Position numbers and translations under genes: made by a program | Part shown: positions 1 to 64,000 of the stretch, in pieces | Position numbering within the stretch: position 1 is the stretch's first letter | How the letters are laid out: each line of letters begins with the position of its first letter | Notes under the pieces: model-generated | Databases searched by the model: none | What the model was told of the DNA's origin: nothing | What the model saw: only the letters and a program-made list of their open reading frames with translations | Source: Phaeosaccion multiseriatum | Taxonomy: Eukaryota; Protista; Ochrophyta, other classes | Assembly: GCA_965112735.1 (NCBI GenBank) | Contig: OZ218957.1 | Location: 3,224,001-3,288,000 of the forward strand | Direction of reading: 5' to 3' | Length of the DNA stretch: 64,000 bases

Positions 1-387
1 GCGGACCGAAGCTTCTTGTCAGTGGGAAAGTAATGTCAGAGTAAAGGAAGAGAGAGGAAAAGAGAGGGAGGGAGCGTATCCAAGCAGGGAGGAAACGCTT
101 CATTTCAGGGGCAAAGCTGGCACTATAGCATTCACGCCTACACAAGCAGTCAAAGCGTTTTCAGGTGGATTCCCGGCTCTACTCTTGATGCAGACTGGCT
201 CCTTCTGCTGCTGTGCCACTCTCTGTCTCTCTCTTCTCTCTCTTCTCTCAATTTTCTCCCTCTCTCTCCCTCACTCTCTTTAATTAAATAATATACACCT
301 CTCTCTCTCTTTCCCCTCGCAAACGCTGTTCTCTCTCAGCGTTCCCCCCCCCTCCCTGGTCCCTCACCCTCCCCGTCCTCGGCCCAC

Positions 388-507
388 CTTCTTGATATAC
401 TGAGAGAGCATGTCCTTCAGTCCGCTGTACCGCTGATACCAGTCAAAGGGCTCTGGATCCTTGGTGTACCTCTCGTCCCAGTACGAGGCCTTTCCGTACT
501 CCGCCAT
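388..507 (-). CDS. First exon of a METTL13 / EEF1AKMT4-like SAM-dependent protein lysine methyltransferase; the gene continues beyond the left edge
   Basis: MAEYGKASYWDERYTKDPEPFDWYQRYSGLKDMLSQYIKK matches the family N-terminal 'Y...YWDERY....FDWY..Y..L' motif. ATG at 507, GT donor (gtgggc) after 388. Confidence 0.8.
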
Positions 508-812
508 TGTGAGTGGTACCCCTTTCGCCCTCTCTCTGCTTGCCCTTCCCAACCCAGCGGTTCACCCTGTTCTCCTCGATTCAACTGAGAGAGAGCGGGA
601 GAGAGAGAAGAGAGAAAAGATAGAAATATAGACAGGGAGAGAGAGACAAAGAGGGAGAGAGATAGAAGGAGAGGGAGAGAGAGTCACACACACACACAGA
701 TGCAGCGGGAGGGAGGGAAGGAGAGAGGGGAGAGACACACAGAGGGGAGACAGTGTGTGAGAGTGAGAGAAAGAGGGAGGGAAGGAGGGGAGAGAGAGAG
801 GGGAGAAAGAGG

Positions 813-869
<57 letters not shown>

Positions 870-1799
870 GGGAGAGAGGAGGAGGAGGAGGAGGAGGAGG
901 AGGAGGAGGGGAGGGGGAACGGAAATCAGTGAGTGAAGTGAGTGGGGATGGCTTTGCTTCGTCCGTCAATCAGACTGCAAGTACATGTGACGGTGGTGTG
1001 CAGTGCCCGTTCCAATGCAAGCTATCAAGCTCACCAAGATGAGGAGGGATCCGTTCCTTTTTGACTCGAAAACAACTCGAAGGATGAGCGATTTCCCAAG
1101 TCAACAGCTTTCCCGAGGGGGTGTGAACGATCACACAGTCACACAGTCACGGTAGTGGTTCATCGGAGCGATGTGAGATATCGATGTCGGCCCTGTGCAT
1201 GGTTCGTTTCTCTGGTCCCTGACAGAAGCCAGGGGCTGGCCTGCGGCAAGAAGCCAGAGGCCAGAGGTGGCCTGAGCTACGGCAAGAAGCCAGGGAGGAG
1301 GAGCCAGAGAAACGGGAACGATGGAGAAACCGACGGAAGTACATGGTTGATCGGCCCTTCTGCTGCAGACGCATTGTCCTCGCTTCTTATTAATGCCCAA
1401 TAGTGCTAACAGGTCCCGTATTCTCTCGCGATCAAGAAGCCCCTAATAAATGAAGGATTTCTTGCCCGACTGTCTTCACCTCCTTCTCCTCCTCCTCCTC
1501 CTCCTCCTCCTCCTCGTCCTCGTCCTCGTCCTCCTCCTCCTCCTCCTCCTTCTGCTCCTCCTCCTCCTCCTCCTCCTCCTCCTCCTCCTCCTCCTCCTCC
1601 TCCTCCTCCTCGTCGTCGTCGTCGTCGTCCTACTACTCCTCCTTGTCCCCTCGAACCCCCATCCACGCGTGTAATGGATGGACCAACGCCAAACACAATT
1701 GGGTGGCCCATCCTTCAAATCCCATCACCAGCCCGGGGCACCAGACTCTGAAACGCCGGGTTGTGGGCTCTGCATTGCCTTGCCTTGCCTCAAACACAA

Positions 1800-1831
<32 letters not shown>

Positions 1832-1860
1832 AAAGACTTTGCGACAAAAGGACTACAGCA

Positions 1861-2581
1861 CTAAATCAGCATGGTCATGGGCTCTTGCACCAGTCCCTTG
1901 AAGGCCGCCAGCCATTGTGCACCCACCGCCCCGTCCACAACGCGGTGGTCGCAACTTAAGGTGGCCGTGAGCATGACGTTGAGCTGGTAGATCTCCTCGC
2001 TCGAAGGGTCCTGGTAGAAGGAGGTGGGGGAGGATAGTGGCAACAAGCCGGCGCAAGGAGGGACGCGGATGAGATGTGTTCAGAGTCTTGTCTACCTTCA
2101 CAGCGAGAGAGAGGGAGGAGCAGAGACGGGGGAAGACAGCACACGCACAACACACACGCACACACACACCACCTACCTCGTTGGGCATGACTCTCTCTTC
2201 CGCCGCCCCCAGCGCGAGCATGATGGCCTGCGGTGTATTTATGATGGGCGCAAAGTTCTTCACTCCGTACATGCCCAGATTCACCACCGTCATGGTGCCT
2301 GTGGCACACGCCTCAGCGGTCAGGGCTTCGGTTTCTGCGGCTGTCGTGAGGGAGCGGATGTCTCCGGAGATGGAGGAGAGACCCCTGCTGCCCACGTCCC
2401 TCACGACGGGGGTGACGAGGCCATCGCCGACGCCGACCACGACGTTCACGTCCACTTTGCTGAACTGACGCACGAAGCTGTGGTAGTGGGGGGGTGTCGA
2501 GGTGGAGCGGGAGGAGGAGGCGGCGGAGGAGGAAGGGGGGGGGGGGGAGGGGGAAGGGAGAGGAGGAGGAGGAGGAGGAGC

Positions 2582-2615
<34 letters not shown>

Positions 2616-4911
2616 GGAGGAGGAGGAGGAGGAGGAGGGGGAGGAAGAGGGGGGAGCAGGAGGAATCCCCTCCCCATACCTACAACGTCTGTCACGCCGT
2701 TTGCCACATAAAACACACCATCCAGCCACAGGCTGCCATAGGCTGCCATCTGCCGTCCCCCCTACCCCCCCCCCCACTCCGAACCTCCTCCACAACGCCA
2801 CTTCTTTTCCTTGACTTACGTGTCCATCCAGGCCGCGTTAGCGCTGGGCACCTTCTTAGAAGCGAGCGCCGCTGCCTTGACAAGCATGTCATTCATTGAC
2901 ACCTGCTCCCCCTCCGGCATGCCCTCGTTGAGCCCCTCCCTCACCGCCAACAGCTTGTCGAGCGTAATGTCCACAGTCAGGTAGTAGTGAGGCACCTCTT
3001 GCTTGGCGGCCGTCAGCTTGGCCGCGAGCGCACGTGCCGTTTCAGAAACCGGCATGTCCACAAAGGCTCCGTCCGAGCTTGGCACCCCAACCGCCGCCAC
3101 CGCTGCTGCCGACCTACCAGCGGCCGTACCACCCACTGCTGCTGGAGCTGCTGCTGCTGCTGCTGCTGGCGCTGCTGCTGCCTGAGCATGTGCGTCTGCC
3201 GTATCACCAACTGCCAAGGATGGCACGTACTCCTGCACATCTGCCGCCACGATCCTGCCGAGCGGCCCCGTGCCCTGAATCTTGTTGATGTCGTACCCTG
3301 CCTCCGCAGCCAACTTGCGGGCATATGGGCTTGCCTTCACTCGCCCTCCCCCTCCTCCTCCACCACCACCACCACCACCTGCTGCCATGACAGGAGCAGG
3401 CGCGGCAGGCGCGGCAGCAGCAGGAGGCGCCGCGGGAGCTTCAGCTTCAACAGCTCCTCCTCCTCCTCCTCCCCCCTCTTCCACCTTGTAATCCTTAAAC
3501 GCCGCCACAGCGTCCAAGCTCTCCACCACAACCATAATTGGGGTGCCCACAGTTACATTGGCCTCGCCCGCGGGCTTGAGGATCCGGGCCAGGACCCCCT
3601 CGTCCTGTGCTTCGTAGTCTACGGTGGCCTTGTCTGTCTCCACAAGGCAAATCACATCCCCTGCTTGGAACTCCTGTCCCTCTTTGACGCTCCACGAGGA
3701 GATGGTCCCTTCCTCCATGGTCGGAGAAAGCGCTGGTTGGTCGGGGGGTGGTGTGTGAGTAAGTGTGGCGGCGTGGTGGTGGAGTGGAGTGGGCCATGCG
3801 GTGCGCAAGTGGGGGACGCAGGGGGACACGTGCGGATGGAAGGGAAGGGTAAGGTTGGTGGAGAGGGGCGGGAGGGTTCCGAGTAGAGAGGGATGACAGG
3901 GTGGGCGCAGAGTGGAATTCTTCACATGCACAGAGAGAGAGAGAGAGATGAAAAAAATCGAAAAAAAAAGAGCAGCTGGGAAAAGGAGCCGCGAAAACAG
4001 ACTTCACATATAGATACATTCGCTCTACGGTGGATACACGCCAAGGTGCCAAGAGCCAAACACTCAGACGCAGACAAGAGGAGGAAAAGTTGCGCGCAAT
4101 TCTCAAGAGGGAGAGAAGGATTGGCAAGAGGGAGGTGAGGAGGCTGCCCCTGGCACGGCGCGCAAGTACTCACCCGGCATCCCCACCACATCGTGCGGGG
4201 GCAAGCTGCTGCTAAGTCCGCGGACAGAGACTAAGCGCCAAGCACTCGGAGGAGAGGGGGGAAGGTTCGTCCCAGCAGGCCTGCCGCAAACAATCCCAGG
4301 GGGGACAGGAGGGGGGGGGAGCAGAGGTGAGGGTGGTACGGCGTGCAAGGAGACACGCCCCTTCAAAGGGAACATACGTTGCGTGTCACAGAGAAGGAAC
4401 GAGGATAAATGAGAGATGGAGTGGGGGCGGCTGGAGTGTCGAGAAAAGTCGAGAAAGGGTAAACGACGAAATTACAAATGGTGCTGTGCCGTATCTTTCA
4501 AGGGCTGTGTTGCAAGGTCCTGCTGGAGGTGGTAGAAAGACGTCCATTGTGGAGCACGTATCTTCACAATCACGTAGCACTTTCTGCACTTGGAAAATAA
4601 TACGAGGAAGGCATACGAGGTTGTGTCACATCGTCACTGGGTCGAGGCGTTCGTGGGTCGCACCTTCTCAAGCACCGCAGTCCATTCCTGCTTGCTGTCA
4701 GCGTAGAGGCTTGTCGCATCGAAGTCGCTAGCGGAACTGCGCTGGAGGAAGCCCACCGCCCTCCTCCATAACTCTCGCTCGCCCTGCTCCTGCTGCTGGC
4801 CTCAACCTTTCCGACGCACCCCTGCCCGGGTGCTTCTGCTGCTGCCGATGCTGCCACTGCTGCTGCCCGGCGGCCGGCACCCACACACAGCCCTCTCCCA
4901 TAGCACAGCAT
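1861..4911 (-). CDS. DLAT: Mitochondrial pyruvate dehydrogenase E2 (dihydrolipoamide acetyltransferase), single lipoyl domain
   Basis: Exons 4174-4280, 2820-3732, 2177-2477 and 1861-2010 splice in frame. They give the lipoyl domain (MPALSPTMEEG...VETDKA), the E1/E3-binding domain (KASPYARKLAAE...GTGPLGRI) and the catalytic DHRVVDG motif. The 5' transit-peptide exon(s) near 4617-4911 are tentative. Confidence 0.93.
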
Positions 4912-5437
4912 TGTTGCAGCGCCAGTAGGGGTGGATCGCGGTCGTGTGTGTTCGCCATCAAGAAAGAGCCCGTTCACAGATGGCGACTGCCGTAGCAGGA
5001 CTCTTGATGGTTTCCGTATGAAAATGACAGTTTCGATGTTGTCGCTCCTCCTTATTACGGTGCTCTACCATCAAGCTTGGCTTTAGCCTTGTTGTGCGCA
5101 GGTCTGTGCCCTGTATTACTGTGCGCGAAGAGTGCTTGTGCATTTGTCCTGCACTAATTATAGGAGCCCCTTACATCACTGAATGACGCAATTCAGCTGT
5201 GGATTAGGACCGCGTGCCTCTCTTCTTTCCCCCTCTCTGGGTCTCTTCCTTACTTTACGCCCTTCTGTGCTGTCGTAACCCCCTTTGCAGGCCATCGACG
5301 GGTGTCTAATGTGCTTATCACCTCCAAGCAACGTCCCTTCTTTGCACGGGCGGAGGAATGCACAATCGTCCGACCAAGGGGCAACAGGCGGCCAAGGCCG
5401 GGACTTCAGTCAGTGGGGATAGTCTTTGTGGTAGAGA

Positions 5438-8400
5438 ATGATGGCGGGGGTTGCTGAGTATGGAAGAGGCGGGGGTTGTCTGGACGGAGGTGGCGAGGGA
5501 GGGGACAGCAGTGGGGGCAATGCCATCGGAAGCCTCCCTGGCGCTGGGGCCAGGGCGGGGTCCCAATCTCGCATCAGGACGCCATCCCCACGCATGGCTT
5601 CCTCGGGAGACGTCCTTTCGAGTGCACACACCAGGGGCGGTAGCACCAGCAGCAGCTCTCGCCATTCTCCTCGGCCTTCGCCGTCCGCGTCGGCAGCCAG
5701 CCCAGCGGCGTTGTCAGTGAACACATCGCTTTCTCGGCCAAGGTACGATACGCTGTGCGTCCTTCCGTGCATAAGTCAGGAGGTGTGGAGGCTCTATCTC
5801 TGTTATTCTTTCTTCTCCTTCTCGCCTGAGGCTCCGCAGTGCAGCACTCTGGCTGTGATGATCTGAATATAACTCACCGCTGGGGGGCTTATTTCTCCCT
5901 CTCCTCAAACCCTTCCCTTCCCTTCCTTTTCCTTACTCCTCTTCTCCCCATCGCTTTACTTGTCTTGTGACTGGTGGAAACACGACAAACAAACAAACAA
6001 ACAAACATCAAGTTGTGGCAGCGTGCCCACGACCAAACCCAGGGGTGGCGCTGTCGGAGCGGGGGAAGCTGCCGCGGTGCCTCCGGCCGGAGACGTCCCC
6101 CGGGGAGAGATAGTGGGTTGGAGCAGCAGCAGCAGAGCGGGGGGTAGTGAGGGAGGGGACAGAGGACTGGACGAGGAGGGCGAGGACAGCAGGAAGAGTC
6201 GACGGAGAAGGCAGGATACTGAGGCCGCGGAGGAGGACAAGTCGAGAGCAAGTATCCATACCGGGACCAGCCCCACTGGTCGGACTTTCATGAGACAGGG
6301 TTCGGTGGCAATCACGGAAGAGCCCAACGATTTTTATGAGAAGATCCGCGTGCTCGGGAGGGGAAGCTTCGGCACCGTGACTCTGGTCAAGCACACGGAA
6401 AGGTATCGCAGGGTAGGGGGGGGGTTGGGGTGGGAGAGGAGGGCGGGGGGGGGGAAGGGCATCGGAAGAGAGAGTAGGTTGGTGTGGAGCAGGGGGAGAC
6501 AAGAGACCAAAAGGGTGGGAGTGGAGCGACAGAGGAGAGTGAGGAGAGAGACGGGTGATCCTGGAAGGCGTCGTGTAGTGCTGTGTAGAAGCACGGGAGG
6601 AATCTCTCTCTCTCTCTCCCTTGTACTCTTGGGCTGAAGAAGGGCCAGTTCTTATCTACGCCCCCACCCTCTCTCTCTCTTCGTTCTTACTCTTTCCCTT
6701 TCTGTCTCTTCTCTTTCTCTCTGTCTCCGCATGTGTGCACATGATGTTGCCCCCCCCCCCCCCCCCCAAATCAATCGTTTCTGCCTGCTCTCCTAAACAA
6801 ACAACAACCACAACAGCGGTCGATTGTACGCACTAAAGACGCTGTCCATCGGAGACAGCAAGAAGCCCGAGGCAAGACAGGCACTCGCAGAAGTACGTAT
6901 GATGAAGCTCCTCAAGCACGCCTGCGTAGTGACCTTAAAGGAGTGCTTTGTGTCGCACAACGAGGCGAGTGTAGGGCTCGTGATGCCGTACTGCGAGAGT
7001 GGGGACTTGGCAAGGGTCATCAAGGCGGCAAAGGGAGAGCACGAGAAGGAGTTGAGTCACCACCATCAGCATCAGCAGCAGCATCAGCAGCATCAGCAGC
7101 ATCAGCAGCATCAGCAACACCACACAGCACATCACCAGGACGACCCACACACCCCCCCGCACGGAAACCCGGCTCTTCTGATATCCTCGGCCCTAGGAGC
7201 AGGGGCAGGGGCAGCAGCGGCATCGGCGGGGGGGGTAGGAGGAGGAAGCCCCTCTTCATCCTCCTACTCCTCCTCCTCCGCTGCGATTGCAAGTAATGGT
7301 ACGAGTAGCGCTGGGGCAAATACAAGTACTAATGGTACTGCTGGAGGTGCAGGTCCAAGCACAGGTGTTGGTGGTACAGGAAGTAGTAGTAGTAGTAGTC
7401 CGAGCGGCAAGTACTTTCCCGAGGCAACGGTGTGTCGCTGGTTCGTGCAAATGTGCCTGGGGCTCCACTACCTCCACGCCGAGCTACACATGCTGCACAG
7501 GGACCTCAAGCCTTGCAACATGTTTCTCATGGAAAGGCAGGAGCTGTTGAGAATCGGAGACTTTGGCTTGGCGAAGCGCCTCACCGAGCAGGCCATGACT
7601 GCGGCGGCGGAGGTCGGTACCCCCTTCTACACCTCGCCGGAGATTGTCACCAGGGCCCCCTACGGCTATCCCAGGTAAGTCGTACATATATGTATATACA
7701 TATATATATATATTATATATATATACATATATATGTTATATATATGTATATATAAATAGGAGGGAGGGTAGTGGTCGGTGGAGTTTGTGGTTGGTGGGTC
7801 GTGGGTGTGGTAGATGTAAGTATGTCAATGAGCCATGGAGCGCCTGCCTTTCTTTTGCCGCTATGAAGGCGATCCATGACTCGACTTTTAAGCACACCAA
7901 AACAATGGGGGAATAGTCCCATACCCCCTCAAACCCCATACCCTATACTCCATACCCCATACCCACTTCATTACTCACTCCCCCTTACTGTACGTACCTT
8001 TTCGACTGACTGTCCCTTGCTGACTTATTGTCCCAGCGATGTGTGGGGTATGGGGTGTATCCTCTACGAACTCCTGCAGCTCGAGGTTCCCTTCGCCGGC
8101 AATGACATGGTCAAGTTGGTGACGCGCATCAGTAGCACGGACCCGCCGCCCTTCCACTCGGGAGACTTTTACAGCGAGGATGTGCAGCAGCTCTGTCTGT
8201 GGATGCTGCAGAAGACACCGGGAAGGTAATGGGGTATGGGGTATGTATGGGGTATAGAGGATGGGGTATAGAGTATCGGGTATGGGAATACAGGGTATGG
8301 GGATATAGGGTGTCAGCTGTCGGGTATAGGGTATAGAGCACATGTAGAACGATCGCACGTCACGAGTGTCTTCGCTCACACCATTGACGCGGAACCCTTT

Positions 8401-10023
8401 TCTCTTGCCGGTGATTTCCTTATTTGGGTATGTGATTGATTGGGTATCCAGGAGACCCACCATCGAGCAGGTTCTCTGCACGCCGGTCATGCGGAAGACA
8501 CATAAGATGTTCGTCAAGGGTTTCAACCCCATGCACGTAAGTAGATACGTAAGGAACGAAGGGGTCGTGTGGGTGTTTCGGGTGCGAACGAAGAGGAACA
8601 CTCGTGTGGGGAGGGGGAAGGGGAGAAACTACTCTATGCCGGTCCCACTCCGTTGCCGTCCGCACGCTGCCCCTCTCCTCACTCGTTTGTCGCTTCACCC
8701 CTTTCCTCCCGTCTCGCCCCTCCTCCCACCACGTCACGACGGCCCTGTCCACCTCTTGTTGACTTACTCTGCCTGGGCTGCAGGCGGAGGGAAGGGAGCG
8801 AATCACACTTCTCAAGAACCTCAAAAGTCAACTTGCTACTCTTGAGGCCCTGCCCACAGTCACCCCGGAGCAGGTACGCTTCTACGCGACTGGTAGTGCG
8901 GAGAGGGGGGAAGAGGGGGGGAGGAGAGCTGAGGAAGGGTGTCCGGCGTTCTCTCTCTCATCTGTGTGTGTGTGTGATTGGCTGCTTCTCTTCACACAGG
9001 TGAAGGCGATTCTCTCCACCCCGGACCCGCTGCAAGTGGAGAATGCGTCGAAGATCGACGCAGCAACGGAGGAAGAGGAGGCCACGTGCCCTACTTGCAA
9101 TCGCGTCGGAGGCACTCTGGTAGATGCAGCGACAGCTGCAGCAGTTGGTGATACAGCCGCAGGAGGAGCAGCCGGAGGGGGTGCCGCCGACGACCGGCGG
9201 AGCGCAGCCAGCGCCATCCAAGCATCTGGCGAGCAGCAGCAGCAGGTGCCGCAGTTGGTGATACAGCAGCAAGGATGCCCCGCCTGCGGGAAGGTTGGGG
9301 GTGAGCTCCAGTCAACAGAGGGTGGGGGCGGGGGGGGCAGGTCCCCGCTGTCTGCAGGGGGGGGTAAGGGGGCGCTTCAGCCCCAAGAGAGCCGCTTCCA
9401 AGCGCGGCGTGTCTTGGGGCTCCCAGTCCCGAAACTTCTCACAGATGACGACGGACTTGCAACTGCAGGACGAGGGCAGCGCAGCGGCGGCATTAGATGC
9501 AACTTCTGCTGTATCACCAACTGCTGTATCACCCAGGGCTACTGTTGACGATGCTGCGCGTGATGCTGGTGAGAGCCCTGTGGCGAGTACGGCCTGTTCT
9601 GATGGGGAAGACGGGGGGATGGCAGTGGATGTGGGAGAGGGGGGGATGGCAGTGGATGGGGAGGACACCACAGTCCTGCGCAGCCCCCGTATAGACAGCA
9701 TCAACCCCTCTTACGCTGTGCCAGCTCTGCACGACGTGGGGGAGGGGGAGGACGGGGAGGAGGAGAAGTCTCAACTGGCGACTGGCAAGTTCCACCTCGT
9801 CATGGAGCCAGCAGCCCAGACTGATGAAACTGCTGACAGGGACTGGGTGCATGACAGGAGAGATGATGATGATGATGATGTAGATACAGCAGCTGCTGCT
9901 GCTTCGGCGGCGGCGGCGGCGACGATTGTAGCGACCGTGGCGGTGGGGGCCGGAGTCAACGCTGCGATTGCCATCCGAGCGGGGCAGGAAAGCGGGGAGA
10001 GCGACGGGAGCGTCGAGGAGTGA
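5438..10023 (+). CDS. NIMA-related (NEK) Ser/Thr protein kinase with a low-complexity kinase insert and a C-terminal tail
   Basis: Exons 5438-5742, 6022-6402, 6817-7674, 8037-8225, 8452-8536, 8784-8873 and 9000 onward. Motifs LGRGSFG, YALK, HRDLKPCNMF, IGDFGLAK, VGTPFYTSPE, SDVWGMGC, RPTIEQVL. An apparent frameshift lies in a G-run near 9357-9364; the 3' end is uncertain. Confidence 0.88.
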
Positions 10024-10664
10024 GGATGCCCAGTTAGGGTACGGAGCGAGTGAGGGAATGAGAGAGGGAGAGAGGCAGTCAGTACACTAGAGTGGGGAGG
10101 GTATTGTTCCACCCGCCCCGCCCGCCACGCCCGCCACGCCCGCCACCAGCGGAGGCTGACGTGGTCAAGCTTTTCAAGTTCAACTTCAACCCGTGCGAGA
10201 ATCGAGGCTCTATGAGCACAGTGATGGAATGAGGAAGGCGGGTGGGAAGGTAGGTCGCAAGAATGCAGAAGAAGAGCATGTCTGTGGGTAGCACTGGAGG
10301 AGGGGGGCAAGAGAACAAGTGACGGGGTCACCTCTTGCGTCGGGGGGGGTGCGATGGCGGAGCTTCCCTGGGGGAGAGGGGAGGAGGAGGTGTGCAGAGG
10401 AGGAATACTATAGAGGCAGAGGGAGAGAGAAAGAGAGAGAGAGAGAGAACAATAGCATGGAAGAGAACTCTCTTGTAATATATAAAACATTATATAACAT
10501 TACGACACATCCATGTTATCGTATTGTACGCCTGCTGTGTCAGTGCTTCTTAACGATTCACTTTCTTGATCTGATGATGCGCACCTTGCTAGCTCCTCCG
10601 TCCCGGCCTTGTGTCTTCCCTTTGTGGAGAGGAGAGGCAGTGGTCTTGTGTCTGGCCCCTTGTG

Positions 10665-10762
10665 GACAGGCAGAAGAGGATGGACTGGTCAAGAGGACGG
10701 CGTCTCTTTTCTAAAAGTTTTCAGCCTCGAGTCCTCTGTCATTCGCCCCCCCTTCGCCTCTC
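10665..10762 (-). promoter_or_regulatory. Candidate SECIS element in the 3' UTR of the SelW gene
   Basis: Minus strand: helix [18 protein letters not shown] / CCATCCTCTTCTGCCTGTC; core AUGAC...UGAC (non-Watson-Crick quartet); helix II AGAGGAC/GTCCTCT plus GGC/GCC; apical AAAA with a CTTT/AAAG ministem. It lies about 200 nt after the stop codon. Confidence 0.7.
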
Positions 10763-10968
10763 TCAAGAGACCAAGTACGTCAACCATCAACAAGGTGCTC
10801 CCTCTCTCAAAGAGCCTTGAGTACATCAACCAATGTGCTGCTCCTGCAGCTGCCCTCCGACGCGTCATCTCCTCATCTCCTTTGCGGAGGCGTAACCCCC
10901 GTGCGCTCACTGCCCTCTCTTTTCTCCTCTCTTCTCTTCTTCTCTTTGGCTCGACTGTAGAGAGCAGC

Positions 10969-11824
10969 TTATGAGCTGCTCTGGAAGTCTCTAAGCTTGT
11001 CCACGAGTGCTTGCACGCTGCTGGCATCGGTGCACTTCCCCATGCCTTGTCTGTTGGAGTGCAGCAAGTCGCCGGTGTTGAGCAGAGTCACCTCGAAGTT
11101 CCCAGTGACACCCTGGGCAGAGAGGGAGAGAGAGAGGGGGGGGAGGGGAGGGAGGGAGGGAGAGAGGGGGGGGGGGGAAGGAGGGAGGGAGGGAGGGAGG
11201 GAGGGAAGGAGGAAGAGGGGGAGGGAGAGAGAGGGGGGGGGGAGGGGAGGGAGGGAGGGAGAGAGGGGGGGGGGGGGGGAAGGAGGGAGGGAGGGAGGGA
11301 GGGAGGGAAGGAGGAAGAGGGGGAGGGAGAGAGAGGGGGGGGGGGGGAGGAAGGGCGGGTGAAGGCAGGGTAAGGGAGGGCTCTAGAGGACAGGCTAAGA
11401 GCCTTGTTTTTGCCTGTTGTTCACTTACCGGGTCCTCCAGAGGAATTATTTCCAGTTCATCGGGGCCTTGGAAAAAGAGGGAGAGAGGAAGAGGGAGGGG
11501 AGGGGGGGGAGAGGAAGGAGGAAAGGGGGAGAGGGGGAGAAAGAGGGGGAGAAAAGGAGAGGGAGAGGCAATGGGAAGTGAGGGAGAGGGAGAGAAAGAG
11601 GGGAGAGGGAGAGGTAAGAGAGGGAGAGAGAAAGGTGGGGAAGAGAGGGGATCTAACAAGGGGATCTATATATCTAACAAAGAAACGAGATAGTGCAAGA
11701 GAGATGGAGAAAAAGATATCTCCTCACCGAACACGGCCTCGAGCTTCATTTTCAATGCGTTGAAGTAACGCACGTAGCCTCATCCTCCACAGTATTGTAC
11801 GTGCAGTCGAGCCAATTGAGTCAT
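10969..11824 (-). CDS. SELENOW: Selenoprotein W (Rdx / SelT-SelW-SelH family), 92 aa, Sec encoded by an in-frame TGA at 11782-11780
   Basis: Exons 11824-11728, 11466-11429 and 11112-10969, with canonical GT-AG sites, give MTQLARLHVQYCGG(U)GYVRYFNALKMKLEAVFGPDELEIIPLEDPGVTGNFEVTLLNTGDLLHSNRQGMGKCTDASSVQALVDKLRDFQSSS*. This contains the YCxxUGY and GNFEV...LLHS signatures. Confidence 0.92.
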
Positions 11825-11984
11825 GTTAAAGGGAACAAGGAAAGAATGATCGATCCAAACGACATGTAGTTGGAGTTTCCGTTTCAGCGTTGAAAGGAAA
11901 CTCAAACTTCTACCCCTTCACATCCAGCCAAGCCCGGCTAAAATTTATAGACGAGCGAGTGGGCAACAGCGGGGTTCCAAAGCC

Positions 11985-13698
11985 ATGCTTCCCTCTGAGG
12001 CGGGAGGAGGCGGGGAAGGAAGAGAAGCGGGTAGTGGTGCGCCGGGCGCTTCGCCTGCTGTGGCAGAGGTTGAGCAGGTCGACACTGGCTTTAGACCCCA
12101 AGGTCGGGAGGACGGAGCTCGCGGAAGGGAGGGAGAGGATAGGCCGCCAGCGGCAGCAGAAGAGGATCCAGCAGCAGTAGGTGCAGCAACTGCAAGCACC
12201 GGAGTAGGGGAGCACGAACGGGATGTGGGCACTTCCTCCTCAGGGTCATTGCCCAACGTTGCTGTGGTGGTCCCTGAAGAGGAGCAGCAGCAGCAGAGGC
12301 AACGGGCCGACGCGGCGGCGGCAGAGGAGCACGATCGGTGAGTTGGCGTCGTTTAGTTGATGTGGCGGGACTGAGGCGAGCTGCACGCACTGAGACTAAA
12401 CCTCCTTCAGTTCAACCGCGCCGAGTCAGCGGTAGGGGACTGTAAGATCCAAGGGTAGTTCATCACCCCCCGTGTACATACATTTCCTTTCCCCCTGTAC
12501 TGTCGTGCTCTGGTGGGAAGGTCAGAGCTCCTGCTGGCCATGTCTACCTCAGCTCCCCCCTCCACCACTCTTTCGGGCCTCTCCCCAAATGTCATCTCTT
12601 GTGTTGCTAATCATTGCGCTGTGCCCATCCTTCCCCCTCAACGGTGCCACGCAACCCTCTCTCTGGCAAGCAGCAGCGACCGTGGCCCTTCCGCCGCGAA
12701 CGCCAACGCCAACACCGGCGGTGGTCACCCTGCAAGCGGCGGCGACCATGACGGCGGCGGCGGTGGTGGTGGTGGTGGGGGGGGGGAGAACCCCAATGGG
12801 GTTGGCAACGGCAATGGCAACGGCTGGTATCCCCAGCGCTCACCACCCAGGGCCATGCGAGAGCTCAATGTCCACGATGCCCTGGACTATCTCGATCAGG
12901 TAGGGGGGAGGGAGAGGGGAGGAGAGAGACGGAACGGCGGGAGGATGGAGATAGGCCAAGTGGGAGGAGAGGAGCAAGGCCTTGCGAGGCCGGATGGGGG
13001 ATGGGAGGGGGGGGGGAGGTGGACGGCTACCCAGCCCCCAGCTGACAACCTGACACTTACCCACCTGCCCCTCCACATACGTATGAAGACTATGGTGGGC
13101 AGACATCAGGCAGACCTGGCATGGCGATTCTATTGACTTCTCACTCACTCACCCACTCACTCACTCACAGGTGAAAATGGAATTTGGTGAGAAGCCTCAA
13201 ATCTACAACGAATTCCTCGACATAATGAAGGACTTCAAATCCAACTCCATCGACACACCCGGCGTCATTGCCCGAGTGTCCAACCTGTTCAGAGGCTACA
13301 ATCGCCTCATCCTGGGCTTCAACACCTTCCTGCCGGACGGTTACAAAATTGACCGCGAAGACATCGCGAAGATGAACCGTCAACACGCGGTGCGCGAGGA
13401 AGAGGCAGCAGCGGCCGCGGCGGCGGCGGTGGGAGGGGGAGGAGGAGGAGGAGGAGGAGGAGGAGGAGGAGGGGTTTACGCTGGGCACTCTGCCGCCCAC
13501 CACTTGCACCAGGCGGGCGGGGGAAGGGGAGGGGGTGGCATGGGAGGCCTGCAGGAGCAGCAGCAGCAGCAGCAGCAGCGAGGGGGGCCGCCAGGACCGT
13601 ACGGGGTTGGGAATAACATGTCGATGCAGGCCATGAATCACCAGTACCAACAGCAGCAGCAGTTGGCGATGCAGCAGCAGCAACAACAGCAGCAGCAG

Positions 13699-13736
<38 letters not shown>

Positions 13737-16700
13737 AGGGAGGGGGCCTCCCGGGGGCGGCGGCGGCGGCGGCGGAGGAGGAGGAGGAGGAGACGCACTC
13801 CAGCCGCAGCAGGCACCGGCCGAGTTCGACCACGCGATTAGTTACGTCACCACCATCAAGCAGCGATTTGGGCACGAGCCACACACGTACAAGGCCTTTC
13901 TGGAGATCCTGCACACCTATCAGAAGGAAGCAAGAGGTGAGGGATTGATGGCCTCGGTGGGTGAGGGAGGGAGGGACGGGGTGAGTGGGTGGGTGAGGAG
14001 GGAGGGAGTGGGTGAGGGAGTGATTGAATGAGTGAGGAAGGTGGAAGGGTTTTTTTTGGGAACCATACTGCAATTGTTGCACTCCTTTCACGCCGCTCGC
14101 TCATTGTCCCCTGTCCCTGGTCTGCTTCCTCCCCCCCCCCCCCCCTCCTCCTTCTCCTCCTCCTCCTCCTCCTGCTCCTGCTTCTCCTCCTCCTTCTCCT
14201 CCTCCTCCTCCTCCTCCTGCTCCTCCTCCTCCTCCTCCTCCTTCTTGCTCTCCTTCTCCTCCTTCTCCTCCTTCTTCTCCTCCTCCTCCTCCTCCTTCTT
14301 GCTCTCCTTCTCCTCCTTCTCCTCCTCCTCCTCCTCCTCCTCCTCCTCCTCCCTCAGGCATCGGCGAGGTGCTCGAGCAAGTCTCCTCTCTGTTTGCCGA
14401 TCACCCGGACCTCCTGAGGGAGTTCACCTACTTCCTCCCCGACCCCGTGCAGGACCAGGCGCGTATAAGGCTTGATCGAGCCGCCAGAGAGAGCGAGCAG
14501 CGCATGCTTCTGCAGGCCAATCAGCACGCGCACGGACACGCACTCCCCGGGGCACAACCCGGGGGGGGGCATCCGCAGCACCCCGGGGGGCCTGGGGGAG
14601 ATTACTACGGGCAGGTACGAAAGGTTGGATGATGTTGTTGTTGCTGTTGTTGTTGTTGTTGTGTTGTTGTTGCTAGTCTCGTTGTTGTTGTTGTTGTTGT
14701 TGTTGCTAGTGTCGTTGTTGTTGCTATTGTTGTTCTTTCTGGCCGGGCGAGCGCTTTTTTGGGAGGAAGAGATATCATCTCGTGACAAGTCTAGTCTCGA
14801 GTTTGCCTCCGTCGGGCATGCTGCACCATGTGTCACAGCTGTCATATTCGATTGCTACACGTACTTACAACATCTGTAGAGTCTAACAAACTGCAACTGA
14901 AACGTAACGGTAACCCCCCTGTGCCCTCCCCCCTATGGCAGGGCTGGCAGCAGCACGGAGGGCACGGGCAGATGATGGACCATCCCGGGGGGGGTGGCTA
15001 TGGAGGACGGGGGAAGGCAAAAGACAAAAAGGGCGCTGCCGGCAAGAAGGGAGGAGGAGGAGGAGGAGGAGGAGGGGGGGGTGACCAGCACGCGGCCTAC
15101 GCGCAGCAGCAGCAGCATCACCAGCACTACGTCCAGCAGCAGCATTACCAAGGTGGGTGGGGAATATTTATTGACTTAGTAGTACGTGGGTGGGGAATAT
15201 TTATTGACTACTGAAGTAGCTGGGGAATATTATAGGTATAGTAGGTGGGCGGGGGAATTCATTGGCTTAATAGTAGGTGGGTGGGGAATATTTATTGACT
15301 ACTGAAGTAGCTGGGGAATGTTATAGGTGGGTAAGGAATTATCTATTGACTGAATAGTAGGTGGGTGGGGAATGTTTATTGACTACTGAAGTAGCTGGGG
15401 AATGTTATAGGTGGGTGGGGAATATTTATTGACTACTGAAGTAGCTGGGGAATGTTATGGGTGGGTGGGGAATTATTTATTGACTACTGAAGTAGCTGGG
15501 GAATGTTATAGGTGGGTGGGGAATTATTTATTGACTACTGAAGTAGCTGGGGAATGTTATAGGTGGGTGGGGAATTATCTATTGACTTTATAGTAGGTGG
15601 GTGGGGAATATTTATTGACTACTGAAGTAGCTGGGGAATGTTATAGGTGGTGGGGAATTATTTATTGACTACTGAAGTAGCTGGGGAATGTTATAGGTGG
15701 GTAAGGAATTATCTATTGACTGAATTGTAGGTGGGTGGGGAATATTTATTGACTACTGAAGTAGCTGGGGAATGTTATAGGTGGGTGGGGAATTATTTAT
15801 TGACTTTATAGTAGGTGAGTGGGGAAAAGGAGTTGGGGAATATAAAGGGGGGTGGGGAATATTTATTGACTTAATTGTAGGTGGGGTGGGGTATAGAGCA
15901 AGCAAAAACAAACAAGCGAAGTTTTAGCTTTTTGAATTGTCAATTGTCAAATGTGAATTGTTGGAGAGAGAGTTGTACTGTCTACCTCTCTCCTCTCTCC
16001 TCCGTCCCTCCGCTTCGTTTTGTCCTCAGCAACTGGCTGACTCCTCCTTGTTTTTGTCACTCTCATGTCTCATCTCTCCCTCGCACTCTCTTTTGAGTTT
16101 ATTAATTAATCCCCGTTCTCGCTGGCTCTCCTCCTCGTCCTCCTCCTCCTCCCTTCATCTTCTCAGGCTACCCGAGGGGAATGGGGCCGGGGGGTCCTCG
16201 CTACGGTATGGGAGGCTACCCAGGCATGCACGGGATGATGCACCCTGACGCTATGCTCCCCGGGGGGGGCATGGGCATGGGTATGGGAGACAGGGGCGGC
16301 GGCGGCGGCGGCGGCGGAGGAGGAGGGGGGGGGGCGGGAGGAGGAGGAGGAGGGGGGGAGGAGGAGGAGGGAGGAAGGGCATGGGGTCGAGGGGAGGAAA
16401 GGGCAAGGGGGATAAGGGGGGGAGCGGAGCAGGAGGCGTTGGCAGAGCTTCTCCCGGGCGAGGCGGAGGGAAGGGTCGGGGAAAGGGAGGAGCCGGTGCT
16501 GGAGGAGGGGGAGGAGGAGGAGGAGGAGGAGGAGGAGGAGGAGGAGGAGGAGGAGGAGGAGGATCGGAAGGCTCGATGGGGGCCAACGAAGCGTACGGTA
16601 TGCTCAAGGGCTACCAGCAGCAGCAGCAGCAACACCAGAACTATCACCATGAAAAGTTCCTTCAGTCGAGGCAGCTGTCCGGCGAGCAGAGATTCTTCGA

Positions 16701-19700
16701 GCATGTGAGGGGGATTCTGCTGGGCCAGTCCCGAGAGGCGTGGCAAGAATTCCTCAAGTGCATGGAGCTGTACTCGCAAGCCGTGCTGTCTCGCTCCGAG
16801 CTGCTGCAACTGGTGGGGGATCTCTTTGGTCCCCACACTGAGATGCTGAGCGAGTTTCAGAGACTTATGCAGGAGCAGGGCGGGGAGGATGGCAGCGGAG
16901 GGGGCACGCAGGACATGGTGTTATCGGACATGTGGTTTAGTACACCGCTTTCCGAGATTGACTTTTCGCATTGTCGCAAGTGCACCCCTTCCTACCGAGC
17001 GCTACCCAAGGACTATCCTCGACCGTCATGCAGCGAGCGCAACAGCGTGGAGGATACCGTGTTGAATGACACCTGGGTGAGCGTGCCGGTGGGGTCGGAG
17101 GACAGTTTCACTTTCAAGCACATGCGCAAGAATCAGTACGAGGAGGCACTCTTCAAGTGCGAAGACGAGAGGTTTGAGATAGATATGGTCATCGACTCCA
17201 CCGCCTGTGTGGTCCGCGTGCTTGAGCCCCTGATGGACGAGATTAGTGCCATTTCTGCACTGGAGAAGGAGGAAGCTAAGGCGGCTGCTGCTGCGGCTGC
17301 TGCTGCTACCAAGGGCAGGGGTGGCACAGCGGCTGCTGCGGCGGCGGCGACGGCAGCGGCAGCGGCGGCGGCAAATAAGCGGGCAGGGAGGTACCAATTC
17401 AAGATTGACAAGCGCACGCTCAGCCCCATACACCTCAACGCCATTGCCAGGATTTACGGGGAGCACGCCAACGAGGTGCGTGCGTGCGTGCGTGAGTGAG
17501 TGCGTGTGTGCGTGTGTGCGTGTATGTGTGTGTGTGCGCGCCGTTGAAACCAAAAGCACACAACCAAACATGGGAGCATCAAATGTGGGAGGGGAGGGGA
17601 CTCAAAAAGACGCTGTCCGGCTGTATCACCAACTGCTGCTGATGTGTTGCTTACTTGCCACACCGGCCTCCGAACTAACCTCGCAACGCCCTTGCTCTTT
17701 CTCTTGCTCTTGCTCCTTCAACCCCCCCTACTCCACCCCAATTCTGTAACTGAAGGTGCTGGAGCTGATGCGGAAGAACCCCACCGGGGCCATCCCTGTC
17801 ATCCTTGCGCGCCTCAAGCAGAAGGACAGAGAGTGGCGCAAGGCGAGGATGGAGCTCAACAGGGACTGGAGAGAAATGCTGGAAAGGAACTTCATCAAGG
17901 TCAGTTGTTTGTTTTTGGTGCTCGTTTTTAAAGGCAGAAGTGCGTAGAGTACAGAGAGAGAGGAATTATTTTTGTTTGTGGTTAGGAATTATAATTTGTT
18001 TGTGGTTAGGCACAAGTAGTGTGTAAGGCAGAGGGACAGAGAGGATTGCTTTTGCATCTTCGTTGGGGGAATCGCTTAGGTCAACAGAGAGTACAGTAGA
18101 GGAAGCTTCACCATTCAGTCATCCATTGTGTGCTCCTGCCGTGTCTTGCGGCAATGAAGTGACTGCCTGCTTCACAAGTTGCCCAGAGCTGAGCTAGGCA
18201 TCCCTGGCCTTACCCTTCTTTCCCTGTCTTTCAAAACCTTTGTGTGTCCCACACCACAGAGCATGGACAGGCGCTCTTTCTTCTTCAAGGCAGAAGATAA
18301 GAAGATGTACGGCAACAAGGCCTTACTCACCGCCATCAGAGAGAAGGCCGCGCAAAGGAGGCTGCAGGAGCAGCAAGAGGCATCTGCCGCTGCTGCCGCA
18401 GACCAAGGCAATGCCGAGGACGGCGAGGGGAAGGACGACGAGGGTGAGGCAATGGATGACGAGTCTGGCGATGGGGTGAAGGAGGGGGGAGGAGCGGCCC
18501 TGGGCAGCAGAGAGCAGAGGCTGAAGCTCGAGGCATCGCTGCCCCATCTCATGGCACCGCACATGACACTTCGTCTCCCCTCTGCCAAGCAGCACTCCTC
18601 AGTCTTGTCCGATGTGTACCATCTCCTCTCCCACGCCATTTGTGAGAGCACACACACCTCGGCGGACAAGGCCAAAATGAAGGCCACATGGAGAGAGGTG
18701 TTTCAGCACTGGTGGCAGCTTCCCCTGCACCGTCTACTGGGCCCCACCGGAGCAAGCTCTGCCTACCGGAGTAAGCTGCAGAGGAGCGGAGGAGGAGGAG
18801 GAGGGGGAGGAGCCTCAGGAGAAGCCTCTGCAGGTGAAGAGGGTAGTGCCGCTGGTGGTGTTGACGGGGCTTTTGGTGACGCATCGGGCGATGGTACAGC
18901 TTCGAATGAGGGAGGGGCGCTTACAGTGAACGTGGCGGCAGTAGAGGATGAGGATTTGCCTCGTGGTGTGATCGGGAGGAGCCTCTCTCTGAGTGTGGGG
19001 GCGCAGGTGTTGACTCCGTACGGCACCGGACCCATTTTGGAAATGCCCAACATGGCCAAGGATGGCAGTGGTGATGATGATGAAGGCACCACGAAACCGA
19101 TGGCGAAGGTGCAGTTGCCCTTCGGTGTCCTCTCCGTGCTCGTCTCAGAGGTGAGCCCCGCGGAGAGCGTACCGGAGCCGCATGTGACTGAGGCGACTCT
19201 GGAGAACATGGAGGCGCTGCCCCCGCTTCCTCCCGCGGTGTTGCAGGAGGCAGGTGTGGTGGGGTCAGCGGCGTCACCCACGGCCGAGGCAGGGTCATCC
19301 TCTCCTTCCGCGGTTGCAGTTGAGGCTGTCGACAATACCTCTCCGGAGAACGACAAGGAGGAGGGCGCCAACATCGCGAGCAGCAGCGGCAGCGGCAGCG
19401 GCGGTAAGCAGCGTAGTACAGCGGCGAGTGCCAGTGGCAGTGGCAGTGGTGACGAGCTACCTTCCAGTGTCGCCGACAGCCCCGCCCTGCCCGCCGACTC
19501 GAGCGTGAGAATGCTGCTGGGTACTGAGGAGATGTACATCTTTGTTCGCAATGTCATTCTTGTCGCGGAGAGGCTGGCCGTGGCACGGACGCTGGCGACG
19601 GAGGCAGATCGAACCCGCGCCTCGCTCGTTGTCCACCCCGTCAAGGACGAGTGCTTGGATCCGAGGGAGTCAGTGGAGGCACGCTTGGCAAGGCTCATGG

Positions 19701-20965
19701 GCATGGCGCCGGTGCCTGTGAGTGGTACTGGTGTATCACCAGCTGCCACTGCCGCTACCGCCAAGAAGGGCAGCAAGCAAGAGGGAGGGGGAGGAGAGGA
19801 TGCGGCAATGGAGACGGGAGAGGATGGAGAGGGAGGAGAGGCGACAATCGAGGAGAGAGCGGACCGGGGCCTGAGTGGGTATGCCGGGTTTCTGGCACTC
19901 CTGTACGCCCAAATTGACGGAGACACCCGCTGCGAGTCTCTCAAGTTTGAAGACATTTGCCAGCAGATGATTGGAAACAACGCCTTTCGGCTCTTTAACC
20001 TGGACCGCAATGTGCACATTCTCGTGCGTCAGCTCAAGTCCATGTCCGACGACGCTTCGACCGACAAGATGCTTGATCTCTACCGTTACGAACTTGCCCT
20101 GGCCAGGTCAGGCGGCGGCGGTGGGGTGCAACCGGCGGTGTATCGGGCACATGCAGGAAGGGTCCTGCGGTCTCGGCCAGATGATGTGTATCGCTTGCAG
20201 ACGTCGGACAGGGGCCACACGGTGATGGTGGAGCTGTTGGGCGTGTTGGATAGCAATGGCTTCGCGACGGAGAAGAGAAGTGTGCGGACGGAGAAGGCTG
20301 TCTCACGCTTCGCTAGCAAGGAGACCAAGGCGGCTGCCCTGGCTGCTGGAAGGGCGGTTGGGGGAGGGGGAGGGGGAGGGGGCCCGACATCGGCCGGAGG
20401 AGGAGGAGGCAAGGGGGCAGCAGTTGGTGATGCAGGAGGAGGGGGGGGAGGGGGAGGAGGAGGAGCGTCGTCAGGAGATGGTGCTGGGCGAGGTGGGGGA
20501 GCTGCAGCTGGAAGAGGAAGCGCGGCAGCCACGAGGGGGAGGAAGGCGGGGGCGGTAGCAACTGATGAAGATGACGATGAGGAGGAGGAGGAGGAGGAGG
20601 GAGAGGAGGAGGAGGAGGGAGAGGAGGAGGAGGAGGGAGAGGAGGAAGATGATATGGATGAGGAGGAGGAAGACGGAGAAGGGGCAGGAGCGGAGCAGGG
20701 GGCGGAGGAGGAGGAGGAAGAAGAAGAAGAGGAGGAAGAGGAGGAGGAGGAGGAGGAGGAGGAGGAAGAGGACGAGGAGGAGGAGGAGGAGCAAGAGGAA
20801 GATGGGGACGGCAAAGATGGAGGGGATGGGGACGCAAGCTCCAAGAAGGGGGGTGAAGCAGTTGGTGATACAGCAGCCCCCGCTGCCAAGAAGGGCAAGA
20901 GGAGCTCTGGCGAGGCGCAGGTGGGCGGGGAGGAGCCGAGAGACGCCAAACGTCGGAGATCTTAG
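11985..20965 (+). CDS. SIN3: SIN3 histone deacetylase corepressor scaffold (three PAH domains, HDAC-interaction domain, Sin3 C-terminal region)
   Basis: Exons about 11985-12337, ~12670-12899, 13171-13936, 14358-14614, 14942-15152, 16167-17475, 17756-17899 and 18260-20965. Motifs: [14 protein letters not shown]...[12 protein letters not shown] (PAH1), [16 protein letters not shown] (PAH2), [11 protein letters not shown]...LNDTWVSVP...[19 protein letters not shown] (HID). There is a frame change in the G-rich run at about 16320-16380. Confidence 0.93.
15153..15880 (+). repeat. Intronic minisatellite with a ~51-bp unit (GGTGGGTGGGGAATTATTTATTGACTACTGAAGTAGCTGGGGAATGTTATA) plus shorter variant units
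   Basis: More than 10 near-identical units are directly visible, starting at the donor site of SIN3 intron 5. Confidence 0.95.
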
Positions 20966-21759
20966 GGCATATGGGCAGGTGTATGCGCAACGATCCGACA
21001 AACAGCAAGCAATAGCAGGCGATTAAGTGACAATATGGTGTTTTGTTTATTTCTATAATCAAATCTACATCATTCAAAGTAAACAAAGAAGTGACGTCAG
21101 AGGATTCCAACGCAACAAGCAAAAACCGACGCGAGGGAGTGTAATGCAAAGCTGCACACCAAAACAATTGTTGTTGCAATGCACTGGTCATCCTTTCTAC
21201 GGCCTCTAAAGGGTTTCACCCGTTCTTTATTATTATTTTTTTTGGGCATGCCTGGAAAGGGGGAAAAAAACATCCCGATCCGTCAGATGCCATCTGGCGT
21301 TCTTTTGATTAGCCACTCACTCACTCACTCACTCACCCACTCACTCACTGCCCACACACCCCTCCCTCCTTCCGATAAATAAAGGCACACAATACATCAC
21401 TGTGGCCATTTTGCTGTGCATCATGACATACACATCCTGCACAGCTCATCGTATAGCTTTACGTGTGTGTGTGTGTGTGTGTGTGTTTCATCATCTTCAC
21501 ACACTTCTACATCATCCACATGTGTGTGTGTGTGTATGCCTCGAAATCATCTCACACCACCCAAAGTCATCACCATGTCTCCCGTGCGGCTTTAATGCAA
21601 TAGCTAGCTCCATGTGTGTGTGTGTGTGCGTGTCGAAATCGTCCCACACCCCAGACACTAATAAAGTCTACAGCTGCACCTCTCAGACAGCGGAGCCATC
21701 AACTGCCATCGCGTCAGCCCTCCCTCCTTTGGAGACACAAGGGCAGGCACACAGCACAT

Positions 21760-21890
21760 ACATCACTGTAACGTCACTGTAACATCACTGTAACATCACT
21801 GTAACATCACTGTAACATCACTGTAACATCACTGTAACATCACTGTAACATCACTGTAACATCACTGTAACATCACTGTAACATCACTGT
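21760..21890. repeat. Tandem array of an 11-bp unit, ACATCACTGTA (~12 copies)
   Basis: Directly visible. It lies within an imperfectly duplicated intergenic block (about 21380-22080). Confidence 0.95.
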
Positions 21891-22374
21891 GGCCTTTCTG
21901 TACATCCCGTTCCGTGTGTGTTTCGAATTCATCACACACACCATACACAAACAAACAACTACTAAAGCTAAAATGGTGTAGCCCCACGTGTGTGCTTCGT
22001 AACCGTCACACAGCGCCAGACACAAATCACCCAATCTCCCCTGCCGACACGACAGTTTCAAGAAGTCTCACCTGCCGAGACGCCGGGACTACACTTTTCT
22101 ACAGTTTCACCTCTCACGACGGAGCGCGACCATCGCAGGATGCAGAAACCCTCGCCAGCCAACAAACAAATTCTCAATTCTCTCTCTCTCCCACACGCAT
22201 ACACACATCCAAACACAATCAACATTGCCTTGGCCCCTTCCCACCCCCTCCCCTCCCCCCTTCCTCCTTCCCTCTGGACTGAGCCGTACCACCTGCCCCG
22301 AATGGCAGAGGAATGGACAGCGAATGGACACCTCCCCTGCGGCCCCCTGCCCCCTGCTGACCCTGCTGCGGGGA

Positions 22375-24210
22375 TCACCTCGGCTGCCGCGGCTGCACCC
22401 CCTCCTCCTCCTCCTCCTGCTGCTCCTCCTCCTGCTGCTGCTGCTGCTGGTGCTGCGGCACTGCCCCCTCGTTGCCGTAGGAGAGCGACTGCGGGTTGGA
22501 GAGTTTGCTGCGTCCCCACCTGGAGAGAAGCTGCTGTCGTCTGTGACTCTGGTACTGCTGCCGCTGCCCATATGACTGCTGCCACTTAAAGTGCTGCATC
22601 TGTGGATTGTAGTGATGAGGCTGGTACTGCTGCTGAGGGTGGTGCTGCTGAAGGTGGTGCTGCTGCTGAAGATGGTGCTGCTGAAGATGGTGCTGCTGGT
22701 GCTGGTGCTGACACTGGTGCTGGTGCTGGTGCTGACGGTGGTGCTGATGCTGGTACTGCTGCTGAGGGTGCTGGTGCTGATGCTGGTGCAGAAGAAAGTG
22801 CTGCTGAAGGTGCTGGTGCTGGTAAAGGAAGTGCTGCTGAAGGTGGTACTGCTGAAGGTGGTACTGCTGAAGGTGTTGTTGGTGTTGGTGCTGGATCTGG
22901 AGCTGGTGCTGGTAATGAGGCTTGCGTTCATCCTCCTCCCAGCCCAACGGGGTATCATTCTCCTCCCCCCACCCACTGCAAGCTGGGGCCTTCGTCTCCT
23001 CCATCCATCCATTGCCATCCGGCATTATCTTCCCGTCCCCCCATCCACTCCCATCCGGGGTCTTGTCCTCCTCCCCCCATCCATTGCCATCCAGGATCTT
23101 ACTCCCCTCCCCCCATCCACTGCCATCCTGGGTCTTAACCTCCTCCCCCCATCCACCCACATCCGGCGTCCTACTGCTGTCCTCCTCCCATCCACTGCCA
23201 TCCGGCGCCTCCTCCTCCTCAAAGCCTTCCCCACCCCACATCTTTCTGCTTTGCCGCCTCTCTTCGCGCGTAACGGCCCAGCTCCATGGCATGTCCCAGC
23301 CAGATGGGACACCTTCCTCCTCCTTCTCCTCCTGCTTCTTCTGCCGCTGTATGACCAACTGCTGCGCCTTGGTCTTCTCCCCACTCCCTTCCTCAACAGA
23401 GTGTGGCGCCGGTCTGGCGGACAAGTCAACGTAGCCCTTGGTGCTGAATTGCTCACGCAACATCACCAGCCACCCCCGCCTCTTCCAGGCTACGCATGTC
23501 AGGCATAGAGGAGGGGGATGGGGGGGGGGGTGAGGAGGAGGAGGAGGAGGAGGAGGAGGAGGAGGAGGAGGAGGAGGAGGAGGAGGAGGAGGAGGAGGAG
23601 GAGGAGGAGGAGGAGGAGGAGGAGGAGGAGGAGGAGGAGGAGGAGGAGGAGGAGGACGAGGAGGAGGAGGAGGAGGAGGAGGAGGAGGAGGAGGAGGAGG
23701 AGGAGGAGGAGGAGGAGGAGGAGGAGGAGGAGGAGGAGGTGGAGGAGGAGGAGGAGGAGTGGATGGGGTTGGGTGAGAGGTGTGCGTGTCTGTGATTGTG
23801 TGTGCGAGAGACAGAGTGTATGTATGTACGTGTGTGCATGCATGTGAATGTGTGTGCGTGTGCGTGCGCATGTGTCTGGGTGGTGTATGTGTGTATGTGC
23901 GTGCGTGTGCGCGTGTGTGCGTGTGTGTATGTGTTCATGTATGTACGTGTGTGCGTTGGCTGGCCCACGTACCTGCATGCTCTGTGAGGAACTTGACCAC
24001 GTCATGCCTCTTCTTGTTCTTGGCCGCTTGCAGAGGCGATACTTTGGCGTCTGTGCGTCGCTCAGTCTTGGCCCCTGCGGAGACGAGGCTCTTGACCTGA
24101 GGAAAGCAGTAAGTCAGTGATGAACGTAGTAAGTCAGTGAGGAGGGGAGTACCACGGACGGCAGAGAAGGCAGCGGATGGAGGCGGTGCAAGCGAGCACC
24201 GAGGGGGCGA

Positions 24211-24247
<37 letters not shown>

Positions 24248-26933
24248 GAGGAGGAGGAGGAGGAACAGCAGGAGCAGGAGTATGGTAAGCGACAAGTGGC
24301 ATAGAAACGAGGATAAGCAGCGAGCGGGGAGAGAGAGAGACACACAGAGAGAGAGAGTGGGAGGGAGAGGGAGAGAGAGAGAGAGTAAGAGAGAGAGAGA
24401 GAAAGAACGGGAAAGAGTGCTTCCGTACGTACCACTCCGAGACTGCCCTTCTTGCACGCCGCCACGAGGGCTGTGGTGCCGCTGTTGCGATCCTTAGCAT
24501 TGGGGTTGGCCCCGTGGGCTGGGCAGGAAGTCAGCGTGGAGGGCAGTAAGTCAATGAGAGGGCAGTAAGTCAATGAGGAGGGCAGTATTCAGCGTTCAGC
24601 GAGGGGAGTAGGAAGAATAAGGATAGCAAGGAGAGCAAGGAGACCGGCATGCAAGGTAGAAATGGTGCTCAGATACTGGTCTGTCTGTCTGTCTGTCATG
24701 AGAGTGGTCCCTCTCCAGTACTTGCTTGCATGTATCCCTTCCAAGACACAATCCAAACATTATGAGTTTCCTTAGGTGATTCCTACTCGGTCAATGAGCC
24801 ATTGAAGTACAGAGTGAAAAGGTGTGCGTTCGTGTGTGTGAATCAAAGGTGTGCGTTCGTGTGTGTGACCATTGGTGTGACCATTAATACGACCATCAAC
24901 GTGACCATTGGTGTGACGTACCAAGGAGGGCGTTGACGATGTCGAGGTTTGCGCTGTTGGAGCAGCAGAGGATGAGGGGGCTGCCCGAGGGACGTCCACG
25001 ATGCCCAGAGACCACGTTCGCATTCGCTCCTGAACACGTCACGTACGTTGTGTGCGTGTGTGTGGTGTGTGTGTGTGTGTGTGCGTGCGTGTACGTGTTG
25101 CGTGTGTTGGGATGGAAGGAGAGGAGAGGGGAAGCAGCAGCACACCTGAGCAAAGGGCCTAAAAAGCTTTAACGCAGTGAGGCAGCTTCAGTCAAGCGAA
25201 GGCATTGCGCAATCGAAGACAGAGCCCAAAGTGGCGTGTTGCCTGTGAGTTCGTACGGACTACCAATCCGCCTACCTGCTTCGAGTAGCAGCAGAGCCAT
25301 GTCGACGTTTCCTCTCTTGGCCGCCCACGAGAGCGCGCTCCATCCCTTGCAGCACACGGCGTTCACATCTGTGCCCGCTGAAGAGAGGCATATGGGCATA
25401 CAGGCATACGGGCAGGCAAGCAGACAGGCACGCAGACAGGCACGCAGACACGCAGACAGGCAGGAGCGAAAGGGGAGCGGCGGGAGGGAAACGAGTTGGA
25501 CCAGAGCTGGAGTATGCATGTTCCTTCCTGCATCTCCAATAGCTGCTGCTGTTTCTGTATCACCAACTGCTGCTGCTGCTGCTACTGCTGCTGCGGCTCG
25601 CAGGGGCCATTTCAGCTTACGTGGGTGGTGAGGCAAGATCAGAGACTTGCCACAATCGTACTCACGCATCAACACGCACATACCAACACACACACACAAA
25701 ACACACGCCCAACCACCCACACCCACCCACCCACCCACACACACACCGACACACACAAATACACACACACACTCACACCCACACATATATATACACACAC
25801 ACACGCACACGCACATGGTACCTCAGCCCCCTACCAATCTGACTAACCTTGGACGAGGGCCTTTACACTGCCCAGGAAAGCCCCTTCCGCGGCTCGCAGA
25901 AGAGGTGTGCACCCGCTCTTGGCCTCTCGGAGGTCGGTGGGAAAGTCGAAGTCGAGCAGCAAGCGCACCACCTTTTGAGTGCCGAGTCAGAGAGAGAGAG
26001 GAGTCAGATACGAGTCAGCTAGGACCTAGTGTGTGTCAAGAGTAGTACAGTTTCAGCTTTTGTTGTTGGTTACAGTTGTAGTTAGGAACTAGAGGGCCTT
26101 GTGTCAAAGATAACAAAGGTGAGAAGGTGCCCACCTTGGAGAAGCCTCCGGTGGCGGCCAGACCGAGCGCGCTCTCTCCTCCGCCGCACTTTGGATCGCC
26201 TCTGTAGGCCTTGCTCCAGTCGATGCGAGCCATGATACCCGCATTCTGGAGGGAGGGGAGGGAGGGGAACAACGGGACAAGAAAGAGGAGAGGAGAGGAC
26301 AAGGCCAAGACGGCACCAAACGGAGGATCATTCTTCGGCTGCACATAAACATCTGATGACTGCCCACAACAACAACAACACCAAACGGGGCCTTGAGAAT
26401 GGAAAAGAGGGCAGGACGTGGAGAGCCTCATCAACGCCAAGGCTTGCCCCAAAGTGCCGTCCCCTTGGTTCAGTAGTGAGGTACACTCACTCACCACTGC
26501 TCCTCTCCCCTCCCTCCCTCCCTCACTCACTCACTCACTCACTCCCCCACTCCCACTCCTTCTCTCCCTCTCCCTCTTCCCCTTCCCGCCTCGCCGCCTC
26601 GCCCTCTCCCTCTCACTCCGGGCGTCAGGAGGCTACTCACCAGCAACTGACCGACGATATCCCAGTACCCGAGCATGCTCGCCATCCCGAGGGGAGTGGT
26701 CTTGTCGGAGCTCGGGTAGCGTCGCTCGAGGGCCCCTCGGCAGAGGAGAATGTGTGTCACTTCCCCCCACCCTTCTTCGGCGGCGATGGTGAGGGCATTG
26801 AGACCAGTTTGAGTCTGCTTATTCCAGTCCAGTCCCAAGTAGAGAGGGAGAGAAGAAGAGGGGAGAGGGAGATTGGCAAGGTGTCAGTTTGAGGGGGTCG
26901 AGAGAGAGCCAGCCAGTCGGAGACAGAGGGGAG

Positions 26934-26968
<35 letters not shown>

Positions 26969-27850
26969 AAGAAGGAAATAGAACGAGACGCTTCTCTTGC
27001 ATTTCCCTCCACAAGCATGAGTCTCCTACACATTACCCATTCCCCACTACCCTGGAAGGTACCTCCCTCTTCTCTGCGCCCACAGAGGTTTGCACACGCA
27101 TGCCCATGGCTTGGTGACGAAACTTCTCATCATCGACATGGTTTGTTCCTTACGCTATCACCCAAGGTGCGAGATATCAACCGTACCTTCCAGTGCAGAG
27201 TCTTGCCCGCGCCATACCGGAAGAGCAGCTCCACCACTTGGGCCACGCCGGAGTGGGCACTGCACATGAGCGGCTGAGACACGTTCAGGTATTCACGCAG
27301 AGAGAGAGAGGGAGGAGGCGTGCGATAAGCGGCTGAGATACGGTGACAGAGCGAGGGAGAAGAAGACGGAGTGGGACGAGGGAGGGGCGAACGTGGGGAG
27401 CGTGGAGGACCTAAAAGGTGCATCGGAGGGTGAGGATAGCCGGTCATTTCACCCCAGACATGGAGGAAGGCGTGTGTCTGTCTCACCGTTTCTCCCGCTG
27501 TTGCGCGATCGAGGACCTTCGCACCCTTCCTCAGCAGAAAATCGACACTGACTGTGCGGCCGGTGTAGCACGCAGTCTGCAGAAAGGTACAGGAGAAAGA
27601 GGGGACCATTAGTTGAAGAGAAGTCCGTTACCTGCGCCCTCCTCGTCTATCTTACCGACAGTAAAGAGTAGCCGTCCTCATCTCTGGCTTGCAGGAGAAC
27701 GTCGACACCAGTCAAGCGCCTTCCTCGCTGTGCAGGTCCCTGCTGCCGCCGCTGCTGTTGCTGCTGCTGCTCGGCCTCGCTCGTCGCGAACCAAGCCTTG
27801 AAGGCCTCGTCCCCTTCTCTTAGAGCAGCGAAGCCCGCTCCCCGATCCAT
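22375..27850 (-). CDS. Multi-exon ankyrin-repeat protein with a C-terminal GW-repeat and Gln/His-rich tail
   Basis: Roughly one ankyrin repeat per exon: [96 protein letters not shown]. The last exon opens [13 protein letters not shown] and then has DGSGW repeats and a QH tract. The exact 5' and 3' ends are uncertain. Confidence 0.8.
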
Positions 27851-28263
27851 GCTCTTTCTCTCCCTAGTGCGGGCATCGAATTGATGTCAAAGTCTATGGT
27901 CTTATCGAGGCAGCACACAGCATGGGTGGTGATATTTATCTGTATACATGGTCCCCCACGGTTGGACAAAAGGGGTGGTGCTTCACGTCTCTCGCCAGCC
28001 TGTTGATCTCTTCTCCCCCCCTCTCGCTCGCTCCTCATGCTACTACTACTATTATTGCAACTCCTGCTCCCGCTTCGTCGCTTCGGACTGCACAGGATTA
28101 TCTGATCTTTGATTATGGCCGGCGCCAGGTCTGATTACTGATTACTGATTATGGTCGGCGCATACCATAATCCCGACCGCTGATACGTTTGCTTCCTTGC
28201 AGCGCCGCTATTTGTCTGTGCCAATTCGTCAGCAGCACAGCCAAACACGCCCTAGCTACACGC

Positions 28264-29260
28264 CTACACGCACGCACGCACGGGGGGATGGGGCAGTGAG
28301 GATGACGAGAAGCGTACGTGCCTCTTCTTCTCACTCGCCGTCACCATGCTCTCCTCCAGCACCGCCCACTCCTCTCCCTTCTCGTCATCCTCACTGCCCC
28401 CTCCCCCTGAGCGAAAACGGTGGTAGGCAGCCACAAAGTCTCGGACGGTGCTCTCCACGCTTTGTCCCCTTCCTCTTGGTGCGGACGCCAAGTACGGCAG
28501 CAGTGACACCTTGGTCCGGCCCACAGCCAACACCACGCCATTCGAAAGCTGCCTGTCCCGGCGGCCGCAGCAAGCTACGGCAGTTTTCAGCCCTCTCCAT
28601 ATACACCAGAAGGCAGCAGAAGGCAGCTGCATCTCGTCTCGGACATGGGAGCCCCAGCCCCTCGGCCAATCCTTCCCCACTCTCCTACTCTGCCTTCTCC
28701 TCCTCCATGTGCTCTTTCTCACTGGAGGGGGGGATCTTCCTCCTCTTCTGTGCCCTCCCGTTGATGATGTCGGTGGGAGCACGTCGCTTGGGCACGGGTG
28801 CACACTGAGCCTCCGCCTGCTCTTCCTCTTGCTGCTGCTTCTCCTCCGGCCCCTGCTGCTGCTGCTCTGCTCGCCCTCATATCATTCGAGCATGCCCCTT
28901 GCACTTCTCGTCATGTTAACTCTGGGCTTGCTTGCTTGCTTCTCACAGCCCCTCAACAGGACATGTTACCTCTCTTGACCACAGCTCCGTGGGATACGTA
29001 CAATCCTCCTTGGACCCGGACTTTCTCACACTCTTCAACAGCTCTTCAACAGTACACGCAGGCCTCTCGACCACAGCTCCGTGGGATTTCCAAAATTCTC
29101 CTTGGAGACGCTGCTTCTCACACCCCCTCAACTCTACACCTCACTTTCATCGCAGCTCCTTGGCACTTACACAATCCTCCTTGCTTCGACTGCTTCTCAC
29201 ACAGCCCTGCTGTGGTGCTGTGGTGCTGTCCGTGGTGTTGCATTGGAAGGCAGGAGCCCC
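28264..29260 (-). pseudogene. Decayed gene with four degenerate C-x3-GC-x-K-x4-GG-x-C-x2-HG (WRKY19-like) zinc-finger repeats
   Basis: Across frameshifts, 29210->28930 reads CEKQSKQGGLCKCQG, CRVEG/CEKQRLQGEFWKSHG, CTVEE/CEKVRVQGGLYVSHG, CPVEG/CEKQ. Cys/His ligands are lost, there is an 11-bp duplication (CTGTTGAAGAG), and there are in-frame stops downstream. Confidence 0.65.
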
Positions 29261-29458
29261 TCCCTGTCCGCGCTTCTCGGAAGCAAATCCCAAATAGGCG
29301 AGTTCAAGTCAGGCAGCTCCAAGAGGGCCCTCTCTCTCTCTCTCTCCCCCTCCCTCTCTCTTTCTCTCTCGCCCTCTTCGCTATCTGCTCCGGCGGTTAA
29401 ACTCGACGCCCCCTCCTCTCTCTACACGTCCGATAATCGTGCTCTGTATCGAGTCATT

Positions 29459-30429
29459 TCAGCCGCTCTTCCCCACGCTGCCGTCGCCTCCCGTCTCCTT
29501 CCTCTCCTTCGGCTCGGCCAACAGCCCCAGCACGACATTGATGACCGTCTGAAAGGTAAAGGAGTCCCTCCCCTCGTCCTTCAAGGCCACGGCCAGCAGC
29601 AGCGGTTTGGGAGAGCTGAGTCGTCACCACGCAACAGAGAGGGCGGAGAGGGAGGGAGGAACAAAGGGGAGGGAAGCTAGGTGAAGCAAGGCTAACGCAC
29701 AAAAGCAGAGACACAGGGGGGTCAGTACGACATGCGTGCCATTTGGGGGCCCTGCATCTCTCGCAGCTGCGTGCTGTGTCTCGTTTTTCTCTCACTTGAT
29801 TTGCTCCATCAGTTGGCGGCCGTAGATGGTAAGGAGGGGGTCATCCCTCCTGCCTAGCAGCGTATTGACCTCGTAGCTTTTCATGCCTGTGGCCTCGGAC
29901 TTCTCTACCGTTGCCAGCAGCTTACGCGGGGAAAGGAGAGGGGGAGGGAAAGCAGGGCAGGCAGGGAGATGATGAGAGGGTGAAAAGCAGTCCGGTGGAT
30001 GGATGGACTTGGAATGTGAAGGTGAGAAGGGAGCTTCGTTACGCGAAGTGTTGATTCTGCGATGGCCGCATACGATTAGATTAGGGCTTCGGGCCGTGGT
30101 CTCGATCGAGCATGGCTCGCACTTACAATGCTCCCCAGCTTCTTGAGTTGAGTCACTGTCACAAAGTTGCGATCCGCGTACTGGATCACGATCACCTCCG
30201 TTCGCACGCCGTCGATTTCCTGCGGAGAGAGCGAGGGCCAAGCCCAAACGACCGTGAATGTGAGATCAGGATCCTCCCCTTCCCCTTTTTCCTTTCCTTC
30301 CCTCCTCTCTCCCCCTTCTTCTCTTACCACTGCAGCTTGGCTCTGCTTCACGCTGCCGGTTCCGGCTTTACCCGCAGCCGGTGTCTCTGCGCCACCTCCC
30401 CCTCCCCCAGCGACAACTCCAAACTCCAT
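29459..30429 (-). CDS. PSMG3: Proteasome assembly chaperone 3 (PAC3)
   Basis: Exons 30429-30328, 30219-30127, 29920-29796 and 29615-29459 splice in frame: EIDGVRTEVIVIQYADRNFVTVTQLKKLGSI-LLAT...YEVNTLLGRRDDPLL...KPLLLAVALKD. Confidence 0.85.
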
Positions 30430-30562
30430 TTTTGCCTCTGGCTCGTACACTTACACTTCCATCAACCCCGGGGGGCCCATCGTGTAATCGGCCGCCTTTT
30501 TTGTGACTATTTTCGGTACTGTATCATTTCTTTACCACCCTCTTTTCTAACTCACGCTCACG

Positions 30563-31091
30563 ATGAAGGCTTGCATTGCAGCTGTTGCAGGAGTGCTGCT
30601 GGGGGGCTCTGCCGTGGAAGGATTTATCACAGCCACTCCAGCAAAGCTTGCAAGGCAGCAGAGCAGTTTTGTGGCTCCATGCAGCCCAGCCTCGTCAGCA
30701 GAGAGGACGGCCTCGCCACGGACGTTTGCGGGTGGTCTGAGCATGATGGCGAGGACTCCCTTCATGGCGGGAAATTGGAAGATGAATCCCACTGACATGG
30801 GCACCGCAGTGCAACTAGCAAAAGACGTAAGTGGGAGACTTTAATTGGGCCGGTGTATGAGTGATGGAGCGACAGTTTCCATGACAAGGAGGAGGAAGGG
30901 GCGGCGAGATGGCCAAGGGTTTGCATGAAGGAATTCGTCTGCTTGCGCAGGCATGATTTCCTTCTGATGTTGCTGGGCCATGCTGCTGCTGGCCCAGCAT
31001 GTTCCATACTTGTTCCCTGGTAACTATGACACATGATAATTCATTTCTGCCTCGCTGGTCTATCCCCGGCATTGCGTGGCTCACTTTCCTG

Positions 31092-31123
<32 letters not shown>

Positions 31124-33087
31124 TCAGGTGGCGGAGGCAACGAAGGACACAGAGGGCGTGGATGTGGGCATCATCCCACCTCACCCGTTCATCGTACCCG
31201 TCAAGAACGCCCTTGAGGGCTCGCATATCAAGGTCAGTAAGCAGCAAGCGGGGTCCTTAAGTAGAATGTGTGCTAGTGAGTGACGGGGCACTTTTCCCAG
31301 TCACGGTCATCGCGTTTGAGGGGCCAGTATGAAACAAACAAACAACACAAACGAATAACTCTCGCCGAGGCATGCCCCTTGACCCCATCCCATGCATGCA
31401 ATTGAATGTCCCTCCCTCCCATGCCCCGCCCACCTTCAGACGGGTGCCCAAAACGTGTATATCGAGAACAACGGAGCCTTCACCGGTGCCGTGGCGTCAT
31501 CAATGCTGTCGAGTGTGGGTGTGTACTATGTGCTAGTGGGGCACAGCGAGAGGAGGGTGCTATTCAAGGACTCGGACTCCACAGTCAATAAGAAAGTAAG
31601 AGTGAGCGATGAGAGAAGGAGGGGAGGGGGAGATGGCAGGGGAAGGGAGGAGGAGGTACGGTATAACGGAGGATAGGATGGCCATGGGTATACGGGAATC
31701 TCTCTCTCTCTGGAGGGAAGGAAGGAAGTTGGAGGAATAGGAGGAGGGGAGATGGAGAGGCTCTCTGCCGTGATGTAATGACCGCCACTGATGCCTTGTA
31801 CTACACTATGGCATGCTTTACGGCTTCCTCTCTTCTATCATTCGTAGTCTTCCTTCCTTCCCTCCCCGTTCACTAATTCCTTCCTCCCTCCCTTCCTTCC
31901 TTCCCTTCCTTCCTTCCTGCCCTCCTTCCTTCCTTCCGTCCTTCCCGTGCTTCCTTCCTTCCCTCCCTCCCTCCTTCCTTCCGTAGATGCGCAAGGTACT
32001 TGACGCGGGGATGAACCCAATTCTTTGCATCGGAGAGTCAAAGGAGGAGTACGAGGCGGGCCTCAACAAGGAGGTGTGCGCGATTCAGCTGGGCAAGGGC
32101 ACAGCAGATGTCACCCCGGAGGAGATGGCCAGGCTTGTAGTCGCGTATGAGCCCATCTGGGCTATCGGAACGGGGCTGACGGCCACACCAGAGATTGCCC
32201 AAGAGGTAATGGTATAAGGGGCAGTGGAGGGGAGCGGGAGGGCAGGACAGGGTAGGGTGGGATGGGGTGGGGAGTGGGCAGGAGGATGCAGTAGGATGCA
32301 TGTGGATAGGCAGGAGAGAGGGAGGCAGGCAGGCGGTGGTGCGCACACGAGCGAAACTTGAGAGGAGGGAGGAGGCGTTTAGGTCTTGTCCATGTCCTGT
32401 CAATGTCCTGTCAATGTCCTGTTTCTCGTAGTCCAGGTATTCATGGCTCTCTCTCTCCCCCCTCCCCTTCTTTCTCTCCCTGCCTCCCTGCTGCCGTCTT
32501 TGCATCCATGTGATAGGTGCACGCATACATCCGCTCATGGCTAGCGGACAAGTACGGACAGGAAATCGCGGATACAGTGCGGATACAATACGGAGGTGAG
32601 TTACTCCATCGCGTGTGCGCAGTCTCTCAGGCAGCACACAGTTATACACAGCCATGGACACGTTCGGCCTCACTATAGAGAGAGCTGCTTGGCCTGGCCT
32701 GGCGTGGCGCACAAATGGCTCTGGCAAGGATTCGTGTTGTTGCTTCACCTCATGTCTATGAGTGTGCGGGCGGGCGTGCGGGCGTGCGTGCGGGCGTGCG
32801 TGCGGGCGTGCGTGCGTATGACTCATCGTCGTGCGGAGGTGACTGCGAACTTACCATGAACTGGATGTACTTCAGTCCTCGCGTCGATGCTGACTCATTT
32901 CTCTCTATCACCAACACGCACACACACACACGCACGCACGCACGCCCGCCCGCCCGCACTTACAGGTTCTGTAACGCCTGAGACAGTGGATGAGCTCATG
33001 GCGTGCCCGGACATCGACGGGGCACTCGTGGGGGGGGCATCGCTCGTAGCCGACAAGTTCGCCCGGATTGTAAACTTTACCAAGTGA
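30563..33087 (+). CDS. TPI: Triosephosphate isomerase, plastid-targeted (bipartite presequence)
   Basis: Exons 30563-30826, 31128-31232, 31440-31595, 31987-32205, 32517-32595 and 32966-33087. Motifs [51 protein letters not shown]. The signal peptide ends VEG|F. Confidence 0.97.
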
Positions 33088-33704
33088 GGAGGGTGAGAGA
33101 GGGAGAGAGAGAGAGAGAGAGAGAGAAGAGAAGAGAGAGAGAAGATGAGAGGTTGACCTGACTATACTAAGATGAAAGATACACAGGATCAGAAGTTGGT
33201 GGTACGGCACTATCACAGACCGCGTCGCCTCTTCGCCACGGGTGTTGGCCTCTCTCGGCGAGGAAGGCAGCGTAAGAGAAGTCTGTCTCTGCAAGAGAGA
33301 AGGAGAGGAGGGAGGGAGGGAGGGAGGGAAGGGGGGAGAGCGCACCTTCCTGCAAAAGGATAGGATTTGATTTTGACGCACTACAATGGTACACGAAGTG
33401 ACACTCAAACTCTCTTTGGGAATAGACGAGACGAGAGCCTTCCGACAGTATAGAGACACAGCGTTGAGCGGCTGCTGTGCTGTTGCTCCTGCTACTGGAG
33501 ATGGTCCGCCCGTCGCCGTTTTGCAGTTTATTTTAGACCGGAACTAAATAAAGAGCATTGTCTTTGAGTTGGGAAAACAAGACTTCGTGTGGGTGCGGTA
33601 TGAATTCGGCTTGAATGACAGCGTAGGAACCAATCTGCCTGGTACCGGGCTTGTTAGCCCGATAAGGTACGTCGTTGGGCTTGTTAAGCCTACGATACCT
33701 CGTT

Positions 33705-33892
33705 GTATTGTACCAACACCAGAAGACTCATTAGTTTCCTACAATTCTCGTTGTAGTGTACCAACACCAGGAGACTCATCTCATTAGTCTCCTACAAAAA
33801 TCAGGAGACTCATTAGTCTCCTACAAATTAAATCAGGAGACTCATTAGTCTCCTAAAATTCTCGTACTGTACCAACACCAGGAGACTCCTAA
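33705..33892. repeat. Cluster of five palindromic AGGAGACT-CATT-AGTCTCCT units (8-bp stem) with short related linkers
   Basis: Copies at 33721 (variant), 33769 (expanded loop), 33803, 33835 and 33880 (partial). The linker TGTACCAACACC appears three times. Confidence 0.85.
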
Positions 33893-34618
33893 CCGGGGCC
33901 GGCGCTCCTCCTTCCTCTACAGAGCAATTGGGACGAACGAAAGACCAAAGACCGAACTCATCAACTCAATCGTAGCTCAAAGTCGTCTCCCGCCAAGTCA
34001 GGCATGACGTCACCCTGTCAGTCATCTTGGCTGCTTGCTGCACTGAGTGTGTCCGTACATCTTGGCACCACTTCACAAGGAGGCACCAGAGAGTCTAACC
34101 ACCCTCCCTCCCACACACACACACACACACAGCCAGGAGCGATACCACCACCGCGAGGGAGGCCCCAAGCCGAGATGTGTTTGCATTTGGCCTGCCCACC
34201 ACTGTCAGTCAGTAGTCAGTAGTTCCTTTTGACCTCTCCAGCCGTCCACCAATCAGTCAGTCGCCCCCCTTTCGACCTTTCCACGACCTTTCCAGCTCCT
34301 GTTTTGTCTCATCGTGCGGCCCAGCAATGTCCCCCCTTCCGTCCCCGCTGGACTTGTACGGTTGCCTGCTCGCCAGCACGAAGCCAAGCGAGAGCGATGA
34401 ACCGAAGTGACGGTCAGCCATTGCCGCTCGTCAGGGACGAGGGACGCAACGGAGTGGAGCGCAACTGTGTAGTAGGTGCTCGGGAGAGAGCAAGCCCCAC
34501 GGCTGCACGGGCACCCCATACAGCCGACGCGCGAGAGAGCAACACCATGCTCCACCTCAGTCTGACTTGAGCACGGCAGCTGGAGGGGGGCTGCTGCCTG
34601 TATAAGAGCTGCTGTTCC

Positions 34619-35314
34619 TTAGCCGCTTCCCTTCGAGTCCCCAGCAGCAGCGCCTGCCCCACCTCCAACTCGCCCTCCTCGCCCTCCTCGCCCCCCTCTT
34701 GCCCCCGCCCCCGCCCCCCGCCCTCCTCTCCAGCTCCCCCCTCCAGGCGGGCCCGTCCCCTTTCGACCTCTGCGCATGCCAGCGCCCTTGATAGGCTTAA
34801 GGCCGGTCACCAGCTCCGCCTCGGCAGCACACTCGGACGCTGCGGCTTGGAGCTGAGCCAGGCCGGCCCCTGCCGCTCCTTTCGGCAAGGCAGCAGCCGC
34901 AGCGGACTCTTGCTGCGCCGCTGTGAGCCGCTCTCTGCGTGCAGCGTCCACCTGCTTGGTCTCCTCCACCTCTGCAGCGGCGGTACACCCTTTACACTTG
35001 CGTGCGCTATCGAGGTTTCGGGCCTGAGTGTTTGTATAGCTTGAGACGGGCAAATCAGTTTTGCAGCGACTGCAACGCAACAAACTGCCGTCTCCAGTCT
35101 GACCACCAGAAGCAGAGGCAGCGGTGGCCTTCTCTCGCTCCGCCGCCGCCTCCTTCTCTACACACTCCCTGCATTTGACTGGAACGTCTCCTCCTTTGGC
35201 CGCTCGGAGCTTGTCGAGCTGCTTACGGCTGAAGTGCTCCGCCGTGAGGCGCTTCCTCCTGCAGGAGCTGCACGTGAGGTCTCCCGCCCAGCTCCCCCCT
35301 ACGGCGTCCGACAT
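34619..35314 (-). CDS. Intronless Stc1-like tandem C4 zinc-finger protein with an RGG-rich C-terminus (231 aa)
   Basis: CSSC-x7-HFSRKQL...KCREC and CSRC-x6-SYTNTQ...KCKGC fit the Stc1-type CxxC...F/Y-S/T-x2-Q...CxxC pattern. The tail is GGSWRGGRG...RGGRGGRGGR. Confidence 0.7.
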   Translation of the reverse strand: MSDAVGGSWAGDLTCSSCRRKRLTAEHFSRKQLDKLRAAKGGDVPVKCRECVEKEAAAEREKATAASASGGQTGDGSLLRCSRCKTDLPVSSYTNTQARNLDSARKCKGCTAAAEVEETKQVDAARRERLTAAQQESAAAAALPKGAAGAGLAQLQAAASECAAEAELVTGLKPIKGAGMRRGRKGTGPPGGGSWRGGRGAGAGARGGRGGRGGRVGGGAGAAAGDSKGSG

Positions 35315-36436
35315 AACAAATGGGCACTTCCACAATCGGTTCTCTAAAATCTGCGCAAGGATGCCCTCTACAAGAAGAGCTGTCGTCCGGTTCGAAGCAC
35401 TGCCGAGAAACGAAGCGGGTTGCTGAGCGAGCGCAGCGGGAAGGAAGCAGGTGGTTGGTGGGTGCGAGCAGGGTCGGGGGAGAGGGGTGCAGAGGGTGTG
35501 AGGCTTGGGCGGCTTGGGCGCGGGGTGAGGATCATGGTGGGAGAGAGAGGGTCGCACGGAGAGAGCGTCACGTGGGAGAGTGAGGTGAGGTAAATGTTCT
35601 CGAGGAGCCTTTCCACCCTTGCAGGTAGACAGTTAGTCACGGGGCCAGGGTGGTACGATGAGGTGCGGACACGCCCAACGGCAGACCATGTCTTCGCATA
35701 CGCCTTTTTGCCTCCTCATCGTCCTCGTCCTCGGAATGCTGCTTCTCGCTTCGCCCGACCCCTGCCTCGAAATGGCGGCTCCACGCACCTCTTAAACATC
35801 CTGCCTGATGACACCCTTCTTGGTACGACTGCGGCTACCGCTCCTTCTTCTGCTGCGGCTGGTGGCCGCGGCCTCAGTCCCTGTGGCGATGAGAATGAGC
35901 TCGCCTTAGCCGTCGAGATGAGATGCAAAACAACACCGTACTCCAGCCAAACGGCCCAAAGCTGTTGTGAGGGTCTACTCTATCGGTATAGATAAGATGG
36001 GGGAGCTCAGACGTGCACAGGAGCCTCTAGTTCTCTTGAAAAGAGGGCATCGAGTGGCGGATTCCGGACAATGTGATTTTTCTCCGGCCCTCCACTGCCA
36101 TCCATCCCTCCCAACTTTCCTTCCACCCGATCTCCACCCTCCTCTTCTCCCCATTCTTTCACCCGCCTCCCTCTCTCTTCCAAGCTGTTAGAGCCGCATT
36201 GGCCCCTTAATCACCTTCCATATCTACTTGTGCATCTGGCAGCAAGAAGGCTCCGCTGATTGCGCGACGACTCTGCCAAGAGCTGTGCCAAAGTGCACTG
36301 GCCCCACAGAACCAAGCAGCGGCCACACAGACAGGTACAGCAGCAAGCGGCGGCGGCAGCAGCCGGAAGCAGCGGCAACCGGAAGCAGTGGAAGAGGGAG
36401 GGGAGTCGTAGCCCCTGTATTCTCTGGCAGAGACAA

Positions 36437-37825
36437 ATGTTGCACAAACGGGGAGGGCAGGCTGTGGCAGTGGTGCTATGCCTCTTTGTGCACGCCGCTA
36501 TTCGGGTCCACTCCTTCGTCGCACCCAACCCAGCAGCAGCAGCAGTAGCTGGTCTTGGCCCGGTAGGCGCGAATAGCAGAAGAAAAGGCGGCGCGGCCGG
36601 TCGATGGAGCTCAGCAGCAGCAGCGGCAGGACGAGGCAGTAGCAATAGAAGCGGCAGCGGTTTTAGAATCGGCAGCAACCGGGTGCATAACCGGAGGCTT
36701 CGGAAAGGCTCGTCGCCAATCCCCGACTTTTTAACCGTGAGAAAGGTGAGCAGAGGCTGCGAGGAAGAACGGCGCGGGGGAAGGTACCAGCGAGGAGTTA
36801 ACTGATGTGCTTGCTCGTCGCTTGGGCGCGAGGGTGGGCAATCATGCACTCTCCCCCGTGGACGTCGGATCTATCCCCCCTCACCTGACCCTGCCCACAG
36901 TCTCTTCCTTCCTTGCTGCCGTATAACAGTCGAGCACCCTCCAAGGTTTGTAACGCCCTTTTCGGTGGGGGATCCTCTTCTGCGTCCTTCGTCCCTCTCG
37001 CCTGATCATACGCAGGCAACACCCGCTCCCGATGTGCCCGTGTCCCCGCCCTCCGAGCCCAACAAAAAGATGTACTTCGGAGAGAGTACCAAGAGGTCCC
37101 TCGTCAAGGCCCTGGGCTGGAGAGTGACTGCAGGCATCGTCACGCTGGTGCGTGCGTCGAAGCGAAGCACCTCTTACTCTCGCCCACTTGCTCTGCCACG
37201 GACTGTGTGTGTTCAATTAGAGCAACCACGCCCATGTCTTTAAGTTGACGTACTGCTGTATCACCGCCTGTTACTGTGTTCTCTCTCTCCTGACCAGCGC
37301 TCTCCAAGCGACCAGTCGCCCTTTCAACCCACCCCCCTCACCCCCGCCCCTCTGCCCCCAGATCTTCCTTGCACACACACACACATATACATACATGCAT
37401 ACACAACCCTCTCTCCCTTCCTCACCTGCCCCCCCCCCTCCTCCCTCCCTCGCCTGATTGACTTTCAGATATCGGGTCTGTACTTCTCCGGCAACCTACG
37501 CACCGCCCTCACCATCGTCGGCAGCGACTTTCTCTCCAAAGCGGGCTTCATGTTCGCAGGAGAGCGACTGTGGAACAAGGTCAAGTGGGGCCAGGGAAAC
37601 AAGGGCGACTCCAATCAGCGCTCCATCGTAAAGGCCCTCGTCTGGCGGATCTTTGCGGCCTCGAACACGCTTATTTGCAGCCTGCTCTTGGCCAAGGACC
37701 TGGGCATTGCGAGCAAGATTGCCGGTTCAGATACCATTTTCAAGACGGGACTCTTTTTCTTTTACGAGCGGATCTGGTCAGCGATTGAGTGGGGGAAGGA
37801 GTACGAAATGGAGTATATGCTGTGA
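36437..37825 (+). CDS. Plastid-targeted membrane protein with tandem DUF2061 domains
   Basis: Exons 36437-36745, 37016-37147 and 37469-37825. Two repeats: ESTKRSLVKALGWRV...FAGERLWNKVKWG and DSNQRSIVKALVWRI...FYERIWSAIEWG. The signal peptide ends VHS|FVAP. Confidence 0.85.
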
Positions 37826-38484
37826 TTTGATTCGATTTTGAAACGATACGGGGGATGAAGAAAGTATTTTTACTCGCTCAGGGGGCATGCATATAAGAGA
37901 GAGGTGGGAGAGACATGAAGCGGGGCAGTTACGACGCTCTTTTCTTTTGTATACGTAACGCAGTCACGTGACACTGCAAGAGGCAAAGGAGAAGGAGAGG
38001 AGGGGGCGGTGAGCTCCACTTGTCTCCACCCTGTCTCTCGGCCCTTGGGAGGGAGGGAGGGAGGAAGTGTATCACGCTTACTTACGGGCTCGTTTGTCAG
38101 TCTGTGAAAGTGGGTATTGAGTTGCTGAGGTGAAGGGCGTGGATGGAGAGGATTAAGAGAGAGGGCGGCTTGGTGGCGAGTGGGAGGGAGGGAGTGGGGA
38201 GAGAGGAAGCAGACGGGGTTGAGGGGGGGGGGCAAGGGGGAGAGGGGCGTCGGAATACACTAGAGAAGGGGAGGATCGAGAGCAGAGAGAACAAACGAAT
38301 GGGTAAGAGAGGGAGGGGAGGCTCTCTGCGACAGAGGGACGGAGGGATGACGGATGGGCCGGGCCGGCGGGTCAGGGTGGGGGAGCGGTGGGGGACCGGA
38401 AGGAAGCGATAAATGCTTCGTCAATGCAAACATGTTTTTATCATTCCCCGTCACAAGACTTCCTTCTGCCTCACACCTCATCGC

Positions 38485-39039
38485 TTACGCTCCGGACCCG
38501 ACTGAAGAGCGAGAGCTTGCGCTACTGTTGCTGCTACTACTACTGTTGCTGCTGCTGCTGCTACTCCTACTCCGCCTGTCAGCTGCCTTCTTGCTGCTCT
38601 TCCTCTTGCTCTTCCCGCCGCTGCTGCTCCTTTTCTTGGCCTTCTTGTCGTGCTTTTGCTTCTTGTGGTGCTTGTGCCTGCTCTTCTTGCTCTCCTTCTT
38701 CTTCCTTTTGCTTTCCTTCTTCCTCTTCTTGCTCTCCTTCTTCTCCTTCTTGCTGCTGCCCCTCCTCCCCGTCTCTCCGCCCTGCCCATTCTGTAACCCC
38801 CCTGGCCCTCGCTCGTCAGTCATCCACGAAGGCAGCGTGGCACCCCTGCCCCTGCCCATCGGAGGCAGAGCCTGTTGCTGCTGCTGCTGCTGCTGCGGCG
38901 GCTGCTGCGATGGCTCCGGCATGTCTGGAATAATGTCGTAATTCCTCCCGTCCCTGCTGAAGCACTCGATAGACAGGTGGCCGTGCCCTCCACATTTCGT
39001 GCACCTGCAGCAGTAGAAAGGAGTAAGTCAGTTTAGGTA

Positions 39040-39106
<67 letters not shown>

Positions 39107-39433
39107 TTCATCATCATCATCCTCCTCCTCCTCCTCCTCCTCCTCCTCCTCCTCATCATCATCATCATCAGTAGCACATAAGGGTGCATGGAACAGACAA
39201 AAACAGAGGGAGAAGGCAGGGAGCAGGCAGGGAAAGAAAGCCCCCCCCCCCCCACGCACTCACACTGTGTTCAAGACCGCGCCGAGAGCAATCTCCTGCC
39301 CTGATGACCCCCCGGGGCCGTCTCTGGGCTTTCGTCTCAGCGCATCCGCATCAGATTGGACATTTCCGGCGTCTAAATCCTCGCCATTGGACTGATCCAC
39401 AAACTGGATACACGACACACACACGGAGGGCAT

Positions 39434-39464
<31 letters not shown>

Positions 39465-39478
39465 TAGAAGGGGGGTGT

Positions 39479-39511
<33 letters not shown>

Positions 39512-41514
39512 AGAGAGCGCTCGTCAAGAGAGCAAGGAGCAGCAGCAGCAGCAGTAGCAGTTGGTGATTATTGAGTGAGTGTAATGCAAAGGGGGGCGGG
39601 CCGTGTGCTCTTGCCTCCACCTTCCAATGTCCCGCCGCCCACTCTTACAGCTCCCTTGATCCTCCTCCTCCTCCTCCTCCTCCTCCTCCTCCTACGCTCC
39701 ATGCGGCTTGGTTTCATGCTCTGATCAGACTGGCCACCCAAGCACACACACACACACACTGACACTTACCTTCATCGAGAGACTGATCTTTCTCTGCCTT
39801 GGGTCGGGCACTGGCCCTTCTCCCTCCTTGATCTCCAGCACTTTGACCCACACCTTCTCCCCCACACTAACCGCGTCCGACACATTCTCCACGCGGTAGT
39901 TTGCCAACTGAGTGATGTGCACAAGCCCGTTCTTTCGATACCCGCCATCCAGCTTCACAAAGCAACCAAAGGCCTCAATCTTCTGCACCTCCCCGCGGTG
40001 GATGGAGTTGAGCTCTGGCATGGGGTCTGCCTGCCCGTTGCCGTAATGCCCTCCTCCTCCTCCTCCTCCTCCTCCTCCTCCTCCGGCCGTCGCCCCCCAC
40101 TGCGACTCTGCCCTTCCTCCCCCGTGCCCCCTGCGCTCTGCATCGGAGGCCTCGTGAAGAGGATCGAGATCGGAGCCGTCCGATTGACTCACCACCTGAC
40201 AAGGCAAGAGAAAGGGGGCCGGGGGGGGGGGGGTGTTAGAGGCATATGGGGGGAGGGAGGGAAGGCCAGAGGGAGAGAAGGGCCACGGGATGACGTCACG
40301 GAGGGAGGAGGCGGCGAAGGACATGTCTGCGTTGTGATTTGGCGATTCAGAAGTCATTCTGGTCCACCCAACCGACTCGCCTACTGAGCTACGGATGACA
40401 GGACTCCGACCGATCCAACCACCCCCATACGATAGCTCTCTTTTGCAAGGATTAGGTAGACTGGTGAATTGATTGACGGGTCAGTGGGAGGAGCGGGTGC
40501 CACCCACGCTGTCTCGAACCACCCACACCACAAGCACCTTGCGTGACGGCCACGGAATGCCCCCCCACTGCTTCGTTCAGCATCCACCCCCTTTCCCCTT
40601 CGCTCGCTTAAGACACATCTTACCTTCATGGACAGGCTAATCTTCCGCTGCCGGGGGTCAGGATCGGGCCCGTCCCCTTCCTTCACCTCGACCACCTTCA
40701 CCCACACCTTGTCCCCCATGGAGACCACGTCCTCCACCTTCTCCACTCGATAGTTGGCCAGCTGCGTCACATGCACCAGGCCGTTCTTGCGGAAGCCCTC
40801 CAGTCGGATAAAGGCTCCATATGACTCAATCTTCTGTACCTCACCTCTGTAGATGGAGTACAGCTCCGGCAAGGGCTCCCCGCCCCCCCCGCGCTGGTAA
40901 TGGCCACCGCCACCGCCTCCGCCTCTGTCACGGTCGTCCCTACTACTTCCATATCTCCCCTCGCTACGCCCGCCATACCTGCTATCATCCTGCTGCCTGA
41001 AACCTCCGACTGCCCTAGCCGCCGCGGAGGGTGCTGCGGCCCCTGGTGCCGCCGCATTCACGCCGTCAGGGTGTGTCATCCACGCAGGCAGGTTCTTGGT
41101 CCCGTTTCCACGCCCTGCAGCAGCCGTGGCAGCCATGATCCCGCGCGCTGCCTCAGCTGCGGCCGCTCCAACACGCGGTGCATCGTCCTTCTTCGATTCG
41201 CCCCACCTGGACGCGCGCTTGTCCTCCCCGCTGTCATTGCTGGCCACCGGAGCGGGGGGCCTTCTTTCCCCACGACTGGGGCTGGCATTGCCTCGCCTGT
41301 CTCTGCTTCTACTTTTCCCTCTGCCCCGACTTGTGCTTCTACTCGCGCTACTACTACTGCTGCCCCTCTTTCTCCTGTGCTGCCGCTGGTGGTGGATCTT
41401 CCTCCGTCGACTATCCCCTAGCTCCACCCTCTCTCGGGAGCCTTCCCTGCTTCTCTTTCTGCCCCTACTCCCACTCCTGCTTCTGCTCCGGCTTGCACTC
41501 CGGTGCCCCGCCAT
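38485..41514 (-). CDS. ZCCHC17: ZCCHC17/pNO40-like RNA-binding protein: RS-rich N-terminus, two S1 domains, CCHC zinc knuckle, Lys-rich tail
   Basis: Exons 41514-40624, 40195-39770, 39403-39264 and 39004-38485. The S1 motif 'GEVQKIE.(Y/F)G.F...G.RKNGLVH.TQL' occurs twice, followed by the CTKCGGHGHLSIEC knuckle and a KKEKKESKKRKK tail. Confidence 0.85.
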
Positions 41515-41766
41515 CACTATTACCCAGGAGTCGCAATAGGAGAGAGAAAGTGGTGGACGACCCTCGATCAAGGGGTACTCTTTGGATATCCTCTTTGCCT
41601 CGATGACCCTCCTGTTCTCCAACTGGCGAATGGATTCGACCCGTACAGTTTCGTTTTTGATGTGTGGAACGGACTAGTCCCAGGTCAGGTGATCAAATAA
41701 GCCCAGCTGACCAAGGTCCAGTAGTCCCGAGAACCAGGCAGGCAGGCGCGGCAGGCGGCAGGCGGC

Positions 41767-44700
41767 ATGACGGGCCTGAGCCACTACCAGCAGGCCCTCT
41801 ATGACAACTACCGCTCCGTGCCGAGGGAGACAAGTCCCACAAAGAGGAAGGGGGCAACCGGCTCAGCCGCTGCGTACCGCCACACTGCCCCGCAGGGAAA
41901 GCGCCTGCCGCGCTCCACGGACAATGTCCGGGTGCAGCACGACGGTATTCTCTACAATGTAGACAAAGACACTACATCCTGGCATGCGTACAGACTCGAG
42001 CAAGATGAGGATAGAGACTTCGAAGACCGGAGGGTGGAGGAACTCAAGGACAAGACCAGAGGTGTGTGTAGAGCCTCTAGCGATGAGAAGAGTACAGTAC
42101 GGTGCTACCTTTGCATCGGCAGGCTCAGCCACCGCGTCTATAGTGCCCTTCCAATGGAGCGTATGTAGTCGTTCCCCTTCTAATGGATTCCTACCACCCC
42201 CCCCTCTTTCCATGGCCATGTCAGCTCGTCGCAGCGACTACAAGCCGCGAAGGGTGTGGGACCCCACTGCTGGCTTCACTACGGGGGGGGCGAGAAGCAG
42301 AGTAGCAGCAACAGAAAGGAGCAGGCCCAACTCTGCGCGGTCGCCTTCTCCAATCTCCTATTCACACTCTCCCGTGCGCCTCGGCAGAGATGAGTTCGAC
42401 AGCAGGAACCGTAGTGGGGACATCATCGACGGAATCAGCCCGAGCAGCACCTTCAGGCGAACACTGAACAATACCACGTCTTCCGCCGCAAAGGGGTCTA
42501 CAGGGGGGGCGCGTTCTCACTCCGAGCGGCCTTCCTTTCGCAGCAACAACAACAACGATCACGACAACAACGACAGCCGCGACTATTATCCGCCTTCGCC
42601 TTCTTCGCCTGAGGCTACAAGTCGAAGAGCTCGGCCAACATCGGCACCCTCGCAGCGTAGGAGGCAGGGAGGGGCGGAGCGAGAGAATAGCAGCGGGACG
42701 TCTTACAATCGACGTGGAAGGACGGAGAGGAGCAGCTACAGAACGGCCACCGATCGGGAGGAGGAGCTGATGGGGAGGGTCGACGCGCTGAGCAAGACAG
42801 TGGAAGGCTTGCAGCGGAGCATCGCCGAGAAGGCGGTGGGGATGGCAGCAGATGATGGAGGTACACCAACACCATGGTCAGGGTCAACACGACAGGCGAG
42901 AAGAGCGGTGGCGGGGGGTGGTAGCGAGGGGGGCTACAGCAGCGGCGGGAGTACTCGGCTGCGCAGTCCTTCTCCCGCGGGTGGTGGTGTTGGTGGCAAC
43001 GACTACTCCCCAAGCCCGAGGAGCAGAGGGGGGGAGTCGAATTCCCCAGCGTCATCGTCGCCAACCCCAGCTTCAGCTTCAGCTTCCTTGGAGCACGATC
43101 TTGGCGGAGAGGATGGTCGCGTCATATACTCCAAAATTAACGAGCTCCGGCACTCGCATGAGACCAACCTGTCCGTCATCAAAGCCCTCGAGAAGGACAA
43201 GAGGCAGGCAGAGTCACGCGCACGGAGGCTGGAGAAGCTTCTGCAGCACAGCATTCGTATGAGAGAGGAAGGGGGCTCCTTCTCGGATGACGACGAGTTC
43301 GACATCTACCGTCGAGGATTGGCAACGACCACGCCGCCCCACCTAAAACTGTCGCCCACACCTCCACCATCATCGCGCACAACGACTCCGGCGGCGGCGA
43401 CGGAAGAAGAAGAAAGAAGCTGTAGAGGAGACTCTTGTAGTCCGTCGAGGCGGCGACCGTGGGATAGCAGCAAAGGGGCATGGGACGGCAGCAAAGGGCA
43501 AAGGGCAGGGGGCCGGCCCCGAAGCGCTTCGTCTCTCGATCGCCACCACTCGCGAGGAGGGAGGGGCTTCTCCTCCTCCTCACCCTCCTCAGCAAGGATG
43601 AGAGGTTCCGCCACTCTCAGCGATTACTGCCACAGTGAGGGGGGGGGGAAGAAGAGAGGGGTGACCGTTCCGCGACCGTTCCGTACCATGGAGATACATG
43701 TGGCGAAGCGAGAGGCTAAGCAGAGAGAGGAACAGGAGCTGAAGCTTCGAGAGAAGGAGGTGGGTGAGGAGCGAGACTGATGAAAGGATGGCAGCTGATG
43801 GTGGTGGCCTTGGGGGTGGGGTGGGGGTGGGGTTGGTGGCGAAGTATGGGACACGAGATGGTGCGATACCCCAAATCACAAATCTCTTACCCACACCTGA
43901 TACTACAAACACAAACTCAATCTCTATCCACCACCGACACTACTGTTAGAAGTCGTACTTTCGCTAGACTGATACCGCCCAGTCTGAATTCAGAGGATAG
44001 GTAACAGTCTAGCATATAGGCAACAGTCTAGCATATAGGTAGCAGCCTAGCAAAAGGACGACTTCTCACACTATACGAGTTTCTCTGCACACTCCCAACC
44101 CGGCCTGTTCCTTCAGCGATTCTCTCTCATCTCCAACTCTAACCTCCGGATGACAACTCCCTCCCTCCCTCCCTCCCTCCCTCCCTCCCTCCCTCCCTCC
44201 CTCCCTCCCTCCCTCCCTCCCTCCCTCCCTCCCTCCCTCCCTCCCTCCCTCCCTCCCTCCCTCCCTCCCCCTCTCCTCCCTCTGGCCTCATCTCCTCCTC
44301 TGGCGGCGGGTGGACGTAACGTACGCTACATACTTGGACACAATGTAATAGGAGGAAATGAGGGAGGAGCGGCAGCAGCGCCTGCGAGCCCTGCGCTCTC
44401 TTGAAGGAAAGCCCTTCGAAGGAGTCATCTCGAGGAGCGAGGAGATGCTTGCTCGAAGAGAGGAGAAGGTGAGGCAGGAAGGTATAGTCGATGATATCGA
44501 CATTTCGATATCGATTTTCGATCTCTTGATTGGCGTGTCGTTTCAATTTCGAGAAGCGCCTACCCGTGACGTGATTGGTAGGGTCTAACAACAAAGAAAC
44601 TGAAACTCACAGGTGAGGCAAGCGGCGCTGCGGGAGGAGGAGGAGCTCAAGAAGGCTTACTTCAAGGCCGAGGTGAGTGCGTGCGTGCGTGTGTGCCTGC

Positions 44701-47607
44701 GTGTGCGGGTGCGTGCGTGAGCGGAGGAGGGGGGAGGATGGCACGTCATGAATGTGCAGCTCAAGACCGAGGTCAGCGAAGAAGGGTGCTGACTTTTCTC
44801 CACCCCACTTCCCCTCCTGCACAACGCTCTTTCACTGCTGCATTGCAGGAGGTCGTGCTGGCGGATGCCGACTGGAAGACCATCCAGGAGAGGCAGGATG
44901 TTAAACGCCAGCAGGAGCGAGAGGCCAGAAAGCAGCAGACGCTCAGTATGTCCAGAATGCCCCCCCGGATGGCGAGGGCGAATCACCAACTGCTGGAGAA
45001 GGAGAAGGCGCAAGCGGCGGCCAAGGCTGCGCGACAGCGAGGGTCAGGAGGAGGAGGGGGGGGAAGAGGAGGAGGAGGAGGAGGAGGAGGAGAGGATGAT
45101 GACGAGCTCAGTGTGGGAGGTAGCTCCATGCAGCTGAACAAGAAGAAAAAGGTCCCCCCGGAGAAGGTAAACGGAGAGAGTGGTTCATGACAATCGAGGT
45201 CAAGAACCTGAGACTGAAACTGAGTCTGAAACACTGAAACACTGCACCGCGAAATCTCCACGCCACCTCATTGCTCCTCGCTCGACCCCTTCCCTCCCCC
45301 CCTCACGGCCATCGCTCCTCCTTCATCTCGTTTACACCCATCCACTGCCATCCACTGCCATCCACTGCCATCCACTGCCATCCACTGCCTCCTCCCTCCC
45401 TCCCTCCCTCCCTGCCTCCTCCCTGCCTGCCTCCCTTCCTCCCTCCCTCCCACTCCCTCCATCCGTCCTAGATTCGCGAGCTGCACAGCCGGCAGCAGCG
45501 TAAGTGGGAAGCGCTCCTTGCCGCCCGAAAGCAGCGATCGTCCCACAACAGGCAGCCGGTGGTGCCCATTGCTAGCGGCATGGAGAAGAGGCAGGAGAAG
45601 TACGAGGAGAAGGCGAGGGAGAGGAAGGAGACGCAGAGGAAGAAGGAGGAAGAGCAGAAGAGACACCGGGAGGAGGAGGAAAAGAAGAAGAGGGAAAGCG
45701 CCTTCAAAGCGCGTGTGCCCACTGTGCCCCGGACAACCAACAGGTACAGGAGGAGGTACCGTTCGTTAACGACCGGCCTTTAACGGCCGTTGCGTTGCAG
45801 ATTGATCATGACTGAGCATTGAGTTGGAGCACACGTCGTTGTATAGTTCGTTGACTTCATCCTGCCGAGCCAGTTCTGAATCCCATTCAGACATTCAGAC
45901 CGGCCCCGGACAGTAAGCCACACACCGCGACGTCTCTTGCTTGCATGGAGCCCTTCTGCTGCCATCCCATCCCTCACTTCGCCTTTTTCTCCTGCTTGCT
46001 GTCTCCATCTCTCTCTCAACACGCACGCTCGCACCCTCGCACGCACACACAAACACACGCACGCAACCCCCGACCCATCCACCCGACCACCCACTTGGAT
46101 GAAAAGCCAACTGCTGCATACGAAGGAGGTGGAGAAGAAGCTGAAGCAGGAGAGAGAGGCCCAAGACAGAGAGGAGGCACGCGAGAAGCTCCGGAAGCAG
46201 CGCCAAAGGGCAATTTCCAAGAACATCTCGCAGGTAAGAAGTGAAACCGTAGAAGAGAGAGGGTAGAGAGCGGTGCACTGTACCACCAACATCACCACCT
46301 GTGCCATCTGTGTGACTTGTGGCTGTACCACCAACACCACCACATCTGTACCACCAACCCCCACAGGCCATCAAGGCCGTACAACGCGAGCGTGGGATGG
46401 GCGATGAGGAGGCGGCCCTCTCCGCTGACGCCCTCGCGGCCCGCAAGCTCGCTGTGGCTAGGGAGAAGGCCAAGGAGGACAAAGTCAAGTACATACAGTT
46501 TCAGAAGGACCTGCAGGTGAGGGAGAGGAGGGGGGGATGGCAGTGGACGGGCGGGTGATGGGGGGGGGGGGGGGGCTTGGGCTGGCTGACTGACTGATTG
46601 AATGAATGACTGACTGACAGGCTGACTGACTGACTGACTGACTCACTGCGCGACTGACTGACTGACTGACTGACTGGCCGATTGGATGACTGACTGACTG
46701 ACTCAATTGACGCCCTCCCTCCCTCCCTCCCTCCCTCCCTCCCTCCCTCCCTCCTTCACTACACTTCGCTGCTTGTGCCCTCTCCGCTCTGCGCAACAGG
46801 ACAAGGCGCAGTCAGGCCCGACTCTGTGGGAGCGGCACGACGCCGAGCTACGCAAGGGAGTGGCGAGGAGGGAGGCCCTCAGTGCCATTGCTAAGTCCGT
46901 GTACGGCTCTGGCGAGAACTGGCAGGCCCGGGCAGCCAGAGGTAAGGGAGGGAGGGACGGACGGACGGACGGAGAGAGGGAGGGAGGGAGAGAGGGAGAG
47001 AGGGAGAGAGGGAGAGAGAGAGAAAGGGAGGGAGGGAGGGAGGGAGGGAGGGAGGGAGGGAGGGAGGGAGGGAGGGAGGGGCGGACGGACGGAGAGAGGG
47101 AGGGAGGGAGGGAGAGAGGGAGAGAGGGAGAGAGAGAGAAAGGGAGGGAGGGAGGGAGGGAGGGAGGGAGGGAGGGAGGGAGGGAGGGAGGGAGGGAGGG
47201 AGGGAAGGAAGGAAGGAAGGAAGGAAGGAAGGAAGGAAGGAAGGAAGGAAGGAAGGAAGGAAGGAAGGAAGGAAGGAAGGAAGGAAGGAAGGAAGGAAGG
47301 AAGGAAGGGAGGGAGGGAGGGAGGATGGAAGGAAGGAAGGATGGAAGGATGGAAGGATGGAAGGATGGAAGGATGGAAGGAAGGAAGGAAGGAAGGAAGG
47401 AAGGAAGGGAGTATGTCTGTTCTGATGCTCGACACTGCGCACCATTCACAACCAGACTTCCTCTTGGCCTTGGCCTTTGCCCGATTCTCACTTCTTCCTG
47501 CACGCCTCTCGCCTCTCGCCCCCCGTTCAGACGGATTGTTTAACGAGGAAGAGAAGATACTGCTGGATATTCATCCCGACTCGGACACAGGAGGCTACGG
47601 CGGGTAG
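41767..47607 (+). CDS. FAM161/UPF0564-like coiled-coil (ciliary/centrosomal) protein, paralog A
   Basis: About 10 exons (41767-42061, 42224-43759, ..., 46800-46941, 47531-47607). Motifs VTVPRPF..M, YFKA, SRMPPRM and AFKARVP are typical of FAM161; there are long charged coiled coils. Confidence 0.65.
45339..45390 (+). repeat. Tandem 10-mer (TCCACTGCCA)x5
   Basis: Directly visible in an intron of FAM161-like A. Confidence 0.9.
46946..47410 (+). repeat. Compound (GGGA)n/(GGAA)n microsatellite, one example of the many intronic simple repeats
   Basis: Directly visible. Similar tracts occur at 590-915, 1485-1640, 11120-11350, 14140-14350, 23533-23760, 39040-39170, 44160-44270, 53404-53700 and 59415-59585. 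Confidence 0.95.
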
Positions 47608-48509
47608 AGAGAGAGCGAGGGGGAAGGCAGTCGATGGCTCCTTTCTATTCTGAGGTTAAAAAAAGTGAACCGAGTCAAGCAGGCAACCCCTCCAACTTAG
47701 TGTCAGGACGCAGGCGGTGTGCACTGAGCGTCGTCAAGAGAGAGGAAGAGTGAGAGGGAGAGAGCATGTGAGAGAGAGAGAGAAAAGGGGCAGGATACGA
47801 TGCATGCAGGAAGGGAGAATTCAATACACAAAGGGGATGGTATAAACAGTTGGCCTGGAGCTGGGTGGTGGTGACTTCTCGCGATCACATTTGTCGCTAC
47901 GTCTGCTGCCGTCCCTCCCCCCCCCCACATAAGACAGTGGTGAAAAGAACACAAATGCCGTGTGTGCGTGCGTGGCGGGCGAAGACGAATCTGACCCCCC
48001 TGGGTTCGCTCTTGAACTCCGAGTTGGGCAAGTTCAACTACGATGCTTTGTTTTGAGCGCTCCCGAGGTCGCCACTGCTCAAGTTTGATTGATTCTTACG
48101 CGGCCCTTAGTGCTGTCAGTAGTGTACTCCTTTCCCTGTCCGGTCATTGTCTCGTGACGTTCCTCCCCCACCACGCGACTGCTTCACCCACGTTTGCGTT
48201 CCCAGCCCTCTCCCGCGTGGATGTGCGGAATCCCCCCCTCCTTCCCTCCTCCAAGGTTCATCCCCGCAGTCCTCCTGTGTCGTCTCGTCTCATTCCCAGC
48301 GACGCACGGCTTTGTGCGGTGCTCGCTCTGCGTAGCTTGTCTCCACCTTCTTGCCACACAATGTCGCCTCGGTTGCGCATGATGGAGACGAATAGCGAGA
48401 ACGCCGCGGCGAGCGATGCTGGGCGGTGGTGGTGCCATTCAGGTCGTGTTGACGTCGTGTTGATCAAGCTTTCTCCCCACGTGCGCAGCACAAAACTCTC
48501 CACCTCAAC

Positions 48510-50048
48510 TCAATACCTAAAATACGTCACCTCCAGTCCGTCGGGTAGAAGTGCAGGCAGCGGGCATGTCCTGTGAACCTTGAGCTTCTTCAGCCCAGCA
48601 GGCAGACCCTCCACAGGAGGGAATTCGTGAGTACAGTCCAGCGTAAGCGTCTGCAGAGAGGCCGGGAGGTCCAGCGGGCAGCAGAAAGAGTGCCCCATCT
48701 TGAGCTCCTCCACACCACAAGGAACCACCAGAGGCCGATTGAATCGATGGCCAAAAGTGACCTTCTTCAGCGAGGAAGGAAGGACGATTGGCTTGTTGAA
48801 CCGTGAGTAAGGCACAAACTCCAACTCCTCCAGAGAGCTTGGCAAAACCACACCAGGCTGGTCGAAGTGCTCACCAAAACAGATCTTCTTGAGGGAGGAG
48901 GGGAGAGTGATTGGCATGTTGAACTCCGAGCTCTTATCATGGTATGTAAACCGCAACTCCTCCAGAGAGCACGGTAACACCAGATCAGCCTGATTGAACT
49001 TTTCGCCAAAAGCGATCTTCTTCAGCGAGGAGGGGAGCGCAATCGGCTTGTTGAATCTGGAGTTGGGTTGAAATGTGAGCTCCTCCAAAGCACTTGGTAG
49101 CACCAAGTCAGTCTGATTGAAGTGTTTTCCAAAGGTAACCTTCTTCAGCGAGGAAGGGAGCACGATTGGCTTGTCGAACTCCGACTGCAATAAAAACTCC
49201 AGCTCCTCCAGAGAGCTTGGTAACACCAAATCAGCCCGCTTAAACTTCTCTCCGAACGTGACCTTCTTGAGCGAGGAAGGGAGAACGATTGACTTGTCGA
49301 AACTCGAGAAGCATGGAAATTTCAACTCCTCCAGAGAGCTTGGCAACACTAAGTCAGTCTGGTTGAAGTATTTTCCAAAAGTGATCTTCTTCAGCGAGTC
49401 CGGGAGAGCGGTTGGGCCGCTAAACTTTGACCACGATGAAAAATCCAGCTCCTCCACTCCGTCAAGTATGGCAACAGGGCTGCATGGATAGACGTACTCA
49501 GAGAAACGCACACGCTTGACCGAGAGCGGCAACAGTGCCAACACTTTCGTAGCGAGAGCCCCATCAACACATTCCCCCCCTCCCCACCCCCTCTGGAGGC
49601 CGAGGCGCACCGCCGTGACGCGAAAGGAGCCCGCTGGATCCAGTTGCGTGGTTGTCCCCACCATCTCGGGCTGCCGCCACCCTTCCCCGACACCTCCTCC
49701 CTGGGTGGAGGCGGGAGGAGAAGAAGCGGCAGCAAGGCGTTGAATCTCCTCGCGCTGTTGCTGCTGCTGCCGCTTCAGCATACCCAGCATACGCGACTGG
49801 ACAGCATCGGGCATGTCGGCGTTGATCTCCAATACGCGGCAGGTTACCTGGTCGACCTCCTTGCACACGCCCCACAGAGCCTTGTTGCTCGGAATACGGC
49901 CGGCAACCAGTATCAATGCCGCCGGTCCGCTGCTGCGTAGACGGGTGCAGCCTCGCGGAAGAACCCCCCGCGCTCCCCCAGGCTTTTGACTCTCGCCCGT
50001 CACGCCCCCTCCCGCATTCGCGGCTCCGTTAAGCGTGCTGCCCTCCAT
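48510..50048 (-). CDS. Intronless FNIP-repeat protein (512 aa) with an F-box-like N-terminal motif
   Basis: About 12 FNIP units (LPSSLKKVTFG..FNQ / LPSSLEEL.F....F.KPIV). N-terminal 'AALILVAGRIPSNKALWGVCKEV'. Confidence 0.88.
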   Translation of the reverse strand: MEGSTLNGAANAGGGVTGESQKPGGARGVLPRGCTRLRSSGPAALILVAGRIPSNKALWGVCKEVDQVTCRVLEINADMPDAVQSRMLGMLKRQQQQQREEIQRLAAASSPPASTQGGGVGEGWRQPEMVGTTTQLDPAGSFRVTAVRLGLQRGWGGGECVDGALATKVLALLPLSVKRVRFSEYVYPCSPVAILDGVEELDFSSWSKFSGPTALPDSLKKITFGKYFNQTDLVLPSSLEELKFPCFSSFDKSIVLPSSLKKVTFGEKFKRADLVLPSSLEELEFLLQSEFDKPIVLPSSLKKVTFGKHFNQTDLVLPSALEELTFQPNSRFNKPIALPSSLKKIAFGEKFNQADLVLPCSLEELRFTYHDKSSEFNMPITLPSSLKKICFGEHFDQPGVVLPSSLEELEFVPYSRFNKPIVLPSSLKKVTFGHRFNRPLVVPCGVEELKMGHSFCCPLDLPASLQTLTLDCTHEFPPVEGLPAGLKKLKVHRTCPLPALLPDGLEVTYFRY

Positions 50049-50394
50049 TCTCCTTTCCCTCTTTCCTTCCTTCCAGTTTCACTACGCTTGGCTGTGGGTG
50101 GGAGGTGTATTTGAGTGAGAGAGAAAAGGTTGGAGAGTGTTTGAGGATCGAGAACAAACCGAGAAAGTTCTATGCGTGATCGGAAGTTGACGTGTTGGTG
50201 ATATATGTACCTACTCTTCAGATGGCATATTTTTTTTCTCTCGGGGGAACGCACATAGCACTAGACACAGAGTCACATGGACCCACAATCACACATTCAG
50301 CTTCTTAGGTGATTCCTATCAAGTTCTTTCTCTCTCTTCGTTTTCTTCCACTTCCCCCAACCCCCAGACTCTCTACCTACCAAACTCCCAAACC

Positions 50395-51767
50395 ATGGAG
50401 GACAGGCGAGCATCGCGGCAGTAGAGAAGGCCTTAAGCGGGCAGGGCAGCTACCTGGGGCTGAGCTTGGGAGCCGCAGCAGCAACAGCGGATTGTGAGAA
50501 GGTGGAAGTGAGGAAGGAGCTGCTTGCGCACCTCCAAGCCGCGAGGGAGAGGGAGTCCAAGCTATTGAACGAGAAGGCGAAAGAGAAGGCTCACGAGAGG
50601 GAGAGGGAGCTGCTCCTCCTCCGCCTCGAAGTACAGTCGTCAGAAGCCCCCAGAAACCGCAGCCTCGACCACTCCGATGGAGAAGTAGAGGAGGGGATGA
50701 AAGGGGGAGACAGAAGGGGAGGCACCAAACGAAAGCAGTGGGGCTCCAAAGGAGGCGCACGAGATGGCGGATGTCGCTCTCCTGATTCAGAAGCTCGTGC
50801 ACCCTCTAGCCGAGCTTCCCTTCCTGGCAGGGGCGGCTGTGCAAAGGCCTTTGGTGTGAAGGAGCTTTATGGAATGGTGATGGAGCTCGTGGGGCAGGGG
50901 GAGTACGCCTTCGTCGCGACGGTGTGCAAGGCGTGGAGGGGCTACTACATCGTTGCGCACCCAGCTAAGACAAGTCAGGCGAGTGTAGTGGCGTCCGTGG
51001 AGCGCTTGTACTGGGCCAGGAGGCACGGCTACGAGCTTACAGTCGAAACATTCATGGCCGCTGCTCTGCATGGAGATGTGGACGTGTGCAAGGCCCTCCA
51101 TCACATGGGCTGTCCCTGGGATGAGGGGGCGTGTACCGCTGCAGTGAGGAACGAGCACCACAGTCGGAGTGTGCTCAAGTGGCTCCGGTCACAGGTCCTG
51201 CCAGACAAGCAGAGGTGCCCGTGGGATGAAAGTGTGTGTGAGGAAGCAGCTCTGCAGGGGCAGCTGGAGTTGGTGGAATGGCTGCTCGGAGACGAGATGA
51301 ACGCGCCATTTCATCATGGGCTTTTGCAAGGATCTATTGAATCGGGGCGTATTCCTGTGGTGGAATGGGTGCTCCATCATCCCAAGGTCAGGGCTGAGAT
51401 GGAGGCGGAACAAGAGGCGGAACAAGAGGGGGATTATGACGGCTGGAGAGCGTGCGCGGGGTGGGCGGCCGGGGAATGTGGTACTCTGGAGGTGCTGCAG
51501 TGGCTGCACGCCAACGCACGGGAGCTGTTCAGGTGGGATGAACAAGTCTGTGAGTGGGCAACTGGTCACGAAAAGGGCCTGTCTGTGCTCAAATGGCTCC
51601 GCTCGGAGGAGATCATGTGTCCCTGGGACAGCAGTTGTTGCCCACAGTTCCGGTCAGGTATGGCTTGGCAATCGTGGGAGGACTGGGCTGATGCTTCCTT
51701 TAAGGAGATGAAGCAGTGGATACATGCTAACGGACACCCCTGCGACTGCCCAGAAGAACAAGACTGA
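50395..51767 (+). CDS. Intronless ankyrin-like ('GCPWDE' repeat) protein with an F-box-like motif; start uncertain
   Basis: Repeats of AAxxGxxxVLxWL...CPWDxxxC, and 'ELYGMVMELVGQGEYAFVATVCKAWRGYY'. The best-context ATG (50395) is 1 nt out of frame with the long ORF; the first in-frame ATG is at 50697. Confidence 0.8.
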
Positions 51768-52746
51768 CCTCGGAATGGGGCTTGAGCTGACCCAGTTAGG
51801 GCCGAGTTACCACTTGGTGTTACTGAAGAGACATCGTAGTCGAAGATGAGAATCTCGGGGGGGGGGGATGATGTCCACCCACCCCCCTCCTACTTCGGTT
51901 CTCACCTTTAATTGTGCAGTCAGTCCACCTTCCGAGGCTCTTCGAGTGGAGTCCTTGGGTCAAGAGCCGGCGAGTGTATTTATCGACTTACAGAGGCGGC
52001 GAGGGTTTTTGGTGCCCTTGAGAGGCTGCACAGAACAAAACTAACTTTACGTGAGAGTGGTAACAAAGACCAAAGTCCTTCTCACAGGTTGACAACGCTC
52101 CTGGTCGTTCGACAGTTTCGGACGTGTCATTGCTTTGAGAGAGTCCCACCAAACAACAATGAGAGAATCTTCCAAATAAGGCAATACATTGGATGAAAGG
52201 GGAAGTTAGGGGGGTGTTTTCGGGATGTAGCAAGGGTTGTACCTCTAGCACTGTCAAAGCCACCGCCACGACTTGCAGAGCCGCAGCCAAGCACGCACGG
52301 GGGGAAATCTCCCCTCCTCCCTCCCCCTGTGTTCGTGTCCTTGTCGCAGGGCATCAGCCGTCCAGAGAGCAGCGGCACTTTGAGATTGGAAGTAGGAAGA
52401 GTTAATTAAGAATCGGGTGCCCATACTTTGTGATCGCAGCATTTAGGAAGGACTGAAGCTATGACAGTACCACATCCACCTGGTGATGCTCTACTCCAGT
52501 AGAGAAGCTCGACGGCACAGCAGTTGCTGTATCAGCAATTAGCGTTGAGGACGGAGCCTAAAGGAGAGAAGAAACAAGTATTCCAAGGAGCGCAGCAGAC
52601 GAGCAATGAGCTGCGAAAAGAGCTTCCCGACGGAGGCGATTATATCTGCAACGAAGGAGCTGCGAAGACGAGGGCGAAGAAGCGGGGAACAGGGTCATTC
52701 TTGCAGCAGCAGTGGCCGTGGCAGATGCAAGAAGCGGTGGCTGGGT

Positions 52747-54045
52747 ATGACTTCCGCTAGTGGCCTGCTCCCGCTACTTCTGAGTGCCGCGCTGCTGTCC
52801 CCGGGAGGGGTGCGGGCATACGAGAGCGCCACTTCGGAGTTCGCGACTTTGGTGGTGGGCCAACACAACGAATACCGATCCCTGCATTGCGTCGATGACG
52901 TTGCATGGTGAGATGCTAGACCCTTTCTTTTGTGATAAGAGAGGCACGAGGGATGGAGGGACGGGTTGAAGGAAGGAAGGAGGGAGGGATGGGAGAGGGG
53001 GGAGGGAAGAAGACAAGAAGAGGGCGAGAGTGAAGAGGAGCAACCTTCAAGTACACCCTTGACTCTCTTCCTCGGGGACGAGAGCATAGTTTCATCCCTA
53101 CCTGTACATGACTTCTCAGCGTGTCCGCATCAATCACCCTCTCGTGGCGCGCAAGGCGCTGCCATGTCTTCTTCTCTCTGTACAGACTCTCGAGGCTATA
53201 AACACCCCCACTGTCCTACATCCTACCTCGAGGCTGTAACACCGCCACTGCCCTCCTCCGTCCTACCCACCAATGTCTTTGTCCAACCCCCGCCAATGAG
53301 AAGGGCCGACACACTTGCAGAGTTCGCAGAGGAATACGTGTTGACTTTGTGCGAAGACGACGCAGGCCTTACCCACAGCTACGGGAGCTATGGAGAGAAT
53401 CTGGTGAGTGTGTGAGTGAGTGAGTGAGTGCGTGCGTGAATTAGTGAGTGAGTGAGAGAGTGAGAGAGTGAGAGAGTGAGTGGGTGAGCGAGTGAGTGAG
53501 TAAGGGGGTGAGTGAGTGAGTGAGTGAGTGAGTGAGCGAGTGGGTGAGTGAGTGAGTGAGTGAGTGGGTGAGTGGGTGAGTGAGTGATTGAGTGTGTGAA
53601 TTCGTGACCCTAGTAAGTGAGTGGGCGAGAGTGAGTGATTGAGTGAGTGAGTGAGTGATTGAGAGTGAGTGAGTAAGTGAGTGAGCGAGTGAGCGAGTGG
53701 GTACAACACTGAAATGCTGCCAATCCGCAAGATCGACTCTTCTGTCCCCAGGGGGGGGCCTTCGATCTTGCAGAGACCTCTGAGTTATCTCCAACTCCTC
53801 CATCGACGGTCGGGCTATTTTTCTTCTTTGCCTTTCTTACTACTTCTCCCTCTCTCCCTCCCTCCTTCCCTCCCTCACTCCCCCCCTCCCTCCCTCCCTC
53901 CCTCCCTCCCTCCCTCCGTCCCTCCCTCCCTCCCTCCCTCCCTCCCTCCCTCCTGCTGTCGCGCAGGCTTGGTATAGCACGGGATGGTCCTTTGTGGACG
54001 GCTTTGACGATACGGAGGGGGGGGTTGCGTCCACCCAAGCCTGGT

Positions 54046-54084
<39 letters not shown>

Positions 54085-55050
54085 GTGTGCGTGTGTGTGT
54101 GTGACCCCGAAATGTCGACCGGGAAGGCTGCGCCACCAGCTCCCCTTCCCCCTTCTTTCCTCCTGCGAGAGTACGACCCACCCTCCCCGCCCACCAACCA
54201 ACCGAACCTTTCGCTCCGTGTGCCCCTCCCCCCCCAAAAGGTACGACGAGGTTTCCGACTGCCCTGCGGAGGGCAATGATTGGAACGGGTGTCACATTTA
54301 CGACCCGAACGTTACCGGTACAGTGGGGCACTTCACACAACGTACGTGCGTACGGCGAGGCAGATGGGCAGGCATATAGGCAAGGCATAAGGGCAGGCGT
54401 ATGGGCAGGCGTATGGGCAGGCGTATGTGCAGGCGTATGGGCAGGCATATGGGCAAGGTATAAGGGCAGGCGTATGGGCAGGCAGATGGGCAGGCATATG
54501 GCGAGGCATATTGGGACAGGGCATATGGGCAGGCAGGCATAGGGGCAGGCATAGGGGCAAGGTATAAGGGCAGGCGTATGGCGACGCATATGGGCAGGCA
54601 TATGGGCAGGAAGCTACCCAAAGGAATGCAGGCTGTGGAACATATGCTGCCTACCGCCGTGTATGCCTGCGTGCCTATACACATACATGTGTCCTGCCTC
54701 GCTGGGGAGGCCTTGGATACATGCTGCTATTGGAGGGAACTCTCTCTGTCCTATCCCTCATACCGCCCCCTCTCTCCCCTCTCTTCCCTCTCTTCCCTCC
54801 CTCTGCCCCTCTGCATCGACTCGCTTCTTCGCCTGCCCCCCATTCTTTGACTTCCGCTGCCCTGCCCCTGTTCGCCAGTGGTGTGGGCCTCCACTCAGCT
54901 CATCGGCTGCCATGCTTGCTACGGGAGCTCCACGGGGGGCATGTATGTTTCATGTAAGTGTGTGTGTGTGTGTGTGTTTGGATGTGTGGATGTGTGTGTG
55001 CGTGCGTGTGTGTGGGGGGGGGCGATCGAGATCTCTCGGGCATGCTCCTG

Positions 55051-55082
<32 letters not shown>

Positions 55083-57385
55083 CCAGTCCCATGTCCCTCT
55101 CCCTAACCCTGGCCTCTACATGCCCTCTCTCTCTCGCCATCAGGCAACTACTGGCCGGCTGGCAACTACCTCAGTCAGTTCGAGAACAACGTGTATGAGC
55201 CCTTGTGTCCTCCAACGCCCGCACCCACCCGCGCCCCGACTCCTCTGCCCACCGCCGCCCCCACTGCGCCTCCCACCCCTGCTCCGACGATGCAGCCGAC
55301 CTCGGCACCCACGTTGCAGCCCACGACGGCGCCTACAGGTGAGACAGGAGATGGCAGTGGATGCTCGGAGTCAATGAGGGTAGTCGTCAGCTTCATCAGC
55401 GTCAGTAGTCCCCCCCGACCCCTCTTTCCTAACTCCCTTCCTCTCCCCCCGTCCCTCCCTCCCTCCCTCTCTCCCTCCCTCCTTCCCTCCCTCCCTCCCT
55501 CCCTCCCTCCCTCCCTCCCTCCCTCCCTCCCTCCCTCCCTCCCTCCCTCCCTCCACCCACCCACTCCTTCTCTGCAACAAAAAAACCGAAAGCTGCTCCG
55601 ACCATGGCGCCAACGATCGAAGGAGCAACACGTCATCCCACCTCCGCCCCGACACCCGCTCCTGCCCCCCTCATCCTCGCCGGCAACCCTGTGGACGAAG
55701 CCGACTTTACCACGACCGCTGTGCTCCTCTCCCTCGCGACCAACATCACAGTCAAGTACGACTCTATCGCCGAATCAGAAGCTACCACCATTGGCACCAC
55801 CCTCTTTGGCGCCTCGCTACACCTCGCCACGCGTGAGACCGCCCTCGTTCTTCTCAACAGCACCACGGCTCGAGAGGAGCCTGCCTCTCTCTCCATGAGC
55901 ATGACTGCCCTGGAGGTGAGGGCTCTTCCGGACCCGTCGGGGAGAAAGAAACAGTTCGAGGTGGCCTACACGCAGCGTCTTGAGTTTGACCTTGGCGTGC
56001 TGGTGGATATCATGGCCAACTATCGGGCCTCTTCTTCTCCTCCTCCTTCTTCTACACTGGAGGATGGTGAGGGTGAGGGTGAGGGTGAGGAGGAGGAGGA
56101 CGACAAGGCCGTGCTGCTACAGGGCTCCAAGGGCAAGGGAAGGAGCTTGAGGAGGATGGCGACGGCGGAGGAGGAGAGAGAGGAAGAGAAAAGCGAATTG
56201 TCTGAGCGTGTACAGGTCATACAAGTCACCCTAACCTCCAGCACCACCACCACCAGCAGCAGCAGCAGCAGCAGCAGCAGGAGCAGACGTCTAGCGGACA
56301 GTGCGAGTGGCGAAGTGTCAGCTGAGGAGGCGGAGATCTTACTGGCCTTAGACTCGCTGCTGCTCGACGAAGAAGCCCACCAAGACGCCCTGAACGATGC
56401 CGTGTTGGAGACGCTGCAGGGAGACTTCCCCTCGGAGGGAGTTATCAAAGTCATCACGGGCGGGCTGAGCAAGAGCGAAGATGATGGAGAGGACAACAAC
56501 AACAACAACAACAACAATATCGACAGCGAAGGCGAAGGAAGCGGAAGTGGAACTGGAGTCTTTTCGGTGGGCCTGGAGCCCCCTGCGACGCCCGCCCCTG
56601 CCCTCATGGCGGCGCCTGGTGCTCCTCCGACACTCGCGCCTCAAGCGGCGGCGCCGGAGGACGGGGTGCTGCAGAGCTCAGCGGGCGAGGGGTCGGTTCC
56701 GATGGGTGTGGTGGCCGGGGCGACAGTCGCCTGCATACTTGTGTTTTGCTTCCTTGCCATGTGTGTGTGCGGTGGCGTGCGCAAGAAGCACCGGGAGAAT
56801 ATGAGTTTGCGCGAGCAGGCCATTTATGACATGCAGGAGAGCATGGCGGGCTTTGCTCGCAGCGCACGAGGGAGTGTCGTGGGGTTCGTGGGAGGGAGGC
56901 GTCGAAGCAGCAGCAGCAGCAGCAGTAGTACGGGTGGGGGTGGGGGTAGTCGCTTCTCTGTCTACGCGAGGAGACAGAGCGCTGCCAGTGAGACTTCTCA
57001 AGGAGGAGGAGGAGGAGGAGGAGGAGGAGGAGAAGGGGGGGTGCAGAAGGACAGCTTCTCTTCTGAAACTGTCGCTGCCGGCGAGAGTCGACGGGGCAGT
57101 GCGGAGAAGGAGGAGGGGGAAGGGGGAAGAGCAGGAGGAGGAGGAGGAGGAGGGAGGAGTAAGGGATTCCGCGGTCACGTGGACGGTGCTTTGCGCTCGG
57201 CAACAGAGAGCGCTGGAGACGGCAGCGGAGGGCAGGGAGACGGGCGGGCAGAGGGAGAGGGAGAGGCAGGCCTCACGCACACACACACACGGCAGCAGGA
57301 GCAGCAGGAAGGGGGAGAGGGAGGGATGGGGGCCAGGAGGGGATCGGGCTTGTTTGCGTTTCGGAATCCTTTCTTCGGGCATTAG
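52747..57385 (+). CDS. CAP/SCP (PR-1-like) domain type-I membrane protein with a Pro/Thr-rich stalk
   Basis: Signal peptide. Spliced exons give HNEYRSLH, HSYGSYGENLAW, WYDEV, GHFTQLVWASTQLIGC and CNYWPAGNY, then TPAPT repeats, a TM helix VVAGATVACILVFCFLAMCVC-RKK and a cytoplasmic tail. Confidence 0.9.
54350..54612 (+). repeat. Intronic ~12-bp minisatellite (GGCRTATGGGCA)n
   Basis: About 20 degenerate units are directly visible in CAP gene intron 4. Confidence 0.9.
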
Positions 57386-57806
57386 AGAGCGAAGCGCCAG
57401 GGTAGAGGGGGGGAAGGGTAAGTGGGGATGAAAGGAGGAGTGGAGGGGCAAGCAAGGGAGGATGAAGTTGAAATTGAAGTTGTGGCCATCTTCTGCGGCC
57501 GGGTGTGGGCTTTGATTGTGTTGTAGGCCCGAGTCGACCAAAAAATTCCATCCGCTACCAGCCCTTCCCTTCCTTTCTTCCATCCGTGAGGGACGAGGCC
57601 TGCCTGCTGCTTGCGGAATGCATACAAATCCACCGCCATTTGTGATGTGTAAGCTAGTACCCAGTTTGAAGCAATTCTAGTAACCCGACTTGGAAACACA
57701 CTGTAAGATGACCTAATTCCATAAAAACGAATATGATCAATGTACCCCGTGCGTCTGGAACCACAGGCACCCTTTGAAGCAAACTTACATGCAATTTGAG
57801 TTTGAA

Positions 57807-60800
57807 CTATGATTCGTCGAAGACGTCGTCCTTGTACTCGTCCTCGTCGCCCCCTTCTTGCCCCCCCCCGGGGCTACTCTGCAAGCCCCTTCCCTCCTCA
57901 CCCTCCTCAGAAGGACGAGTGCTCTCTTCCTCTGTCTCTATATCCCTAGCTACTCTTCCCTTCCTACCCTCCCCCCCCCCACCAGCGCCACCGGTCTCCT
58001 CCGAGTCCGAGTGGTCTCCGGAAGAAGCCTCTTGCGTGGCGGATGGTGATGATGATGACGATGATGATAACGATGATGGCGTTGACACCTGCTCCTCCCC
58101 CTCCCCACCATGCTTGTCGGTGCCTTTCTTGCCCCTTGTGCCGCCTACTGCTGTGCTGCTGGCGGCAGTTCCGTCGTCGGATGAATCTGCTGCCACTGTA
58201 CCATCAACTGCTGCTGTTGGCGGCGACGACGGGGGTGAGGAGGATGGCAGCTGACGGACCTCGCTCTCGGGGCTGTGACTGCCCCTGCTGTCCGTCTTGA
58301 GTCCCAGTGCCGCCTTCTCCGCCTCGCTAAACGACTCGTCGTTCGAAGCCCGGGCAGTCCACGTCTGTTTCACACCAAGCCGCCAGGCAGGCACGCACGC
58401 AAGGAGGAGGAGCACTCAAGCGTGAGCTGAGCAAGGAGCGGATTGTCGCCTCGTCATCGTTCCACTCCTCTACTTCCGCCTTGTTGTTACCCTTGTTCTG
58501 CTTCTTCTTCTTGTTGTTGTTGTTTCGCTTCTTCGTCTTATTCTCTTTCCACCCTATACTTGATTGCGCTTCTCACCTGATCCTCGCCTCCGTGCTTACC
58601 CCTCCCTTGGCCACCCCGAAGAACCGAAGAGCTGAGCGTGCTTGCGAGTCCGGCCTTGCTCCCCTGCCGCTGCTGGCCGTGTAACTGCCCGTGTAACTGT
58701 CGCTGCCGCTGCTGCTCCGCCATGAGCTTGTCCTGCCTCTCAAAGAGGGCAGGTCGGGACAGCAGCGATTGCTCCAAGTGGGCTTTGTTCGCTGCTTGCC
58801 TGGGAAGGGGGTCAAGGCGAACGTAAGCAAGCAGACAGGCCAGCAAGTGAACAGGAGTAACGCAAGCATGCAAGCAAGTGAACAAGGGTTAGCTTCTGCT
58901 TGGTCCTTGCGCGTGACGGAAGGACAGAGGAGGAGCGAGACAAGAGGAAGAAGGAAAGGAAAGATTAGTGGAGGGAGAGAGAGAGGGAGGTACACACAAA
59001 GAGAGGGGGGGGGAAAGAGAGAGACACACACGCAGAGAGAGACAGAGAGAGAACGGGAGAGGGAGAGAGAAACATACAGAGAGAGAGACAGAGGGAGAGA
59101 GGGAGAGAGATACACACACACACACACACACACAGAGCGAGAGAGAGAGAGGAAGCGAGAGAGAGAAGAAATCACTTCCACCAACCCGAGAGGCTCCACT
59201 CACTCCCAGTGACACACACACACATACATGTCCAGGAAGGTCTGCCTGCTCTCCCTCTTCTTCTGCGCCACGAGCTCCTCCAGCGCCGCCCTTCGAGAGA
59301 GAGAAGAGTCGACTCGGAGACCTTTGCCTCTTGCGTGGTCCCGCAGGGCTTGGCGGAGAGAGGCCGACACTTCCTTGACGCGCGATAGGCGCTGTGCATC
59401 CTGTTACCAGGTACCAAGTAGGTAGGTAGGTAGGTAGGTAGGTAGGTAGGTAGGTAGAGAGGTAGGAAGGTAGGAAGGTAGGAAGGAAGGAAGGTAGGAA
59501 GGTAGGTAGGTAGGTGGGTAGGTAGGTAGGAAGGAAGGAAGGAAGGAAGGAAGGTAGGTAGGTAGGTAGGTAGGTAGGTAGGTAGCTGGGTCGGTAAGCA
59601 CGAAGGAGAGGTAGGGACTAGGGACGAGGAGAGCGAGAGCTTCTGCTGGGCGGGGCTGGGATGGATTTGCACACACGTGTATCGCCCCACCCACCCGCCC
59701 ACCCACGCACGCACCCACACCCGCACCCGTACGTACATTCTCTTCCTCCAACATTCGCAGGGCCTGTTCCTCCCGGAGCTTTCTCCGCACTTGCTCGGCC
59801 TTGCGGTCGCTCGCTCTCGTACCGCGGGGGGGAGGGAAGTTGTTCTCCATGAGCTTCGCCCACTGTGAGCGAGTGCGAGGCAGACCGTAAATGAGTAAGC
59901 CAGTAAAGGTGAGGCAGCCAGTAAGTCAGTTGGGGTGAGGTTGTCAGCGAGTCCGCGGGAGTGAGGCATCAGTAAGTAAACGGGAATGTGGCAGTCACTA
60001 CGAGCGGATCGACTCGCAGATATCCGCAGGTATACGGGCAGGCAGGCACACTCACACCCCAGCCAGGCAGTCCATGTATGTACCGCCACCGCTACTACCC
60101 ATCCACCCATCCGCTTATCCACCGAGCTACCTATCTACCCATTGACTTACTACCCACCCACCCACCCACCCACCTTGACCCGCTCCCTCTCCTTCTCCTC
60201 GTTCTGCTTGGCCCGCTCCTGCCTCTCCTTCTCCTCCCGCCGAGCCCTGCACTTCCTCTCGTGTTCCTTCTGCCTCATCTCAATGCCCTGCAAGCCTGGC
60301 TGCGTCGCCGCTACCGCCCTCTGCACTTTGCTCTTGCTTCTCTTGAGCTGCTCTTCCCACCGCTGCTGCTGCCTCTGGAGCCTCGCCGCTACTTGGTGAG
60401 GCTCCTCTGTCCTCCTCCCCTTCGCACCACTTGTACCACTTGTGGCGGTGGTGGTCCCACCCCTCTGTGCTGCTGCCGATCCTACGCCGATACTCTGACC
60501 CGAACCCTTGCCACCACCACCACCACCACCACCACCACCACCACCACCACCACCACCACCACCACCACCACCACCACCACCAGCAGCAGCAGTCACCCTG
60601 GCCGCCGCTGCTGCCGCCGTTGCCTCCACTGCCCTCTTTGCCTCGTGCTGTGCCATGCGGCGGGGTAGGGCAGAGCTTGCTGCGAGGCTCGCTGCTCGCT
60701 CTCTCTTGCGCTCCTCCCTAATCCTTTGCGCCTCCTCCTCCCTCTCTCTGATGCTCCTTCCGTTGTTCAGTCCCTGTACGGCCTTGGCGCGGAACTGCGA

Positions 60801-63286
60801 GCTCTTGCGCAGCTCCTAAACACGGCAAGTCCCATATGATTCCGTCCAGTGCCGTCCAGTGCCACCCAGTGCCGTGTGTGCCGTGCCGTGAGGAAGGTGA
60901 GTAGGTAGTGCGAGAAAGGAAGGTGGATGGGTAGTGCAGTAAGGAGGAAGGCCAGCAAGGTAAGCAGGAGACGTGACGACGTGAGAGGCAATGGACACGA
61001 GCGCGGAGACGACATACACCGCACTCAACTCACTCACCTCCTCCTCCCTCTCCTTCTTCTCCGCCTCCCTCTTTCGTCGCCGGTCCGCTGCCTCTTCCCC
61101 TCTCTTCAGCACTCCCTCCGGAGGGACTCCTGCCTCCTTCGCCCTCCTCGCCCGCTCCTTGTCTGCCTCCACCGCCTCCGCCTCGGCCTCCTCCTCCTTC
61201 CTCTTTTGCTCTCGGATCGCCTTCGCCCTTTGACTTGCGGCGGTCATGCTCCGCGCCATAACAGACTGCTTCGGTGTAGCAGGCCCACGGTCCTCGAGAG
61301 GGAGGGAGATTGTACGGAGTGGGGTTGCGGGAACACTCTCTGCAGGAATATTCTCAGGAACACTCTCTGAAGGAACACTCTCTGAAGGAACACTCTCGTC
61401 TCCGCCCTGCCTCTCAACCGCATCGCCCACCAGGAGCAATGGGACGTCTTCTTCTTGGTCTTGGTCATGGTCACGGACTGCCATCTTGGCCATACCGCCC
61501 TGCTCTTGGTGCTCCTGGGATGCCTGCCTGATGCAGCCACGCTCACCCTCACCCCCACTCTCACCTATTACCAATCGGTGCTGCTGCTGCTCCTGCTGTA
61601 TCACCAACTGCTGCTGCTGCTGCGGCTGCTGCTGCTTGGTGCGCCTCAGAGCACTCTCCAGCTTCCGACAGCGAGCTTCGAGCCTCCTCGCCTTGCTTTC
61701 CCCCTCCCGCCTCTCCCGCAGGAGCACCTCCATCGCCTCACGCTCCATGCCCTTCTGAACAACAGCGGCAGCGACAGAGGAAGGCGCTCTTCTCCGTGCC
61801 GCCCGCCCCTGCCCATACGCCTGCTCATACGCCTGCCTTTTCTCCTCCCCCTTGTGGATCCTCCTTTGCCAGCCGTGATCATCGTCCTCCTCCTCAACAC
61901 CCTTGTCATGGTTTCCGTCCTCCTGGTCCTTCAAGCTCTGATTCTCCTCTCGAAGCCGCAGCACCTCCTCACGCATACATCGAAGCTCTTGCCTGAGCCA
62001 CTCCGCGGACACATCACCATCTTCAGAGGGAGAGGAGGCTCGCCTACCTCCATCTCTACCTCCATCCTCATCTTCATCTTGATTTTGATACCGAAGCCCA
62101 TTTCGATCTCTATCTGTATCATTGCCCTGAGGTGCCATCTCCGTCTGCTCTTCCTCGGTGTCGTCTGCACGGTCTGTGTCCTCCCCTTCTTCGGTCCTCG
62201 GTCTGGATGATGTCCTCCTCTGTAATAGCGGCACTACACACGACTTGTCCACAGCCAGGGTGTCGTGCTGCTGTGAAGGAGACGGAGGAGAAAGAGAACT
62301 GGCGGCTCTGCTCCTCCTATTACCCGTGCCAGTGGCCTTGCTACTGCGCCTCTTGCTACTGATGCTACTGCTACTTCTGCTGCTGTTGTTGTTGTTGTTG
62401 TTGTTGTTTTTAGGTCTGAGGCGCGAGTGTGAGCCAGCGGCGGCGGAGTGAGCACTGCTCCGAGCCCGAGCAGGCGCTGTCTTTGGCCTTGTTGCGCCTC
62501 TGCTGCGGCCTGCTGCTGCTCCTTTCCTCTCGCCCTCCTCCTCGCCTCCTTCCGTTCTACTTGTGCTGGAAAGCCCCCCCGACACTGAAGCCGATAGTAC
62601 GGCGCCCTCCACCCTCATGCTTCTGGCAGTCATCCACGTCTGTGTGTTTGGGTCTCCATCCCAAAGCGAGGAGGAAGCTGCTCCTCTCGGAGAAAGTGAC
62701 GCTGGCCCTGCTCCAAAAGCGCTCTCTCCCGTGGCCCCTAGCCCTGAGCCTTGATCAAGGGAATTCTCTCTCGCAGACCTCCGGCAACCGCCGCCGGCCA
62801 CGTACTTGTCGCTCGCGTACTTTAGGCCCGGCGGTGTGCCTGTGGCTGGGGATCTGGGAGAGAGGACGCACTCTCTGTACGCCGCGTCTATGGCTTCGCC
62901 GTGGTGAAGCGGCCGGCGGAGCACACCCGTCTGGCTAGGGTTGGGGGTACCCCATGCCTAATTTTCAAAGCATGTGAGGGGAGGAAGAGTGAAGACCCCT
63001 CTTTATACTTCTTGGTCGGTTGATTTATTAATTTTGAAAACCATCCCAAGCTTACATCCTCTGTATCGCCTCTCACCTTCCGTACCCCTTTGCCGGCCCG
63101 TCTGATAGAGGCTTGCAGCGTCTTTGTCCTGAGCTCCTCCTCCCTCTGCTCGTCCTCCGAAAGCAGCTTCAGGCAGAGCAGCGGGCTCTCGTTTGCACCT
63201 CTGTCGCTCACGTAAAACGGACCATCTGCGGGAATCCCTGGCTGTCGGCACGCCGGTACAGCAGGGGCATACGAAGCTTCCACCAT
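57807..63286 (-). CDS. FAM161/UPF0564-like coiled-coil protein, paralog B
   Basis: Multi-exon (63286-~63078, ~62930-61038, ~60795-60176, ~59865-59757, ~59400-59230, ~58796-58578, ~58365-57807). It has colinear similarity blocks with the 41767-47607 protein, e.g. SSALPRRM ~ SRMPPRM and PALFERQD ~ PTLWERHD. Confidence 0.6.
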
Positions 63287-63866
63287 GTTACAAGTACTGC
63301 AGTGTAAAAAAAAAAAAGAAAAAATATAGTAACTGCTTCACGTGTTGGTTATATTATTTCTCTCACAGATGGCAAAATCTTTCTTTCACTCTTTCTCTCC
63401 TCTCCTTCTGGTGCTTCATTAAATTAACCAAAGACGCAAGAGATACGCGTGTGGCATTGACAACTCCTCCCAGCAACACCACCACTCTCCACGACACTTC
63501 ACTCCCTCTCCTCGGCTCTCTCATCTACCCTCTACGATTTCCATTTTTTCTTCTTCTCCCTTTCCTCGCACCTTTCCTGGCAAAACCAAACCACGCGTGT
63601 CCCCTTGACAGACCAGACCCCCCGACCTTCCCGAGTGAAAAGCATCTCACTCGCTCGTGTATCGCCTGTCCCCCCCCCAGCTGCCATACCCTCCCAAAGC
63701 CGCCTCCGCGACTGATGCACGAGGGAAGGCAATTGCCCTACTGTTTGCTTCTCTCCTCCTCAACCCTCAAGCCCAACCCAGAGCGACTGATCTACGACCG
63801 GTCTAGGACGAAGCCCTGTTTGTTGCTCCTCTCCTCCCTTCGTGCCCTTCCCCTTTGCTCCCCTCT

Positions 63867-64000
63867 TTAGACGACGCCCTTGCTCTCCTCAAGTTGGGTG
63901 GTCTTCGACTTGGTGTCCACCGGAGCTCCGCCCACCTGAGCGCTGCCCGCGGGGAAGAGGTTGGCGGGGATGCCTGATCGACTGCCGCTCATTTGTTCGT
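63867..64000 (-). CDS. Possible 3' end of a neighbouring gene entering from the right edge
   Basis: An open frame RTNERQSIRHPANLFPAGSAQVGGAPVDTKSKTTQLEESKGVV* is followed by UTR-like sequence. No recognisable motif. Confidence 0.3.
   Translation of the reverse strand, partial: EQMSGSRSGIPANLFPAGSAQVGGAPVDTKSKTTQLEESKGVV

Follow-up and report, generated by a model that had tools for sequence, protein, structure and literature searches.

We asked whether the minus strand of the window (the whole 64,000-nucleotide stretch of Phaeosaccion multiseriatum DNA that was analysed, to which all unprefixed positions refer) carries a selenoprotein W (SelW, SELENOW) gene in which an in-frame TGA stands for selenocysteine (Sec). 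The original prediction had proposed three phase-compatible exons encoding a complete 92-residue protein of the Rdx family, with TGA exactly at the redox position of a CxxU motif. Direct reading of the minus strand at 10969-11824 recovers this three-exon SelW gene base for base; the coordinates, the GT-AG borders and the phases all match the sequence, and TGA is read at codon 15. The parts of the gene, in the order of transcription, are listed below.

11943..11949, minus strand: possible TATA box (TATAAAT), 119 nt upstream of the ATG, suggested by the sequence alone
11824-11728, minus strand: exon 1, 97 nt, with the ATG at 11824-11822; predicted beta1 strand, C12-G-G-U15 and start of helix 1
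11782-11780, minus strand: in-frame TGA, codon 15, predicted selenocysteine, within TGT GGA GGA TGA GGC TAC (11791-11774)
directly after exon 1, minus strand: donor GTGAGG
11467..11727, minus strand: intron 1, GT...AG, CT-rich and of low complexity
11466-11429, minus strand: exon 2, 38 nt, linker and predicted beta2 strand, ending in conserved L-E-D-P
borders of exon 2, minus strand: pyrimidine tract and AG before, GTAAGT after
11113..11428, minus strand: intron 2, GT...AG, CT-rich and of low complexity, with 2.4 copies of a 102-nt unit
11112-10969, minus strand: exon 3, 144 nt including the TAA, preceded by CAG; G-V-T-G-N-F-E-V ... H-S ... C72

Joined together, the exons (97 + 38 + 144 nt) form one frame of 92 codons, and exon 3 is in phase 0 because exons 1 and 2 sum to 97+38 = 135 nt. 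Each exon is intact: apart from the TGA at codon 15 there is no internal stop, no frameshift occurs and the splice sites are canonical. The encoded protein is small, and its redox motif, C12-G-G-U15, specified by TGT GGA GGA TGA (11791-11780), begins at residue 12, directly after M-T-Q-L-A-R-L-H-V-Q-Y. From its sequence, the model appears to be a small single-domain protein that lacks a signal peptide, a membrane segment and additional domains. As had been anticipated, the ORF track misses the gene, because the mechanical ORF list breaks it into three pieces of 41, 35 and 40 aa. Immediately upstream lies an out-of-frame ORF of 14 codons (11821-11865, minus strand; ATG 11865-11863); it ends in a TGA (11823-11821) that shares bases with the start codon of SelW, as A-TGA. 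A paralogue search of the genome with exon 3 returned the gene itself alone, with no second SelW copy.

Homology was tested exon by exon, using either single exons or relatives aligned to the raw window DNA. Taken alone, exon 3 found no family in Pfam or NCBIfam scans and no candidate in a word-index protein search; phmmer against the PDB gave mouse selenoprotein W (2npb) no better than E 0.51, below the repeat-protein noise, and the first 30 residues of the exon gave nothing there. A genome scan with Pfam Rdx (PF10262) did not pick up the SelW locus. The shortness of exon 3 puts it beyond the reach of family models when it is used by itself, which justified an exhaustive phmmer search; against 1.8 billion representatives it returned 48 hits. 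Roughly 33 of these are short SelW-like proteins of 50-106 aa whose C-termini match the whole of exon 3 at 44-59% identity, and the others are long repeat proteins in which the match is limited to a helical stretch. Neither the phmmer nor the metagenome searches yielded a full-length exon-3 relative above 59% identity. Pfam Rdx was passed by eight of the ten short relatives scanned. We then compared a profile built from 14 short relatives and exon 3 (profile A1) with PDB chains; at E up to 1, its sole match is mouse selenoprotein W 2npb (E 3.7e-11, residues 13-85), which predicts a thioredoxin-like beta-alpha-beta-beta-beta-alpha fold for the algal protein.

The N-terminal half of the model is reached from the DNA itself. 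In a six-frame genome scan with TIGR02174 (CXXU_selWTH), model positions 1-33 match the window at 11711-11806 with one TGA inside; this match at exon 1 scores 16.9 bits (genome-wide E 0.43), under the cut-off. A further Rdx-family locus, distinct from SelW, lies on the minus strand at G000:C3:1167227-1167325 (L009/L010) and matches TIGR02174 with 25.4 bits and PF10262 with 21.5 bits (model positions 37-70). Using six relatives as tblastn queries against the whole 64-kb window in six frames, we found that the best hits are the three SelW exons, in collinear order. Exon 3 is matched at E ~1e-11. P0040, P0015 and P0030 match exon 1, across the TGA, with E values from 5e-7 to 2e-4. Exon 2 falls collinearly between them with 64% identity to P0013 and P0016 over 11 residues (E 0.07-0.4, weak alone). 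The E values at exons 3 and 1 place the SelW match beyond chance, and the alignments as a set point to Rdx/SelW homology over the whole length of the gene.

These alignments also bear on where exon 1 ends. One alternative accepts a real Sec-encoding gene and joins exon 1 to exon 2 differently, through a later donor or in an isoform that uses the beginning of intron 1. When the frame is continued beyond the donor (11698-11727, minus strand), intron 1 gives F-G-E-E-I-S-F-S-P-S, which resembles the linker of the relatives, and the P0015 alignment crosses the exon 1 donor (28 residues, 61% identity). However, this read-through frame stops after 21 codons without supplying the conserved E-D-x-G ahead of T-G-N-F-E-V, and the sole downstream GT is a poor donor, whereas the modelled exon 2 provides L-E-D-P-G, preserves the frame and is bordered by a strong AG and a strong GT. 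We consider a different junction improbable. The linker-like start of intron 1 may be left over from an older exon, may belong to a rare isoform or may be due to chance. The linker of the relatives, F-G-D/N-D/E-I/L-S-F-I/V-P, is encoded by exon 2 too.

With the junction kept as modelled, the decoding of codon 15 can be read from the relatives. A pattern scan of metagenome contigs with a 9-row alignment recovered 30 loci encoding exon-3 relatives. At 24 of the 30, the upstream frame reads Q-Y/F-C-G-G/A-TGA-G-Y, in which the stop is always TGA and never a Cys codon, and the TGA of the window aligns with it. The same TGA aligns with the final W of the motif in P0030 (C-G-G-W) and in P0040; since TGA occupies that site in 24 of the 30 metagenomic loci, the W in both proteins is best explained as a TGA that the gene caller took for Trp. 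P0040, a metagenome protein of 89 aa, reads Q-Y-W-G-G-W-G-Y and probably represents a SelW of the U-x-x-U form, with Sec at two codons, which has been reported for Ostreococcus lucimarinus and amphioxus (PMC7539508). SelW was found in Ostreococcus in 2007 (PMC2375036), and SELENOW ranks with the most widespread selenoproteins of algae, with Sec in 80% of the algal members (PMC7539508). We conclude that the TGA at codon 15 is almost certainly read as selenocysteine.

The relatives also show what gene callers make of such a codon. Complete SelW relatives are 89-97 aa long and most phmmer matches are fragments of 50-70 aa; in the public calls, one 90% cluster holds 97-aa forms beside truncated forms of 65-71 aa, and only one relative carries the name 'predicted Rdx family selenoprotein'. 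The expectation that automated annotation would truncate genes of this kind is thus borne out among the relatives.

Reading TGA as Sec requires dedicated machinery, and the original prediction had held that this alga uses Sec and had proposed searching its genome for tRNA-Sec, eEFSec and SPS2. The search was run and all three were found, with SelD/SPS for SPS2. Ten tRNA-Sec matches exceed the Rfam cut-off, of which ARAGORN confirms nine, with anticodon TCA. SepSecS is matched by three exon pieces (203, 106 and 89 bits), SelD/SPS by two (85 and 83 bits) and eEFSec by its domain 4 (44 bits, above the cut-off), alongside a weak match to PSTK (21 bits). Judged by these matches, the Sec machinery is present in the genome, in agreement with a Sec-utilising alga. 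Nine of the tRNA-Sec genes stand in tandem at G000:C12:2660299-2661653 (L002-L008) with a period of mostly 170 nt, eight of them confirmed by ARAGORN, and the tenth lies on another contig (G000:C10:1901872-1901957, L001). The gene for tRNA-Sec is usually single-copy. A known exception is a diatom with up to eleven predictions (PMC5330540).

A SECIS element in the 3' UTR is the remaining requirement in cis. One candidate lies downstream of the stop codon, as follows.

10641..10786, minus strand: SECIS-like stem-loop in the 3' UTR, starting 227 nt after the stop; folds with z -2.0 and -2.25

From its base upward, the stem-loop consists of a long basal helix, an internal loop in which GAAUGAC faces UGAC, and helix II. 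The quartet is formed by AUGA (10742-10739) opposite GA (10690-10689). Helix II comprises 7 bp, a UCGA bulge and 3 bp, and leads into an internal loop with AAAA (10721-10718), above which sits a mini-stem of 5 bp with a 4-nt loop. The fold persists in a 201-nt context (z -2.25), and as modelled it sets the AUGA/GA quartet between helices I and II, in the sense orientation and downstream of the stop. We scanned both strands of the window with a descriptor that calls for ATGA, GA 30-110 nt further on, a helix II of at least 7 contiguous pairs and a helix I of at least 8. It finds one site in 128 kb of strand, the SelW element in the sense orientation, against a chance expectation of 0.1 to 1 sites per 128 kb from dinucleotide shuffles (0.1 in one estimate). 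In the SelW genes of the relatives, AUGAC...YGAC stem-loops lie 50-170 nt past the stops.

The geometry of the candidate departs from the textbook element. Classical SECIS criteria place unpaired AA/CC 10-13 nt after the quartet, allow helix II no run of more than two unpaired bases and describe the 3' core as KGAW (PMC2375036, PMC3753652). In the SelW element, AAAA lies 17 nt after AUGA instead of 10-13, the UCGA bulge leaves 4 nt unpaired where the limit is two (PMC2375036), and UGAC takes the place of KGAW in the 3' core (PMC3753652). The Rfam model SECIS_1 (RF00031) has no match at E up to 10, either at the locus or in the 67-Mb genome. Its silence at SelW is uninformative, because it is silent throughout a genome that has the Sec machinery and no fewer than four selenoprotein genes with TGA. 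An energy-based SECIS score gave no signal separable from the GC-rich background, and in comparisons among the elements MAFFT left the SECIS helices out of register and RNAalifold gave no consensus. Other SECIS candidates in the window were rejected: UUGA/CC at 10810 is absent from the minimum-free-energy fold (z -0.64), the structures formed by AUGA at 10868 and at 10876 are Y-shaped or weak, and ATGA at 38481 has z +0.36.

Further TGA-containing genes of the same genome place this geometry in context. Three are listed here with the stem-loops that follow them.

L026 (G000:C2:2841960-2845052), motif at 1129-1158: SelM-like gene, E-T-C-S-G-TGA-Q-L-N-K-L-K, SECIS-like element at L026:2707-2761
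L025 (G000:C8:2105046-2108201, near 2.106 Mb), motif at 1287, stop at 1710: Sep15/SelM-like gene, SECIS-like element at L025:1900-1945
L021/L019 (G000:C3:~4049234-4052699), minus strand, motif at L021:1758: GPx gene, N-V-A-S-K-TGA-G, SECIS-like element at L019:725-671(-)

The SelM-like gene has a signal-peptide-like start before its motif and a GTACGT donor after it. The Sep15/SelM-like gene, the second of the Sep15/SelM family, reads T-C-P-A-TGA-K-L-K-R-L-P-E-V-K-R-F-I, and N-V-A-S-K-TGA-G of the GPx gene is the classical Sec active site. Genome pattern hits and folds reveal a GAAUGAC/UGAC core common to the stem-loops after the SelW, SelM-like, Sep15/SelM-like and GPx genes; helix II differs in sequence from one element to the next, yet pairs in all of them. 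The Sep15/SelM-like stem-loop is of type I and very stable (z -5.1), and it opens with the same nine bases as the SelW element, GCGAAUGAC. Because three other genes with a catalytic TGA precede stem-loops with the same core, the deviations of the SelW element are offset. In two of these elements, Sep15/SelM-like and GPx, 14-16 nt separate the unpaired A's from the quartet, so the long spacing in SelW is possibly a habit of the lineage.

These shared features raise the possibility of a lineage-specific SECIS dialect, unseen by the Rfam model, with an invariant 5' GAAUGAC and 3' UGAC, a long or split helix II and A's 14-17 nt from the quartet, in use in the SelW, SelM-like, Sep15/SelM-like and GPx genes. 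We put this forward tentatively, as a proposal somewhat short of an even chance. If it holds, standard SECIS-based pipelines under-count the selenoproteome here, and the tenfold dosage of tRNA-Sec would fit a large selenoproteome. Pipelines that rely on Rfam SECIS_1 would miss the selenoproteome of this genome, and the GAAUGAC/UGAC core offers a practical handle for finding the remaining selenoproteins where that model fails.

The non-canonical SECIS geometry is what would speak for a second alternative, in which the locus is a pseudogene or decaying copy, its TGA is a true stop and no full-length protein is made. Against this, TGA is taken as the ancestral state in the relatives examined (24 of the 30 metagenomic loci, with no Cys codon), the exons are intact with canonical splice sites, the genome offers no second SelW copy as a replacement, and the SECIS-like core is the same as in other selenoprotein genes of the genome. 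We regard decay of the gene as very improbable. Chance similarity, or a wrongly assembled base at the TGA, has nothing specific in its favour beyond the fact that single-base errors do occur in assemblies, and is extremely improbable in the face of three collinear exon matches (E ~1e-11 for exon 3 and down to 5e-7 for exon 1) and of TGA at the same site in the relatives themselves.

The anatomy of the gene and its homology to SelW, the TGA that relatives carry at the corresponding codon, the machinery for Sec, and a SECIS-like element whose core recurs at other selenoprotein genes of the genome together argue for a functional nuclear SELENOW gene of the Rdx family, with a spliced mRNA for 92 residues in which UGA at codon 15 is read as Sec by means of a 3'-UTR SECIS. 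We hold this reading to be very likely. The primary transcript would be spliced at the two canonical GT-AG introns into the mRNA for 92 residues. Sec-tRNA(Sec) would then decode the UGA at codon 15, delivered by eEFSec that is recruited through the SECIS ~230 nt into the 3' UTR. The predicted product is a small cytosolic oxidoreductase with a thioredoxin fold, whose C12-x-x-U15 would cycle between the selenol/thiol and the selenenylsulfide.

This is a genuine SelW selenoprotein gene and an ordinary new member of a family already widespread in algae, not novel biology, and it leaves knowledge of SelW or of Sec decoding unchanged. Its immediate value is an annotation fix, in that without it a genuine redox gene would be overlooked or cut short; among the relatives, public gene calls routinely end SelW at the UGA or take that codon for Trp. 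In combination with the Sec machinery and the further genes that contain TGA, SelW identifies this alga as a committed user of selenium, and this bears on trace-element ecology. The more unusual points are the candidate SECIS dialect and the tRNA-Sec array.

Comparison with known systems sets the gene within the SelW branch. Like SelT, SelH, SelV and Rdx12, its product is predicted to have the thioredoxin-like Rdx domain with C-x-x-U (PF10262, TIGR02174). SelT has a membrane or ER segment, SelH a nuclear basic region and SelV a long N-terminus, so that all of them are longer or carry extra segments compared with SelW; mouse SELENOW has neither a signal peptide nor extra domains. Among PDB chains, profile A1 matches SelW alone, and none of the other Rdx selenoproteins, at E up to 1. 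The SECIS-like element, for its part, shares with the canonical SECIS (RF00031, SECISearch consensus) helix I, the AUGA/GA internal loop, helix II, unpaired A's and a mini-stem, in a type II layout.

The algal protein resembles mouse SELENOW (PDB 2NPB) in size (92 aa against a 96-aa chain), in a C-x-x-U near the N-terminus and in the G-x-F-E-V and H-S-K/N motifs. It differs in its low identity (exon 3 alone gives E 0.51 against 2npb) and in a longer linker. It differs also at C72 (11034-11036, minus strand), which in the algal clade stands in G-x-G-K-C; most algal SelW relatives retain a Cys in G-x-G-K/R-C, at the place where mouse SelW has Tyr. Going by this conservation, C72 may serve as a second redox or glutathione-binding residue.

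Identity to the metagenomic relatives (L033-L062) is 42-57% over exon 3, with 71% over 21 aligned residues in L062. The gene departs from the algal and metagenomic relatives in its two introns, where many relatives look intronless, and from the metagenomic ones in its SECIS, whose helix II is split and whose distance from the stop is 227 nt, compared with 50-170 nt in theirs. It shares with the metagenomic relatives the TGA at the same codon and an AUGAC-core SECIS shortly past the stop. With both these relatives and the algal and protist SELENOW proteins (Chlamydomonas SelW1/2 and Ostreococcus SelW; PMC7539508, PMC2375036), it has in common Q-Y-C-G-G-U-G-Y and T-G-N-F-E-V...H-S-K.
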